38,472 bases of DNA from an uncultured Candidatus Saccharibacteria bacterium (lineage in GTDB: Bacteria > Patescibacteriota > Minisyncoccia > Phycocordibacterales > XYD1-FULL-46-19). Of the stretch, positions 1-38,472 are shown one piece after another. How positions within the stretch are numbered: position 1 is the first letter of the stretch; the number at the start of each line of letters is the position of its first letter. The notes beneath the pieces were generated by a model that saw only the letters and a program-made list of their open reading frames with translations, had not been told where the DNA came from and ran no database searches. The stretch lies in contig CAYSSL010000002.1 in assembly GCA_964433715.1 (NCBI GenBank), forward strand, positions 1 to 38,472, in the 5' to 3' direction. The position numbers and the translations under genes were made by a program.

Positions 1-2
1 AG

Positions 3-155
3 CACACCGCGCACACTATAAACCCGGTGCCGGCGATTGTGACGGATAAAAATGTGTCGGTAAAAGAGGGGACACTCGCCGATATTGCACCGACCATATT
101 AAAGATTTTGGATTTACCAAAACCAGCTAGTATGACTGGTTGTGAGCTGGTTTAA
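3..155 (+). CDS. gpmI: 2,3-bisphosphoglycerate-independent phosphoglycerate mutase, C-terminal fragment (5' end cut by the window edge)
   Basis: Frame 3 reads [50 protein letters not shown], then TAA at 153-155. This matches the conserved iPGM C-terminus (HT..NPVP ... [16 protein letters not shown]). Confidence 0.7.
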
Positions 156-184
156 CCAATTTGCTTGCGTTACAATTTGTACCA

Positions 185-730
185 ATGATGGAAAAAGAAT
201 ATAAAGCTGGTTTTTCTTTGCTGGGCGTCATAGCTTTGCTTGGTGTTGTTTGTATTATTGTTTTGGTTGGGTATAGGTATAAAGATAATGTTGACCTAGA
301 TGATGAACGAGATATTTTACTGTCTATTGATAAGTGGCGACAAAAGATAGAAGCTGAAGAACAAGATGATCTTGATATTGCCAATAAAAAAATCAATAGC
401 GCTAGTACTACTGTTTCTAGAGGTAGTTTTGAAGATTATGATATTGATAAATTGCCAAACTATGCTGATCGGAGAATAATTCTTTTTTTCTTTGCGGCGT
501 GGAGCGAGTTTTCGCGTGATTTAGCCCTAGATATTGAAACAAATAGGGATCAAATACCGCTTGATGTAATAATTTTGAAAACAGATTTTGACCGGCGCCT
601 ATCTCTAAAGACCAAATACGGTGTATTAAAGGAAAATACTTTTGTCCAGATAGACGAAAATGGTCAGTTGGTTAAAAAATGGGTGGATAGTAAAAATTTG
701 GAAGAAATAATTTTAGAATTAAAATCATGA
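185..730 (+). CDS. membrane-anchored thioredoxin-fold protein with a degenerate active site (WSEFS in place of WCxxC)
   Basis: The N-terminal TM is GFSLLGVIALLGVVCIIVLVG. The C-terminal region IILFFFAAWSEFSRDL...KTKYGVLKENTFVQIDENGQLV follows the thioredoxin/TlpA pattern. The first ATG in the ORF is at 185 (the track start at 161 is TTG). The stop overlaps the rsmE start as ATGA. Confidence 0.5.
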   Translation: MMEKEYKAGFSLLGVIALLGVVCIIVLVGYRYKDNVDLDDERDILLSIDKWRQKIEAEEQDDLDIANKKINSASTTVSRGSFEDYDIDKLPNYADRRIILFFFAAWSEFSRDLALDIETNRDQIPLDVIILKTDFDRRLSLKTKYGVLKENTFVQIDENGQLVKKWVDSKNLEEIILELKS

Positions 731-1416
731 GGTTACATAGATTTATTGGTAGTTTTGATTTAGATAAAAAATCAATTCAAATTACAGATTTGGATTTGAT
801 TCACCAGTGGCGAAAGGTTTTACGTTTATCGGTTGGCGATAATATAATACTGGTAAATCAAGATTTAAAAATAGAAGCTAAGGCTAAGATTTTAAATTAT
901 TATTTAGATGGGGCAGAGGTAGAAATTGGTGAATTGAAAAAGGTGACTAGTGAGCCTAATACTCACCTTACTTTGTATTGTGCTGTTCTTAAAAAAGAAA
1001 ATTTTGAAATAGTGGTTCAGAAAGCTACCGAAGTGGGGGTGTCGGAAATAGTTCCAATAATGACGGAGCGGACGGTTAAACAGGGTTTGCGTTATGATCG
1101 CTTGAAAAAGATTGCCATGGAAGCTGCGGAACAGTCGGGGCGGGCGGTGGCGCCGGCTATTAGAGAGGCCATAGAATTTACTCAGGCAATACCAGATGGT
1201 GGTGAAAACTATTTTTTTCATACAGTAAACGACAACACCCCCACCTTTTCACCCAACAGTGAAAAGGTGGGGGTGTTTATTGGTCCCGAAGGTGGCTGGA
1301 CGGAAGCTGAGGTGGCACTAGCTCTAGAGAGAGGTTTTCATTTGTGTTCACTGGGACCAAGAGTTTTGCGGGGTGAGACAGCAGCGATCGTTGCTTGTTA
1401 TTTGGCCACTTTGTAA
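727..1416 (+). CDS. rsmE: 16S rRNA (uracil1498-N3)-methyltransferase RsmE
   Basis: N-terminus is MRLHRFIG. The C-terminal SPOUT motifs FIGPEGGWTEAE and LGPRVLRGETAA are present. Length of 229 aa is typical. Confidence 0.85.
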   Translation: MRLHRFIGSFDLDKKSIQITDLDLIHQWRKVLRLSVGDNIILVNQDLKIEAKAKILNYYLDGAEVEIGELKKVTSEPNTHLTLYCAVLKKENFEIVVQKATEVGVSEIVPIMTERTVKQGLRYDRLKKIAMEAAEQSGRAVAPAIREAIEFTQAIPDGGENYFFHTVNDNTPTFSPNSEKVGVFIGPEGGWTEAEVALALERGFHLCSLGPRVLRGETAAIVACYLATL

Positions 1417-1982
1417 GCAACCAATTGTCCAATATCACCAGCTGAACCGGTAGCCTCGCCTTCAATGCCGGTAGCATTTCCTGATAGATTAGAGACATTT
1501 CCCGAGATATTGGTAACATTGCCAGAAAGATTGCTGACGTTCCCGATTAGTTTGGTAACATTGCCAGAAATATTACTTGTGTTGCCGATGATATTGGAGA
1601 TGTCACCAACTAGGTCAGATACTTTACCATTTATATTGCTGGTGCGACCGCGAATATTGGTCACGTCACCTTCTAGTTGAGTTGTTTTGCCTACGATTCC
1701 GGACACATCACCCGATATTTTAGAGACATCACCAATAAGTCCGGAAACGTCACCGCGAATATTGGAAATGTCGCCCATAATATTGCTGGTATCACCAAAA
1801 ACGCCAGATATATCTCCACTTATTTTTGAGACATCACCGCTAATCCGGTGCAAATCGACATCACCCGATATTTTAGAGACATCACCTTTGATATCAGAAA
1901 AGTCACCCCATATGCCATGGTGAAGGCCGCGTACATTTTTAGTGTTAGTGTTCGCGCGGTGAACTATTTCGTCTAGGCTCAT
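1398..1982 (-). CDS. heptapeptide-repeat protein of unknown function, with about 23 tandem G-[DN]-[VIT]-[ST]-x-[IL]-x units and no signal peptide or TM
   Basis: The 194-aa ORF has a 25-aa head (MSLDEIVHRANTNTKNVRGLHHGIW). It is followed by GDFSDIK GDVSKIS GDVDLHRIS GDVSKIS GDISGVF ... GNVSNLS GNVTNIS GNVSNLS GNATGIE GEATGSA GDIGQLV. The frame stays open across a strict 21-nt periodicity. The antisense ORFs are repeat shadows. Confidence 0.75.
   Translation of the reverse strand: MSLDEIVHRANTNTKNVRGLHHGIWGDFSDIKGDVSKISGDVDLHRISGDVSKISGDISGVFGDTSNIMGDISNIRGDVSGLIGDVSKISGDVSGIVGKTTQLEGDVTNIRGRTSNINGKVSDLVGDISNIIGNTSNISGNVTKLIGNVSNLSGNVTNISGNVSNLSGNATGIEGEATGSAGDIGQLVAYKVAK
1419..1907 (-). repeat. 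in-frame 21-nt (heptad) tandem repeat array inside the CDS, including a 29-nt exact duplicate
   Basis: The array has 21-nt periodicity and is interrupted once by a 27-nt unit. The exact 29-mer acatcacccgatattttagagacatcacc occurs at 1705-1733 and at 1858-1886. Confidence 0.9.
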
Positions 1983-2011
1983 AATTTTAGTAAGCTAGGA
2001 TTAATGGTTAA

Positions 2012-2041
2012 ATTATAATGCAATTCATTAATCAGAGCCAA
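2012..2041 (-). promoter_or_regulatory. candidate sigma70-type promoter for the heptad-repeat gene
   Basis: On the minus strand, TATAAT is the reverse complement of 2012-2017. TTGGCT is the reverse complement of 2036-2041, giving an 18-nt spacer. The promoter lies about 30 nt upstream of the ATG at 1982. The -35 element is weak. Confidence 0.25.
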
Positions 2042-2042
2042 C

Positions 2043-2068
2043 AAAAAATCCCCCATAGGGGATTTTTT
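2043..2068 (-). terminator. intrinsic, bidirectional-looking terminator hairpin
   Basis: AAAAAATCCCC (2043-2053) pairs perfectly with GGGGATTTTTT (2058-2068) around a 4-nt loop. The A-run and T-run give a U-tract in either orientation. It sits 19 nt downstream of the minus-strand small ORF 2087-2215. Confidence 0.7.
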
Positions 2069-2086
2069 GTAATACTTCACATTCGC

Positions 2087-2215
2087 TTACTCAGCAGATG
2101 TTTCAGTTTCCTCTTCGGCGCCAGCTGTGGCGTCGTCTGAAGGGGTTCCCGTTGGTGCTGGTACTTCCACTACCGGTGCGTCGGCATCAGTTTGTGGGTT
2201 TTGTGTTTCGTCCAT
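2087..2215 (-). CDS. possible 42-aa acidic low-complexity small protein
   Basis: Hand translation of the minus strand gives MDETQNPQTDADAPVVEVPAPTGTPSDDATAGAEEETETSAE, then TAA. It is below the ORF-track size cutoff and is followed by the hairpin at 2043-2068. Coding status is uncertain, because a 41-aa ORF is also open on the plus strand (2098-2223). Confidence 0.25.
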   Translation of the reverse strand: MDETQNPQTDADAPVVEVPAPTGTPSDDATAGAEEETETSAE

Positions 2216-2359
2216 AGTTTTTTCTGTTAGACTAGCCCCCTTTAGAATAAAAGGCTAGAGATCCTTATAATGAAACTTAAGTCTAGCAGTTTAGTGAAGA
2301 TAAAACAATGAAAAACTAATTGGGAAGACATTTGAGTCCAGATCAGCTAGACTTATAGG

Positions 2360-2776
2360 ATGGAAGAAAAAACTATTATCGGTCGCTCGGAGTATATTGA
2401 CCTACCGAGCTTTAATATGTATGCTGTGCCGGCCAAGATTGATACTGGTGCTTATCGGGGTGCTTTACACTGTCGGGACATTAGGTTGAGTCCTGATGGG
2501 AAGGTTTTATATTTTAGACTTCTGGATGAGCGTCATCCAGAGTATAGCGACCAAGAACAGGCGCTGACAGATTTTGGTGTTGTACGGGTTAGAAATACCG
2601 GCAGTGATTGGCAAAATCGCTATAAAATAAAAATTGAAGTTGTTATTGCTGGTCAAAGTATTTTAACCGAAATGACTCTCACTGATAGAGCTGATATGCG
2701 CTTTCCGGTTTTAATTGGACGAAAAGCCTTGAAAAAGAGATTTTTAGTTAATGTGTCTAAAAAAATTAAGATTTAA
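2360..2776 (+). CDS. RimK-associated retropepsin-like protease (ATP-dependent zinc protease family PF05618, RimB-like)
   Basis: IGRSEYIDLPSFNMYAVPAKIDTGAYRGALHCRDI fits the family N-terminal signature (AKIDTGA). The gene is immediately upstream of rimK, which is the typical arrangement for this family. Confidence 0.7.
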   Translation: MEEKTIIGRSEYIDLPSFNMYAVPAKIDTGAYRGALHCRDIRLSPDGKVLYFRLLDERHPEYSDQEQALTDFGVVRVRNTGSDWQNRYKIKIEVVIAGQSILTEMTLTDRADMRFPVLIGRKALKKRFLVNVSKKIKI

Positions 2777-2789
2777 AAAAGATTTCTAT

Positions 2790-3713
2790 ATGAATATTGC
2801 GATTTTATCTACTAATCCAGACTTATATTCTACGAAGAGACTTTTGGAGGCTGCCGAAAACAGAGGTCATCAGGCTACTATTATCAACCATACAAAATGT
2901 AACTTGATAATGGAAAAAGGCCGACCGGCGATAGAGGTGGGTGGTAAAGCTATTACCAATATTGATGCCATTATCCCTCGTATTGGTGCCTCGGTTAGTT
3001 TTTTTGGGGCGGCGGTTATTCGTCAGTTTGAAATGCTCAAAGTTTTTTCCTCATTGTCTTCAATTGCCTTGGTGCGGTCGCGCGATAAACTGCGCAGTCT
3101 TCAGTTGATGTCAAAATTTGGATTAGGTATTCCCAAATCAGCTTTTGCTAAATTTCCTAAAGACCAAGATGTGGAAAATCTGATTGAGCAGGTTGGGGGC
3201 GCACCGGTTATCATAAAAGTTTTGCAGGGTACTCAGGGCTTGGGTATCGTTTTGGCTGAAACTACCAATTCCGCCAAATCAATGGTGGAAGCTTTTTCTG
3301 GGCTACGTCAAAATATTTTAATTCAAGAATTTATTGAGGAGGCTAGGGGAGAGGATATTAGAGCTTTTGTTGTTGGTAATGAGGTGGTGGCCGCTATGAA
3401 GCGGATTGGTAAAAGTGGAGAGTTTCGCTCTAATCTGCATCGAGGAGGGGTAGCTGAACCAATTACTTTATCAAAAAAAGAAAAAGCGGTTGCTCTTGAG
3501 GCGGCCAAGGCAATGGGTCTATCTATTGCCGGCGTAGATCTTTTACAGTCTAGTCGCGGCATGCTCGTAATTGAGGTAAATTCGTCGCCTGGTTTGCAGG
3601 GTATTGAACGGGCCACCGGTGTTGATGTGGCTGAAAAAATAATTGAATTTATTGAAGCGGGGATGAGAAAGCGAAATCTAACCAAAAAGAAAACCCAAAA
3701 AAATATTCTTTAG
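2790..3713 (+). CDS. rimK: ribosomal protein S6--L-glutamate ligase RimK (ATP-grasp)
   Basis: MNIAILSTNPDLYSTKRLLEAAENRGHQ is the canonical RimK N-terminus. The ATP-grasp core is present (PVIIKVLQGTQGLGIVL, EDIRAFVVG, GVDLL...LVIEVNSSPGL). ATG at 2790 is preferred over the track start at 2751, which would overlap the upstream gene. Confidence 0.9.
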   Translation: MNIAILSTNPDLYSTKRLLEAAENRGHQATIINHTKCNLIMEKGRPAIEVGGKAITNIDAIIPRIGASVSFFGAAVIRQFEMLKVFSSLSSIALVRSRDKLRSLQLMSKFGLGIPKSAFAKFPKDQDVENLIEQVGGAPVIIKVLQGTQGLGIVLAETTNSAKSMVEAFSGLRQNILIQEFIEEARGEDIRAFVVGNEVVAAMKRIGKSGEFRSNLHRGGVAEPITLSKKEKAVALEAAKAMGLSIAGVDLLQSSRGMLVIEVNSSPGLQGIERATGVDVAEKIIEFIEAGMRKRNLTKKKTQKNIL

Positions 3714-3724
3714 TCTTTGAACTA

Positions 3725-4267
3725 TTAATCAGTAGGTTCGTCTGGTCGTCGGCTAGCCAAAAATTCTCTTTTATATTCTTTTAGGATGACATCTTTTACT
3801 TGTTGGGGATGAGCGGCAAAGCGAATAATAAATTCGTTTTGTTCGCCAGCTGTTTGGACGTGGAGGTGTCCGTAGTCTAAAAGGGTAGGTAAAAATCCGG
3901 GTACTTTTATGGTAACGTCTTGGATGTGATCTAGTCTAAAGGTGGAAACTTCTCTGTGAAATAAAGATTTCTGATCAATATCAATTATTTTTTGGTCGGT
4001 GATAATCCAAACATCTAAATAATAATCAGTCCAAATTAGAAAAAAATATATCCAGACCAACAAAAGCCAAATCATATAGAAAAAACCACCAAAGTAAAAT
4101 AATTTGGGTGACAGAGAAAGATCAAACCACATTATAAACATCAAAGCTATCACAATAGGAGCGAGGCCGGCTAAAAGAGATCCGATGGCCTCGATTAGAA
4201 AAATAAACCAATGTTTTCGCACCTCCAATAGAGATCTTTCGTTTATGTCTAGACTGACGTTTTTCAT
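3725..4267 (-). CDS. membrane protein with a bacterial PH-like domain (YdbS/YdbT-like, bPH_2)
   Basis: Two TM helices (FIFLIEAIGSLLAGLAPIVIALMFIMWF and FYFGGFFYMIWLLLVWIYFFLIW) are followed by TDYYLDVWIITDQKIIDIDQKSLFHREVSTFRLDHIQDV...HLHVQTAG. The ATG at 4267 overlaps the upstream stop as ATGA, so it is preferred over the track start at 4330. Confidence 0.6.
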   Translation of the reverse strand: MKNVSLDINERSLLEVRKHWFIFLIEAIGSLLAGLAPIVIALMFIMWFDLSLSPKLFYFGGFFYMIWLLLVWIYFFLIWTDYYLDVWIITDQKIIDIDQKSLFHREVSTFRLDHIQDVTIKVPGFLPTLLDYGHLHVQTAGEQNEFIIRFAAHPQQVKDVILKEYKREFLASRRPDEPTD

Positions 4268-4497
4268 ATAGCTGAAAAGAGGGTGATAAAAAATATCATT
4301 CCCCCAAATATTAAAAGTAGAGCCAGACAATAAACGGCCTCAGCAAAAATTGCAGTTTGTCCGCCAGTGCTGAAATTGCGCCAATGATAAGCAAATATCC
4401 AACTCATAATGGCTGTATAGATGAGACTGATGCCAAATATTGCCCACAGGTGCGATGGCTCGACCACTAACATAAAAGAATCCAATATGTTAAGCAT
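4264..4497 (-). CDS. small (77 aa) integral membrane protein, translationally coupled to the downstream bPH gene
   Basis: It has three hydrophobic segments. Its TGA stop (4264-4266) overlaps the ATG (4265-4267) of the next minus-strand gene. Confidence 0.45.
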   Translation of the reverse strand: MLNILDSFMLVVEPSHLWAIFGISLIYTAIMSWIFAYHWRNFSTGGQTAIFAEAVYCLALLLIFGGMIFFITLFSAI

Positions 4498-4584
4498 TGG
4501 TTTGATTATAACAAACAGGGGGCTTTCGTGGCTATGTTTAAAACTGTATAATTGTTTTAGCCTTAATTAAGGTTAATATAAAAA

Positions 4585-5067
4585 ATGTTAAGCAAAAAAA
4601 GGGCGGTAAAATTTATTTTAGTGGGGTTTATTATCTTGTTGCTAGTGATACTAACCACAGTTTCTTGGTTTAGTATTTTTTATGAGCCCAATGATGGTGA
4701 GGCATTACTAAATCAACGGGTGGGTTTTGTTAGGTCTGTCTATGAAGGCAAGACTGGATTTTATGTTGTAGTAGATGATTCAGCTTCGGTTTTGTCTGAG
4801 TTGTGTAGTCGTGATTCTATCTCTAGGCCCGAATGCGACGACTCTAGTTCTAGAACATTGGCGGGGACACGGGAAGTTAAATTATCCCAGCGAGTTTCTT
4901 TTATTACTTATAATGATGAGGGGAAGAAAAATGTTCACCACTATTCACCAAGGAGACTAAAAAGTGTTTTAAATGAAGACCTGTCTTTCCAAGAAATCCC
5001 TTTTATTATATCGGTGAAAAATGATATGGTGACCGAGGTGGAAGAAATTTATGATCCACTGCTGTAG
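4585..5067 (+). CDS. hypothetical N-terminally membrane-anchored protein
   Basis: The 160-aa ORF starts MLSKKRAVKFILVGFIILLLVILTTVSWF, a signal anchor. I recognise no family. It is the first of four tightly spaced plus-strand genes (4585-7315). Confidence 0.5.
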   Translation: MLSKKRAVKFILVGFIILLLVILTTVSWFSIFYEPNDGEALLNQRVGFVRSVYEGKTGFYVVVDDSASVLSELCSRDSISRPECDDSSSRTLAGTREVKLSQRVSFITYNDEGKKNVHHYSPRRLKSVLNEDLSFQEIPFIISVKNDMVTEVEEIYDPLL

Positions 5068-5075
5068 ATAAAATA

Positions 5076-6017
5076 ATGCTGAAATTTATTGCAACAAGTT
5101 TAACGATTGTATTTCTATTAATAATGTCTTTGTTGCTAGGCGTTTATTTTTTAGCCGTAGAGGATAATGCTGATTCTATTGGTTTGGAAAATGTCTCATC
5201 TGGTCAATCGGTGGGCACTTCGGCTTTGAGTAGAGCACGGGAAGCACTTGTTGTTTTAGGAAATTTGGCCTTTTCGCCATTAGAACAATCTGTGACAAAG
5301 GTGGTGACACCGGGGCCACTCAACCTACTTTCTTCGGTGGGATATGTATCTTATGATAGTCGTTTAACGCCAGCTGGAGTTATTGCTTTTACTAATGAAG
5401 AGAGGTTGCGGGTAAATTTACCAGCCTTAACCGAAAGCGCCAAGTTAAATGAGGTGGCTCGCCGACGGCTGGAAGATATGTTTTTGAAACAGTATTTTGC
5501 TCATAATTCTCCAGCTGGCAATGGGGTGGCCGAAGAGGCAAAGGTGGTCGGTTATGCTTATATTGTGGTCGGAGAAAATTTAGCCCTCGGTTCTTTTTCT
5601 GGTGATAAAGCGGTAGTGAGAGCGTGGATGGATAGTGCGGGACATAAAGCCAATATGTTGGCTAAACGATATTCTGATATTGGTGTCGCTGTCGGTGAGG
5701 GTATGTTTAAGGGTCGGCGCGCCCAACTGGCGGTCCAAATATTTGGTACCCCCTTAGCTCTGTGCCCCGTGCCGAGTGAGTCTATAAAATCAACAATTTA
5801 CGCTAATAAAGAAAAAATTGACAACTTGCAAAAGGAGCTAGCTCAGTTAAAAACAGATATTGGTGATGCTGGCTGGATGGGCGGTTCCACTGCAAAGACG
5901 AGCCAGTATAATAAATTAGCCAATGAGTTTAATAAGTTAATCGAAGAAACAAAGGTGGCGATTGAAAATTATAATAGTCAGGTTCGTATTTTTAATAATT
6001 GCGCTAACAATAAATAG
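5076..6017 (+). CDS. CAP/SCP (YkwD-like) domain protein with an N-terminal anchor and a C-terminal coiled-coil tail
   Basis: The region TNEERLRVNLPALTESAKLNEVARRRLEDM...YFAHNSP...GENLA...VVRAWMDSAGHKANML...YSDIGVAV follows the CAP domain pattern. The tail KEKIDNLQKELAQLKTDI...NKLANEFNKLIEETKVAIENYN looks helical. Confidence 0.8.
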   Translation: MLKFIATSLTIVFLLIMSLLLGVYFLAVEDNADSIGLENVSSGQSVGTSALSRAREALVVLGNLAFSPLEQSVTKVVTPGPLNLLSSVGYVSYDSRLTPAGVIAFTNEERLRVNLPALTESAKLNEVARRRLEDMFLKQYFAHNSPAGNGVAEEAKVVGYAYIVVGENLALGSFSGDKAVVRAWMDSAGHKANMLAKRYSDIGVAVGEGMFKGRRAQLAVQIFGTPLALCPVPSESIKSTIYANKEKIDNLQKELAQLKTDIGDAGWMGGSTAKTSQYNKLANEFNKLIEETKVAIENYNSQVRIFNNCANNK

Positions 6018-6022
6018 TAAAT

Positions 6023-6526
6023 ATGACACTGGCGACTCATGGCGTAGTGGGGGCAACAATAGCAGTGGTTTGGCCTACCCAACCACTACTGGCCATAGGC
6101 TTAGCTTTTTTAAGCCACTTTCCTTTAGACGCTATTCCACATTGGGATTATCCGATCTCTTCTTTAGATAAAGAAGAGGCAGCTAGAGGTACGGTGAGGA
6201 TGCAGTGGGGCCGAGGGTTTGTGATTGATCTGGTTCGGATCGGTGCTGATGGCTTATTGGGCCTTTTTCTGGCCCTAGTGGTGAGAGAATTGAGCGTTAC
6301 TTATATAAGTTTGTGGTGGGTTATGGCGGGAGCGGTAGCTGGAATGTTGCCGGATGGTCTTCAGTTTGTCTATGGTCGTTTGGGTGGTCGGGTGCTCGGA
6401 TTTATTCAAAGAATTCATAACTTCTTTCATACTAGTTGGCGCTTGAGTGGCCGACCGATAGTTGGTATAGGTTCACAAATTATGCTGGTTGTAGTTATTC
6501 TTGGTTTAGTTGTTTGGCTAGGCTAA
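6023..6526 (+). CDS. polytopic membrane protein, possibly a YdjM/DUF457-like metal-dependent hydrolase
   Basis: It has four to five hydrophobic segments. The motif LSHFPLDAIPHWDY resembles the His/Asp motif of the membrane-bound DUF457 family. The family call is tentative. Confidence 0.45.
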   Translation: MTLATHGVVGATIAVVWPTQPLLAIGLAFLSHFPLDAIPHWDYPISSLDKEEAARGTVRMQWGRGFVIDLVRIGADGLLGLFLALVVRELSVTYISLWWVMAGAVAGMLPDGLQFVYGRLGGRVLGFIQRIHNFFHTSWRLSGRPIVGIGSQIMLVVVILGLVVWLG

Positions 6527-6541
6527 TAATTTAATTATTTT

Positions 6542-7315
6542 ATGGATTTTTTTTCTATTTTTATTTTTAGTCTAGTTGAAGGAGTAACAGAATTTTTGCC
6601 GATCTCTTCTACAGGACATTTAATGTTGGTGGGCCATCTTCTAAAGATCCCGCCTAGTGATTTTTTATCTAGTTTTGAAATATTTATCCAATTGGGTGCC
6701 ATTTTGGCGGTGGTAGTATTGTATTTTAATAAAATAATAAAAAATTTTGCTCTAGTTAAAAAAATTATTATCGCTTTTGTGCCAACAGCCGTGATTGGAT
6801 TTTTGGCATATCCTTTAATAAAAAATTTCTTATTAGAAAGTTTAACAACTGTCGGCTGGGCGCTAATACTTGGTGGTCTAGTCCTGATTGTTTTTGAGTA
6901 TTGGTATATTGGAAAAGATAAAGAGCCTGTTGTTAATCTTGATAGTATTAGCTATAAACAAGCTTTTTTGGTTGGCGTGTTTCAGTCTTTGGCTGTTGTG
7001 CCGGGGGTATCAAGAGCTGGGGCTACGATTGTTGGTGGTTTATTTCTTGGTTTGTCGCGTTCGGCCGTGGTGGAGTTTTCTTTTCTTTTGGCTATTCCCA
7101 CCGTCTTTGCCGCAACCGGTTATGATCTAATAAAAACTGGGCCAACTTTTTCTGTGATGGAATATAATACACTAGCCCTTGGTTTTGTTTTTTCCTTTGT
7201 TTTTGCTATTTTAACGGTTCGCTGGCTGCTCTTTTTTGTCCAAAAGTATGATTTTCGTTGGTTTGGTTTATATCGGGTATTACTGGGTTTAGCTATTCTT
7301 TTTGTGTTCTTGTAA
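6542..7315 (+). CDS. uppP: undecaprenyl-diphosphate phosphatase
   Basis: The N-terminal signature EGVTEFLPISSTGHL and the motif PGVSRAGATI are both present. The protein is 257 aa and polytopic. Confidence 0.95.
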   Translation: MDFFSIFIFSLVEGVTEFLPISSTGHLMLVGHLLKIPPSDFLSSFEIFIQLGAILAVVVLYFNKIIKNFALVKKIIIAFVPTAVIGFLAYPLIKNFLLESLTTVGWALILGGLVLIVFEYWYIGKDKEPVVNLDSISYKQAFLVGVFQSLAVVPGVSRAGATIVGGLFLGLSRSAVVEFSFLLAIPTVFAATGYDLIKTGPTFSVMEYNTLALGFVFSFVFAILTVRWLLFFVQKYDFRWFGLYRVLLGLAILFVFL

Positions 7316-7452
7316 GGTTTTTATCCGGTGTTCGTCTATAACGATTGGCATATGATACAATCAAATAAAATGTACTTTTGAGGCTAGGCGTTTACCTAGC
7401 TTAAAGTATGCCGTTTATTAATAAATAAGTAATAAAGATTGAATAAAATTCA

Positions 7453-8226
7453 ATGGATTCACAAATAAAAAATATCTTAGGGATAGTCATAATCGTAACA
7501 CTAGTGGTAGCAGCTGGTTCCGCGATTGTTTTCACTCGTTCTTTTGCTAAGTCGGTTAGTCCGACCGCTAGTCGAAGTTTTTCGGTGACCGGTGAGGGCG
7601 AAATTCAGGCTTCTCCCGATATTGCCGAATTTTCTTTTAGTGTTTTAACCCAAGGTGGTTCTGATCTGACTGCACTGCAAACTCAAAATACCACTAAGGT
7701 TAATGGGGCAATTGAATACCTAAAGACTCAGGGGATTGACCAAAAAGATATTAAAACCTCTGGTTATAATGTAAATCCTCGCTACCAATATTACCCATGC
7801 AATGGAACATCTATCTGTCCTCCAGCCACTATTACTGGTTATGAGGTGAGCCAAACAGTAGAGGTAAAAGTGCGAGACTTTTCTAAAGTTGGCCCACTAC
7901 TTTCTGGGGTAGTAAAAAGTGGAGCTAATTCTGTTTCGGGATTAGTTTTTAGACAAGAAGATGCAGCCTCAGCTCAAAATGAGGCACGCAAGGAGGCGAT
8001 CGCTGAGGCTAAATCACAAGCTAAAGAAATAGCTAAAGCTGGAGGCTTTAGATTGGGTAAGCTGATTTCTATAGAGGAAGCGGGCGGCTACATGCCTATG
8101 TATTCGTATGGTCGCGGAGGGGCTATGGATATGGCTGAGAGTGCTAAGGTGGTGTCAAATCCTACCGTAGAACCGGGTACCAATGAAGTTAGAATGCAGG
8201 TGGTTTTGCGCTACGAAATAAAGTAG
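7453..8226 (+). CDS. SIMPL/DUF541 (BP26-like) periplasmic protein with a signal anchor
   Basis: The sequence VTGEGEIQASPDIAEFSFSV...GYEVSQTVEVKVRDFSKVGPLL...ARKEAIAEAKSQAKEIAKAGG follows the SIMPL domain pattern. Confidence 0.8.
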   Translation: MDSQIKNILGIVIIVTLVVAAGSAIVFTRSFAKSVSPTASRSFSVTGEGEIQASPDIAEFSFSVLTQGGSDLTALQTQNTTKVNGAIEYLKTQGIDQKDIKTSGYNVNPRYQYYPCNGTSICPPATITGYEVSQTVEVKVRDFSKVGPLLSGVVKSGANSVSGLVFRQEDAASAQNEARKEAIAEAKSQAKEIAKAGGFRLGKLISIEEAGGYMPMYSYGRGGAMDMAESAKVVSNPTVEPGTNEVRMQVVLRYEIK

Positions 8227-8239
8227 GCAAATAAACAAG

Positions 8240-8275
8240 AAAACAGCCAGCCTAAACCGGCTGGCTGTTTTCTTT
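8240..8275 (+). terminator. intrinsic terminator after the SIMPL gene
   Basis: CAGCCAGCC (8244-8252) pairs with GGCTGGCTG (8259-8267) around a 6-nt loop. It is followed by TTTTCTTT. Confidence 0.8.
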
Positions 8276-8334
8276 GAAAAATAAAGAAATTGTGTTAAAT
8301 TGTCCGACATTGTGATTGTAAGCTAATTTAATAT

Positions 8335-9765
8335 ATGTATAGAAAGAAAACCAAGATTGTGGCGACCATTGGGCCGGCCACTCAGTCGGAGGAAATGCTG
8401 ACCAAACTTCTTTTGGCCGGCTTAAACATTATGCGTTTAAATTTCTCGCATGGTGATTTTAAAGAGCATCAGACTAAAGTAGACAACCTAAAGAAGGCAA
8501 TTGAAAAAACTGGTTTGCCGGCAGCTATTATGCAAGATCTTGGTGGACCAAAAATTCGCATTGGTGATTTTTCAACCGAATCAATCAATTTAAAAGTTGG
8601 TCAAAAGTTTATTATTACTACTGATCAGGTTGTTGGTGATGAACACCGAGTGTCGGTCAATTATGCCCCTTTACCCAAAGAGGTTAAAAAGGGTAGTTTT
8701 ATTTTGCTGCACGATGGTAAAAAGAAGTTGGAAATTACAGATATAAAAGGCAATGATGTTATTTGTAAGGTTGTTGTGGGTGGTGAGATGAAGGGTCGGC
8801 GGGGGATCAACTTACCGGGGGCTCATTTGTCGATTAGTTCACTTACCGACAAAGACAAAAAAGACTTAACTTTTGGGATTAAGAATAAAGTCGATTTTGT
8901 GGCTTTTTCTTTTGTCCGGCGAGCGGAAGATATTCGTGAACTGCGTCGCTTGCTAGAAAAGGCTAAATCTAAAGCTAAAATAATTGCCAAACTGGAAGAT
9001 GTGGAAGGTTTGGAAAACTTGGATGAAATAATTGATCTGGTGGATGGGGTAATGGTCGCTCGCGGTGATATGGCGATTGAAATTGGGATTGAAAATGTAC
9101 CAATGGTCCAAAAGATGATTATTAACAAGTGTAATCAGCAGGGTAAATTTGTGATTACCGCGACTCATATGTTGGAGTCAATGATTAAAAATCCTGTACC
9201 AACACGGGCAGAAGTTTCTGATATTGCTAATGCAATATTTGATGGTACTGACGCTATTATGTTGTCCGAGGAGACAACTCTCGGAGAACATCCGGTGGCA
9301 GCAGTAGAGGTTATGACGAAGGTGGCTGAAAAAACTGAAAATCATGAAATGTATCGTCATATGATTGCTGATATGCAAAAACTAAAGCATGAAAGTATTG
9401 GTTCTCGAGTGTCTGATGCGGTTACTAACGAAGCGGTGGATATCGCCAACGCAGTAAAGGCAAAGGCGATTATTGCTTTAACTAATTCTGGCTTTACGGC
9501 TAAAATGATTTCTCGTTATAAACCATTTCAGCCGATACTGGCTTTTACACCCAATCCAGTTACTGCTCGTCAGCTTTTACTATCTTTTGGAGTTGTGCCG
9601 GTAGAAATAAACAAATTTAAGAGTTTTAGAGAAGTATTACCTCTCATTCGTTCTCATTGTATTAAGGAAAAATTGGTAAAGAAGGGTGATAAGGTAGTAA
9701 TTTCTGTTGGTTATCCTTTTGGTCAGTCTATTGACACCAATATGATATTGGTGGAAACCATTTAA
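8335..9765 (+). CDS. pyk: pyruvate kinase
   Basis: Diagnostic motifs are KIVATIGPA, MRLNFSHG, GPKIRIG, VARGDMAIEIG and MLSEETTLG. The 476-aa protein includes the C-terminal regulatory domain. Confidence 0.95.
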   Translation: MYRKKTKIVATIGPATQSEEMLTKLLLAGLNIMRLNFSHGDFKEHQTKVDNLKKAIEKTGLPAAIMQDLGGPKIRIGDFSTESINLKVGQKFIITTDQVVGDEHRVSVNYAPLPKEVKKGSFILLHDGKKKLEITDIKGNDVICKVVVGGEMKGRRGINLPGAHLSISSLTDKDKKDLTFGIKNKVDFVAFSFVRRAEDIRELRRLLEKAKSKAKIIAKLEDVEGLENLDEIIDLVDGVMVARGDMAIEIGIENVPMVQKMIINKCNQQGKFVITATHMLESMIKNPVPTRAEVSDIANAIFDGTDAIMLSEETTLGEHPVAAVEVMTKVAEKTENHEMYRHMIADMQKLKHESIGSRVSDAVTNEAVDIANAVKAKAIIALTNSGFTAKMISRYKPFQPILAFTPNPVTARQLLLSFGVVPVEINKFKSFREVLPLIRSHCIKEKLVKKGDKVVISVGYPFGQSIDTNMILVETI

Positions 9766-9775
9766 GATTTTCTGA

Positions 9776-10015
9776 ATGTATATCAGAGTTAAAGTAAAGG
9801 CGGGGGCAAGACGGGACGAAATTAAGTTGATTGGTAGTGATAGGTTAGAAATATCGGTCAAAGAAAAAGCAAGACAAGGCCTGGCAAACAGTCAGGTTTT
9901 GTCTCTTGTGGCCGAGTGGTATGGGTGTTTGGTGGCTGAGGTGCACCTTGTGAGGGGAAAGACTACCCCCAATAAGATATTTGAAATAAAGTCTGATCTT
10001 GTAAAGATTGGCTAG
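9776..10015 (+). CDS. DUF167 (YggU/UPF0235) family protein
   Basis: IRVKVKAGARRDEI...LEISVKEKARQGLANSQVLSLVAEWYG...VHLVRGKTTPNKIFEI matches the pattern V.V.P.A....I......L.V.V.A.P..G.AN..L...LA.....V.L..G..S..K. Confidence 0.7.
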   Translation: MYIRVKVKAGARRDEIKLIGSDRLEISVKEKARQGLANSQVLSLVAEWYGCLVAEVHLVRGKTTPNKIFEIKSDLVKIG

Positions 10016-10084
10016 TAGCGCCGTCTTAAAAGGGTAGTATAATGAAGTGAGAAATGTCTTTTTATTACTCTTAACGCCATTGTC

Positions 10085-10447
10085 ATGAAAACAAATGTTA
10101 AGACTACAAATATTGAGTTGACCCCAGCTATTGACCAGTATCTTAAGTATAAGTTGTCTAAAATAAAGAAGTATCTTGATGAGTCTTTGGGTGAAGCGAT
10201 GGTTGATGTGGAAATAGGTAAAATTACCGAACACCACAAACAGGGACAGTTGTTTAAGGCGGAGATAAATTTGGTTGTCCCTGGTCAATCTTTACGCCGA
10301 GCAGATGTACAAGGTTTTGATCTTTATACCGCTATAATTGAAGCCCGAGATGAAATAGTGCTTCAAGTTAAATCCACCCATCAAAAACAAGCGACTTTGT
10401 TTAGACGAGGGGCCCGCCAAATTAAAGCGATGATGAAAAGATCCTAA
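10085..10447 (+). CDS. hpf: ribosome hibernation promoting factor (short form, S30AE/sigma-54 modulation family)
   Basis: The N-terminus MKTNVKTTNIELTPAIDQYLKYKLSKIKKYLDE is typical. FKAEINLVVPG and LYTAIIEARDEI are also present. Confidence 0.85.
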   Translation: MKTNVKTTNIELTPAIDQYLKYKLSKIKKYLDESLGEAMVDVEIGKITEHHKQGQLFKAEINLVVPGQSLRRADVQGFDLYTAIIEARDEIVLQVKSTHQKQATLFRRGARQIKAMMKRS

Positions 10448-10489
10448 ACTTGACTGAGTTTTTATTAAAAAATTTATTTAATCAAACTG

Positions 10490-11146
10490 ATGACTAAAAG
10501 TACGATGTGGGCGATTTTGGTTGTTGTTGCTGTCGGGGCTCTGGTGTTAATTGGTCTTATTAATAAAAAAGATAATATAAAAATAATGGACGAGACAAGT
10601 AATAATACTGCTACTACCACTACTACTGACGCTTATAAGGCTAATCCGGTGGCGGTTTTTGACACCAACCAAGGTACTTTTGAGATAGAGCTACAACTAG
10701 ATAAAATGCCAATAACGGCTGGTAATTTTATAAAGCTAGCTGAAAACGACTTCTATGATGGTACTAGTTTTCACCGAGTGATTAAGGATTTTATGATCCA
10801 AGGAGGGGACCCTCTAACCAAAAGCCAGCCCGAAAATGTGGCTGTTCATGGTACTGGTGGGCCTGGCTATGCGATAACTGATGAGTTTGTAGCGGGTCAA
10901 TCTAATGTTCGGGGGACCATTTCCATGGCTAATTCTGGGCCAAATTCTGGGGGCAGTCAGTTTTTTATCAATCTAGTAGACAATACATATCTAGATTTTG
11001 ACAACCCAATGAGCCAAGGCAAACATCCAGTTTTTGGCAAGGTGGTAAGTGGGATGGAGGTGGTAGATAAAATTGGTCAAGTTCAAACTGGAGCGGGGGA
11101 TAGGCCGGTGGAGAAGGTGGTCATAAATAAAATCACAATCAGATAA
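10490..11146 (+). CDS. cyclophilin-type peptidyl-prolyl cis-trans isomerase with an N-terminal membrane anchor
   Basis: The anchor is MWAILVVVAVGALVLIGLI. The cyclophilin core motifs are FHRVIKDFMIQGGDP, GTISMANSGPNSGGSQFFI and HPVFGKVVSGMEVVDKI. Confidence 0.9.
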   Translation: MTKSTMWAILVVVAVGALVLIGLINKKDNIKIMDETSNNTATTTTTDAYKANPVAVFDTNQGTFEIELQLDKMPITAGNFIKLAENDFYDGTSFHRVIKDFMIQGGDPLTKSQPENVAVHGTGGPGYAITDEFVAGQSNVRGTISMANSGPNSGGSQFFINLVDNTYLDFDNPMSQGKHPVFGKVVSGMEVVDKIGQVQTGAGDRPVEKVVINKITIR

Positions 11147-11248
11147 ATTAAGTTTTCAACAGTTTTATTCGAAAAGCTAAAATTAAATTTTAAAAAAGAT
11201 TATAATAGGACTAGTAGGTGGTATTTATTAATCTTAAAATAAAAATTT

Positions 11249-11305
11249 ATGGCTAAAAGTGGCGATCGCGCTAAGCGCGAAAAAAAGAAACCAAAGAAGA
11301 AATAA
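11249..11305 (+). CDS. possible 18-aa highly basic micropeptide (MAKSGDRAKREKKKPKKK)
   Basis: By hand translation, the ATG is at 11249 and TAA is at 11303-11305. The stop codon abuts the first base of the 23-bp hairpin at 11306. A TATAAT lies at 11201-11206 upstream. Coding status is unproven. Confidence 0.25.
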   Translation: MAKSGDRAKREKKKPKKK

Positions 11306-11354
11306 ATTACAACCAAAAAAGCTCTGGCCTAGCCAGAGCTTTTTTGGTTGTAAT
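11306..11354. terminator. perfect 23-bp hairpin, a bidirectional intrinsic terminator
   Basis: ATTACAACCAAAAAAGCTCTGGC (11306-11328) is the exact reverse complement of GCCAGAGCTTTTTTGGTTGTAAT (11332-11354), with a 3-nt loop. The GC-rich core GCTCTGGC/GCCAGAGC is flanked by A6 and T6. Confidence 0.85.
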
Positions 11355-11390
11355 TTGCGTTCTTGATTAAGCTGGTTTAGTATTGGAATA

Positions 11391-13415
11391 TTGGAAAAAA
11401 TTAATCCACGATCTAATTTTAAGGCTAGCCTTAGTGGTATTACTTCTAGGGGGTATTTTGTGTGTGTTTTGGCAATCATTACCCTGATTATTGGGGTAAG
11501 CTATTTTGTTTTCAATGGTAATTTTAGTAATTATAATCAGTTTTTAAGCCCAAAATCTTTTTCGGTTGTAAAAAAGTTTCCGGATTTTAGTAATTATAGT
11601 GGCTGGAGAGATATAAAATTAGATTCACAAGATCCTTCTTCAATTTGGATCTTGGGTGGTGGAATACTCCACTATGATCTCAAGAAAAATGTGGTGAATA
11701 AAATTTTGGCAGGAGATGATGGAGTTCAGGATGTGCCGATATCAATTGTGCATATTGGCGATAATTTATTCTATAGTTTTCAGGGTGGAATAGAAAAAAT
11801 AAACTTAAAAAATGGTAAGACTAAATTGTATGGACAAAAAAATGGTTTGGTGTCCGAAAGTAATGTTTATCTCCATCTGGATCCTTATGATAACGATGTT
11901 ATCTGGATAGGAACTTTTAAGGGATTAAGTAAATTTAGTATTTCCAAAGAAACTTTTACAAATTTCACCGATCAAATTGGTACCAATTCAACTCATTTTG
12001 GTATTGATGACAACGTTAGAGTGGGTAAGGATTATGTTTGGGTGGTAGTATCTGCCAATGCCTATAGTGAGGGTGGTATTGCGCGTTATGATAAGCGCCA
12101 AAAAGAATGGAAAGCTTGGGGTCCAGAATATTTTGGCAGTGTCGGTCGCGTTGATATTATGGCGTTTGATATTGATGAGGAAAAAGCTTTTGCTTTTGTT
12201 TCTGATTCAGATAACATTTTTGAATATGATCCAGTGACCAATTCTTGGCAAACTATTTATGATGGTGATCGGATGGTGTCAAATTTTTCTTTTTTAGTTT
12301 TTGCTAATAATCGAGTTTATTTTGCCGAAGATGATGTAAAAAACTCAAAAATGATGAATATTAAGTATGTTGATTTAAAAACTAATAAATCTTTAATTTG
12401 GCGCAATTTACCACGTGGTAATTTTGATGTTGATAAATCTGAAAAGCGAGCGATTATCTCATTTTATTCGTATGAGCGTAATTTGTCGGATCATAAATTG
12501 GGAGTAATTGATTTTAAAGATTTATCAACCACTGATTATTTAGTGGACATAAAGGATGACAATCGTCTCATATTTAACGAATCTTTCAAAGATGTTGTAT
12601 TGTTTGAGACTCGTGGTTTTTTATATCTTTACAATAAAAAAAGTAATATCGTAAACAAGATTCCCGAAATCAATTTAGATAGTAACTCTTTGTTCGCTGA
12701 GATGGTTGATGACAAGCTCATTATTTTTAATCTAGATATTCAAGAAATTGGATGGATGGGCGATAAACCAAATACTATTTATGTGATTGATCCTATTAGT
12801 TTAGAGGTTGAGAATAAAGCCGTTATTAATTCTGGTGAATATGATAATATTTCTTACGATAAAGAAATAAAGGAGTTAATCCTTAGTAAAATTCAAGGTC
12901 CAAATAAAATTATTATGTACCACATATCTTCAACTAAGGTCTTAGAGGCTGTGGGTGATAATAAGCTAGATAACGATGAACTGATGATTGTACCCGAAGC
13001 CGAACATTCTAAGTATTATGGCGTGGGTAAAAATTCTCTAGATGTTTTACTTGATGATGGCGTTACGGTGAGAGCCCCGATGTATGTTAATGGTGACACC
13101 TTCCAACTTGTGGTTACTAAAGATGGGATAAATTCCTCATCCTCGCCAATCATGGTTGCTCCCGCTCGTATTAGTCCTTTTGGTTATCCATCAAGTATTG
13201 ATATTAAAACAATAGATTTAGATGATAAAAATTCTTCGGTGGTTTGGGTTGGGACAGATCGTGGTCTAGTTCGTTATGATATTAATAATCGTGAACAACG
13301 ACTTTTTACAATTGAGGATGGTCTAATTGGTGATGATATATTAAAGATTGATGCTGGTGAGCGGTTTATTATTAAACACACTGTTGGGGTCTATGTTTAC
13401 GATATAAAGGATTAG
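11391..13415 (+). CDS. membrane-anchored beta-propeller-like protein with two-component-regulator-propeller (Reg_prop) type repeats
   Basis: The anchor is YFVCVLAIITLIIGVSYFVF. Two repeats fit the pattern GL....V.....D....W.GT..GL: GLVSESNVYLHLDPYDNDVIWIGTFKGLSKF and VWVGTDRGLVRYDINNREQRLFTIEDGLIGDDILKI. The start is uncertain. It could be TTG at 11391, or GTG at 11460, which has AGGGGG 6 nt upstream. Confidence 0.6.
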   Translation: MEKINPRSNFKASLSGITSRGYFVCVLAIITLIIGVSYFVFNGNFSNYNQFLSPKSFSVVKKFPDFSNYSGWRDIKLDSQDPSSIWILGGGILHYDLKKNVVNKILAGDDGVQDVPISIVHIGDNLFYSFQGGIEKINLKNGKTKLYGQKNGLVSESNVYLHLDPYDNDVIWIGTFKGLSKFSISKETFTNFTDQIGTNSTHFGIDDNVRVGKDYVWVVVSANAYSEGGIARYDKRQKEWKAWGPEYFGSVGRVDIMAFDIDEEKAFAFVSDSDNIFEYDPVTNSWQTIYDGDRMVSNFSFLVFANNRVYFAEDDVKNSKMMNIKYVDLKTNKSLIWRNLPRGNFDVDKSEKRAIISFYSYERNLSDHKLGVIDFKDLSTTDYLVDIKDDNRLIFNESFKDVVLFETRGFLYLYNKKSNIVNKIPEINLDSNSLFAEMVDDKLIIFNLDIQEIGWMGDKPNTIYVIDPISLEVENKAVINSGEYDNISYDKEIKELILSKIQGPNKIIMYHISSTKVLEAVGDNKLDNDELMIVPEAEHSKYYGVGKNSLDVLLDDGVTVRAPMYVNGDTFQLVVTKDGINSSSSPIMVAPARISPFGYPSSIDIKTIDLDDKNSSVVWVGTDRGLVRYDINNREQRLFTIEDGLIGDDILKIDAGERFIIKHTVGVYVYDIKD

Positions 13416-14257
13416 TATAGATCTTTGAAGAAGGAACGCCCATCGGTTTCCTTTTTTCCTTCTGGGAGGACACGGTCAATAATTAGTTGCTCATTCTCTA
13501 GATGAGCTTTTTTAATTAGGATTCTCATTTTTTTACCATCTTTTTCAATAAAAAAATAAGTGCCGGGCCAGTCGGCATAGGCGCGGATTTTACGATAATT
13601 TTGAATTGGGTCATCGTCTAAATTGATTTCGCCATCAACCTTTTTAATTTTAGTGGTAAAGGTTGCTTTGGTGTGGTCTTGGGCTGTAGGGTTTATCTTA
13701 CCAACCATAAAGTCAGACAAGATTTGGTTAAACATCTGGGCCCCGAGGCTGGCCGTTTGGTCTCGCAAAATCAAATAATCCTGATCAGTTAGGGGTAGCT
13801 TTTCTTGGGCTAAAATGGGGCCATGGTCCATTTCGGCATCCATTAGTATTAGGGTAACCCCAGTTTCAGTATCGCCCGATAAAATAGCCGATTCCAGCGG
13901 GGTGGCCCCTCGATATTTAGGCAAGAGAGACGGGTGGATATTTATAAAGCCAAGGCGTGGGATATTTAAAAGAGCTTGAGGTAAAATCTTGCCGTAAGAA
14001 GCCACCAAACAGACATCAAATTCACCCCCGCTTATTTCTGGGGGGATAGTTTCTAAACTTATTGGTTGGATAATCTTAATATTATTTTTGTTTGCCCAGA
14101 TTTTGACCGGCGGGGGAGTGAGTGTCATTTTCCGGCCCTGAGGTTTGTCTGGGGTGGTGACTATTAGGGCCGGAATAATTCCTAAAGAAAAAAGTTCCTC
14201 AAGGATGGTGGTGGCAAATTGGTCGGTGCCAAAAAAGGCAAAATTAGTTGCTTTCAC
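13412..14257 (-). CDS. fmt: methionyl-tRNA formyltransferase
   Basis: FFGTDQFATTILEEL and NIHPSLLPKYRGATPLESAIL are present. It lies downstream of def and overlaps it by 14 nt. Confidence 0.9.
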   Translation of the reverse strand: MKATNFAFFGTDQFATTILEELFSLGIIPALIVTTPDKPQGRKMTLTPPPVKIWANKNNIKIIQPISLETIPPEISGGEFDVCLVASYGKILPQALLNIPRLGFINIHPSLLPKYRGATPLESAILSGDTETGVTLILMDAEMDHGPILAQEKLPLTDQDYLILRDQTASLGAQMFNQILSDFMVGKINPTAQDHTKATFTTKIKKVDGEINLDDDPIQNYRKIRAYADWPGTYFFIEKDGKKMRILIKKAHLENEQLIIDRVLPEGKKETDGRSFFKDLY

Positions 14258-14744
14258 TTTCGTTTATTTTATGTTCATGTAAATCGGTCGCGTGATCAAC
14301 AAACAAGATACCATCAAGGTGGTCAATTTCATGTTGAAAAATTTGAGCTATTAGACCGGAGCCATTCCATGTAAAAGGGTTACCTTGTTGGTCTAGGGCT
14401 TTGACGGAGGCTTTATCCGCTCTCTTGGTTTTACCATAGATCCAGCGTACGGAAAGACAGCCCTCATCTAGCTCTGATTTTTTCTTAGATAATTTAATGA
14501 TTTCTGGATTAATAAAGACGGCATCTTCTTCGCCATCTTTAAAAATTTTTTTGGATACGACAAAAATACGCAAACCTACTCCAATTTGGGGGGCCGCGAT
14601 GGCTACACCATCTTCACAGCTGGCCAAGGACTCAGACATTTCCTTGATTACTTTTTCTATCTTAACTGAGCCGATGTCTGACAGTGGAACAGTTTTTGCT
14701 TTCTGGCGCAAAACTGGGTCATTTTGCTGAACTATTTTCTTCAT
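14244..14744 (-). CDS. def: peptide deformylase
   Basis: All three deformylase motifs are present: GVAIAAPQIG, EGCLS and QHEIDHLDG. Confidence 0.95.
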   Translation of the reverse strand: MKKIVQQNDPVLRQKAKTVPLSDIGSVKIEKVIKEMSESLASCEDGVAIAAPQIGVGLRIFVVSKKIFKDGEEDAVFINPEIIKLSKKKSELDEGCLSVRWIYGKTKRADKASVKALDQQGNPFTWNGSGLIAQIFQHEIDHLDGILFVDHATDLHEHKINESESN

Positions 14745-14765
14745 TTACGCCACTATATCATAATT

Positions 14766-16682
14766 TTATAAAATATCAGCTGGATCAATTTGGACACTGA
14801 AAGTTGGAGGTAGGGCGCGTAAGACATCTCGCAATTCGTCTATTGGCCAAGAATTTAGGGGGATTCTTATTAGGAGGTGGGCAGAATATTTTATACCGTC
14901 ACTATCAAAGGCTGGGTAAATAGCTGGTTCATACTTTTCTAATAGTCTAGCCAGCTTGGATAGGTCGCGCTTTACTGCTTCCTCGTTGCCGCTGCGACTA
15001 ACTTTGATTAGATTAGAAAAAGGAGGATAGTTGTTTTTGTGACGATCTTCTAGTTCGTGTCGATAAAATTCTAAAATATTGCCATTTTCCAGAAAATTGA
15101 ATATTTTTTCGTCAACTAGGCGAGTTTGAATAATAAATCTTTCACTGGCAATCTCTGCTAGTTGGGTGAGTAAACGCATAACTCGTTCATTGGAACGAAA
15201 ACCGGGAATAGAGAACATATGGTCAAGACTAGCAATGCCGACTAGAGGTAGAGGTTCTAATATATATCTTATAGCCATTTCTGTTCCAATTAAAATTGCC
15301 CCAGGGGTTTTGGCAAATTCGGTAGCTATTTTAATCGCTTGGCCACTAGTGGTGGCATGATCTGAGTCTAAAATAAACACTGGAGCTTCTGGGATAATTT
15401 CACTTATAGTCTCTGAAACTTTCTCAGTTCCTACGCCCAGTGGTGAAAGTTTCCAACTATTGCAAGAATTGCAGCGATCGGTAACTTTTTCTCTTTGTCC
15501 ACACCGATGACAAAGGTAGATGCGGTTTCTGCCTTTGCTGTTGTGCAAAACTAGTGGTTCGTTGCAGTGACCACAAACGACCATGGCATCACAATCGTTA
15601 CATACTGTGGTGGGGGCGAGACCTCGTCGTCCAGCCAAAATAAAAGAATTCTTTTTATGGCTGGTAGCCAATCGTAACCTGTCAGCCAACTCTGGCCCTA
15701 TAACTGTAAATTTTTTATTTTCAGTAGAATTGGGGTCGGTTTTTTTCTTGGTATTTATTACTTCAATTTTTGCTTCACTTTGTAGTCTGTATTTTAAGGG
15801 TGAGGCTGCTAATAATATTTTACGGTTGTATTTTTCAATCATTTCCAAAGGTAAAAATGTATCACCAATAATAAGTCGATGATGACCTATTTCGGCTAAA
15901 TTTTCAGCAAATTTTCGGCCATCAATATGTGGTCTGGTGGGAGAAAAATAGTCTTCGCTGGCCGCCTTTTCTATGATAATAGTTTGACAATTTGCCTTAG
16001 GAAAAGATAAAAAGAGGGGAGTAGTGATAATAAGTTCCGAGTGGTCGCTAGACATAGACTGTTTCCACTTGTTTATCACCTCCTTTTCAGGTGTTTTAGA
16101 GTGTAAAACTATAGTATATGACTCAATCCCTTTACCTAAAACGGGGGCTAATTTCTCGGCTTCAATCGCGGTTGGTACCACAACAAAGATTGATTGATTA
16201 CGGGCAAATATTTCGCGAATTAGGCTGCGATAAAATGAAATACGCTCCTCTAGAGAATCTTGCAAAATCAATTTATCAATAATTGTTCCGCCGGCCGGTA
16301 TTTTTTCCTGATTAGTGATTTTTAATTTAGGCCATTTTTGTTTACTTAAAGAATCTAAAACTGCCTTGGGGGTGGAAAATTTTAAAGTCTGACCAAGAGT
16401 GGCGGCAAAATAATCGCTAGTTTTTTCAGCTGCGCTAATAAATTGAGGTAAAAAGAAACTGGGGTGAATAACAGCTTCTACTTTTTTAAGACTAAAATCG
16501 GATGATTTTAAATAAGCCTTTTGTTGGTCGGCTTGGGTAGAGGATAAAACCAAGGCCGTGGTTATACGTCCGCGAACTGGAACTGACACTAAACTGCCGA
16601 CCGACAAGTCGGATTTTGAGAAGTAGCTTAGATTCTCTTTAAAAATACCTTTTTCAATTGGGGCTACCGTTGTAATATACAT
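14766..16682 (-). CDS. priA: primosomal protein N' (PriA) homologue with degenerate helicase ATPase motifs
   Basis: The PriA-like N-terminus is LSVGSLVSVPVRGRITTALVL. The Cys-rich zinc region is CNDCDAMVVCGHCNEPLVLH...LCHRCGQREKVTDRCNSCNS...LGVGTEKV. The priA-def-fmt order matches the usual synteny. Walker A, DExH and motif VI are not recognisable (see findings). Confidence 0.8.
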   Translation of the reverse strand: MYITTVAPIEKGIFKENLSYFSKSDLSVGSLVSVPVRGRITTALVLSSTQADQQKAYLKSSDFSLKKVEAVIHPSFFLPQFISAAEKTSDYFAATLGQTLKFSTPKAVLDSLSKQKWPKLKITNQEKIPAGGTIIDKLILQDSLEERISFYRSLIREIFARNQSIFVVVPTAIEAEKLAPVLGKGIESYTIVLHSKTPEKEVINKWKQSMSSDHSELIITTPLFLSFPKANCQTIIIEKAASEDYFSPTRPHIDGRKFAENLAEIGHHRLIIGDTFLPLEMIEKYNRKILLAASPLKYRLQSEAKIEVINTKKKTDPNSTENKKFTVIGPELADRLRLATSHKKNSFILAGRRGLAPTTVCNDCDAMVVCGHCNEPLVLHNSKGRNRIYLCHRCGQREKVTDRCNSCNSWKLSPLGVGTEKVSETISEIIPEAPVFILDSDHATTSGQAIKIATEFAKTPGAILIGTEMAIRYILEPLPLVGIASLDHMFSIPGFRSNERVMRLLTQLAEIASERFIIQTRLVDEKIFNFLENGNILEFYRHELEDRHKNNYPPFSNLIKVSRSGNEEAVKRDLSKLARLLEKYEPAIYPAFDSDGIKYSAHLLIRIPLNSWPIDELRDVLRALPPTFSVQIDPADIL

Positions 16683-16817
16683 ACTCTTAAGCTAATTTTT
16701 GTCCAGTATACTGTAATCTGTCAACTTATCCACTTACTGTGTAAAATACGCTTATTTTCAGGTTTAATTTGCTTTTAAAATAGAATATAATTATAGGTGA
16801 ACCAAAGTGTCTGTACT

Positions 16818-18245
16818 ATGGATTTTTCTCCTATATCACCATTATATTCGTCTAAAGATTATCCAGAAGGATCTGATCTTTATGGTCGCACCGAACATCT
16901 AGAAGATGATTTGGCATCTATACCTTGTCGTAGCCTAGATAAAATTGGCCGATTTGTTGTTTTGCCGGCAATAAAAGAATCTCATCAAAATTATTTAGTA
17001 CCAATTGCTGGTCTGATTTTGGCGCTGACATTGCTCAGTACTACCGAGATGTTGTCGGATAAACTTGCGATACTTAATCTCTCTCGTCAAAAGGCGGAGG
17101 GTCATCTATCTTTAAACCTTCCTAAAATTTCTCTACCATTTGAAAGTGACGAACTTTCGGCTTCTTTGTCTGTTTGGGCTAAAGGTTTCGATGCTGGCTG
17201 GCTAGAAACCAAGGGCGCTTGGAAAACATTTTGGGTAGAAGAAGTGTTACCTCTTTCTCCCGCTAGAAAGAAGATAGAAATTAGTCACAGATTGCCAACT
17301 GGCGCTGGACTCGCTTTAGTGGAAAGAAGTTTATCTTCGCCTTGGCCTCAGACGGTGGCCACTATTAGTGACCTGCGGACAGATATTAGGTCGGTGGTCG
17401 GACAAATAAATTATTTCAGTCAGCGTCCGGTTTGGGCTATAAGTGACGCTTTATTGTTGGCTGATCATAATATTACTCTAGCGGTAGAAACTGGTCAGAT
17501 AGTTACCGAAAGATTTAGTAGGGGGGTTAGCGAACTTGCTTTGGTTTCAACAAAGGTTGAATTAGCTAGCCGACATCTTTTAGATAAAAATGTGGCTTTG
17601 GTTGGGTCAGCTACTTTGAGTGTTAAACAAGCTTCTCTATTGGCGACAGCCCAGCTGGCCGCTACCGATCTTTTTGTGCGTAATACTACTTCAGATTTTG
17701 TATGGGTGGCCGACTTTGCCGACAAAGCTTTAATGGCCGCCGCCGCCGAGAGTTTGTCGGGTGCCGATCAAGCCTTCCAAGCTATTTGGTACGGCGTGCC
17801 TCGTCTGGTTATTGCTGGTTATGAGAAAGTGGTGGGGATAATGGCTGAGTTTTGGTTTAATGTTAAATCAAACTGGCTCAATTTCTTTTCTGGTAATTCG
17901 GCAGACACCAGCAACTTAGCTGGTGACGCTTTGCGTGAGCAAATAAGGCAAGAAGTTTTAGATGAATTGGAGCTGGAATTTTCTGGTGTCTTTGATCGCT
18001 TGCGCGAAGGACAACCTACGGTGATTCAGGAGCCGATAGGAGGTAAAAGTGGTGTGGTGGTTGTACCTGAAGGTAAAACGCCGGAAAGTAGAGCGGTGAT
18101 TCAGGGGCGGCTAGAACAAATGTTTTCTGATCCAGTAAAAGTACGCTTTGATCAGGGTGGAAACTCTGGTGTTATTACACCAGAGTTTCGTGAGCAACCG
18201 GGTGATAATTATATATTTCTTCTAACTCCTATTCAGGATAAATAG
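16818..18245 (+). CDS. hypothetical single-pass membrane protein, first gene of the four-gene envelope cluster
   Basis: A long ORF with one TM (LVPIAGLILALTLLSTT) about 60 residues in. The following region is Ala/Leu-rich and probably helical, and the C-terminal roughly 90 residues look beta-rich. I recognise no family. The start is either ATG at 16818 or GTG at 16797. TATAAT at 16786-16791 favours the ATG. Confidence 0.55.
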   Translation: MDFSPISPLYSSKDYPEGSDLYGRTEHLEDDLASIPCRSLDKIGRFVVLPAIKESHQNYLVPIAGLILALTLLSTTEMLSDKLAILNLSRQKAEGHLSLNLPKISLPFESDELSASLSVWAKGFDAGWLETKGAWKTFWVEEVLPLSPARKKIEISHRLPTGAGLALVERSLSSPWPQTVATISDLRTDIRSVVGQINYFSQRPVWAISDALLLADHNITLAVETGQIVTERFSRGVSELALVSTKVELASRHLLDKNVALVGSATLSVKQASLLATAQLAATDLFVRNTTSDFVWVADFADKALMAAAAESLSGADQAFQAIWYGVPRLVIAGYEKVVGIMAEFWFNVKSNWLNFFSGNSADTSNLAGDALREQIRQEVLDELELEFSGVFDRLREGQPTVIQEPIGGKSGVVVVPEGKTPESRAVIQGRLEQMFSDPVKVRFDQGGNSGVITPEFREQPGDNYIFLLTPIQDK

Positions 18246-18248
18246 TTT

Positions 18249-19136
18249 ATGCGGTTTTTTTATTTTTTTACACTATTTTTTGTTGCTTTATTTTTTTTAA
18301 ACACATCGTTAGCTATTGCTCAGGCTAGCCCCTTCTTTGCTGTGTCTCCCACTAAAGCTGAGTTGTGGCTGGCACCCGGTGAGACAGGTGATAAGGTTAT
18401 TACCATTGCCAATAATTTAGGAGGGGCCGCTCGGTTCACAATTACCGTTGAAGATTATGTAGCTTCGGGAAACGGCCTAAAATTATTAGGCCAAGAAGAT
18501 GGTGTTTATTCATTAAAATATTACATTCAAACTCCCCAGTCTTTTGTCTTGGGTCAAGGTGAAAAATATGAATTGCCAATAACTATTAGTTTGCCAGCTA
18601 ATGCCCCAATTAATAGTCTTCATGCGGCGGTGGTGGTGGAGGGGCAAAGGTTAAATGAAATTAGGGGAGCGGCGCGAGTCTCGTCACGTATTGCCGTGCC
18701 GTTTTTTATTCGGGTAGAAGGTGAGGCAAAAGAACAAGGTAAATTACAAAAGTTTGCTCTCACCGGTGGTCCCATTCAGATATTGGGTAATAATTTAAAC
18801 GCTTATATTTCTTTTAAAAACTTTGGCACTACCTATCTCAACCCATATGGTTATCTGGAAATTAAAAACCTGCTATCACAAAAGGTGATGCGAGTCCCTG
18901 TTGATCCGTGGTTTATTTTGCCCAAATCTACCAGAACTAATGATATTGAATTGTCCCGTTTAAATTTATCGGGTCTTTACTCAATTACTTTATATCAAAA
19001 TCGTGGCTATGGAGATTTGATAGACAGTGATAGAATTTTTGGCCTGTTTATATCAAGATTAATCTTCGGCCTGCTGTCGTTGTTGGCTGTTGTCATAGTG
19101 ATGATGGTTATTATGTTAAAATTCAAGAATAAATGA
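18249..19136 (+). CDS. hypothetical cell-surface protein with a signal peptide, beta-sandwich-like region and C-terminal TM anchor (DUF916/DUF3324-like architecture)
   Basis: The signal peptide is MRFFYFFTLFFVALFFLNTSLAIAQA. FAVSPTKAELWLAPGETGDKVITIANN...FTITVEDY...ELPITISLPANAP fits Ig-like strand patterns. The C-terminal anchor is IFGLLSLLAVVIVMMVIMLKFKNK. The stop overlaps the next gene's start as ATGA. Confidence 0.6.
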   Translation: MRFFYFFTLFFVALFFLNTSLAIAQASPFFAVSPTKAELWLAPGETGDKVITIANNLGGAARFTITVEDYVASGNGLKLLGQEDGVYSLKYYIQTPQSFVLGQGEKYELPITISLPANAPINSLHAAVVVEGQRLNEIRGAARVSSRIAVPFFIRVEGEAKEQGKLQKFALTGGPIQILGNNLNAYISFKNFGTTYLNPYGYLEIKNLLSQKVMRVPVDPWFILPKSTRTNDIELSRLNLSGLYSITLYQNRGYGDLIDSDRIFGLFISRLIFGLLSLLAVVIVMMVIMLKFKNK

Positions 19137-19906
19137 AAAATCAATTAACCATTGTTCTAATTATTTTTCTTGGTTTATTGCCAATCGGCCGAGTGGCTTT
19201 GGCTTATGTTGCCGAGAGTAGTAATTACCGTCTGGAGTCTGACAGTATAAACTTTGGTGGGGGCGAAATGTCTAGTTCTGCTTCTTACAGCTTGAGTGAT
19301 ACCTTTGGTGAGGTGGGTACGGGTGAATCTTCTTCATCAAATTATAACCTTCATGCTGGTTATCGGGCTATGGAGGTGGGAGCAGGTGGAGCTGGGGTGG
19401 AGGCAATATCTTTATCATCTCCGTCCGACATTTCTTTGTCTGAAATATCTAGTTCTGATGGTGGTAGTAGTAGTGGTTCTGGAACATGGACAGTGGTAAC
19501 CACTAACGGCGATGGTTATGAATTAACTGTTCGGTCGGGAACGGAGCCGGCTCTAAAGAGTAACAATAGCCAGTTTTCTGATTATGCCCCAAGTGGTTCA
19601 GCTCCTGATTTTTCTTGGCTGACGGACCTAGATGGAGCGATTTTTGGTTTTACAGCTGAAGGAAATGATATTGCTACGCGCTATAAAGATAACACTAGTG
19701 CTTGTGGCACTGGTTCAAGTGATACGACTGATGCTTGTTGGGATGGTTTGTCGACCTCTGATCGTGCCGTCGCTTCTCGTTCCAGCGCCACTTCAGGTAG
19801 TGGTTCTGATACGGTTATGAAATTTAAGGCTGAAATAGGTAGTGACTCCGATTTAGCTGCGGGGAGTTATGAGGCTAATATAATAGTAACAGCTACTACT
19901 TTATAA
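19133..19906 (+). CDS. hypothetical secreted Ser/Gly/Thr-rich protein
   Basis: The signal peptide is MKNQLTIVLIIFLGLLPIGRVALA. An S-x-[NS]-Y-x-L motif occurs three times (SSNYRLESD, SASYSLSD, SSNYNLHAGY). The C-terminus AGSYEANIIVTATTL resembles terminal strands of fibre or pilin-type beta proteins. Confidence 0.6.
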   Translation: MKNQLTIVLIIFLGLLPIGRVALAYVAESSNYRLESDSINFGGGEMSSSASYSLSDTFGEVGTGESSSSNYNLHAGYRAMEVGAGGAGVEAISLSSPSDISLSEISSSDGGSSSGSGTWTVVTTNGDGYELTVRSGTEPALKSNNSQFSDYAPSGSAPDFSWLTDLDGAIFGFTAEGNDIATRYKDNTSACGTGSSDTTDACWDGLSTSDRAVASRSSATSGSGSDTVMKFKAEIGSDSDLAAGSYEANIIVTATTL

Positions 19907-19913
19907 TTTATCG

Positions 19914-21812
19914 GTGAAAAAATATTCAAAAAAATTTTATTTAAGTAGTCTCGTATTTTTGATGCTGCCATCGGTGGTTTTAGCGGTGGCCAGTACTTCC
20001 AGTACGCGGGTTTCGGTGGACGTGGAGGGGGTAATTGTTACTTACCCTATAGAGGGCTGTACCGATCCTAATGCCGAAAATTATTCTAGTCAGGCCGAGG
20101 TTGATAATGGTTCGTGTGTTAATGTGGCGCCCGCCACCAATTTTTTGGCGATCTATAACAGTAGTAGTAAAACAGTTAATTTAACTTGGTCTAACCCCTC
20201 TAATAAGGCCTATTTTGATGCGGTGCGTATTGTCCGTAAAGAGGGGTCAATACCAGTAAGCCCTACCGATGGTACGGTGGTCTATGATGGTGTGGGAGAG
20301 CAGGCCTCTGATTCGGATGTTGATTTAGATACCAGATACTACTATGCCTTATTTGTCCGTTCTACTTCTGGGCGTTATTTGTCACCACTTATTGCCTCAA
20401 TTTTTACCGACGAAGAAACCTGTGAAGACCGTGACGACTGTGACCCTTTTGTCACCTTTGGTCACGCTACGTCTTCTGACCCTTTAATTAGGTCACTTAA
20501 ATTGGGAGATTTTATTTTTAGTCAGCCTTATGAAAGATTGCAATATTTTAGTGAAGGGGGAAAGGTAATAATAAAAGGTAATAAACAATTTACAGTTAGT
20601 CTGCCTTACCACAAGGTGCCAACAGTGTTAAAGACTATCGGTATTACTCTCATTGACCCCCTCAATCCTCAGAAAAGTTTTTCTTTTTTGTTGCGGGCAA
20701 ATTCAGACAAAACTATGTATACCGCTACGGTTGCTCCTCTTGGTCGAACCGGTGTCTATAAAATGAATATTTATGTGATGAATTTCCGCGACCAGACAAT
20801 GAAAAAAATCAGTGGAGATTTGGTGGTGGCAACAGCTGGGGCAATACCGGTAGATATTGATACGGCAGCTACTCTGGGTAAGGGACTAGCTATTAGTACC
20901 GGCTTAGCAGCCATTGCTATTCAAACTTTTGGCATTACTTCACATTTGGCTTCGTTACTAGATATCTATTTGGCTATTTTACGTTTGATTGGAGCTTTAC
21001 TTGGTTTTTTGGGTATAAAAAAGAAAAACAAACCTTGGGGCACGGTTTACGATTCTGTTACCAAGAGACCTATTGACCCAGCCTATGTCTCAATTATTCC
21101 GGTTGCCGGAAAAGAAGAACAAGCCTCGGCTATTACTGATATTGACGGTCGTTATGGTTTCTTTTTGCCGGCTGGTTCTTATATTATTAAAGCCGGTAAA
21201 ACTCACTATGCTTTTCCGTCTCGTACGTTGTATGGTAAAGATCGAGACGAGCTTTATGCCAATCTATATTTTGGTGAACAGGTTGAAGTAAAAGGGGAAG
21301 AAGTGATAAACAAAAATATTCCTTTAGATCCAATTGGTTTTGACTGGAATGAATTTGCTAAATCTAAGTCCGAATTTTTCAAAATATATTCTCAAAAAGA
21401 ATTAAGAAGGAGTCGTATTTTCTCTCTCCTATATACCTTTGGTTTTGTTATTTCTATTGGCAGTCTGATTTTAACTCCTACTTGGTTTGATGTCTTTACA
21501 ATTATTATCTATATTGTCTTATTTGGTTTTCAAAAATATTGGGCCGCTCGCCATCGTCCAGTTCAAGTTAAAAATAAACAAACAGGTGAACCGTTGCCGT
21601 ATTCTATTATTCGTTTTTATTTACCTAGTACTAACACCGAGGTGCGATCGGTGGTTGCCGACGAGCTAGGTCGTTTTTATGCTTTACTCCGACCTGAAAC
21701 TTATTATTATACCGTGGACGAGAAAGAGGCTGACGGATCTTACCGTCGTATCTTTACTTCTTCTCCCGTTGAGTTTTCTCGTGGGGTGATGAGGGGCAAT
21801 ATTGAAGTTTAA
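19914..21812 (+). CDS. large envelope protein with a signal peptide, FN3-like domain, TM segments and two carboxypeptidase-regulatory-like (CarboxypepD_reg) domains
   Basis: A GTG start gives the signal peptide MKKYSKKFYLSSLVFLMLPSVVLAVA. A small Cys motif is GCTDPNAENYSSQAEVDNGSC. The FN3-like stretch is NLTWSNPSNKAYFDAVRIVRKEGSIPVSPTDGTVVYDG...YYYALF. The two CarboxypepD_reg-like stretches are GTVYDSVTKRPIDPAYVSIIPV...TDIDGRYGFFLPAGSYIIKA and VKNKQTGEPLPYSIIRFY...ADELGRFYALLRPETYYYTV. Hydrophobic helices separate these domains. Confidence 0.6.
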   Translation: MKKYSKKFYLSSLVFLMLPSVVLAVASTSSTRVSVDVEGVIVTYPIEGCTDPNAENYSSQAEVDNGSCVNVAPATNFLAIYNSSSKTVNLTWSNPSNKAYFDAVRIVRKEGSIPVSPTDGTVVYDGVGEQASDSDVDLDTRYYYALFVRSTSGRYLSPLIASIFTDEETCEDRDDCDPFVTFGHATSSDPLIRSLKLGDFIFSQPYERLQYFSEGGKVIIKGNKQFTVSLPYHKVPTVLKTIGITLIDPLNPQKSFSFLLRANSDKTMYTATVAPLGRTGVYKMNIYVMNFRDQTMKKISGDLVVATAGAIPVDIDTAATLGKGLAISTGLAAIAIQTFGITSHLASLLDIYLAILRLIGALLGFLGIKKKNKPWGTVYDSVTKRPIDPAYVSIIPVAGKEEQASAITDIDGRYGFFLPAGSYIIKAGKTHYAFPSRTLYGKDRDELYANLYFGEQVEVKGEEVINKNIPLDPIGFDWNEFAKSKSEFFKIYSQKELRRSRIFSLLYTFGFVISIGSLILTPTWFDVFTIIIYIVLFGFQKYWAARHRPVQVKNKQTGEPLPYSIIRFYLPSTNTEVRSVVADELGRFYALLRPETYYYTVDEKEADGSYRRIFTSSPVEFSRGVMRGNIEV

Positions 21813-21860
21813 TCGGTTTTTGGTCATTTTTTTCTAGTTGTCACTGGGGTTATTTTCAAT

Positions 21861-21889
21861 TTGCTCATAGTTCGTTAAACCAGTACAAT
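21861..21889 (+). promoter_or_regulatory. candidate sigma70-type promoter for murA
   Basis: TTGCTC (21861-21866), a 17-nt spacer, then TACAAT (21884-21889). It lies 25 nt upstream of the murA ATG. Confidence 0.35.
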
Positions 21890-21914
21890 AAGCCCGTAAT
21901 AGCTAAAATTTATT

Positions 21915-23207
21915 ATGTCTGAACAACAAAAATTCGTTATTCAAGGTCTGGGGGGTAAGAGAGTATTAAAAGGTAAAATTCCTACACCGGGGGCTAAAAA
22001 TGCCATATTAAAAGTTTTGGCCGCTTCTATTTTATTTAAAGATGAACTGACGGTAGAAAATGTTCCAGAAATAGAAGATGTGACCAGAATGATAGAGCTT
22101 CTAGAGGATTTGGGAATTATTGTAGAGAGAAAAGGGCCAAATTCTTATCGCTTGTTGACATCTGATATTCGGACCAGTGAAATCTCTCCCGAAATATCTA
22201 AAAGATTGCGTTCTTCTATTGTGTTGACTGGTCCGTTGGTGGGGCGACTGGGTGAGGTAACTTTTCCTCATCCGGGGGGTTGTGTTATTGGTAAGCGTCC
22301 AATTGATTTTTTTATTGAAGCTTTTCAAATTTTAGGCGCAGATGTTAAAGACACCGGCGGTGGTTATCATATTAAGGTTGGACGAGGAGGGTTGAAGGGG
22401 TCGGAAATATTTTTCAAAAATCAAAGCGTAACTGCCACCGAAGATTTTTTAATGGCAGCGGTATTGGCTAAAGGCACGACGGTGCTAAAAAATTGTGCGA
22501 TGGAGCCAGAAATAGAGGATTTGGGTAGATTTTTAAACAGTTGTGGTGCTAAGATAGACGGTCTTGGTACTCCGACGATTGTTGTTCAGGGTACTGGTCT
22601 TTTGTCTGGGAAAGGTCAAACCTATACCACCATGCCCGATCGTATTGCCGCTGGTAGTTTTATTATTTTGGGCGCTTTGGCTGGAGAAGATTTAGAAGTG
22701 ACAAATTGTGAACCTAATCATTTAGATTCTCTTTTACACACTTTAAAATTAGTCGGTGTAAATTTAAAGATTGGGAAAAACTATGTTCATATTAAGGGTA
22801 GACAACAGAAATTTAAAGCGGTTGACCTGAAGACTCATGAATATCCGGGTTTCCCGACCGACCTTCAAGCACCAATGTCGGTACTTCTTACTCAAGCTGA
22901 AGGCCAGAGCTTTTTATTTGAAACTATTTTTGAGGGGCGATTGTCTTATCTTGAAACATTAGCCAGAATGGGTGCAGATACACGCGTTTTAGATGCCCAC
23001 CGAGCCCTTGTCCATGGGCCAAAACGCTTGCTGGGCAAGGAGGTGGATAGTCCAGATCTGCGAGCGGGTTTAGCTTATGTTTTGGCGGGTATCATTGCGA
23101 GGGGTAAGACCGTAGTCCATAATATCTATTATATAGATCGGGGTTATGAACATATCGATGATCACCTGAGAAAGATTGGGGTTGATATAAAGCGGGTTAA
23201 TATTTAA
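21915..23207 (+). CDS. murA: UDP-N-acetylglucosamine 1-carboxyvinyltransferase
   Basis: GAKNAILKVLAASIL is present. The active-site loop HPGGCVIGKRPID retains the catalytic Cys. FPTDLQAP and YIDRGYE are present. Length is 430 aa. Confidence 0.95.
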   Translation: MSEQQKFVIQGLGGKRVLKGKIPTPGAKNAILKVLAASILFKDELTVENVPEIEDVTRMIELLEDLGIIVERKGPNSYRLLTSDIRTSEISPEISKRLRSSIVLTGPLVGRLGEVTFPHPGGCVIGKRPIDFFIEAFQILGADVKDTGGGYHIKVGRGGLKGSEIFFKNQSVTATEDFLMAAVLAKGTTVLKNCAMEPEIEDLGRFLNSCGAKIDGLGTPTIVVQGTGLLSGKGQTYTTMPDRIAAGSFIILGALAGEDLEVTNCEPNHLDSLLHTLKLVGVNLKIGKNYVHIKGRQQKFKAVDLKTHEYPGFPTDLQAPMSVLLTQAEGQSFLFETIFEGRLSYLETLARMGADTRVLDAHRALVHGPKRLLGKEVDSPDLRAGLAYVLAGIIARGKTVVHNIYYIDRGYEHIDDHLRKIGVDIKRVNI

Positions 23208-24221
23208 ATGTCCATCTTTACTAAAAAATTAGGAATTGATCTGGGTACAGCTAATACGCTGGTTTTTGTTCCTGGCCAAGGGATAGTTCTAAATGAGCCA
23301 TCGGTGGTGGCGGTGTCTGAGTTTGATAATAAGGTGGTGGCGGTGGGAAATGAAGCCAAAGATATGATTGGTAAAACGCCGGACAATATTCGCGCTTATC
23401 GACCAATGAAAGATGGGGTGATTGCTGACTATCGAGTGACCGAGGCGATGCTTAAATATTATATTTCAAAGGCTCTTGGTCCGTGGCATTTTTGGAAACC
23501 AGACGTCATGGTGTCAGTACCAGCGGGGGTAACCTCAACCGAGCGACGAGCGGTGATTGAGGCGGCGATGAAGGCTGGGGCAAAAAATGCCTATGTGGTG
23601 AAGGAGCCAATTCTGGCGGCGATTGGCGCCGGTATTCCGATCTATGAAGCCAAGGGTCATATGGTGGTAGATATTGGTGGTGGCACGACCGATGTGGCGG
23701 TAATTTCTCTGGGTGGCATTGTAGCTTCAACTTCGGTTAAATATGCGGGCAACAAAATTGATCAGGCGATCGCCGATTATATTAAAAAGACTTTCAACCT
23801 TGCTATTGGCGACAAGACGGCTGAAGAGGTAAAAATTGCCATTGGGTCAGCTATCCCCGTGGAAGAAGAAATTGCCTATGCTATTAAGGGTCGCGATTTT
23901 ATGACTGGTTTACCACGAACAGCCGAAATTAAAACCAATGAGATTGTGCGAGCTATTGATAATGAGTTAAGGGAAATTATTAAAGCCATAAAACATGTTT
24001 TTCAGGAGACACCACCAGAGCTTTCCCGCGATATTATTGAATCTGGTATTATTATGACTGGTGGCTCATCCCAGTTGCGCAACTTAACCGAGTTGGTTTT
24101 TAGGCGGACGGGGGTTAAGGCGGTTTTAGCTGATGAATCGCTCTATTGTGTGGTTAGAGGTACGGGGGTAGCCCTAGAGCATCTTGATACTTATAAAAAA
24201 AGTATTATTAGTAAAAAATAA
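23208..24221 (+). CDS. mreB: rod shape-determining actin homologue MreB (copy 1)
   Basis: Diagnostic motifs are LGIDLGTANTLVFV, MKDGVIADY, VVDIGGGTTDVAVISLGG and IIMTGGSSQLRNL. The ATG follows directly after the murA stop. Confidence 0.95.
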   Translation: MSIFTKKLGIDLGTANTLVFVPGQGIVLNEPSVVAVSEFDNKVVAVGNEAKDMIGKTPDNIRAYRPMKDGVIADYRVTEAMLKYYISKALGPWHFWKPDVMVSVPAGVTSTERRAVIEAAMKAGAKNAYVVKEPILAAIGAGIPIYEAKGHMVVDIGGGTTDVAVISLGGIVASTSVKYAGNKIDQAIADYIKKTFNLAIGDKTAEEVKIAIGSAIPVEEEIAYAIKGRDFMTGLPRTAEIKTNEIVRAIDNELREIIKAIKHVFQETPPELSRDIIESGIIMTGGSSQLRNLTELVFRRTGVKAVLADESLYCVVRGTGVALEHLDTYKKSIISKK

Positions 24222-24224
24222 GCA

Positions 24225-24890
24225 GTGCTAGTTTTTCCTTTAAGACATCATGCTTATATTGTAATTGGTGAACGGTCAGAGGTGCTGATCGATTTAAAGA
24301 GCCAATTATCAGAAAGTCTGGGTAAACCACTTGAGGGTCACCCTGATGTATTTATTGCCGATTATGATTTGCTAACAGTAGATAATAGTCGAAAATTAAA
24401 ATCTTTGGTTAGTGGTAAAGCTTTGGCGGGGGATAATAAATTTATTTTAGTCAGTATTGGTTCGGCTACTAATCAAGCTCAGAATGCTTTGTTAAAAGTA
24501 CTTGAAGAACCAACCTTGGGCACTTATATTTTTTTACTGGCTTCGTCCAAACAAATGTTTTTGCCCACTATCTTATCACGAGTTGAGGTGTTGTTTTGGC
24601 GGAGTGGGGGTGAAGTTAGGGCTAGTGATGAAGTGGTATCATTTTTAACCGCCACTGCCGGCAATAGGACGTCTTTAATTAATACTTGGCACAAAGAAGA
24701 ATTGCTAACTAAAAATTTTCTGGCTAGATTTTTGGATGGATTAGAATATTTGTCTATGCGGTCGGAGATGGCTTCATCTTGCCGTGGCCCTATTGTTTTG
24801 GCCCGTCGCTACCTATATGATTCTTCGGTTTTACCTAAATTAGTACTTGAATATTTGTCGGTAGCCCTACCGTCTATGACCAAAATATAA
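24225..24890 (+). CDS. holB: DNA polymerase III delta-prime-like clamp-loader subunit (short form, no Walker A)
   Basis: HHAYIVIG at the N-terminus and AQNALLKVLEEPTLGTYIFLLAS...LPTILSRV are present (SRC-type motif). The start is GTG at 24225. Confidence 0.6.
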   Translation: MLVFPLRHHAYIVIGERSEVLIDLKSQLSESLGKPLEGHPDVFIADYDLLTVDNSRKLKSLVSGKALAGDNKFILVSIGSATNQAQNALLKVLEEPTLGTYIFLLASSKQMFLPTILSRVEVLFWRSGGEVRASDEVVSFLTATAGNRTSLINTWHKEELLTKNFLARFLDGLEYLSMRSEMASSCRGPIVLARRYLYDSSVLPKLVLEYLSVALPSMTKI

Positions 24891-24893
24891 TCG

Positions 24894-24902
24894 TGCTATA
24901 AT
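24894..24902 (+). promoter_or_regulatory. extended -10 promoter (TGcTATAAT) positioned for a leaderless frr transcript
   Basis: TG is at 24894-24895 and TATAAT is at 24897-24902. Only 6 nt (cgtttt) separate the -10 from the frr ATG at 24909. Confidence 0.45.
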
Positions 24903-24908
24903 CGTTTT

Positions 24909-25460
24909 ATGTCCTACAATTTTTCCATTTTTAATAATCGAGCGGGGGAAATAGAAGAATGGCTCAAGAAAGAATATTCTTCTGTTCGTACTGGTAAAGC
25001 TTCGCCCCTACTTTTAGATAGCGTTTTTGTTGAATCTTATGGCTCACGAGTGCCGGTTAAACATATTGCAGCTATATCTATTGAGGATGCTAGAACCTTG
25101 CGGATATCTCCTTGGGAAAAATCTCAAATCCGAGATATTGAATCGGCTATTGCAGCTGCCAATCTGGGTGTTTCTACTTCTCCTGATTCCACCAGTATTA
25201 GAGTAATTTTTCCTGATCTGACAAGTGAAAGGCGCGAGTCCCTAAAGAAGGTCATAAAAGAAAAAATGGAAGAAGCCAAGGTCTCAATTAAGAAAGAGCG
25301 GGAGCGAGTAATTGGTGACATTGAGGCTAAGGCTAAAAGTAAAGAAATAAGTGAAGACGACAAGTTTAATATTAAAGATGAACTACAAAAGTTGGTTGAA
25401 AGCTTTGGCGGTCGCCTAGAAGCTATTGCTCTATCAAAAGAAGAAGAAATAAGTAAATAA
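24909..25460 (+). CDS. frr: ribosome recycling factor
   Basis: SSVRTGKASPLLLDSVFVESYGS, ISPWEKS and LTSERRESLKKVIKEKMEEAKVSIKKERE are present. Length is 183 aa. Confidence 0.95.
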   Translation: MSYNFSIFNNRAGEIEEWLKKEYSSVRTGKASPLLLDSVFVESYGSRVPVKHIAAISIEDARTLRISPWEKSQIRDIESAIAAANLGVSTSPDSTSIRVIFPDLTSERRESLKKVIKEKMEEAKVSIKKERERVIGDIEAKAKSKEISEDDKFNIKDELQKLVESFGGRLEAIALSKEEEISK

Positions 25461-25478
25461 TCCCATCTTGCCACTTCT

Positions 25479-26573
25479 ATGACTATAATAATTTTTATTG
25501 TTATAATTGCATTTTTAGTCTTTATTCATGAATTAGGTCATTTTTCGGCCGCTAAATTGTTTGGGGTACGGGTCGACGAATTTGGGATTGGTTTTCCTCC
25601 GCGATTATTATCTTGGAAAAAAGGGGAAACACTTTACTCTTTAAATTTTATTCCTTTCGGTGGTTTTGTTCGCATCTTTGGTGAAAATCCTAATGAAGAA
25701 TCTGAACATGGTCAGGATCGGGCTAGAAGCTTAACCGCCAAGCCTTACTATCAACAAGCTCTAATCTTGGTTGGTGGTGTGTTTTTTAATTGGTTATTGG
25801 CGTGGCTACTTATTTCAATTGGTTTTATGTCTGGATTGCCAATGGCAGCTGATGGCGCTAAAAAAGAAGGGCTTATTTTAGATGATATAAGTACGATGGT
25901 ACTTCAGGTGAGCAAGGAATCACCAGCTGCTCTTGCTGGTCTTAAACCGGGAGACAAAATAATAGCTATTAAGTCGGGGTTGGCTGTAAAAACCAATCCA
26001 ACCGTGGCTGAATTTCAAGATATTATTAGAACTTCTGCTGGCGAAGTGGTGGTGGACTATGAAAGGGGAGGCGATGTTCAGCAAGTTTTTATTAAACCAT
26101 TGATTGGCTTAACCGCTGAAGGAAAAGCGATTGGTGTGGCTTTGGATCAAGTTGGTAACCTTCAATTAAATCCGCTTTCTGCTTTATGGTATGGTTTTGG
26201 TCGCACCTTTGATATGACCAGAGATCTAACATTAGGCTTAAAAGATATCATAGTTGGTTTATTTTCTGGAGACAATGTCAAAGAAGCGGTAATGGGGCCG
26301 GTCGGTATTGCGGGGCTCGTGGGAGACGCTAGAGCTTTGGGAATAATTTATCTGCTTACTTTTGCGGCTTTTATTTCTTTAGATTTGGCAATTATTAACC
26401 TCATTCCTTTCCCAGCTCTTGATGGTGGTCGGTTGCTTTTTCTCCTGATTGAAGCGGTTAAAGGTTCTCCGATAAAGCCAATTGTGGCTAATTCTCTAAA
26501 CGCCGTCGGGTTTCTTCTTTTAATTGGTTTAATGCTTCTGGTTACGATTTTTGATGTCTTGCGTTTATTCTAG
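25479..26573 (+). CDS. rseP: site-2 (M50) intramembrane zinc metalloprotease RseP with a PDZ domain
   Basis: HELGHF is at the N-terminus. The PDZ stretch is SPAALAGLKPGDKIIAI. The C-terminal motif is NLIPFPALDGG. Confidence 0.9.
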   Translation: MTIIIFIVIIAFLVFIHELGHFSAAKLFGVRVDEFGIGFPPRLLSWKKGETLYSLNFIPFGGFVRIFGENPNEESEHGQDRARSLTAKPYYQQALILVGGVFFNWLLAWLLISIGFMSGLPMAADGAKKEGLILDDISTMVLQVSKESPAALAGLKPGDKIIAIKSGLAVKTNPTVAEFQDIIRTSAGEVVVDYERGGDVQQVFIKPLIGLTAEGKAIGVALDQVGNLQLNPLSALWYGFGRTFDMTRDLTLGLKDIIVGLFSGDNVKEAVMGPVGIAGLVGDARALGIIYLLTFAAFISLDLAIINLIPFPALDGGRLLFLLIEAVKGSPIKPIVANSLNAVGFLLLIGLMLLVTIFDVLRLF

Positions 26574-26611
26574 TTTATTCCGTTAGGGTAGAACTTTTAG
26601 TAGGGGATAAT

Positions 26612-26645
26612 AAAAAATAGCCCATGTCAAATAGGGCTATTTTTT
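26612..26645 (+). terminator. intrinsic terminator after rseP
   Basis: AAAAAATAGCCC (26612-26623) pairs with GGGCTATTTTTT (26634-26645) around a 10-nt loop. Confidence 0.75.
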
Positions 26646-26672
26646 GACCGCGACCCTTCTTTCCATTATGAT
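26644..26672 (+). promoter_or_regulatory. candidate sigma70-type promoter for proS
   Basis: TTGACC (26644-26649), a 17-nt spacer, then TATGAT (26667-26672). The -10 ends 11 nt before the ATG at 26684. The TTG track start at 26672 lies inside the -10 element. Confidence 0.5.
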
Positions 26673-26683
26673 TGAAGGTACTT

Positions 26684-27934
26684 ATGTACCAAAGCCAATT
26701 GTTTACTAAAACCCGCCGTGAGGATCCGGCCGACGAAACCTCCAAAAATGCCAAACTTTTAATTCGGGCTGGTTTCATCCACAAAGAGATGGCGGGAGTT
26801 TATTCGTATTTACCACTAGGTTTGCGGGTACTGGAAAAAATTAAACACATTATTAGAGAAGAGATGAATATGATAAGAGGTCAGGAACTAACTCTGACAG
26901 CTCTTCAAGATAAAGATTTGTGGGAAAAAACTGATCGTTGGGACGATGACAAGGTTGATATTTGGTTTAAGACCAAATTAAAAAATGGGACTGAACTAGG
27001 TCTTGGTATGAGTCACGAGGAACCGCTAGTGGCAATTATGCGTGATCATATAAAGTCTTACCGTGACCTGCCGGTGTCGGCTTATCAGTTGCAGAATAAG
27101 TTTAGAAACGAATTGCGCGCTAAATCCGGTATTATGCGTGGACGGGAATTTATGATGAAAGATATGTATTCTTTTCATACCGATGAAGAGAGTTTAGACG
27201 CTTATTATCATGAGGTAGAAGAAGCTTATGAACGTATTTATAAACGAGTTGGTCTCGGTGATATGACCTATAAAACTCTGGCCTCTGGTGGTATTTTTAC
27301 CAAATCAAGTCATGAGTATCAAACATTGTCAGAAGCAGGTGAAGACGTGATTTATATCTCTCGCGACAAGAAAATTGCTATCAATGAGGAAGTTTACACC
27401 GAAGAAGCTTTGGCTGAATTAGGGCTCTCGCGAGGTGATTTGGAGATGGTAAAGGCGATTGAAGTCGGCAACATCTTTAAACTGGGCACACGGTATTCTG
27501 AGCCTTTAGCCCTGTCTTATTTAGATGAATCTGGTAAATCTCACCCAGTGATTATGGGTTGTTATGGTATTGGTATAACTCGCTTGATGGGGACCATCGT
27601 AGAGGTGTTGGCCGATGAAGGTGGTTTGGTTTGGCCAGCTTCGGTATCGCCCTTCTCTGTTCATATTGTTACTTTGGGGACATCAGATTCTGTCCTCAAA
27701 TCAGCTTCCGAATTGTATGAACTTCTGACTAAAGAAGGGGTTGAGGTTTTGTATGACGATCGGGACTTGTCGGCTGGTGAAAAACTATCTGACGCCGATC
27801 TTTTGGGTAATCCCTTGCGAGTGGTGGTTAGTGAAAAGACAGTAGCTGGTGGTAAATTTGAAGTCAAACGTCGTCAAAGCGGGGAGGTAGAATTTTTGAC
27901 GGCTTCCGAATTGATAGCTCAGGCTGCTCGTTAG
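26684..27934 (+). CDS. proS: prolyl-tRNA synthetase, bacterial-like and lacking the INS editing domain
   Basis: MYQSQLFTKTRRE...LLIRAGFI is the ProRS N-terminus. The motif 2 region is FRNELRAKSGIMRGREFMMKDMYSF. EVGNIFKLGTRYS and GCYGIGITRL are present, followed by a C-terminal anticodon-binding domain. Length from the ATG at 26684 is 416 aa. Confidence 0.9.
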   Translation: MYQSQLFTKTRREDPADETSKNAKLLIRAGFIHKEMAGVYSYLPLGLRVLEKIKHIIREEMNMIRGQELTLTALQDKDLWEKTDRWDDDKVDIWFKTKLKNGTELGLGMSHEEPLVAIMRDHIKSYRDLPVSAYQLQNKFRNELRAKSGIMRGREFMMKDMYSFHTDEESLDAYYHEVEEAYERIYKRVGLGDMTYKTLASGGIFTKSSHEYQTLSEAGEDVIYISRDKKIAINEEVYTEEALAELGLSRGDLEMVKAIEVGNIFKLGTRYSEPLALSYLDESGKSHPVIMGCYGIGITRLMGTIVEVLADEGGLVWPASVSPFSVHIVTLGTSDSVLKSASELYELLTKEGVEVLYDDRDLSAGEKLSDADLLGNPLRVVVSEKTVAGGKFEVKRRQSGEVEFLTASELIAQAAR

Positions 27935-27973
27935 TTAGCTTTTAGTTAAATTTGATTTAATACATACTCCACT

Positions 27974-29026
27974 ATGATGGACCGTTTTAGAGAAATGATG
28001 TCGCATGATATTGGTATAGATTTGGGTACAGCTAGTACCCTTATTTATGTTCGTGGTAGCGGCATTGTTATGATTGAACCCTCTATTGTGGCCTTAAACC
28101 AAAAGACTGGTCGGGTGGTGGCCGTAGGAGAAGACGCTAGTCAAATGATTGGTCGGACGCCGGCTCATATCACTGCTGTTCGTCCTCTTGAAAATGGGGT
28201 TATTTCTAACTTTGAGGTAGCAGAAGAAATGTTGGCTTATTTTTTACGTAAGGCTACAAGTGACTTGCCGCGTAAATTTTTTAGGCCACGAGTGGTGATT
28301 GGTGTGCCGTCGGGTATTACAAATGTAGAAAGACGGGCGGTTCGTGATGCGGTTAAAAATGCGGGTGCCGGAGAGGTTTTTATTATTGAAGAACCAATGT
28401 CGGCGGCTTTAGGTATTCGTTTACCGGTGCACGATCCGGTGGGTACCATGATTATAGATATGGGTGGCGGTACGACCGATATTGCTGTCATTTCTCTGGG
28501 GGGAGTGGTAAATGCTAAAAATCTTCATATTGCTGGTGAAAAACTCAATCAGGATATTATTGGTTATGTACGAGATGAGTTTAAAATTTTATTAGGTGAA
28601 AGGACGGCGGAAGAAGTAAAAGTAGCAATCGGTTCAGTTTTAAAATTAGAGGCTCCGCTTGAGGCTGCTATTCGTGGTCGTGATCTGGTTACCGGCTTGC
28701 CGCGAGAGGTGATTATTACTGACTCAGATATTCGCGAAGCTATTCATGATTCAATTATGCAATTGGTGGAAGCGGTTAAAGAGGTTTTAGAATCAACTCC
28801 ACCTGAAGTTATTTCTGATATAATGCATCGTGGTATTGTGTTGGTTGGTGGTGGGGCACAATTGGCCGGTATTAAAAAGTTGTTAGAGCGTGAGCTACAT
28901 ATACCCATTCATCTAGTAGATGAACCTTATAGTGCTGTAGTGCGAGGCGCTGGTATTGTTTTAGAAAATCTTGAATTACATCGCGATATTTTGATGGACA
29001 ATGAAGATGAATTACCTCCTAGATAA
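27974..29026 (+). CDS. mreB: rod shape-determining actin homologue MreB (copy 2)
   Basis: Diagnostic motifs are IGIDLGTASTLIYV, LENGVISNF, IIDMGGGTTDIAVISLGG and IVLVGGGAQLAGI. It is followed by mreC, mreD and mrdA. Confidence 0.95.
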   Translation: MMDRFREMMSHDIGIDLGTASTLIYVRGSGIVMIEPSIVALNQKTGRVVAVGEDASQMIGRTPAHITAVRPLENGVISNFEVAEEMLAYFLRKATSDLPRKFFRPRVVIGVPSGITNVERRAVRDAVKNAGAGEVFIIEEPMSAALGIRLPVHDPVGTMIIDMGGGTTDIAVISLGGVVNAKNLHIAGEKLNQDIIGYVRDEFKILLGERTAEEVKVAIGSVLKLEAPLEAAIRGRDLVTGLPREVIITDSDIREAIHDSIMQLVEAVKEVLESTPPEVISDIMHRGIVLVGGGAQLAGIKKLLERELHIPIHLVDEPYSAVVRGAGIVLENLELHRDILMDNEDELPPR

Positions 29027-29831
29027 GAAGACTGTCTTTTCCAATTCTCCTCGTCGCCGTTATCAGGACAATTGGTTTTTTCTGGTGGTAGTCATTTTGG
29101 TTTTACTAATTGGCGGGCCCATTTTGTATAAAATTTTTTCGGCACCAGCGACTCAGCTGGTCGGACATGGGCGCAATCAGACAGCGGGTTTTGTTAGTGC
29201 TTTGGCTCATGACTTTAAGTTTTTCTCGTCCAAAGAGTCTCTGGTGGCAGAAAATTATAAATTAAAAGAGGAGCTAAAGAAGGCGTCAGCTTTAGGTTTA
29301 AGTTTGCGGGCGGAACTAGAAGAATATCGGGCTTTAGACTCGGCTATTGGCCACTCCTTAGCTGCCAGCTCCTCAACTCTTGTGGGTAAGGTTTTAGCTC
29401 CGATTGGTTTGTTTAATTACGATTCTCTATTGATAGACTTGGGGCGTAAAAATAGCCCAACTCTGGGTGCGGGGGATTTAGTGGTGGCTACTAATAATAT
29501 AATTTTAGGCGAGGTGGTTGAAGTTGGTGCTTTGACTACTAAAGTTAAGCTATATTCAACTGCGGGTCGAAAAACTTCGGTGTTGATTGGAGAAGAAAAT
29601 ATTGTTGGACTAGCAACGGGCCAAGGTGGTGGTAACTATTTGGTTACCTTGCCGGCCGGCAGTATGGTGGTACACAACGACATCGTTAGAGCTAGTCGCA
29701 ATGGTCGAGAGTATATTTTAGGTTTGGTGGGAGCGGTAGATAAAAACGATGAAACTCCTTTTCAAAAGGTTTTTATTAAAATACCACTAAATATTTACGA
29801 GTTACGTTTTGTTCAAATACATGATCGCTAG
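29001..29831 (+). CDS. mreC: rod shape-determining protein MreC
   Basis: The N-terminal TM is WFFLVVVILVLLIGGPIL. A coiled-coil stretch follows (ENYKLKEELKKASALGLSLRAELEEYRAL). The beta-domain pattern is GDLVVATNNIILGEVVEV...KVKLYS...SVLIG. Its position is directly after mreB, overlapping it by 26 nt. Confidence 0.7.
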   Translation: MKMNYLLDKKTVFSNSPRRRYQDNWFFLVVVILVLLIGGPILYKIFSAPATQLVGHGRNQTAGFVSALAHDFKFFSSKESLVAENYKLKEELKKASALGLSLRAELEEYRALDSAIGHSLAASSSTLVGKVLAPIGLFNYDSLLIDLGRKNSPTLGAGDLVVATNNIILGEVVEVGALTTKVKLYSTAGRKTSVLIGEENIVGLATGQGGGNYLVTLPAGSMVVHNDIVRASRNGREYILGLVGAVDKNDETPFQKVFIKIPLNIYELRFVQIHDR

Positions 29832-30084
29832 AATTTTTTGGGCAATAGTTATGTTGGTCTCACTATTGTTTCTACCGGGGTCATTTTTGTTAATTTTTTC
29901 GATATTAGGAGCATTGTTATTTCCGGTATATTTAGAGGGGGTGCTGTTGGTTTTTATTTGGGAATTAGCGGTTTCGTCACCACCTATTAATTTCTTTTTT
30001 TATTTTCCAGCCACTATTACCGTGCTCATTGCCATCCTTTTGGGGCATTTCGTTAAGGGCCACCTCATCCTGTATAATCATTAA
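29821..30084 (+). CDS. mreD: small polytopic membrane protein in the MreD position
   Basis: It is 87 aa from the ATG at 29821 (the track start at 29809 is TTG). It has three hydrophobic segments and sits between mreC and mrdA. The call rests on position only. Confidence 0.4.
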   Translation: MIARIFWAIVMLVSLLFLPGSFLLIFSILGALLFPVYLEGVLLVFIWELAVSSPPINFFFYFPATITVLIAILLGHFVKGHLILYNH

Positions 30085-30087
30085 ACA

Positions 30088-31764
30088 ATGTGGTATTTAT
30101 GGCGCCAAATCTTGAAGTTTAAAAAGCGTTCAAGGGTTTTAGATCCGGACGAGATTTTTCTTGATTCTCGCAATTTACCATCTTTTAATACTCAACAATT
30201 TGAGGGGATGATTGAGCGACCGATTTCTAAACAATCCCTTATGTTTGCCAGTGTGGTTTTTTTGATTGTCGGTCTTATTTTTGCCGGCCGGATTGGTTTT
30301 TTGCAGGTAATACAAGGGGGGTCTTTTGCACTGAGGAGTAATCAAAATAGGCTTCATCACACTTTGGTATTTGCCGATCGGGGTATTATCTACGATCGCA
30401 ACGGTATTCAATTGGCTTGGAATGATCCAGATCGTAAATATATTAAAAGTGAAGGTTTTTCGCACATTCTTGGTTATATTGGTTTTCCTACTGAAATTGA
30501 GCTTAAGGAAAAAGATTTTGATCCCAAAGAATATATGGGCAAGTCAGGAGTAGAAAATACTTTTAATGATGTTTTGATGGGTGAAAAAGGAGTAAAAATA
30601 GAGGAAGTAGATGCCCGAGGAAAAATAGAGTCTGATCATGTGTTAAAAGTGGCAAAGCCCGGTGATAGTGTCACAATTTCCATTGACTCACGGGTGCAAG
30701 CCGAGCTTTACCGTATTATCAAAGAGATTGCTTTTGATCATGGCTTTACAGGGGCCGCGGCGGTGGTGATGGATATTAAAACCGGTGAGCTTATTGCTCT
30801 AGCCTCTTACCCTGAATTTGATTCAAATATTATGGCGACCGGCAAAGATCGAGCGACTATTAATAAGTTTTTAAATGATTCGGGTAATCTTTTTCTAAAC
30901 CGGCCCGTTTCTGGTTTATATACCCCTGGTTCAACGATTAAACCTTATATTGGTTTAGCAGCTTTGGCTGAAAATATTATTAGCCCAAGTAAAACTATTT
31001 TCTCTTCTGGTCGTTTGGTGGTACCCAATCCTTATTTTCCCGACAAGCCGAGTATTTTCCCCGACAACAAGGCGCACGGAGCGGTGGATATGAGGCGGGC
31101 TTTAGCGGTCTCATCTAATGTTTATTTTTATACTATTGGTGGCGGGTTTGGTTCTCAGACGGGTCTTGGTATTAAAAAGATTGATCAATATAGCCAACTC
31201 TTTGGTTTTGGTGAGGTTACTGGAATAGAACTAAATGCTGAGGCGGCCGGGGTAGTGCCTAGTCCCGCTTGGAAAGAAAAAGTCTTTCCGGGGGAGCCGT
31301 GGCGTTTGGGTAATACTTATCATACTTCTATTGGTCAGTATGGATATCTGGTCACTCCACTACAAGTTGCACGCGCAGCTGCAATGATTGCAAGTGGTGG
31401 CAAGGTCTTGAAGCCAACTTTGATAGCTCGACCAAAAACCAATACCATTGAACGCACCCTTAAAATAGATCAAGCCGATTTCCAAGTAATTCAAGAGGGG
31501 ATGAGACAAACGGTGACCAATGGTACTGGTATTGTGTTGAATACTCCCAATGTGAAAGTGGCAGCTAAGTCTGGTACCGCTCAGGTAGCTTCGGAAACGA
31601 GAATTAATGCTTGGATAAGTGGTTATTTTCCCTACGACAACCCCCGCTATTCTTTCACGGTGGTAATGGAAAGTGGCCCCCTTACTACCAACGCTGGTGG
31701 TGGTATGGTAATGAGGCGGTTGTTAGACTGGATGGCGATATATACACCAGAATATTTGAGGTAG
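30088..31764 (+). CDS. mrdA: penicillin-binding protein 2 (class B transpeptidase, elongasome)
   Basis: The TM anchor is followed by SXXK as GSTIKP, SXN as SSNVYFY and K[ST]G as KSGTAQ. It follows mreBCD. Confidence 0.9.
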   Translation: MWYLWRQILKFKKRSRVLDPDEIFLDSRNLPSFNTQQFEGMIERPISKQSLMFASVVFLIVGLIFAGRIGFLQVIQGGSFALRSNQNRLHHTLVFADRGIIYDRNGIQLAWNDPDRKYIKSEGFSHILGYIGFPTEIELKEKDFDPKEYMGKSGVENTFNDVLMGEKGVKIEEVDARGKIESDHVLKVAKPGDSVTISIDSRVQAELYRIIKEIAFDHGFTGAAAVVMDIKTGELIALASYPEFDSNIMATGKDRATINKFLNDSGNLFLNRPVSGLYTPGSTIKPYIGLAALAENIISPSKTIFSSGRLVVPNPYFPDKPSIFPDNKAHGAVDMRRALAVSSNVYFYTIGGGFGSQTGLGIKKIDQYSQLFGFGEVTGIELNAEAAGVVPSPAWKEKVFPGEPWRLGNTYHTSIGQYGYLVTPLQVARAAAMIASGGKVLKPTLIARPKTNTIERTLKIDQADFQVIQEGMRQTVTNGTGIVLNTPNVKVAAKSGTAQVASETRINAWISGYFPYDNPRYSFTVVMESGPLTTNAGGGMVMRRLLDWMAIYTPEYLR

Positions 31765-31775
31765 AATAAGCCTTT

Positions 31776-31804
31776 TTGACTAAGGATTAAAAATACTATA
31801 TACT
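31776..31804 (+). promoter_or_regulatory. candidate sigma70-type promoter for greA
   Basis: TTGACT (31776-31781), a 17-nt spacer, then TATACT (31799-31804). It is about 43 nt upstream of the greA ATG at 31848. Confidence 0.5.
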
Positions 31805-31847
31805 AGCCGTACTTTTCGGAGGAAAATTTATATTTAACCTTGAAATA

Positions 31848-32318
31848 ATGATCAACGCCACCCCCACCTATTTGAGCCAAGAAAAATTTGATGAATTAAA
31901 AGATGAGCTCGACGGGTTGAAGATGGTTGAACGCAAGTCTATTGCTGAACAACTAGAGTATGCCAAGTCCTTGGGCGACTTATCAGAAAACGCTGAATAC
32001 CACGAAGCGCGTGACAAACAGGCCGATATTGAAGATAGAATATCAGAATTGGAAGTTATGCTAAAATCAGCCGTGATTTTGTCTGGGGCTGCCGCTAAAG
32101 GAAAAGTTAGTATTGGTTCGCGGGTTAAAATTGAAAAGAAAGATGGTACCAAAATGGAATATCTCATAGTTGGCTCAGAAGAGGCAAATGCAGTAGAAGG
32201 TAAAATTTCCCACCATTCGCCACTCGGCCTAGCTCTTATGGACAAGAAAAAAGGTGAGGCAGTGGTCGTTACTACTCCCAAGGGTGATGTGCAATATACC
32301 ATTCTTGATATAAAATAG
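31848..32318 (+). CDS. greA: transcription elongation factor GreA
   Basis: YLSQEKFDELKDELDGLK...LGDLSENAEYHEARDKQADIEDRISELE is present, with a C-terminal FKBP-like domain. Length is 156 aa. Confidence 0.95.
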   Translation: MINATPTYLSQEKFDELKDELDGLKMVERKSIAEQLEYAKSLGDLSENAEYHEARDKQADIEDRISELEVMLKSAVILSGAAAKGKVSIGSRVKIEKKDGTKMEYLIVGSEEANAVEGKISHHSPLGLALMDKKKGEAVVVTTPKGDVQYTILDIK

Positions 32319-32322
32319 AACA

Positions 32323-33789
32323 ATGGCTTCTCTGGATGAAATTAGGGAAGAGAGATTAAAGAAACTAGAACTAATCAAAGACTCTGGGATAGAACCATAC
32401 CCAGGGGATGTTTCTCGTACCCATGACATTAAATCAGCTTTGTCAGCTTTTGATGGGCTGGTAGCTTCAATGGAGCAAGTTGTCTTGGCGGGGCGTGTCA
32501 TGGCTTTTCGAGGTCAAGGGGCAATTATTTTTATCAATATTTTTGACGGCACAGCGACCATTCAGGCACTTTTGAAGCGTGATGAAATGGATGAAAAAAT
32601 TTTTGATCTATTTTCGTCCGTGGTGGATATGGGAGATTTTGTTGAATTAGCCGGAATTTTGTTTACAACCAATCGGGGTGAAAAAACTATTAAAGTTGCT
32701 GATTGGAAAATGCTAAGTAAGTCATTACTACCTTTACCGGAAAAATGGCACGGTTTAACTGACGAAGAAACTCGTTTTCGTAAACGATATTTAGATATTT
32801 TAATGAACAAAGAGGTTCGAGATAATATTGAATTAAAAGCCAAGTTTTGGCAGTTTGCGAGAAATTATTTAATCCAAGCTGGTTTTATTGAAGTTGAAAC
32901 GCCAAGCCTTGAACTAACTACTGGCGGGGCCGAGGCTAATCCGTTTAAAACTCACCACGACGACTACGATCTAGATGTATATCTACGTATTTCGGTGGGG
33001 GAATTGTGGCAGAAAAAATTGTTGGCGGCTGGTTTGCCTCGCACTTTTGAAATTGGCCGAGTTTATCGCAATGAAGGTACTAGTCCTGATCACGCTCAAG
33101 AATTTACCAATCTAGAATTTTATGCCGCTTATATGGATTTGGAGGGCGGTATAAAATTAACAGAAGAATTAATTCGTGGTTTAGTTCGCGATGTTTTTGG
33201 TAAAACAGTTTTTTCTACTCGCGGCTTTACTTTTGAATTTCCGGTAGGGCCATGGCCACGAATTGAATACGTGGCGAAAGTTAAAGAAATGACTGGCCTT
33301 GATGTTTTGGTGGCAACGGAAGAGGAAATGAAAAATAAACTAGATGAATTGGGAGTAAAATATACTGGTGACAATCGGGAGCGACTGACTGATACTTTGT
33401 GGAAATATTGCCGTAAACAAATTGCTGGTCCAGCGTGGCTGGTGGGTCACCCAAAACTTGTTTCGCCTCTAGCCAAGGCTCGCCTAGACAATCCCAATCT
33501 GACCAATCGAGCTCAACTTATTTTAGCGGGAGCCGAAGCGACCAATGGCTTTTCAGAACTCAATAACCCAGTTGATCAACGCGAGCGTTTTGAACTTCAA
33601 CAGAAACTAATTGATCGTGGCGACAAAGAAGCCATGATGCCCGATTGGGAATTTGTGGAAATGTTAGAACATGGTATGCCGCCGGCTTTTGGTAATGGAT
33701 TTGGTGATCGCTTATTTACCATTCTTGTTGACAAGCCATTACGCGAAACCCAGATTTTCCCTTTAATGCGACCAAAAATAGAAGAATAA
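32323..33789 (+). CDS. lysS: lysyl-tRNA synthetase, class II
   Basis: An N-terminal OB fold is present. The class II motifs are FEIGRVYRNEGTSPDHAQEFTNLEFY and GNGFGDRL. Length is 488 aa. Confidence 0.95.
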   Translation: MASLDEIREERLKKLELIKDSGIEPYPGDVSRTHDIKSALSAFDGLVASMEQVVLAGRVMAFRGQGAIIFINIFDGTATIQALLKRDEMDEKIFDLFSSVVDMGDFVELAGILFTTNRGEKTIKVADWKMLSKSLLPLPEKWHGLTDEETRFRKRYLDILMNKEVRDNIELKAKFWQFARNYLIQAGFIEVETPSLELTTGGAEANPFKTHHDDYDLDVYLRISVGELWQKKLLAAGLPRTFEIGRVYRNEGTSPDHAQEFTNLEFYAAYMDLEGGIKLTEELIRGLVRDVFGKTVFSTRGFTFEFPVGPWPRIEYVAKVKEMTGLDVLVATEEEMKNKLDELGVKYTGDNRERLTDTLWKYCRKQIAGPAWLVGHPKLVSPLAKARLDNPNLTNRAQLILAGAEATNGFSELNNPVDQRERFELQQKLIDRGDKEAMMPDWEFVEMLEHGMPPAFGNGFGDRLFTILVDKPLRETQIFPLMRPKIEE

Positions 33790-33809
33790 ACAAAAAATAG
33801 CTTTAGATA

Positions 33810-33846
33810 AAAACCGTCGGTGACTGTGGGTCGCCGACGGTTTTTC
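33810..33846 (+). terminator. intrinsic terminator after lysS
   Basis: CCGTCGGTGAC (33814-33824) pairs with GTCGCCGACGG (33830-33840) with one G-U pair and a 5-nt loop. It is followed by TTTTT. Confidence 0.8.
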
Positions 33847-33847
33847 T

Positions 33848-33916
33848 GTGGATAAGATTGTTTGGAAAGTGGAGGCTGGTGGGATATACTATCTATGTAG
33901 TGGGAAGTAGTGGGAA
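33848..33916 (+). promoter_or_regulatory. mraZ/dcw promoter region with five helically phased GTGGR boxes (putative MraZ operators)
   Basis: Boxes start at 33848 (GTGGATA), 33869 (GTGGAGG), 33879 (GTGGGAT), 33900 (GTGGGAA) and 33910 (GTGGGAA). The spacings are 21, 10, 21 and 10 nt. The last two boxes are an exact TAGTGGGAA direct repeat. The candidate promoter TTGGAA (33862-33867), 17-nt spacer, TATACT (33885-33890) is embedded in the array. Confidence 0.5.
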
Positions 33917-33934
33917 ACTTAGCTGCAAAATTAT

Positions 33935-34369
33935 ATGCTTATTGGCGAACACAGACACACAATTGATGCCAAGAACCGGCTTAGTTTACCTGCTAAGTTT
34001 CGAAAGGAGATTGGTAAAAAGGTGGTGATTACGTATGGCTTGGATAACTGCCTCTTTGTTTATCCCCTGAAAGAGTGGACGAGGGCGGCAGCTGGGCTAG
34101 CTGCTCTCTCGATCGGCCAGGCGAGTACCCGTGACTTCAACCGTTTTATGCTCGGAGGGGCGGTAGAGACAGACGTCGATGCCATGGGACGCATTCTCTT
34201 GCCAGACTTCCAACGAGAGTTCGCAGGACTCTCAACCAAGGTGGTGGTGGCGGGTATTCACACTCGGCTCGAGATTTGGGACGAAGATCGCTGGAAAGAG
34301 TATACCGGTCGGATCAAAAAACAGGCCGATATGCTAGCGGAAAAATTGGGAGAAATTGGGGCGATTTAA
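33935..34369 (+). CDS. mraZ: transcriptional regulator MraZ
   Basis: HRHTIDAKNRLSLPAKFRKEIG and the second half-domain DAMGRILLPDFQREFAGL match the duplicated DxxxR/SpoVT-AbrB motif. It is the first gene of the dcw cluster. Confidence 0.9.
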   Translation: MLIGEHRHTIDAKNRLSLPAKFRKEIGKKVVITYGLDNCLFVYPLKEWTRAAAGLAALSIGQASTRDFNRFMLGGAVETDVDAMGRILLPDFQREFAGLSTKVVVAGIHTRLEIWDEDRWKEYTGRIKKQADMLAEKLGEIGAI

Positions 34370-34372
34370 AAT

Positions 34373-35272
34373 ATGCAACGGCCTCACATTCCTGTTCTTT
34401 TAAATGAAGTTATAGATGGTCTAGCTTTGGAGTCGGGCAATGTTGTGGTGGATGGGACAGTTGGTTTTGGTGGCCATGCGGCGCTTATTTGTGAAGCGAT
34501 TGGCGATGGTGGCACCTTGCTGGCTATCGACACCGATGCCCAAGCTTTACGGGCGGCGGAGCAGTATCTACGTGATTTTCCGGCTCATAAGTTTTTTATT
34601 GAAGGCAATTTTCGGGAAATACGAGAACTGATCAGAGAAAAAGGTATCAATGGGGTAGACGCTGTCCTTCTAGACATTGGGATGAGCTCGTTTCAGTTAG
34701 ATGAGCCGGGTCGTGGTTTTTCTTTTCGACGTGACGAACCACTGATTATGACTTTGTCTTCAAACCTTGATGCCCCCCTAACTGCGATGGATTTGCTCAA
34801 CGATCTTTCGGCCTCTCAGTTGGCTGACATCATTTACGCTTATGGTGAAGAAAAGTTTAGTCGTCAGATTGCCGCCGCTATCATTGAGGCGCGAGAATTG
34901 GCTCCCATAAAGACCACTGGTCAGTTGGTGAAGATAATCGAGGAGGCAGTGCCACACTGGTATCGTGCGCGGAAAATTCACCCCGCTACTAAAACTTTTC
35001 AGGCTTTACGAATCGCTGTTAATGATGAGCTAGACAGTCTAAAGCTTGGGCTAGAGGAAGCTTGGGAACTGTTGGCGATTGGGGGTAGGCTGGCCGTCAT
35101 TTCCTTCCATAGTTTAGAAGCAAGGATTGTTAAAAATTTTTATATCAAAAAAAAGCAAGAGGGGTTAGGCCTAATTATGACTAAGCATGCGGTTAAGCCT
35201 AGTCGGGAAGAAGCTAAAGCCAACCCGCGGAGTCGTAGTGCTGAATTAAGAATAATAAAAAAAATAATATGA
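34373..35272 (+). CDS. rsmH: 16S rRNA (cytosine1402-N4)-methyltransferase RsmH (MraW)
   Basis: HIPVLLNEV, VDGTVGFGGHA, LDIGMSSFQLD and FHSLE are present. Confidence 0.95.
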   Translation: MQRPHIPVLLNEVIDGLALESGNVVVDGTVGFGGHAALICEAIGDGGTLLAIDTDAQALRAAEQYLRDFPAHKFFIEGNFREIRELIREKGINGVDAVLLDIGMSSFQLDEPGRGFSFRRDEPLIMTLSSNLDAPLTAMDLLNDLSASQLADIIYAYGEEKFSRQIAAAIIEARELAPIKTTGQLVKIIEEAVPHWYRARKIHPATKTFQALRIAVNDELDSLKLGLEEAWELLAIGGRLAVISFHSLEARIVKNFYIKKKQEGLGLIMTKHAVKPSREEAKANPRSRSAELRIIKKII

Positions 35273-35586
35273 ACACTAAAGTCGCTACCATAAACAATAT
35301 TGAACACCGGTTGGTTGTTATCTTGGGCGCCCTGCTTTTGGTAGAAGCTTTTATGTATGTTTATTTTGTTAATAGTTCTATTTTTAATGTTGTAGCTAGA
35401 AAAGAGACTGAAGAGATGGTGTCGGTAACCGAAACCGAGATTACCGGTCTGGTGGCTCGTTATATGTCATTGTCTGATCAGGTAAATTTGGCACTAGCTT
35501 ATGAAAAAGGGTTTGTGGACGCACCCGCTGACGGCAGGTTTGCCGTTGTAAAGCCGGAAGCTGTCGCTCTCTCTTTCAATGATTAA
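35269..35586 (+). CDS. small bitopic membrane protein in the FtsL position
   Basis: It is 105 aa with a single TM (LVVILGALLLVEAFMYVYFV). Its start overlaps the rsmH stop as ATGA, and it overlaps ftsI by 8 nt. The call rests on position only. Confidence 0.4.
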   Translation: MNTKVATINNIEHRLVVILGALLLVEAFMYVYFVNSSIFNVVARKETEEMVSVTETEITGLVARYMSLSDQVNLALAYEKGFVDAPADGRFAVVKPEAVALSFND

Positions 35587-37291
35587 CCTCAAGGCCAACT
35601 TTCGTATTCGTCTTATAGGTTTATGTATTTTGGCTGTCCTGATTATTTTTGCCACCAGACTTTTCTTTTTACAGGTGGTGCGTGGTGCCGATTATAATGA
35701 CTTGGCCGATCGGCAATATTTACGTTCGGCTCGTACCTTTTTTAACCGAGGCTCTATCTATTTTACATCTAAGGATGGTAATTTGGTGCCGGCTGCCTCT
35801 TTGCGTCAAGAGTTTTTGTTGACTATCAATCCTCAACTTATTGTTGAGCCGGCTAAAGTTTTTAGTAAATTATCAGGCATTTTGCCCGATTTAGATGAAA
35901 CCGAATTTATTGCTAAAGCTGGAGCTAAAAACCGTTTATATGAAGAAGTGGCTACGGGTATATCTACTACCGATGCAGAGGCGGTTAAAGCTCTAGAAGA
36001 AAGAGGGGTGTATGTGTACAAAGAAAAAAGGCGCTTTTATCCGGCTGGTCGTACCGCCTCTCATGTTCTTGGTTTTATGGCTTATCGGGGTGAAGATTAT
36101 ACGGGTATCTATGGTTTAGAGCGTGAGTACGACCGTATTCTTGCCCATACTGGCAGTGGCTCTTTTGCTAGCTTTTTTGCGGAAATATTTTTAGGGGTAA
36201 AAGATGAGTTATCTGACACAGTAGAGGGGGGAGAGGGTGATATTGTGTTGACCTTGGAACCAATTGTTCAAAATCGGTTGGAAAAGATTTTAGCTGAAAC
36301 AGCGAGTCGCTATAGTGCTGATGCTGCTGGGGCAATTGTTATGAACCCACACACGGGCGAGATTATTGCGATGGCCGCGGTGCCCGATTTTAATCCAGGG
36401 GAAAAACAAAAAGACATTACAGCTTTGCCCAATCCTTTGGTGGAGAGAGTGTTTGAAATGGGTAGCGTGGTAAAGCCTCTAACTTTGGCAGCCGGTATGG
36501 ATGCGGGCGTAATCAACGCCCATACTACTTTCAACGATACTGGTAAGGTGGTTTTAAACAACCGTACTATTATGAACCACGACAAAAAGGCGCGCGGGGT
36601 CGTGGATATGCAAGAGGTGATAGATAACTCTCTTAATACCGGAGCAGTTTTTGTGATGCAGAAAATGGGCAAAAGTAGTTTTCGTAAATATATGTTGTCT
36701 TATGGTATTGGTGAAAAGACTGGTGTAGATTTACCCGGTGAAGTGGCGGGACTAGTTGGTAATTTACAAAGTCCTCGTGATATTGAATATGCTACAGCTT
36801 CTTTTGGTCAAGGCATCGCCTTAACACCAATAGGGGCCACGCGGGCGTTTGCTGTTCTGGCAAACGGTGGCAAATTGGTTGAACCTCATATTGTTAAGGA
36901 GGTTAAATATGATATTGGTACCACTAAAGTGGTTGCCCCTAAAATTATCCGGACGGATGTTTTAAAGAGGGAGAGTACAGAAGAAATAACTCAAGTTCTT
37001 ATTAATGCGGTAGACGAAGCTTTGTTGGGTGGAACTCTCAGTTTGCCCGATTGGAGTGTGGCTGCTAAAACTGGTACCGCTGAAATGTCTGACGGCAAAG
37101 GGCGCTATTTGTCCGATCAGTATCTCCATTCTTTCTTTGGCTATTATCCGGCTTACAAGCCTCGTTTTATTACTTTTATGTATCTGGTAAACCCTAAGGG
37201 AGCTCCTTTTTCTTCCGATACTTTATCACGTCCATTTATGGAAACAGCTAAATTTCTGCTAAACTATTATGAAGTTCCTCCCGATAGATAA
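35579..37291 (+). CDS. ftsI: penicillin-binding protein, class B, divisome type (FtsI/PBP3)
   Basis: The TM anchor is followed by SXXK as GSVVKP, SXN as SLNTG and KTG as KTGTAE. It occupies the dcw position. Confidence 0.9.
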   Translation: MINLKANFRIRLIGLCILAVLIIFATRLFFLQVVRGADYNDLADRQYLRSARTFFNRGSIYFTSKDGNLVPAASLRQEFLLTINPQLIVEPAKVFSKLSGILPDLDETEFIAKAGAKNRLYEEVATGISTTDAEAVKALEERGVYVYKEKRRFYPAGRTASHVLGFMAYRGEDYTGIYGLEREYDRILAHTGSGSFASFFAEIFLGVKDELSDTVEGGEGDIVLTLEPIVQNRLEKILAETASRYSADAAGAIVMNPHTGEIIAMAAVPDFNPGEKQKDITALPNPLVERVFEMGSVVKPLTLAAGMDAGVINAHTTFNDTGKVVLNNRTIMNHDKKARGVVDMQEVIDNSLNTGAVFVMQKMGKSSFRKYMLSYGIGEKTGVDLPGEVAGLVGNLQSPRDIEYATASFGQGIALTPIGATRAFAVLANGGKLVEPHIVKEVKYDIGTTKVVAPKIIRTDVLKRESTEEITQVLINAVDEALLGGTLSLPDWSVAAKTGTAEMSDGKGRYLSDQYLHSFFGYYPAYKPRFITFMYLVNPKGAPFSSDTLSRPFMETAKFLLNYYEVPPDR

Positions 37292-37314
37292 TTTAAAAAA
37301 TACTGTAACATTTT

Positions 37315-38472
37315 ATGCAATCTGTAAAGGATTTGGTGAGAAGGTTGGTATCAGAAATATTAATCAAGGAGGCCCATCTTATACTTTCTCGTTATAAGCC
37401 GAAGATTATTGCGGTGACTGGTTCGGTGGGTAAAACTTCCACCAAGGATGCTGTTTACAATATTCTCCGTGAAAAATATCGTATTCGCCGGAGTGAAAAA
37501 AGCTACAACAGTGAGTTTGGTTTACCGCTTACTATTATTGGTCAAAAGAGTGCTTGGATGAACCCGATTGGTTGGGCCAAGGTTATTTTTTGGGGCGCAA
37601 CTGAAGTGTTTTTTCCTAGTTTGTATCCCGAATGGCTAGTTTTGGAAGCGGGGGCAGATAGGCCGGGAGACATTAAGAAAATGATGAAATGGTTGAAGCC
37701 GGATATTGGTATCTTGACTCGTTTACCTGAGATTCCAGTGCATATTGAATTTTTCCCTGATCGAGAAGCGGTGGTGCGAGAAAAACTAGCTTTAGCTCAA
37801 GGGGTAAAAAAAGATGGACTAATTATTTACAACCGCGACGACGAAACTTTGCATGAACGGCTACAAAACTTTAGTCAGCGCAAGGTTACCTATGGTTTTT
37901 CCGCTACCGCCGAAATCAAAGCTTCAAATGTTCAAATCCTTTATGATAAATCGGACACCGTTTCTCTGCCTGTTGGTATTTCGTTTAAATTAGATTATAG
38001 CGGTCAAATCATCCCTATTCGTATTAAGGGGGTTTTGGGTCAACATCAAATCTACTCTGTCTTGGCGGCGGTGGCGGTGGGTATTAGTTCTGGTCTCAAT
38101 ATTGTAGATATGGCTGAGACAATTCAAAATTCACACGAGACACCGCCGGGTCGCCTCCGCCTTATTTCTGGGGTCAAAGATACGGTTATTCTAGATGACA
38201 CCTACAACTCATCTCCAGCGGCATTAGAAGCGGCCTTGGTTGCTTTAGGTGACATTGTTACAGAAGGTAAAAAGATTGCAGTCTTGGGTGATATGTTAGA
38301 GCTAGGTGAATACACTATTGAGGCTCATAGGGCGGCTGGTAGGCTGGTGGCAACAACTTGTGACTTGTTATTTACTGTTGGCTTACGTTCTAAATTTATT
38401 GAGGAAGGGGCCAAAGAAGCTGGGATGGCCGAATCATCCATTCAACATTTTGAAAGTTCCACCGAAGCGGGA
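37315..38472 (+). CDS. murF: UDP-N-acetylmuramoyl-tripeptide--D-alanyl-D-alanine ligase, 3' end cut by the window edge
   Basis: This ORF is not in the track. Hand translation from the ATG at 37315 stays open for 386 codons to the window end. Motifs are IIAVTGSVGKTSTKD, YNSEFGLPLTIIG, LEAGADRPGDI, DDTYNSSPAALEAAL and AVLGDMLELGE. The NxxxGxPLT and DDTYN patterns point to MurF rather than MurE. Confidence 0.85.
   Translation, partial: MQSVKDLVRRLVSEILIKEAHLILSRYKPKIIAVTGSVGKTSTKDAVYNILREKYRIRRSEKSYNSEFGLPLTIIGQKSAWMNPIGWAKVIFWGATEVFFPSLYPEWLVLEAGADRPGDIKKMMKWLKPDIGILTRLPEIPVHIEFFPDREAVVREKLALAQGVKKDGLIIYNRDDETLHERLQNFSQRKVTYGFSATAEIKASNVQILYDKSDTVSLPVGISFKLDYSGQIIPIRIKGVLGQHQIYSVLAAVAVGISSGLNIVDMAETIQNSHETPPGRLRLISGVKDTVILDDTYNSSPAALEAALVALGDIVTEGKKIAVLGDMLELGEYTIEAHRAAGRLVATTCDLLFTVGLRSKFIEEGAKEAGMAESSIQHFESSTEAG

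Follow-up and report, generated by a model that had tools for sequence, protein, structure and literature searches.

A fixed-number array of glycine-initiated heptads in a Patescibacteria protein, a candidate trimeric coiled-coil rod

The cell biology of Patescibacteria is almost unknown. Their genomes are very small, yet one clade retains a 194-aa protein that consists largely of 23 glycine-initiated units, each individually conserved and constant in number. One copy of this gene lies in the stretch of DNA analyzed here (38,472 nt from an uncultured Candidatus Saccharibacteria bacterium; hereafter, the window), and the question that it raises is which fold such an array adopts and what a fixed number of units might be for. 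The reading that we consider best, with a probability of roughly one half, is a soluble trimeric coiled-coil rod of ~24 nm in which Gly occupies the f position. Under this reading the family probes the upper limit of Gly, Ser and Asn content in a coiled coil; should it be wrong, a new type of repeat fold would come to light.

The heptad-repeat protein is encoded by a complete CDS on the minus strand (1398..1982), as defined by the ORF list and the orthologue alignment, and the architecture described in a first-pass annotation of this DNA, a 25-aa head followed by G-started units, was confirmed. Within the head (aa 1-25; 1908..1982, minus strand), the columns N13-T14 and H21-x-x-I24-W25 are invariant in alignment A2; the latter motif runs into the array (hHxxhWG[DN]F), and an HxxxWG[DN] head is also present in the distant relatives P0004, P0006, P0014, P0071, P0121, and P0174. 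The array itself (aa 26-188; 1419..1907, minus strand), delimited by parsing and by the orthologues, has the consensus G-[DN]-[VI]-[ST]-x-[IL]-x, and its 23 units comprise 21 heptads, one 9-mer, and a last unit, GDIGQLV, that merges into the tail. Among the 21 heptads, position 1 is always G, position 2 is D (11), N (6), K (2), R (1) or E (1), position 3 is V (11), T (4), I (3), A (2) or F (1), position 4 is S (15) or T (6), and position 6 is I (13), L (6), V (1) or S (1). The sole 9-residue unit, GDVDLHRIS (aa 40-48; 1839..1865, minus strand), amounts to a heptad plus 2 residues and occupies the same location in every orthologue, where it reads G-D-[VIL]-x-[LIV]-[HY]-[KRH]-I-x, while GLHHGIW (aa 19-25), directly before the array, looks like one further degenerate unit. 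The array, the pattern at position 7 included, shows no super-period of 14 or 21 residues. The N-terminus, as read from the sequence, has no hydrophobic stretch, in agreement with the earlier statement that no signal peptide is visible.

A total of ~40 full-length orthologues were found in Patescibacteria genomes and metagenomes, and these align without gaps at 47-74% identity and carry an identical number of units. All 23 expected unit starts are Gly in 35 of the 37 distinct orthologues, with a single substituted position in each of the other two. Across 814 unit instances from these 37 sequences, position 4 is S or T in 86% (S, T, A or G in 92%), position 6 is I, L or V in 97%, and position 3 is V, I, A, L or F in ~90%. 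Synonymous sites are saturated among the orthologues (pS 0.6-0.9), as compared to a pN of 0.13-0.36. The gene is genuine and evolves under purifying selection; the orthologues and the substitution pattern rule out a spurious ORF, and both the number of units and the identity of each single unit are fixed across the clade. By contrast, a gradient from D to N at position 2 along the array, also proposed in the first pass, was recovered in part; units 17 and 19 carry N in 84-97% of orthologues, while units 16, 18, and 20 mostly carry D or E, and the charge gradient is mostly lineage-specific.

With regard to the history of the array, an exact 29-nt duplicate is present, with one copy at 1705..1733 (encoding GDVSKISGDV, aa 84-93) and the other at 1858..1886 (aa 33-42), and it exceeds the longest repeat in any of 500 synonymous-codon shuffles (mean 12, max 24). 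While the duplicate itself was thus upheld, the suggestion that the array had recently expanded was not; a comparison of related genomes for repeat-number polymorphism revealed none, and since the ~40 orthologues share the same unit number, the duplicate points to intragenic conversion rather than to a gain or loss of units.

The surroundings of the gene are those of a housekeeping locus. The convergent rsmE gene (727..1416, plus strand; Pfam Methyltrans_RNA, E 1e-42) overlaps the heptad gene by 19 nt at the 3' ends (1398..1416), exactly as annotated initially, and further neighbours encode RimK, BacA, pyruvate kinase, and deformylase. A scan of the gene neighbourhood found no phage genes near the heptad gene, and a virion-fibre reading was rejected because the neighbours are housekeeping genes. 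The claim that the gene has its own promoter candidate holds insofar as a promoter-like TTGGCT-18-TATAAT sequence is present (2012..2041, minus strand; a consensus match only), with a -10 hexamer that ends 26 nt upstream of the ATG, but sites of this type are no commoner in the window than in shuffled sequence. In the upstream regions of orthologues, TATAAT-like or TGTTATAAT sites are found at comparable distances. Just upstream of the promoter-like site, a G+C hairpin between A and T runs (2040..2068) resembles a bidirectional terminator, and a similar hairpin with a T-run precedes the orthologues in L006, L007, L008, and L051. A scan of the whole window against Rfam gave no match, and an exact-sequence look-up found no record of the protein.

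Searches for described families were consistent with the initial statement that none could be assigned, as no Pfam, NCBIfam, PHROG or PADLOC model matched the protein above its cut-off. Sub-threshold matches were to coiled-coil families, including LPP, Baculo_PEP_C, DUF1664, DUF948, and Laminin_II in Pfam, SlaB in the NCBIfam scan, and the tail needle phrog_1219. The Hexapep, pentapeptide, bactofilin, YadA_head, and Gp5_C models of Pfam did not match the protein even at E up to 10. Pentapeptide, bactofilin, RTX nonapeptide, and collagen repeats, with periods of 5, ~18, 9, and 3 as compared to 7 here, were likewise absent from the Pfam scan, and the earlier exclusion of hexapeptide, pentapeptide, collagen, and bactofilin repeats therefore stands, by period as well as by the lack of a Pfam match. 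No relevant report of the motif, or of a beta-helix made of heptapeptides, emerged from a literature search. Among the 200 proteins of the wider family, the distance from one unit to the next is a multiple of 7 in 92% of cases, and the commonest irregularity is an 8-residue unit with Pro. The heptad protein belongs to a widespread family without description in any database; the heptad defines a large set of unannotated proteins, encoded by phages and DPANN archaea and in metagenomes, that no database model covers, and a description of this family would permit annotation of many "hypothetical proteins".

When the PDB was searched with the family profile (A1) and with one restricted to 8-unit arrays (A4), the best match of both was the helical core of P22 gp26 (4lin; E 2.7e-7 and 1.2e-7, respectively), followed by SlaB (8qox), cavin, fibritin, and reovirus sigma-1; all of these matches are weak and repeat-driven, and neither profile matched a beta-solenoid or gp5. 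The gp26 stretch aligned to the profiles, GRVTTAEGEIASLQTNVSALDGRVTTAE, which presumably sits in the gp26 helical core, shows the pattern G-x-[VI]-[ST]-x-[LA]-x. The solved sequences closest to the family by profile comparison are coiled coils of the alpha-helical type, trimeric in most cases.

The first-pass annotation had offered two structural readings, a beta-solenoid and a Gly-containing coiled coil; of these, the coiled coil is the better supported, by the profile and PDB matches and by a helix predicted by AF2, while the less probable beta-solenoid has in its favour the GD units without predicted helix and the Pro at position 3 of some orthologues. In the heptad register that we propose, position 3 (V/I) would be core position a and position 6 (I/L) core position d, with Gly at the outward-facing f, D/N at g, and S/T at b. 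The 3-4 hydrophobic spacing, with beta-branched V/I at position 3 and I/L at position 6 in the 37 orthologues, supports this assignment, as does the relative P0054, in which G-heptads and ordinary coiled-coil heptads alternate without a change of phase (GDVATLK EDVSTLK EGQARLE ... GNVSNLM). Coiled coils rich in S, T, G, and N, and thus compositionally unusual, have been documented for prokaryotic fibres (PMC2373917). In the AF2 monomer model of the protein (md3baab2489de), units 13-21 (aa 111-173; 1464..1652, minus strand) form one long predicted alpha-helix (pLDDT ~90), whereas aa 26-110 are neither helix nor strand (pLDDT ~75), apart from a 3-residue helical turn at aa 44-46, inside the 9-mer. 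The array of the relative P0014 is also neither helix nor strand (pLDDT ~77), such that GD-type units are without predicted helix or strand in two independent models.

Several further observations speak against a coiled coil. Helix propensity is low for a composition of G, S, N, D, T, V, and I, and helix breakers occur inside the repeat region, with Gly in every heptad and some Pro at position 3; in 13 of the 814 unit instances (units 4, 8, 11, and 13 of several orthologues), Pro replaces V at the proposed core position a. While the outward-facing f and b positions of coiled coils usually vary, f (Gly) and b (S/T) are here 100% and 86% conserved, respectively, in the orthologues. The PDB and family matches, being weak and repeat-driven without exception, also count on this side, as do the Pro-bearing 8-residue units of the wider family. 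Gly at the proposed f position is tolerated to some extent in the solved coiled coils of gp26 and fibritin, and a charge-complementarity test of g-to-e' pairing gave no signal either way. We infer, rather than observe, the helical fold of the whole array and its trimeric state.

Comparison with gp26 (2poh, 3c9i, 4lin) and with the last coiled-coil segment of T4 fibritin (1avy, 1aa0), trimeric fibres that provide the best PDB matches of the heptad-family profiles, illustrates both likeness and difference. These proteins share G/x-x-[VI]-[ST]-x-[LA]-x heptads, an outward Gly that recurs, and S/T after the first core residue; however, Gly is found in only some of their heptads and the helix formers A, E, and Q are common, whereas Gly starts all 23 units of the window protein, which is otherwise rich in S, N, D, and T. 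In addition, gp26 and fibritin are virion parts with other domains, while the bacterial window protein stands alone, and its gene has no phage genes nearby. A second likeness is to the stalks, left-handed coiled coils, of trimeric autotransporter adhesins (TAAs). The relative P0063, with a YadA_anchor domain and 10 matches to YadA_stalk, is therefore a trimeric autotransporter; the arrays in its stalk share identical heptads (GDVTTLQ, GNVTTLQ, GDVSNIA) and match gp26 at E 4e-13. The coiled coils of TAA stalks are polar and compositionally unusual (daTAA, PMC2373917). The window protein differs in having no signal peptide, neck, head or membrane-anchor domain, in the length of the array (23 units as compared to 6-8 in TAAs), and in its lineage, as TAAs are described as proteobacterial adhesins, while the window protein is from a Patescibacteria lineage.

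The main competing reading is a beta structure built of 7-residue units, either a single-chain solenoid with 2-3 heptads per coil or an intertwined triple-stranded beta-helix like that of T4 gp5, and we consider it appreciably less probable than a coiled coil. As a solenoid, the heptad would be the hexapeptide signature [LIV]-(x)-G-x-x-[STAV]-x plus one residue, with Gly at corners and with S/T of position 4 and I/L of position 6 facing inward, which would suit the invariant Gly, the small residue at position 4 in 92% of units, the Pro accepted at position 3 by several orthologues, and 8- and 9-residue units that resemble loop insertions, many with Pro. The absence of a predicted helix from GD-type units in both AF2 models (pLDDT 75-80) fits as well, as do the relatives P0059 (GDCSNLT) and P0066 (GDMSGCS, GNVGPVS), which are rich in Cys, Gly, and Pro, and a weak match of a TAA-type array to a fragment of the gp5 beta-helix (4jiv, E 0.006). 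On the other hand, DSSP finds no strand or bridge in either AF2 model, and Foldseek searches of both models against PDB and BFVD gave nothing with E < 0.8, and thus no solenoid or beta-helix; the array profile matched only coiled coils in the PDB, none of the beta-repeat models named above matched, and the super-period of 14 or 21 residues is not visible. V3 and I6 are, moreover, three residues apart and would therefore lie on opposite faces of one strand. Comparison with individual beta folds gives similar results. LbH hexapeptide repeats (Pfam Hexapep) share the succession of a small residue, any residue, an aliphatic residue, and then Gly, but have a period of 6 rather than 7, no HMM match, and no counterpart in predicted strands; the YadA_head/Hep_Hag repeat (14 residues, NSVAIG-S) has no match in the window protein and places the aliphatic residue directly before Gly instead of two positions before it; and the gp5 triple beta-helix (Gp5_C) is built of octapeptides (VxGxxxxx), as opposed to a period of 7 and no Pfam match here. 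It is doubtful, if conceivable, that the invariant-Gly heptad represents an undescribed 7-residue beta-type fold (a solenoid or triple beta-helix) with a fixed length in Patescibacteria and the role of a rapidly length-varying early protein in their phages.

Two other explanations are weaker still. That the array is mostly disordered or marginally structured, and serves as a spacer or binding platform of flexible, polar, low-complexity sequence, gaining order only on contact with a partner, would agree with the low helix propensity, the 31 Gly and 25 Ser among 194 aa, the half of the protein without regular secondary structure in the AF2 model, and the lack of a structural neighbour in Foldseek; it is nonetheless improbable, as length, register, and single units are exactly conserved in ~40 orthologues with saturated synonymous sites, hydrophobic residues are strictly kept at positions 3 and 6, and a pLDDT of 75-90 exceeds the values usual for disordered regions. 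A repetitive RiPP precursor, similar to TigB-type repeats modified by radical-SAM enzymes, was suggested by a weak match to RiPP_TigB (NF047709; E 3.5e-5), but this reading, which we regard as scarcely credible, was rejected because the score (23.7 bits) is far under the 70-bit cut-off and no radical-SAM or other maturation gene is found in the 19 kb scanned rightward or in orthologous loci. The heptad gene is also a conserved single transcription unit amid housekeeping genes, and its 194-aa product, conserved unit by unit, does not resemble a precursor made of leader plus core.

Returning to the coiled coil, the 23 heptads would form a parallel, probably homotrimeric, alpha-helical rod without a signal peptide, and ~160 residues at ~0.15 nm per residue would give a length of roughly 24 nm. 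The head (HxxIWGDF) may serve as a cap or nucleation element, and the conserved 9-mer, close to the N-terminus, would interrupt the heptad pattern locally, as a hinge or possibly as a beta-layer. According to Hartmann et al. (2016, PMC4786415), the nonads (heptad plus 2) that form beta-layers in trimeric coiled coils have a small A or V as the middle beta residue, whereas in the conserved 9-mer of the heptad protein this residue would be K, R or H. The small, Gly-lined surface, rich in hydroxyl and amide groups, might allow lateral packing or partner binding, and the protein may act as a structural spacer or scaffold of fixed length; the constant number of units likewise suggests a length-critical role, including that of a ruler.

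Relatives of the heptad protein are also found among small, unannotated phage and metagenome proteins with the layout MKKxL..YYYKDGxKIxGVHxxIxGD-[7-40 heptads]-GDLDxCxITxEERxxGIxIxDLI. These share the heptad and a related head motif (G-x-H-x-x-h-x-G-D) with the window protein, but carry a conserved C-terminal motif that the latter lacks. Neither the window protein nor P0014, used as protein patterns to scan viral contigs, led to relatives, and a degenerate DNA pattern for three units then identified 38 viral stretches; in cultured phages, matches lie only in tail-fibre, adsorption, minor-head, and "YadA-like" proteins. The phage relatives occur as tandem paralogues within replication/recombination modules, and their unit number, unlike that of the bacterial gene, is variable, even between the near-identical contigs L022 and L025 (151 vs 207 aa and 103 vs 138 aa). 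A fixed length in bacteria and fast changes in repeat number in phage early genes suggest different roles. One relative, P0014, combines a head of the window type (GLHDGVWGN) with a tail of the phage type.

Parsing of the 194-aa open reading frame (ORF; 1398..1982, minus strand) yielded a 25-residue head, 21 heptads, one 9-mer inside the array, two residues longer than a heptad (GDVDLHRIS, aa 40-48), and a last unit blending into a short tail, which bears out the first-pass annotation of Gly-started heptads with a single 9-mer after a 25-residue head. Every unit of the array starts with Gly; within the heptads, position 1 is invariably Gly, position 4 is Ser or Thr throughout, and position 6 is Ile, Leu, or Val in 20 of 21. 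The 21-nt period detected by Tandem Repeats Finder is confined to the most regular stretch of the array, indicating that the repeat has been kept far better as protein than as DNA. As annotated, the protein has neither a signal peptide nor a membrane segment, and a cytoplasmic location would thus be the default assumption. The earlier statement that no family can be assigned also stands, as no curated model from Pfam, NCBIfam, PHROGs, or PADLOC matched above its own threshold; sub-threshold matches were to LPP (the Braun lipoprotein zipper), Baculo_PEP_C, DUF1664, DUF948, Laminin_II, and SlaB in Pfam/NCBIfam and to "minor head protein" and "tail needle" in PHROGs. A word-indexed protein search returned 56 relatives, every one unnamed or "hypothetical", and an exhaustive representative search returned 2377 clusters at E <= 1e-3, which mix true relatives (i.e., proteins with an invariant-Gly heptad) with generic coiled coils and hence do not give the family size. 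Among 200 invariant-Gly-heptad proteins, 92% of unit-to-unit spacings were multiples of 7, the commonest irregularity being an 8-residue, often Pro-containing unit (e.g., GKVHPTLT).

The heptad ORF is a real gene and is strongly constrained. In a search with a single genome representing each GTDB species, five Patescibacteria assemblies (carrying the labels Candidatus Vogelbacteria, Saccharibacteria, or Patescibacteria group) proved to contain full-length orthologues, with 51-74% identity to the window protein and zero gaps across the whole array. A metagenome scan added many more, bringing complete ORFs to 43; 42 of these span the full length (187-204 aa, with almost all at 187-195), and one 57-aa outlier was left out of the array analysis. 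The orthologue search that had been proposed thus yielded full-length, gap-free sequences with a constant unit number. In 35 of the 37 distinct sequences (window protein plus orthologues) used for conservation statistics, Gly occupies each of the 23 expected unit starts, with one substitution in each of the other two, and the 9-mer is at the identical place in all 37. Unbiased frequencies across these sequences were G 100% at position 1; D 56, N 27, and E 6% at position 2; V 56, I 15, A 11, T 6, and P 2% at position 3; S 54 and T 32% at position 4; N 38, G 21, and K 10% at position 5; and I 50, L 41, and V 6% at position 6, with position 7 variable. Synonymous differences are saturated (pS 0.6-0.9), with pN at 0.13-0.36. 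Individual units hold their own identity across orthologues (e.g., N at position 2 of unit 17 in 97%; D/E at position 2 of unit 10 in 100%, with mainly Ser at its position 4), which argues that the array is not undergoing homogenisation. On one metagenome contig (L011; coverage 0.57), gene calling gave the orthologue at 146-679 a length of 95 aa (P0064), whereas tblastn places window residues 1-181 over this interval; the shortening is probably due to a sequencing or assembly frameshift.

The 29-nt exact duplicate reported in the first-pass annotation is present and exceeds every repeat in 500 synonymous shuffles of the gene. As unit number never varies, the duplicate points to conversion between units 2 and 9 and not to the suggested expansion. 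An orthologous gene (L009, 4186-4221) carries a 36-nt exact tandem duplicate spanning two adjacent units, which again suggests that units convert locally, or were copied very recently, with total unit number unchanged.

With regard to fold, our main reading is a coiled-coil rod, at a probability of about 0.5. V/I and I/L recur at 3-4 spacing, the weak family matches are all of coiled-coil nature, and the best PDB match of both the family profile (A1, E 2.7e-7) and a profile made from 55 eight-unit arrays only (A4, E 1.2e-7) is the helical core of the P22 tail needle gp26, followed by SlaB, cavin, fibritin, and reovirus sigma-1, each a trimeric coiled coil. The aligned segments of gp26 (GRVTTAEGEIASLQTNVSALDGRVTTAE) and fibritin (KGNISSLQGDVQALQ) resemble the window heptads in their outward G, V/I, then S/T, then L/A; heptads of this kind thus occur as helix in solved structures. 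In the published structure of gp26, residues ~60-140 form a continuous helical core. P0063, a protein that has a YadA anchor and matches YadA_stalk ten times, carries arrays of the identical heptad (GDVTTLQ/GNVTTLQ) that match gp26 at E 4e-13, and in the protein P0054 ordinary heptads (EDVSTLK, EGQARLE) alternate with G-heptads, all in the same phase. For prokaryotic fibres, coiled coils that are rich in S/T/G and "compositionally unusual" are documented (daTAA, PMC2373917). AF2 predicts a single helix at aa 111-173 of the window protein (pLDDT ~90).

By contrast, aa 26-110 were modelled as neither helix nor strand (pLDDT ~75), and an independent AF2 run with a different alignment left the array of the relative P0014 likewise helix- and strand-free (pLDDT ~77). 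Gly and S/T are also conserved far beyond what is usual for outward-facing coiled-coil positions, Pro occupies the proposed core position 3 of units 4, 8, 11, or 13 in several orthologues, and no g-to-e' charge pairing was detectable in the array. We consider a beta fold based on the heptad rather unlikely; no beta-solenoid or gp5 appeared among the PDB matches of A1 and A4, and neither AF2 model had a Foldseek neighbour, so aa 26-110 and the P0014 array are not recognisable solenoids either. A mostly disordered spacer, with which the helix- and strand-free models might agree and the strict conservation would not, appears improbable. A RiPP precursor, prompted by a weak TigB match, was rejected and shares the small remaining probability with anything not considered. 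Between the Gly coiled coil and the beta-solenoid offered by the first-pass annotation, the coiled coil is rated higher, although the AF2 model has no helix at aa 26-110. Hartmann et al. (PMC4786415) showed that nonads disrupt a trimeric coiled coil, with a beta-layer as the local result; the conserved 9-mer fits these in length but its residues are off their motif, and a local beta-layer at GDVDLHRIS is, by analogy, a possibility. The fixed unit number, unit-specific conservation, and elongated repeats together suggest a rod of defined length. Most economically, a rigid rod of this type would act as a spacer or scaffold, and its Gly/Ser/Thr/Asn-lined surface may be open to lateral self-association or a partner.

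Conserved gene order includes a small membrane protein and a bPH_2 protein upstream and, convergently downstream, a thioredoxin-like gene and rsmE, whose 19-nt overlap with the heptad gene end was present as annotated. The annotated TATAAT-type promoter candidate was also found (TTGGCT-18-TATAAT), and, in the window and several orthologues, the gene is preceded by a terminator-like hairpin and then a -10-like element, and hence looks like a separate transcription unit. Directly 5' of this promoter candidate, a G+C hairpin (TCCCC-TAT-GGGGG, 2040-2068) set between an A-run and a T-run looks like a bidirectional terminator; similar hairpins occur at the equivalent place in four orthologous loci (L006, L007, L008, and L051), and no co-directional gene ends at the hairpin in the window or in L006. 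Inverted RimK (ATP-grasp) and partner "Zn_protease" genes (2360-3713) separate the bPH_2 and heptad genes in the window and L006; L007 and L008 lack the pair there, which makes it a clade-specific insertion or loss. The neighbours identified (rsmE, thioredoxin-like, RimK and its partner protease, bPH_2 membrane protein, BacA, pyruvate kinase, deformylase, and formyltransferase) gave no pathway hint. Elsewhere in the window, 11391-13415 and 16797-19906 hold several long ORFs (674, 482, 295, and 257 aa) with no Pfam match at E <= 1e-5.

Small relatives (~100-250 aa) form a coherent subfamily with an N-terminal motif (MKKxL..YYYKDGxKIxGVHxxIxGD), 7-40 heptads, and a C-terminal motif (GDLDxCxITxEERxxGIxIxDLI) that AF2 renders as three short helices. 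In many small relatives (P0014, P0010, P0011, L016, L036, L041, and others), the array closes with the broader form G[DN]LDxCxITxEERxxG[IV]xIxDL[IV] and opens with a hairpin-like YYYKDGxKIxGVH motif; neither is covered by a database model. P0014 links the subfamily to the window protein, as its head (GLHDGVWGN) is of the window type. A degenerate three-unit DNA pattern matched IMG/VR viral contigs at 38 stretches, frequently in the form of two to four paralogues in tandem. Where neighbours are readable, phage heptad genes lie in early/replication regions rather than among virion genes, e.g., near DNA polymerase A, homing endonucleases, and a methyltransferase (P0003), near SSB (MW202691), or, in the viral contig L022, as three genes between primase, Sak4-like annealase, and SSB on one side and helicase and RecE-like exonuclease on the other. 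L022 (3766-4905) and the near-identical viral contig L025 (3558-4970, minus strand) each carry three tandem paralogues, two of which differ by whole unit blocks (151 vs 207 aa and 103 vs 138 aa). Phage early genes here clearly show repeat-number polymorphism; repeat number is thus labile in phages, whereas it is frozen in the Patescibacteria gene. Heptads of this type are known in phage fibres and in the stalks of autotransporters, while a stand-alone family with Gly in every unit, its capping motifs, its strictly conserved length in Patescibacteria, and its length-variable phage early-gene relatives appear undescribed in the libraries and literature searched. Other relatives include the large proteins P0057 and P0058, which have multiple arrays, as well as P0071 (377 aa), in which an HxxxWGD head and heptad array are fused to a DnaJ-type zinc finger with four CxxCxGxG-like motifs and a hydrophobic C-terminal region.

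Follow-up and report, generated by a model that had tools for sequence, protein, structure and literature searches.

Two recently described pilus systems are the closest relatives of the locus analysed here. The Pam pilus of Candidatus Mycosynbacter amalyticus (Saccharimonadia) comprises the pilins PamA/B/E, the tip protein PamT, the membrane-anchored chaperones PamC/D and the anchor PamR; PamA/B filaments have been seen by cryo-EM and PamT was modelled at the pilus tip (Troman et al., bioRxiv 2026, PMC13278184). The WxL/Elr pilus of Bacillota, encoded by Csc-type clusters, is made of the DUF916/DUF3324 chaperone ElrE, the WxL pilins ElrC/D, the tip adhesin ElrA and the LPxTG terminator ElrB, with the ElrE/ElrD mechanism shown by cryo-EM and pull-downs, and has been reported as confined to Bacillota (Sleutel et al., bioRxiv 10.64898/2026.10.17.759780).

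Our results make it probable, on balance, that four genes in the window (the whole 38,472-nt stretch of DNA analysed) encode a minimal surface-fibre system of the kind that single-membrane bacteria assemble by chaperone-guided donor-strand exchange, in this case without a shaft. Genes A (open reading frame 16797–18245, 482 aa), B (18249–19136, 295 aa), C (19133–19906, 257 aa) and D (19914–21812, 632 aa) all lie on the plus strand. Read directly, their junctions are TAG-ttt-ATG (a 3-nt gap), an ATGA overlap and TAA-tttatcg-GTG (a 7-nt gap), exactly the spacing given in an earlier sequence-only reading of this DNA, and the divergent region shared with priA (14766–16682) is likewise as described there. 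This region carries a directly read, −10-like TATAAT box (16786–16791, plus strand). The reading frame of A does open at GTG 16797, where the gene had been placed, but its start is most likely ATG 16818, since homologues of the same genus align from residue 8 and the TATAAT box lies 27 nt 5′ of this codon. A consensus scan of 16500–22100 revealed no strong internal terminators (5 found, 5.1 expected).

The sequence-only reading had proposed to judge its idea of a dedicated cell-surface complex, possibly for attachment to a host, by whether the four genes co-occur in related genomes, and they do: the order A-B-C-D recurs in 14 of 20 loci of relatives, B lies directly 5′ of C in ∼77 of 80 additional species-level loci that were selected on C only, and D lies directly 3′ of C wherever the contig continues. 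The four genes form a conserved operon, and the idea of a dedicated complex gains support from this co-occurrence as well as from the DUF916 homology of B described below. Its position between priA and murA-mreB, with murA, two mreB copies, mreC and PBP genes as neighbours, might be taken to indicate a role in the cell wall or morphogenesis unrelated to surface fibres. This seems highly improbable, as B and C have specific pilus-system relatives, and in distant relatives the X-B-C-D block (X being a subunit with a C-type pilin domain and a D-type N-terminal strand) adjoins gap, rpiB, rpe, tkt and a gene for a giant adhesin-like protein, so that the murA/mreB linkage is local synteny only.

B is predicted, from its sequence and its AF2 model (pLDDT 90.5, pTM 0.80), to be a pilus chaperone with two domains and a membrane anchor, belonging to the WxLIP (DUF916/DUF3324) and PamC/D family. 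A signal peptide is followed by beta domain 1 (aa 29–156), closed by a conserved strand (146–158), beta domain 2 (aa 164–268) and a transmembrane (TM) helix (aa 270–294), which agrees with the signal peptide, beta-sandwich region and C-terminal TM segment recognised earlier. The top Foldseek matches are WxLIP structures (9i1y/9i25, E = 2e-11), followed by the chaperone-usher (CU) chaperones CfaA, CsuC, YadV, FimC and Caf1M (E = 1e-8 to 4e-7). Against the PDB, the B family profile matches EfmWxLIP1, the E. faecium WxLIP of solved structure (E = 4.5e-7), and PF06030 (DUF916) is found in 5 of 12 family members; the resemblance to DUF916 proteins remarked on in the sequence-only reading thus reflects real homology. 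The profile also retrieves the chaperone genes of two true pam operons (L006 and L007, E ∼1e-72), in which PamT scores 204–238 bits and three pilins each pass NF058581, and the sequence of B alone matches P0129 (E = 1.4e-6).

C appears to be a PamT-like tip subunit, consisting of a signal peptide (aa 1–24), a triple-repeat module, a Ser/Gly linker and one pilin-like beta domain; the AF2 model bears out its earlier description as a secreted, Ser/Gly-rich beta protein with no anchor. No other gene in the genome is pilin-like. Of the NCBIfam models for the Pam family, NF058579 (PamT) matches C with E = 3e-10 at 39.9 bits, far under the 240-bit cutoff, and PamT is matched by 57 of 58 C family members. 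The triple SxNYx[LI] module (aa 26–80; 19208–19372, plus strand), which forms the mature N-terminus, is the most conserved part of C (mean column identity 63% across 21 diverse members) and is shared with bona fide PamT (BLASTP E = 9e-5). An exhaustive search returned 1,329 representatives of this portable, highly conserved unit, which occurs attached to pilin domains, to D-type stalks and to a 2,220-aa protein. A host-specific adhesin is not usually this conserved, which may hint at a conserved self-partner instead. On its own, the module has low AF2 confidence (pLDDT below 50).

The pilin-like domain of C (aa ∼105–257; 19445–19903, plus strand), the presumed donor-strand acceptor, is modelled with pLDDT above 94; it carries a conserved Cys191–Cys202 pair and ends in the strand GSYEANIIVTATTL, and its acceptor groove is assumed to be open. 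The top Foldseek matches are mostly CU pilins, and the best match (E = 9e-3) is not significant alone. An initial hhalign comparison of the C domain with Pam pilins gave only 3.9%, while a profile of the C and X domains aligned with the Pam pilin C-terminal domains (CTDs) at 84% (E = 8e-6; reversed control 0.2%). In addition, NF058581 (pilin) weakly matches the C orthologues of three relatives, and the domain scores under the NCBIfam Pam pilin cutoffs. These comparisons point to a remote relationship with the Pam pilin domain. C has no sequence match in Pfam or the PDB, PF13731 is absent and it contains no WxL motif, so C is not a WxL-domain protein; its kinship is with the PamT/Pam pilin family of CPR bacteria. 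Nor are the genes unassignable, as had been thought, since B and C belong to the Pam and WxL/Elr pilus systems.

D is of the base type and would constitute the membrane base or anchor of the complex. Its signal peptide, N-terminal strand and Cys-bracketed module precede an FN3-like domain (aa ∼75–165), a beta domain (aa ∼185–305), a TM segment (348–366), a CarboxypepD_reg-like domain (376–470), a TM hairpin (502–536) and a second CarboxypepD_reg-like domain (550–632), with topology assigned by TM scan and flanking charges; there is no acceptor domain. This matches the domain content predicted earlier, the CarboxypepD_reg-like domains being weak in the window's own D (E = 0.009); among 19 family members, Pfam identifies CarbopepD_reg_2 in 14, CarboxypepD_reg in 10 (best E = 6e-15) and fn3 in 2. 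D is also homologous to an fn3 protein encoded 3′ of C in distant relatives (E = 6e-20). Neither LPxTG nor WxL motifs occur in A, B, C or D, consistent with the lack of sortase signals noted previously. The mature N-terminal strand of D, STSSTRVSVDVEGVIVTY (19995–20048, plus strand), is a candidate donor strand; in the family, a Gly/Ser linker comes after the motif [TS]-D-[SG]-x-x-V-x-[LI]-x-V. All unfused D proteins in the 20 fetched loci have this strand, and the N-terminus of X is of the same type.

Natural fusion variants support the inferred assembly order. In four loci (L033, L034, L039 and L040) the module of C is fused straight to D, taking the place of the missing N-terminal strand, and both B and the pilin domain are absent from the locus; in these genomes (91–100% complete) no chaperone or pilin domain was found genome-wide. 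The disappearance of both B and the pilin domain along with this fusion implies a functional link between C and D, whereas any link of C to B would not be permanent. B::C fusions account for 11 of the best 150 module matches.

The mechanism that we infer covers strand complementation and exchange, the placement of C on D, host contact, and how the module is exposed and what it does. [quoted passage not shown] B would donate a strand (candidate aa 146–158) to hold the incomplete Ig-like domain of C until the amphipathic N-terminal strand of D displaces it from the groove, so that one C becomes locked non-covalently atop the FN3-containing ectodomain of D. With D fixed in the membrane by its three TM segments, the product would be not a long pilus but a short stalk, made up of a membrane base and a tip that displays the triple SxNYx[LI] module distally. 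In relatives that carry X, the fibre may be lengthened by X subunits polymerising between the tip C and the base D. Neither X nor a two-domain PamA/B/E pilin was found in the genome; as its 48 contigs amount to 88% completeness, the remainder could still encode a shaft pilin, a role played by PamA/B in Saccharimonadia and presumably by X in relatives.

Alternatively, C may itself be the major pilin and homopolymerise into a true long pilus, with B as chaperone, D as terminator and part of the N-terminal module (for example, the SDSINF segment) acting as the donor strand into the next C. Consistent with this, C is the sole candidate for a pilin, its module sits exactly at the donor-strand position and, like donor strands, has low AF2 confidence on its own, and the first repeat ends in I-x-F (compare P12–P14 of the WxL donor-strand consensus). 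However, a strict pattern of four alternating hydrophobics is found in only 3 of 77 C sequences, compared with 39 of 75 for D and 19 of 45 for X. The module also persists in the four genomes without pilin domain or chaperone, which argues for a function independent of a C-type groove, heads the 2,220-aa protein and D-type stalks, and belongs to PamT, which the Pam authors modelled at the tip. We therefore consider a homopolymer of C unlikely.

Another possibility follows the original proposal for WxL clusters: a static binding complex at the envelope in which no strands are exchanged. Here the WxLIP-like B would do no more than bind C and hold it at the membrane or cell wall, while D and A would be separate surface or membrane proteins whose co-regulation is coincidental. 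In its favour, a 2023 study (PMC10599100) describes DUF916/DUF3324 as binding WxL domains and linking bacterial and host surfaces, PDB entry 9i25 shows a WxLIP in complex with a long WxL protein, and filaments have not been seen in any relative from the Paceibacteria. Against such a complex, which we also regard as improbable, the later Elr work by cryo-EM and pull-downs identifies the DUF916 protein as a donor-strand chaperone, D and X share a conserved donor-strand-like N-terminus, and B and the pilin domain are lost together when the module is fused to D.

The remaining protein, A, is specific to the clade. It is a type II membrane protein whose N-terminus is cytoplasmic, with a single TM segment (aa 67–85, TM scan) and a variable Ala/Leu-rich ectodomain; the type II anchor and the Ala/Leu-rich ectodomain were already recognised in the sequence-only reading. 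A has no match in Pfam, NCBIfam or the PDB, and lies directly 5′ of (X-)B-C-D or of a fused D in 26 of 41 relatives. In alignments, the only part conserved beyond the genus is a C-terminal module of ∼75 aa (18009–18245, plus strand; motif GVVVVP...FSDxVxVxFDxxGxSGVITPxF...YIFLLTPI), for which an HMM found nothing in distant loci or true pam operons. Within the clade, A is conserved as an accessory membrane protein, one that the proposed short stalk does not account for.

The stalk is most readily compared with the Pam pilus, which likewise occurs in CPR bacteria (the organism is an ultra-small bacterium of the Patescibacteria/Vogelbacteria type; the sequence-only reading had considered a CPR bacterium) and has no usher. 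Both have a Sec-exported, two-domain chaperone with a C-terminal TM helix and an anchor (D, PamR) with an N-terminal strand, FnIII-like domains and a TM anchor; the N-terminal triple SxNYx[LVI] module of PamT is the same as in C, and the Pam pilin CTD is remotely similar to the pilin domain of C. In contrast to Pam, the window's genome has no two-domain pilin, C scores well below the PamT cutoff, D (632 aa) is polytopic and has two CarboxypepD_reg-like domains whereas PamR is small and RbmA-like with one helix, the locus has the additional conserved gene A, and the lineage is Paceibacteria/Vogelbacteria. With classical chaperone-usher pili (Fim, Pap, Csu, CFA/I, Caf1), the system shares the two-domain fold of B and the most frequent fold neighbours of the C domain; unlike these, it has no outer membrane or usher and its chaperone is membrane-anchored, and sequence similarity is not detectable. 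To the WxL/Elr pilus it is linked by B, a sequence and structure homologue of WxLIP/DUF916 with the same C-terminal membrane helix, by the same tip logic (payload and acceptor domain, no donor strand) and by the same base logic in D and ElrB (donor strand and tether, no acceptor domain); it differs in that C is not a WxL domain, anchoring is through the TM segments of D instead of an LPxTG signal and the locus lies outside Bacillota. What was known, from two 2026 preprints, are the Pam and WxL/Elr systems; what is new here is a probable stripped-down form, comprising a tip and a membrane base with no shaft subunit.

Genes A to D form a real, conserved operon: A (16797–18245 as first annotated), B (18249–19136), C (19133–19906) and D (19914–21812) are plus-strand ORFs, divergent to priA (14766–16682). 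The four co-directional ORFs and the spacing described in the sequence-only reading were borne out, with junctions of TAG-ttt-ATG, an ATGA overlap, and TAA followed by 7 nt and GTG. Gene A probably starts at ATG 16818, and the annotated start at GTG 16797 is probably wrong, because alignments with homologues from the same genus begin at residue 8 (corresponding to ATG 16818) and a TATAAT box at 16786–16791 lies ahead of A. A transcript from this box would begin at or after the GTG and carry a very short leader; a promoter and terminator scan of the cluster region gave no signal above shuffled expectation. The genome (88% complete) totals 552,885 bp over 48 contigs, and the remaining genes of the window are housekeeping (def, fmt, pyk, murA, two mreB, mreC, PBPs, mraZ/rsmH and mur ligases). 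The window also holds a 674-aa plus-strand ORF with a TTG start (11391–13415) and no Pfam match at E ≤ 0.01. Scans of the four proteins with Pfam, NCBIfam and PADLOC returned PamT for C and a weak CarbopepD_reg match for D as the sole matches.

At the family level there is strong evidence, from profile comparison and structure prediction, that B is a membrane-anchored pilus chaperone. Pfam and NCBIfam scans of B alone were empty; it shares 34% identity (E = 1e-44) with a relative scoring above the Pfam gathering score for PF06030 (WxLIP_PGBD, formerly DUF916), a family matched by 5 of 12 B-family members, including the homologue at locus L005 (34.6 bits vs a gathering score of 27.3). The B-family profile searched against the PDB found Enterococcus faecium EfmWxLIP1 (9i1y, 9i25; E = 4.5e-7). 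In the AF2 model of B (pLDDT 90.5, pTM 0.80) two beta-sandwich domains lie between a signal peptide and a C-terminal TM helix, and the best Foldseek matches of this model are again WxLIP 9i1y and 9i25 (E = 2e-11, 255–257 aligned columns), followed by the chaperone-usher chaperones CfaA, CsuC, YadV, FimC, DraB and Caf1M. The same profile also finds proteins of ∼330 aa at E ∼ 1e-72, several named Saccharimonadia; the two checked in context lie inside true pam operons (L006 and L007), where PamT (204–238 bits) and three pilins, each passing NF058581, adjoin the chaperone. NCBIfam holds no model for the PamC/PamD-type chaperone, so the identity of the Pam chaperone is established by genomic context. 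Window B alone, searched against a database of 5.8 billion sequences, found one pam-operon chaperone (P0129, E = 1.4e-6).

Three further observations concern B and its relatives. Four T tracts of 6–8 nt at 18255–18298 code for the Phe-rich signal peptide with which B begins, and they may form a slipped-strand switch for B and, via the ATGA overlap, for C. In a genome of the same genus (G003:C6:13832–15292) the B match is interrupted by an in-frame TAA and the C match lies in two pieces (14709–14951 and 15065–15292), which suggests that the locus is decaying or that the assembly is in error there. Two genomes of the same order (G037:C12:82321–83145 and G039:C2:101632–102486) carry a B-type chaperone and no C-family gene, and these chaperones probably pair with another pilin family.

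For gene C, we infer a PamT-like tip subunit. It matches the NCBIfam PamT model NF058579 with 39.9 bits (E = 3e-10) over model positions 3–127 only, the cutoff of 240 bits not being reached, and 57 of 58 C-family members match the model, every one far under that cutoff. The architecture of PamT is present in C, namely a signal peptide, an N-terminal triple SxNYx[LVI] module (aa 26–80, at the mature N-terminus) and a single pilin domain; the bona fide PamT of L007 carries the same module (BLASTP E = 9e-5) and has C-terminal strands similar to those of C. In the AF2 model the module is at low confidence and the beta domain (aa ∼90–257) is very confident (pLDDT > 94). Chaperone-usher pilins predominate among the Foldseek neighbours of this domain, which also include TasA and CanA; no single match is significant (best E = 9e-3). 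The Pam pilin C-terminal domain model NF058581 (cutoff 55 bits) has no match in this 88% complete genome; weak matches of 15–20 bits in three relatives coincide exactly with their C orthologues, and control genomes have none. Aligned with the Pam pilins by hhalign, the C family alone gave an unconvincing 3.9%, while a 124-sequence profile of C and X domains (X being a second pilin-domain gene found in relatives) gave 84% against the Pam pilin C-terminal domain (E = 8e-6, 126–144 columns) and a reversed control 0.2%. On profile similarity, the C domain may be a remote homologue of the Pam pilin C-terminal domain.

The pairing of B with C had earlier been likened to the DUF916 plus WxL (csc) surface complexes. 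The DUF916 half of that comparison holds, through PF06030 and EfmWxLIP1, and the WxL half does not: C was rejected as a WxL domain, with no Pfam match and no WxL motif in 57 of 58 C members. The C profile likewise had no sequence match in the PDB at E ≤ 1, though 9i25 includes a long WxL chain. The module is highly conserved (column identity 63%), more in keeping with a conserved partner than with a ligand specific to the host. One short contig bearing a C homologue (JAQVAJ010000411.1, 2,550 bp) is binned as 'Clostridia bacterium', probably a binning error, and dozens of Paceibacteria-like contigs bear the generic label 'uncultured Candidatus Saccharibacteria'.

Two described systems provide the logic by which the remaining parts can be read. 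Troman et al. determined the structures of the PamA and PamB filaments of a Saccharimonadia bacterium and proposed membrane-anchored chaperones PamC/D, a tip PamT, an anchor PamR and donor-strand exchange with no usher (PMC13278184). Sleutel et al. showed that E. faecalis makes a pilus from its elr operon, in which ElrD, a WxL pilin, forms the polymer through donor-strand exchange, ElrE (DUF916/DUF3324) acts as the membrane-anchored chaperone, the tip ElrA has a payload and an acceptor domain and no donor strand, and the base ElrB has a donor strand and a tether and no acceptor (bioRxiv 10.64898/2026.10.17.759780).

Gene D appears to encode a base-type protein. In distant relatives C is followed by an fn3 protein, to which the D ectodomain is homologous (E = 6e-20), and across the family the CarboxypepD_reg-like domains are well supported, occurring in 14 of 19 D-family members (best E = 6e-15). 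In all unfused D proteins the signal peptide is followed by a strand that is conserved and amphipathic, [TS]-D-[SG]-x-x-V-x-[LI]-x-V, and a Gly/Ser linker; in the window this strand reads STSSTRVSVDVEGVIVTY. X, found in many relatives, is a paralogue of the C domain that lacks the module and has an N-terminal strand of D type (for example, AEDSVDVSLTVTAEISIS in X vs ADTDSVDVSLVVN in D). A strict pattern of four alternating hydrophobics is found in 39 of 75 D, 19 of 45 X and 3 of 77 C. From this distribution of strands, together with the Elr and Pam logic, we infer an assembly that is well supported: C would be the tip, an acceptor domain without a donor strand; X the shaft, with donor strand and acceptor; and D the base, with donor strand and membrane anchor. 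The window's genome (88% complete) has no X, no other pilin and no two-domain pilin of the PamA/PamB/PamE type; a shaft pilin could be hidden in the missing 12%.

Charged residues flank the membrane segments of D (20955–21812, aa 348–632): the TM segment at 348–366 is followed by KKKNK, and the TM hairpin at 502–536 is preceded by RRSR and followed by RHRPVQVKNK. By the positive-inside rule, both CarboxypepD_reg-like (transthyretin-like) domains would lie in the cytoplasm. Domains of this type are not usually found there, and the location would permit coupling across the membrane.

Relatives of C occur in at least 213 species-level genomes, the record titles including Vogelbacteria, Nomurabacteria, Kaiserbacteria, Taylorbacteria, Lloydbacteria, Parcubacteria and Paceibacteria. 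Among 20 loci of relatives, 14 are ordered A-B-C-D (one more ends at a contig edge after C), two A-X-B-C-D, and two X-B-C-D or B-C-D; 80 further loci include 24 X-B-C-D (plus three with two X copies), 20 A-B-C-D (plus two), 10 A-X-B-C-D and 11 B-C-D. In four loci (L033, L034, L039 and L040) A precedes a D that carries the C module in place of its N-terminal strand. These loci have neither B nor the pilin domain, and their genomes (91–100% complete) have no chaperone and no pilin domain genome-wide; in genomes with the pilin domain, the chaperone adjoins it. An exhaustive search with the module only found 1,329 representatives, and the best 150 of these include 88 with module and pilin domain, 13 with the module on D-type stalks (one a 2,220-aa protein) and 11 B::C fusions. 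The fusions (P0269, P0260 and nine others) join a chaperone with its TM helix to the signal-peptide-like segment, module and pilin domain of C; since the cleavage site of the C signal peptide is kept, the inserted polypeptide could still be cut in two by signal peptidase. These patterns of fusion and co-absence are what the model predicts, in which B would serve the pilin domain and the pilin domain would serve only for attaching the module to D. The natural variants (tip and base; tip, shaft and base; module-base fusion minus chaperone and pilin domain; chaperone-pilin fusions) in effect dissect the assembly logic genetically, and they predict which part binds which.

Giant proteins of 1,500–4,600 aa flank the X-B-C-D block of distant Paceibacteria and likewise the true pam operons (L002:1–6103, L004:1–6234, L005:1–6067, L006:12587–21005 and L007:12065–20933), with a Peptidase_S74 match among those of L002/L003; no giant protein gene adjoins the window cluster. 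They match the tail fibre-like protein linked to pam operons in the Pam paper (PMC13278184).

Gene A encodes a protein with one TM segment (aa 67–85), a variable helical ectodomain and a conserved C-terminal module of ∼75 aa. Of 41 relatives, 26 carry A, always directly upstream of the locus, fused-D loci included; an HMM of the C-terminal module finds it in neither distant relatives nor true pam operons, and the family has no Pfam or PDB relatives. A was ruled out as the counterpart of X, having no similarity to the ∼230-aa upstream X of distant relatives. Its C-terminal module was also considered as an ElrA-like pilin attachment unit of giant adhesin-like proteins; it is only ∼75 aa, and the HMM finds none in L002, L004, L005, L006, L007, L035 or L036.

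CPR (Patescibacteria) are mostly uncultured episymbionts whose means of host contact are largely unknown. The Pam pilus (2026) is, to our knowledge, the first CPR-specific appendage with a defined structure, and the window locus is a much simpler relative of it in a different, very large CPR class, the Paceibacteria. The locus has no PamA or PamB, the queries of the published survey (PMC13278184). A wider reading, which we hold only tentatively and consider rather unlikely, is that the module is a conserved, portable tip device of Patescibacteria, possibly contacting the host or a conserved envelope ligand, mounted on a chaperone-free stalk fusion, on a one-subunit donor-strand stub as in the window, or on pili of several subunits whose shafts are made of X or PamA/B, and, given the homology of B to WxLIP, that Pam pili, WxL pili and stubs are branches of one ancient usher-less single-membrane system. 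If true, this would contradict both 2026 preprints, in which Pam is called CPR-exclusive (PMC13278184) and the WxL system Bacillota-confined (bioRxiv 10.64898/2026.10.17.759780), neither paper mentioning the other's system.

Compared with known systems, the cluster is a new minimal form of an already known type of system. It differs from the classical chaperone-usher pathway in having no usher-like gene in the locus or window and in the TM anchor of B, the classical chaperone being soluble and periplasmic. Gene A lies outside both the Pam and the Elr paradigms. [quoted passage not shown] Of the Pam components, the two-domain major pilins are missing from the window's genome (88% complete), and the PamC/PamD-type membrane-anchored two-domain chaperone is present as B. 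The DUF916/DUF3324 (WxLIP) membrane-anchored chaperone of the WxL/Elr system is likewise present as B, whose clear homology to WxLIP/DUF916 proteins in enterococci and lactobacilli links two systems described by their discoverers as confined to separate phyla.
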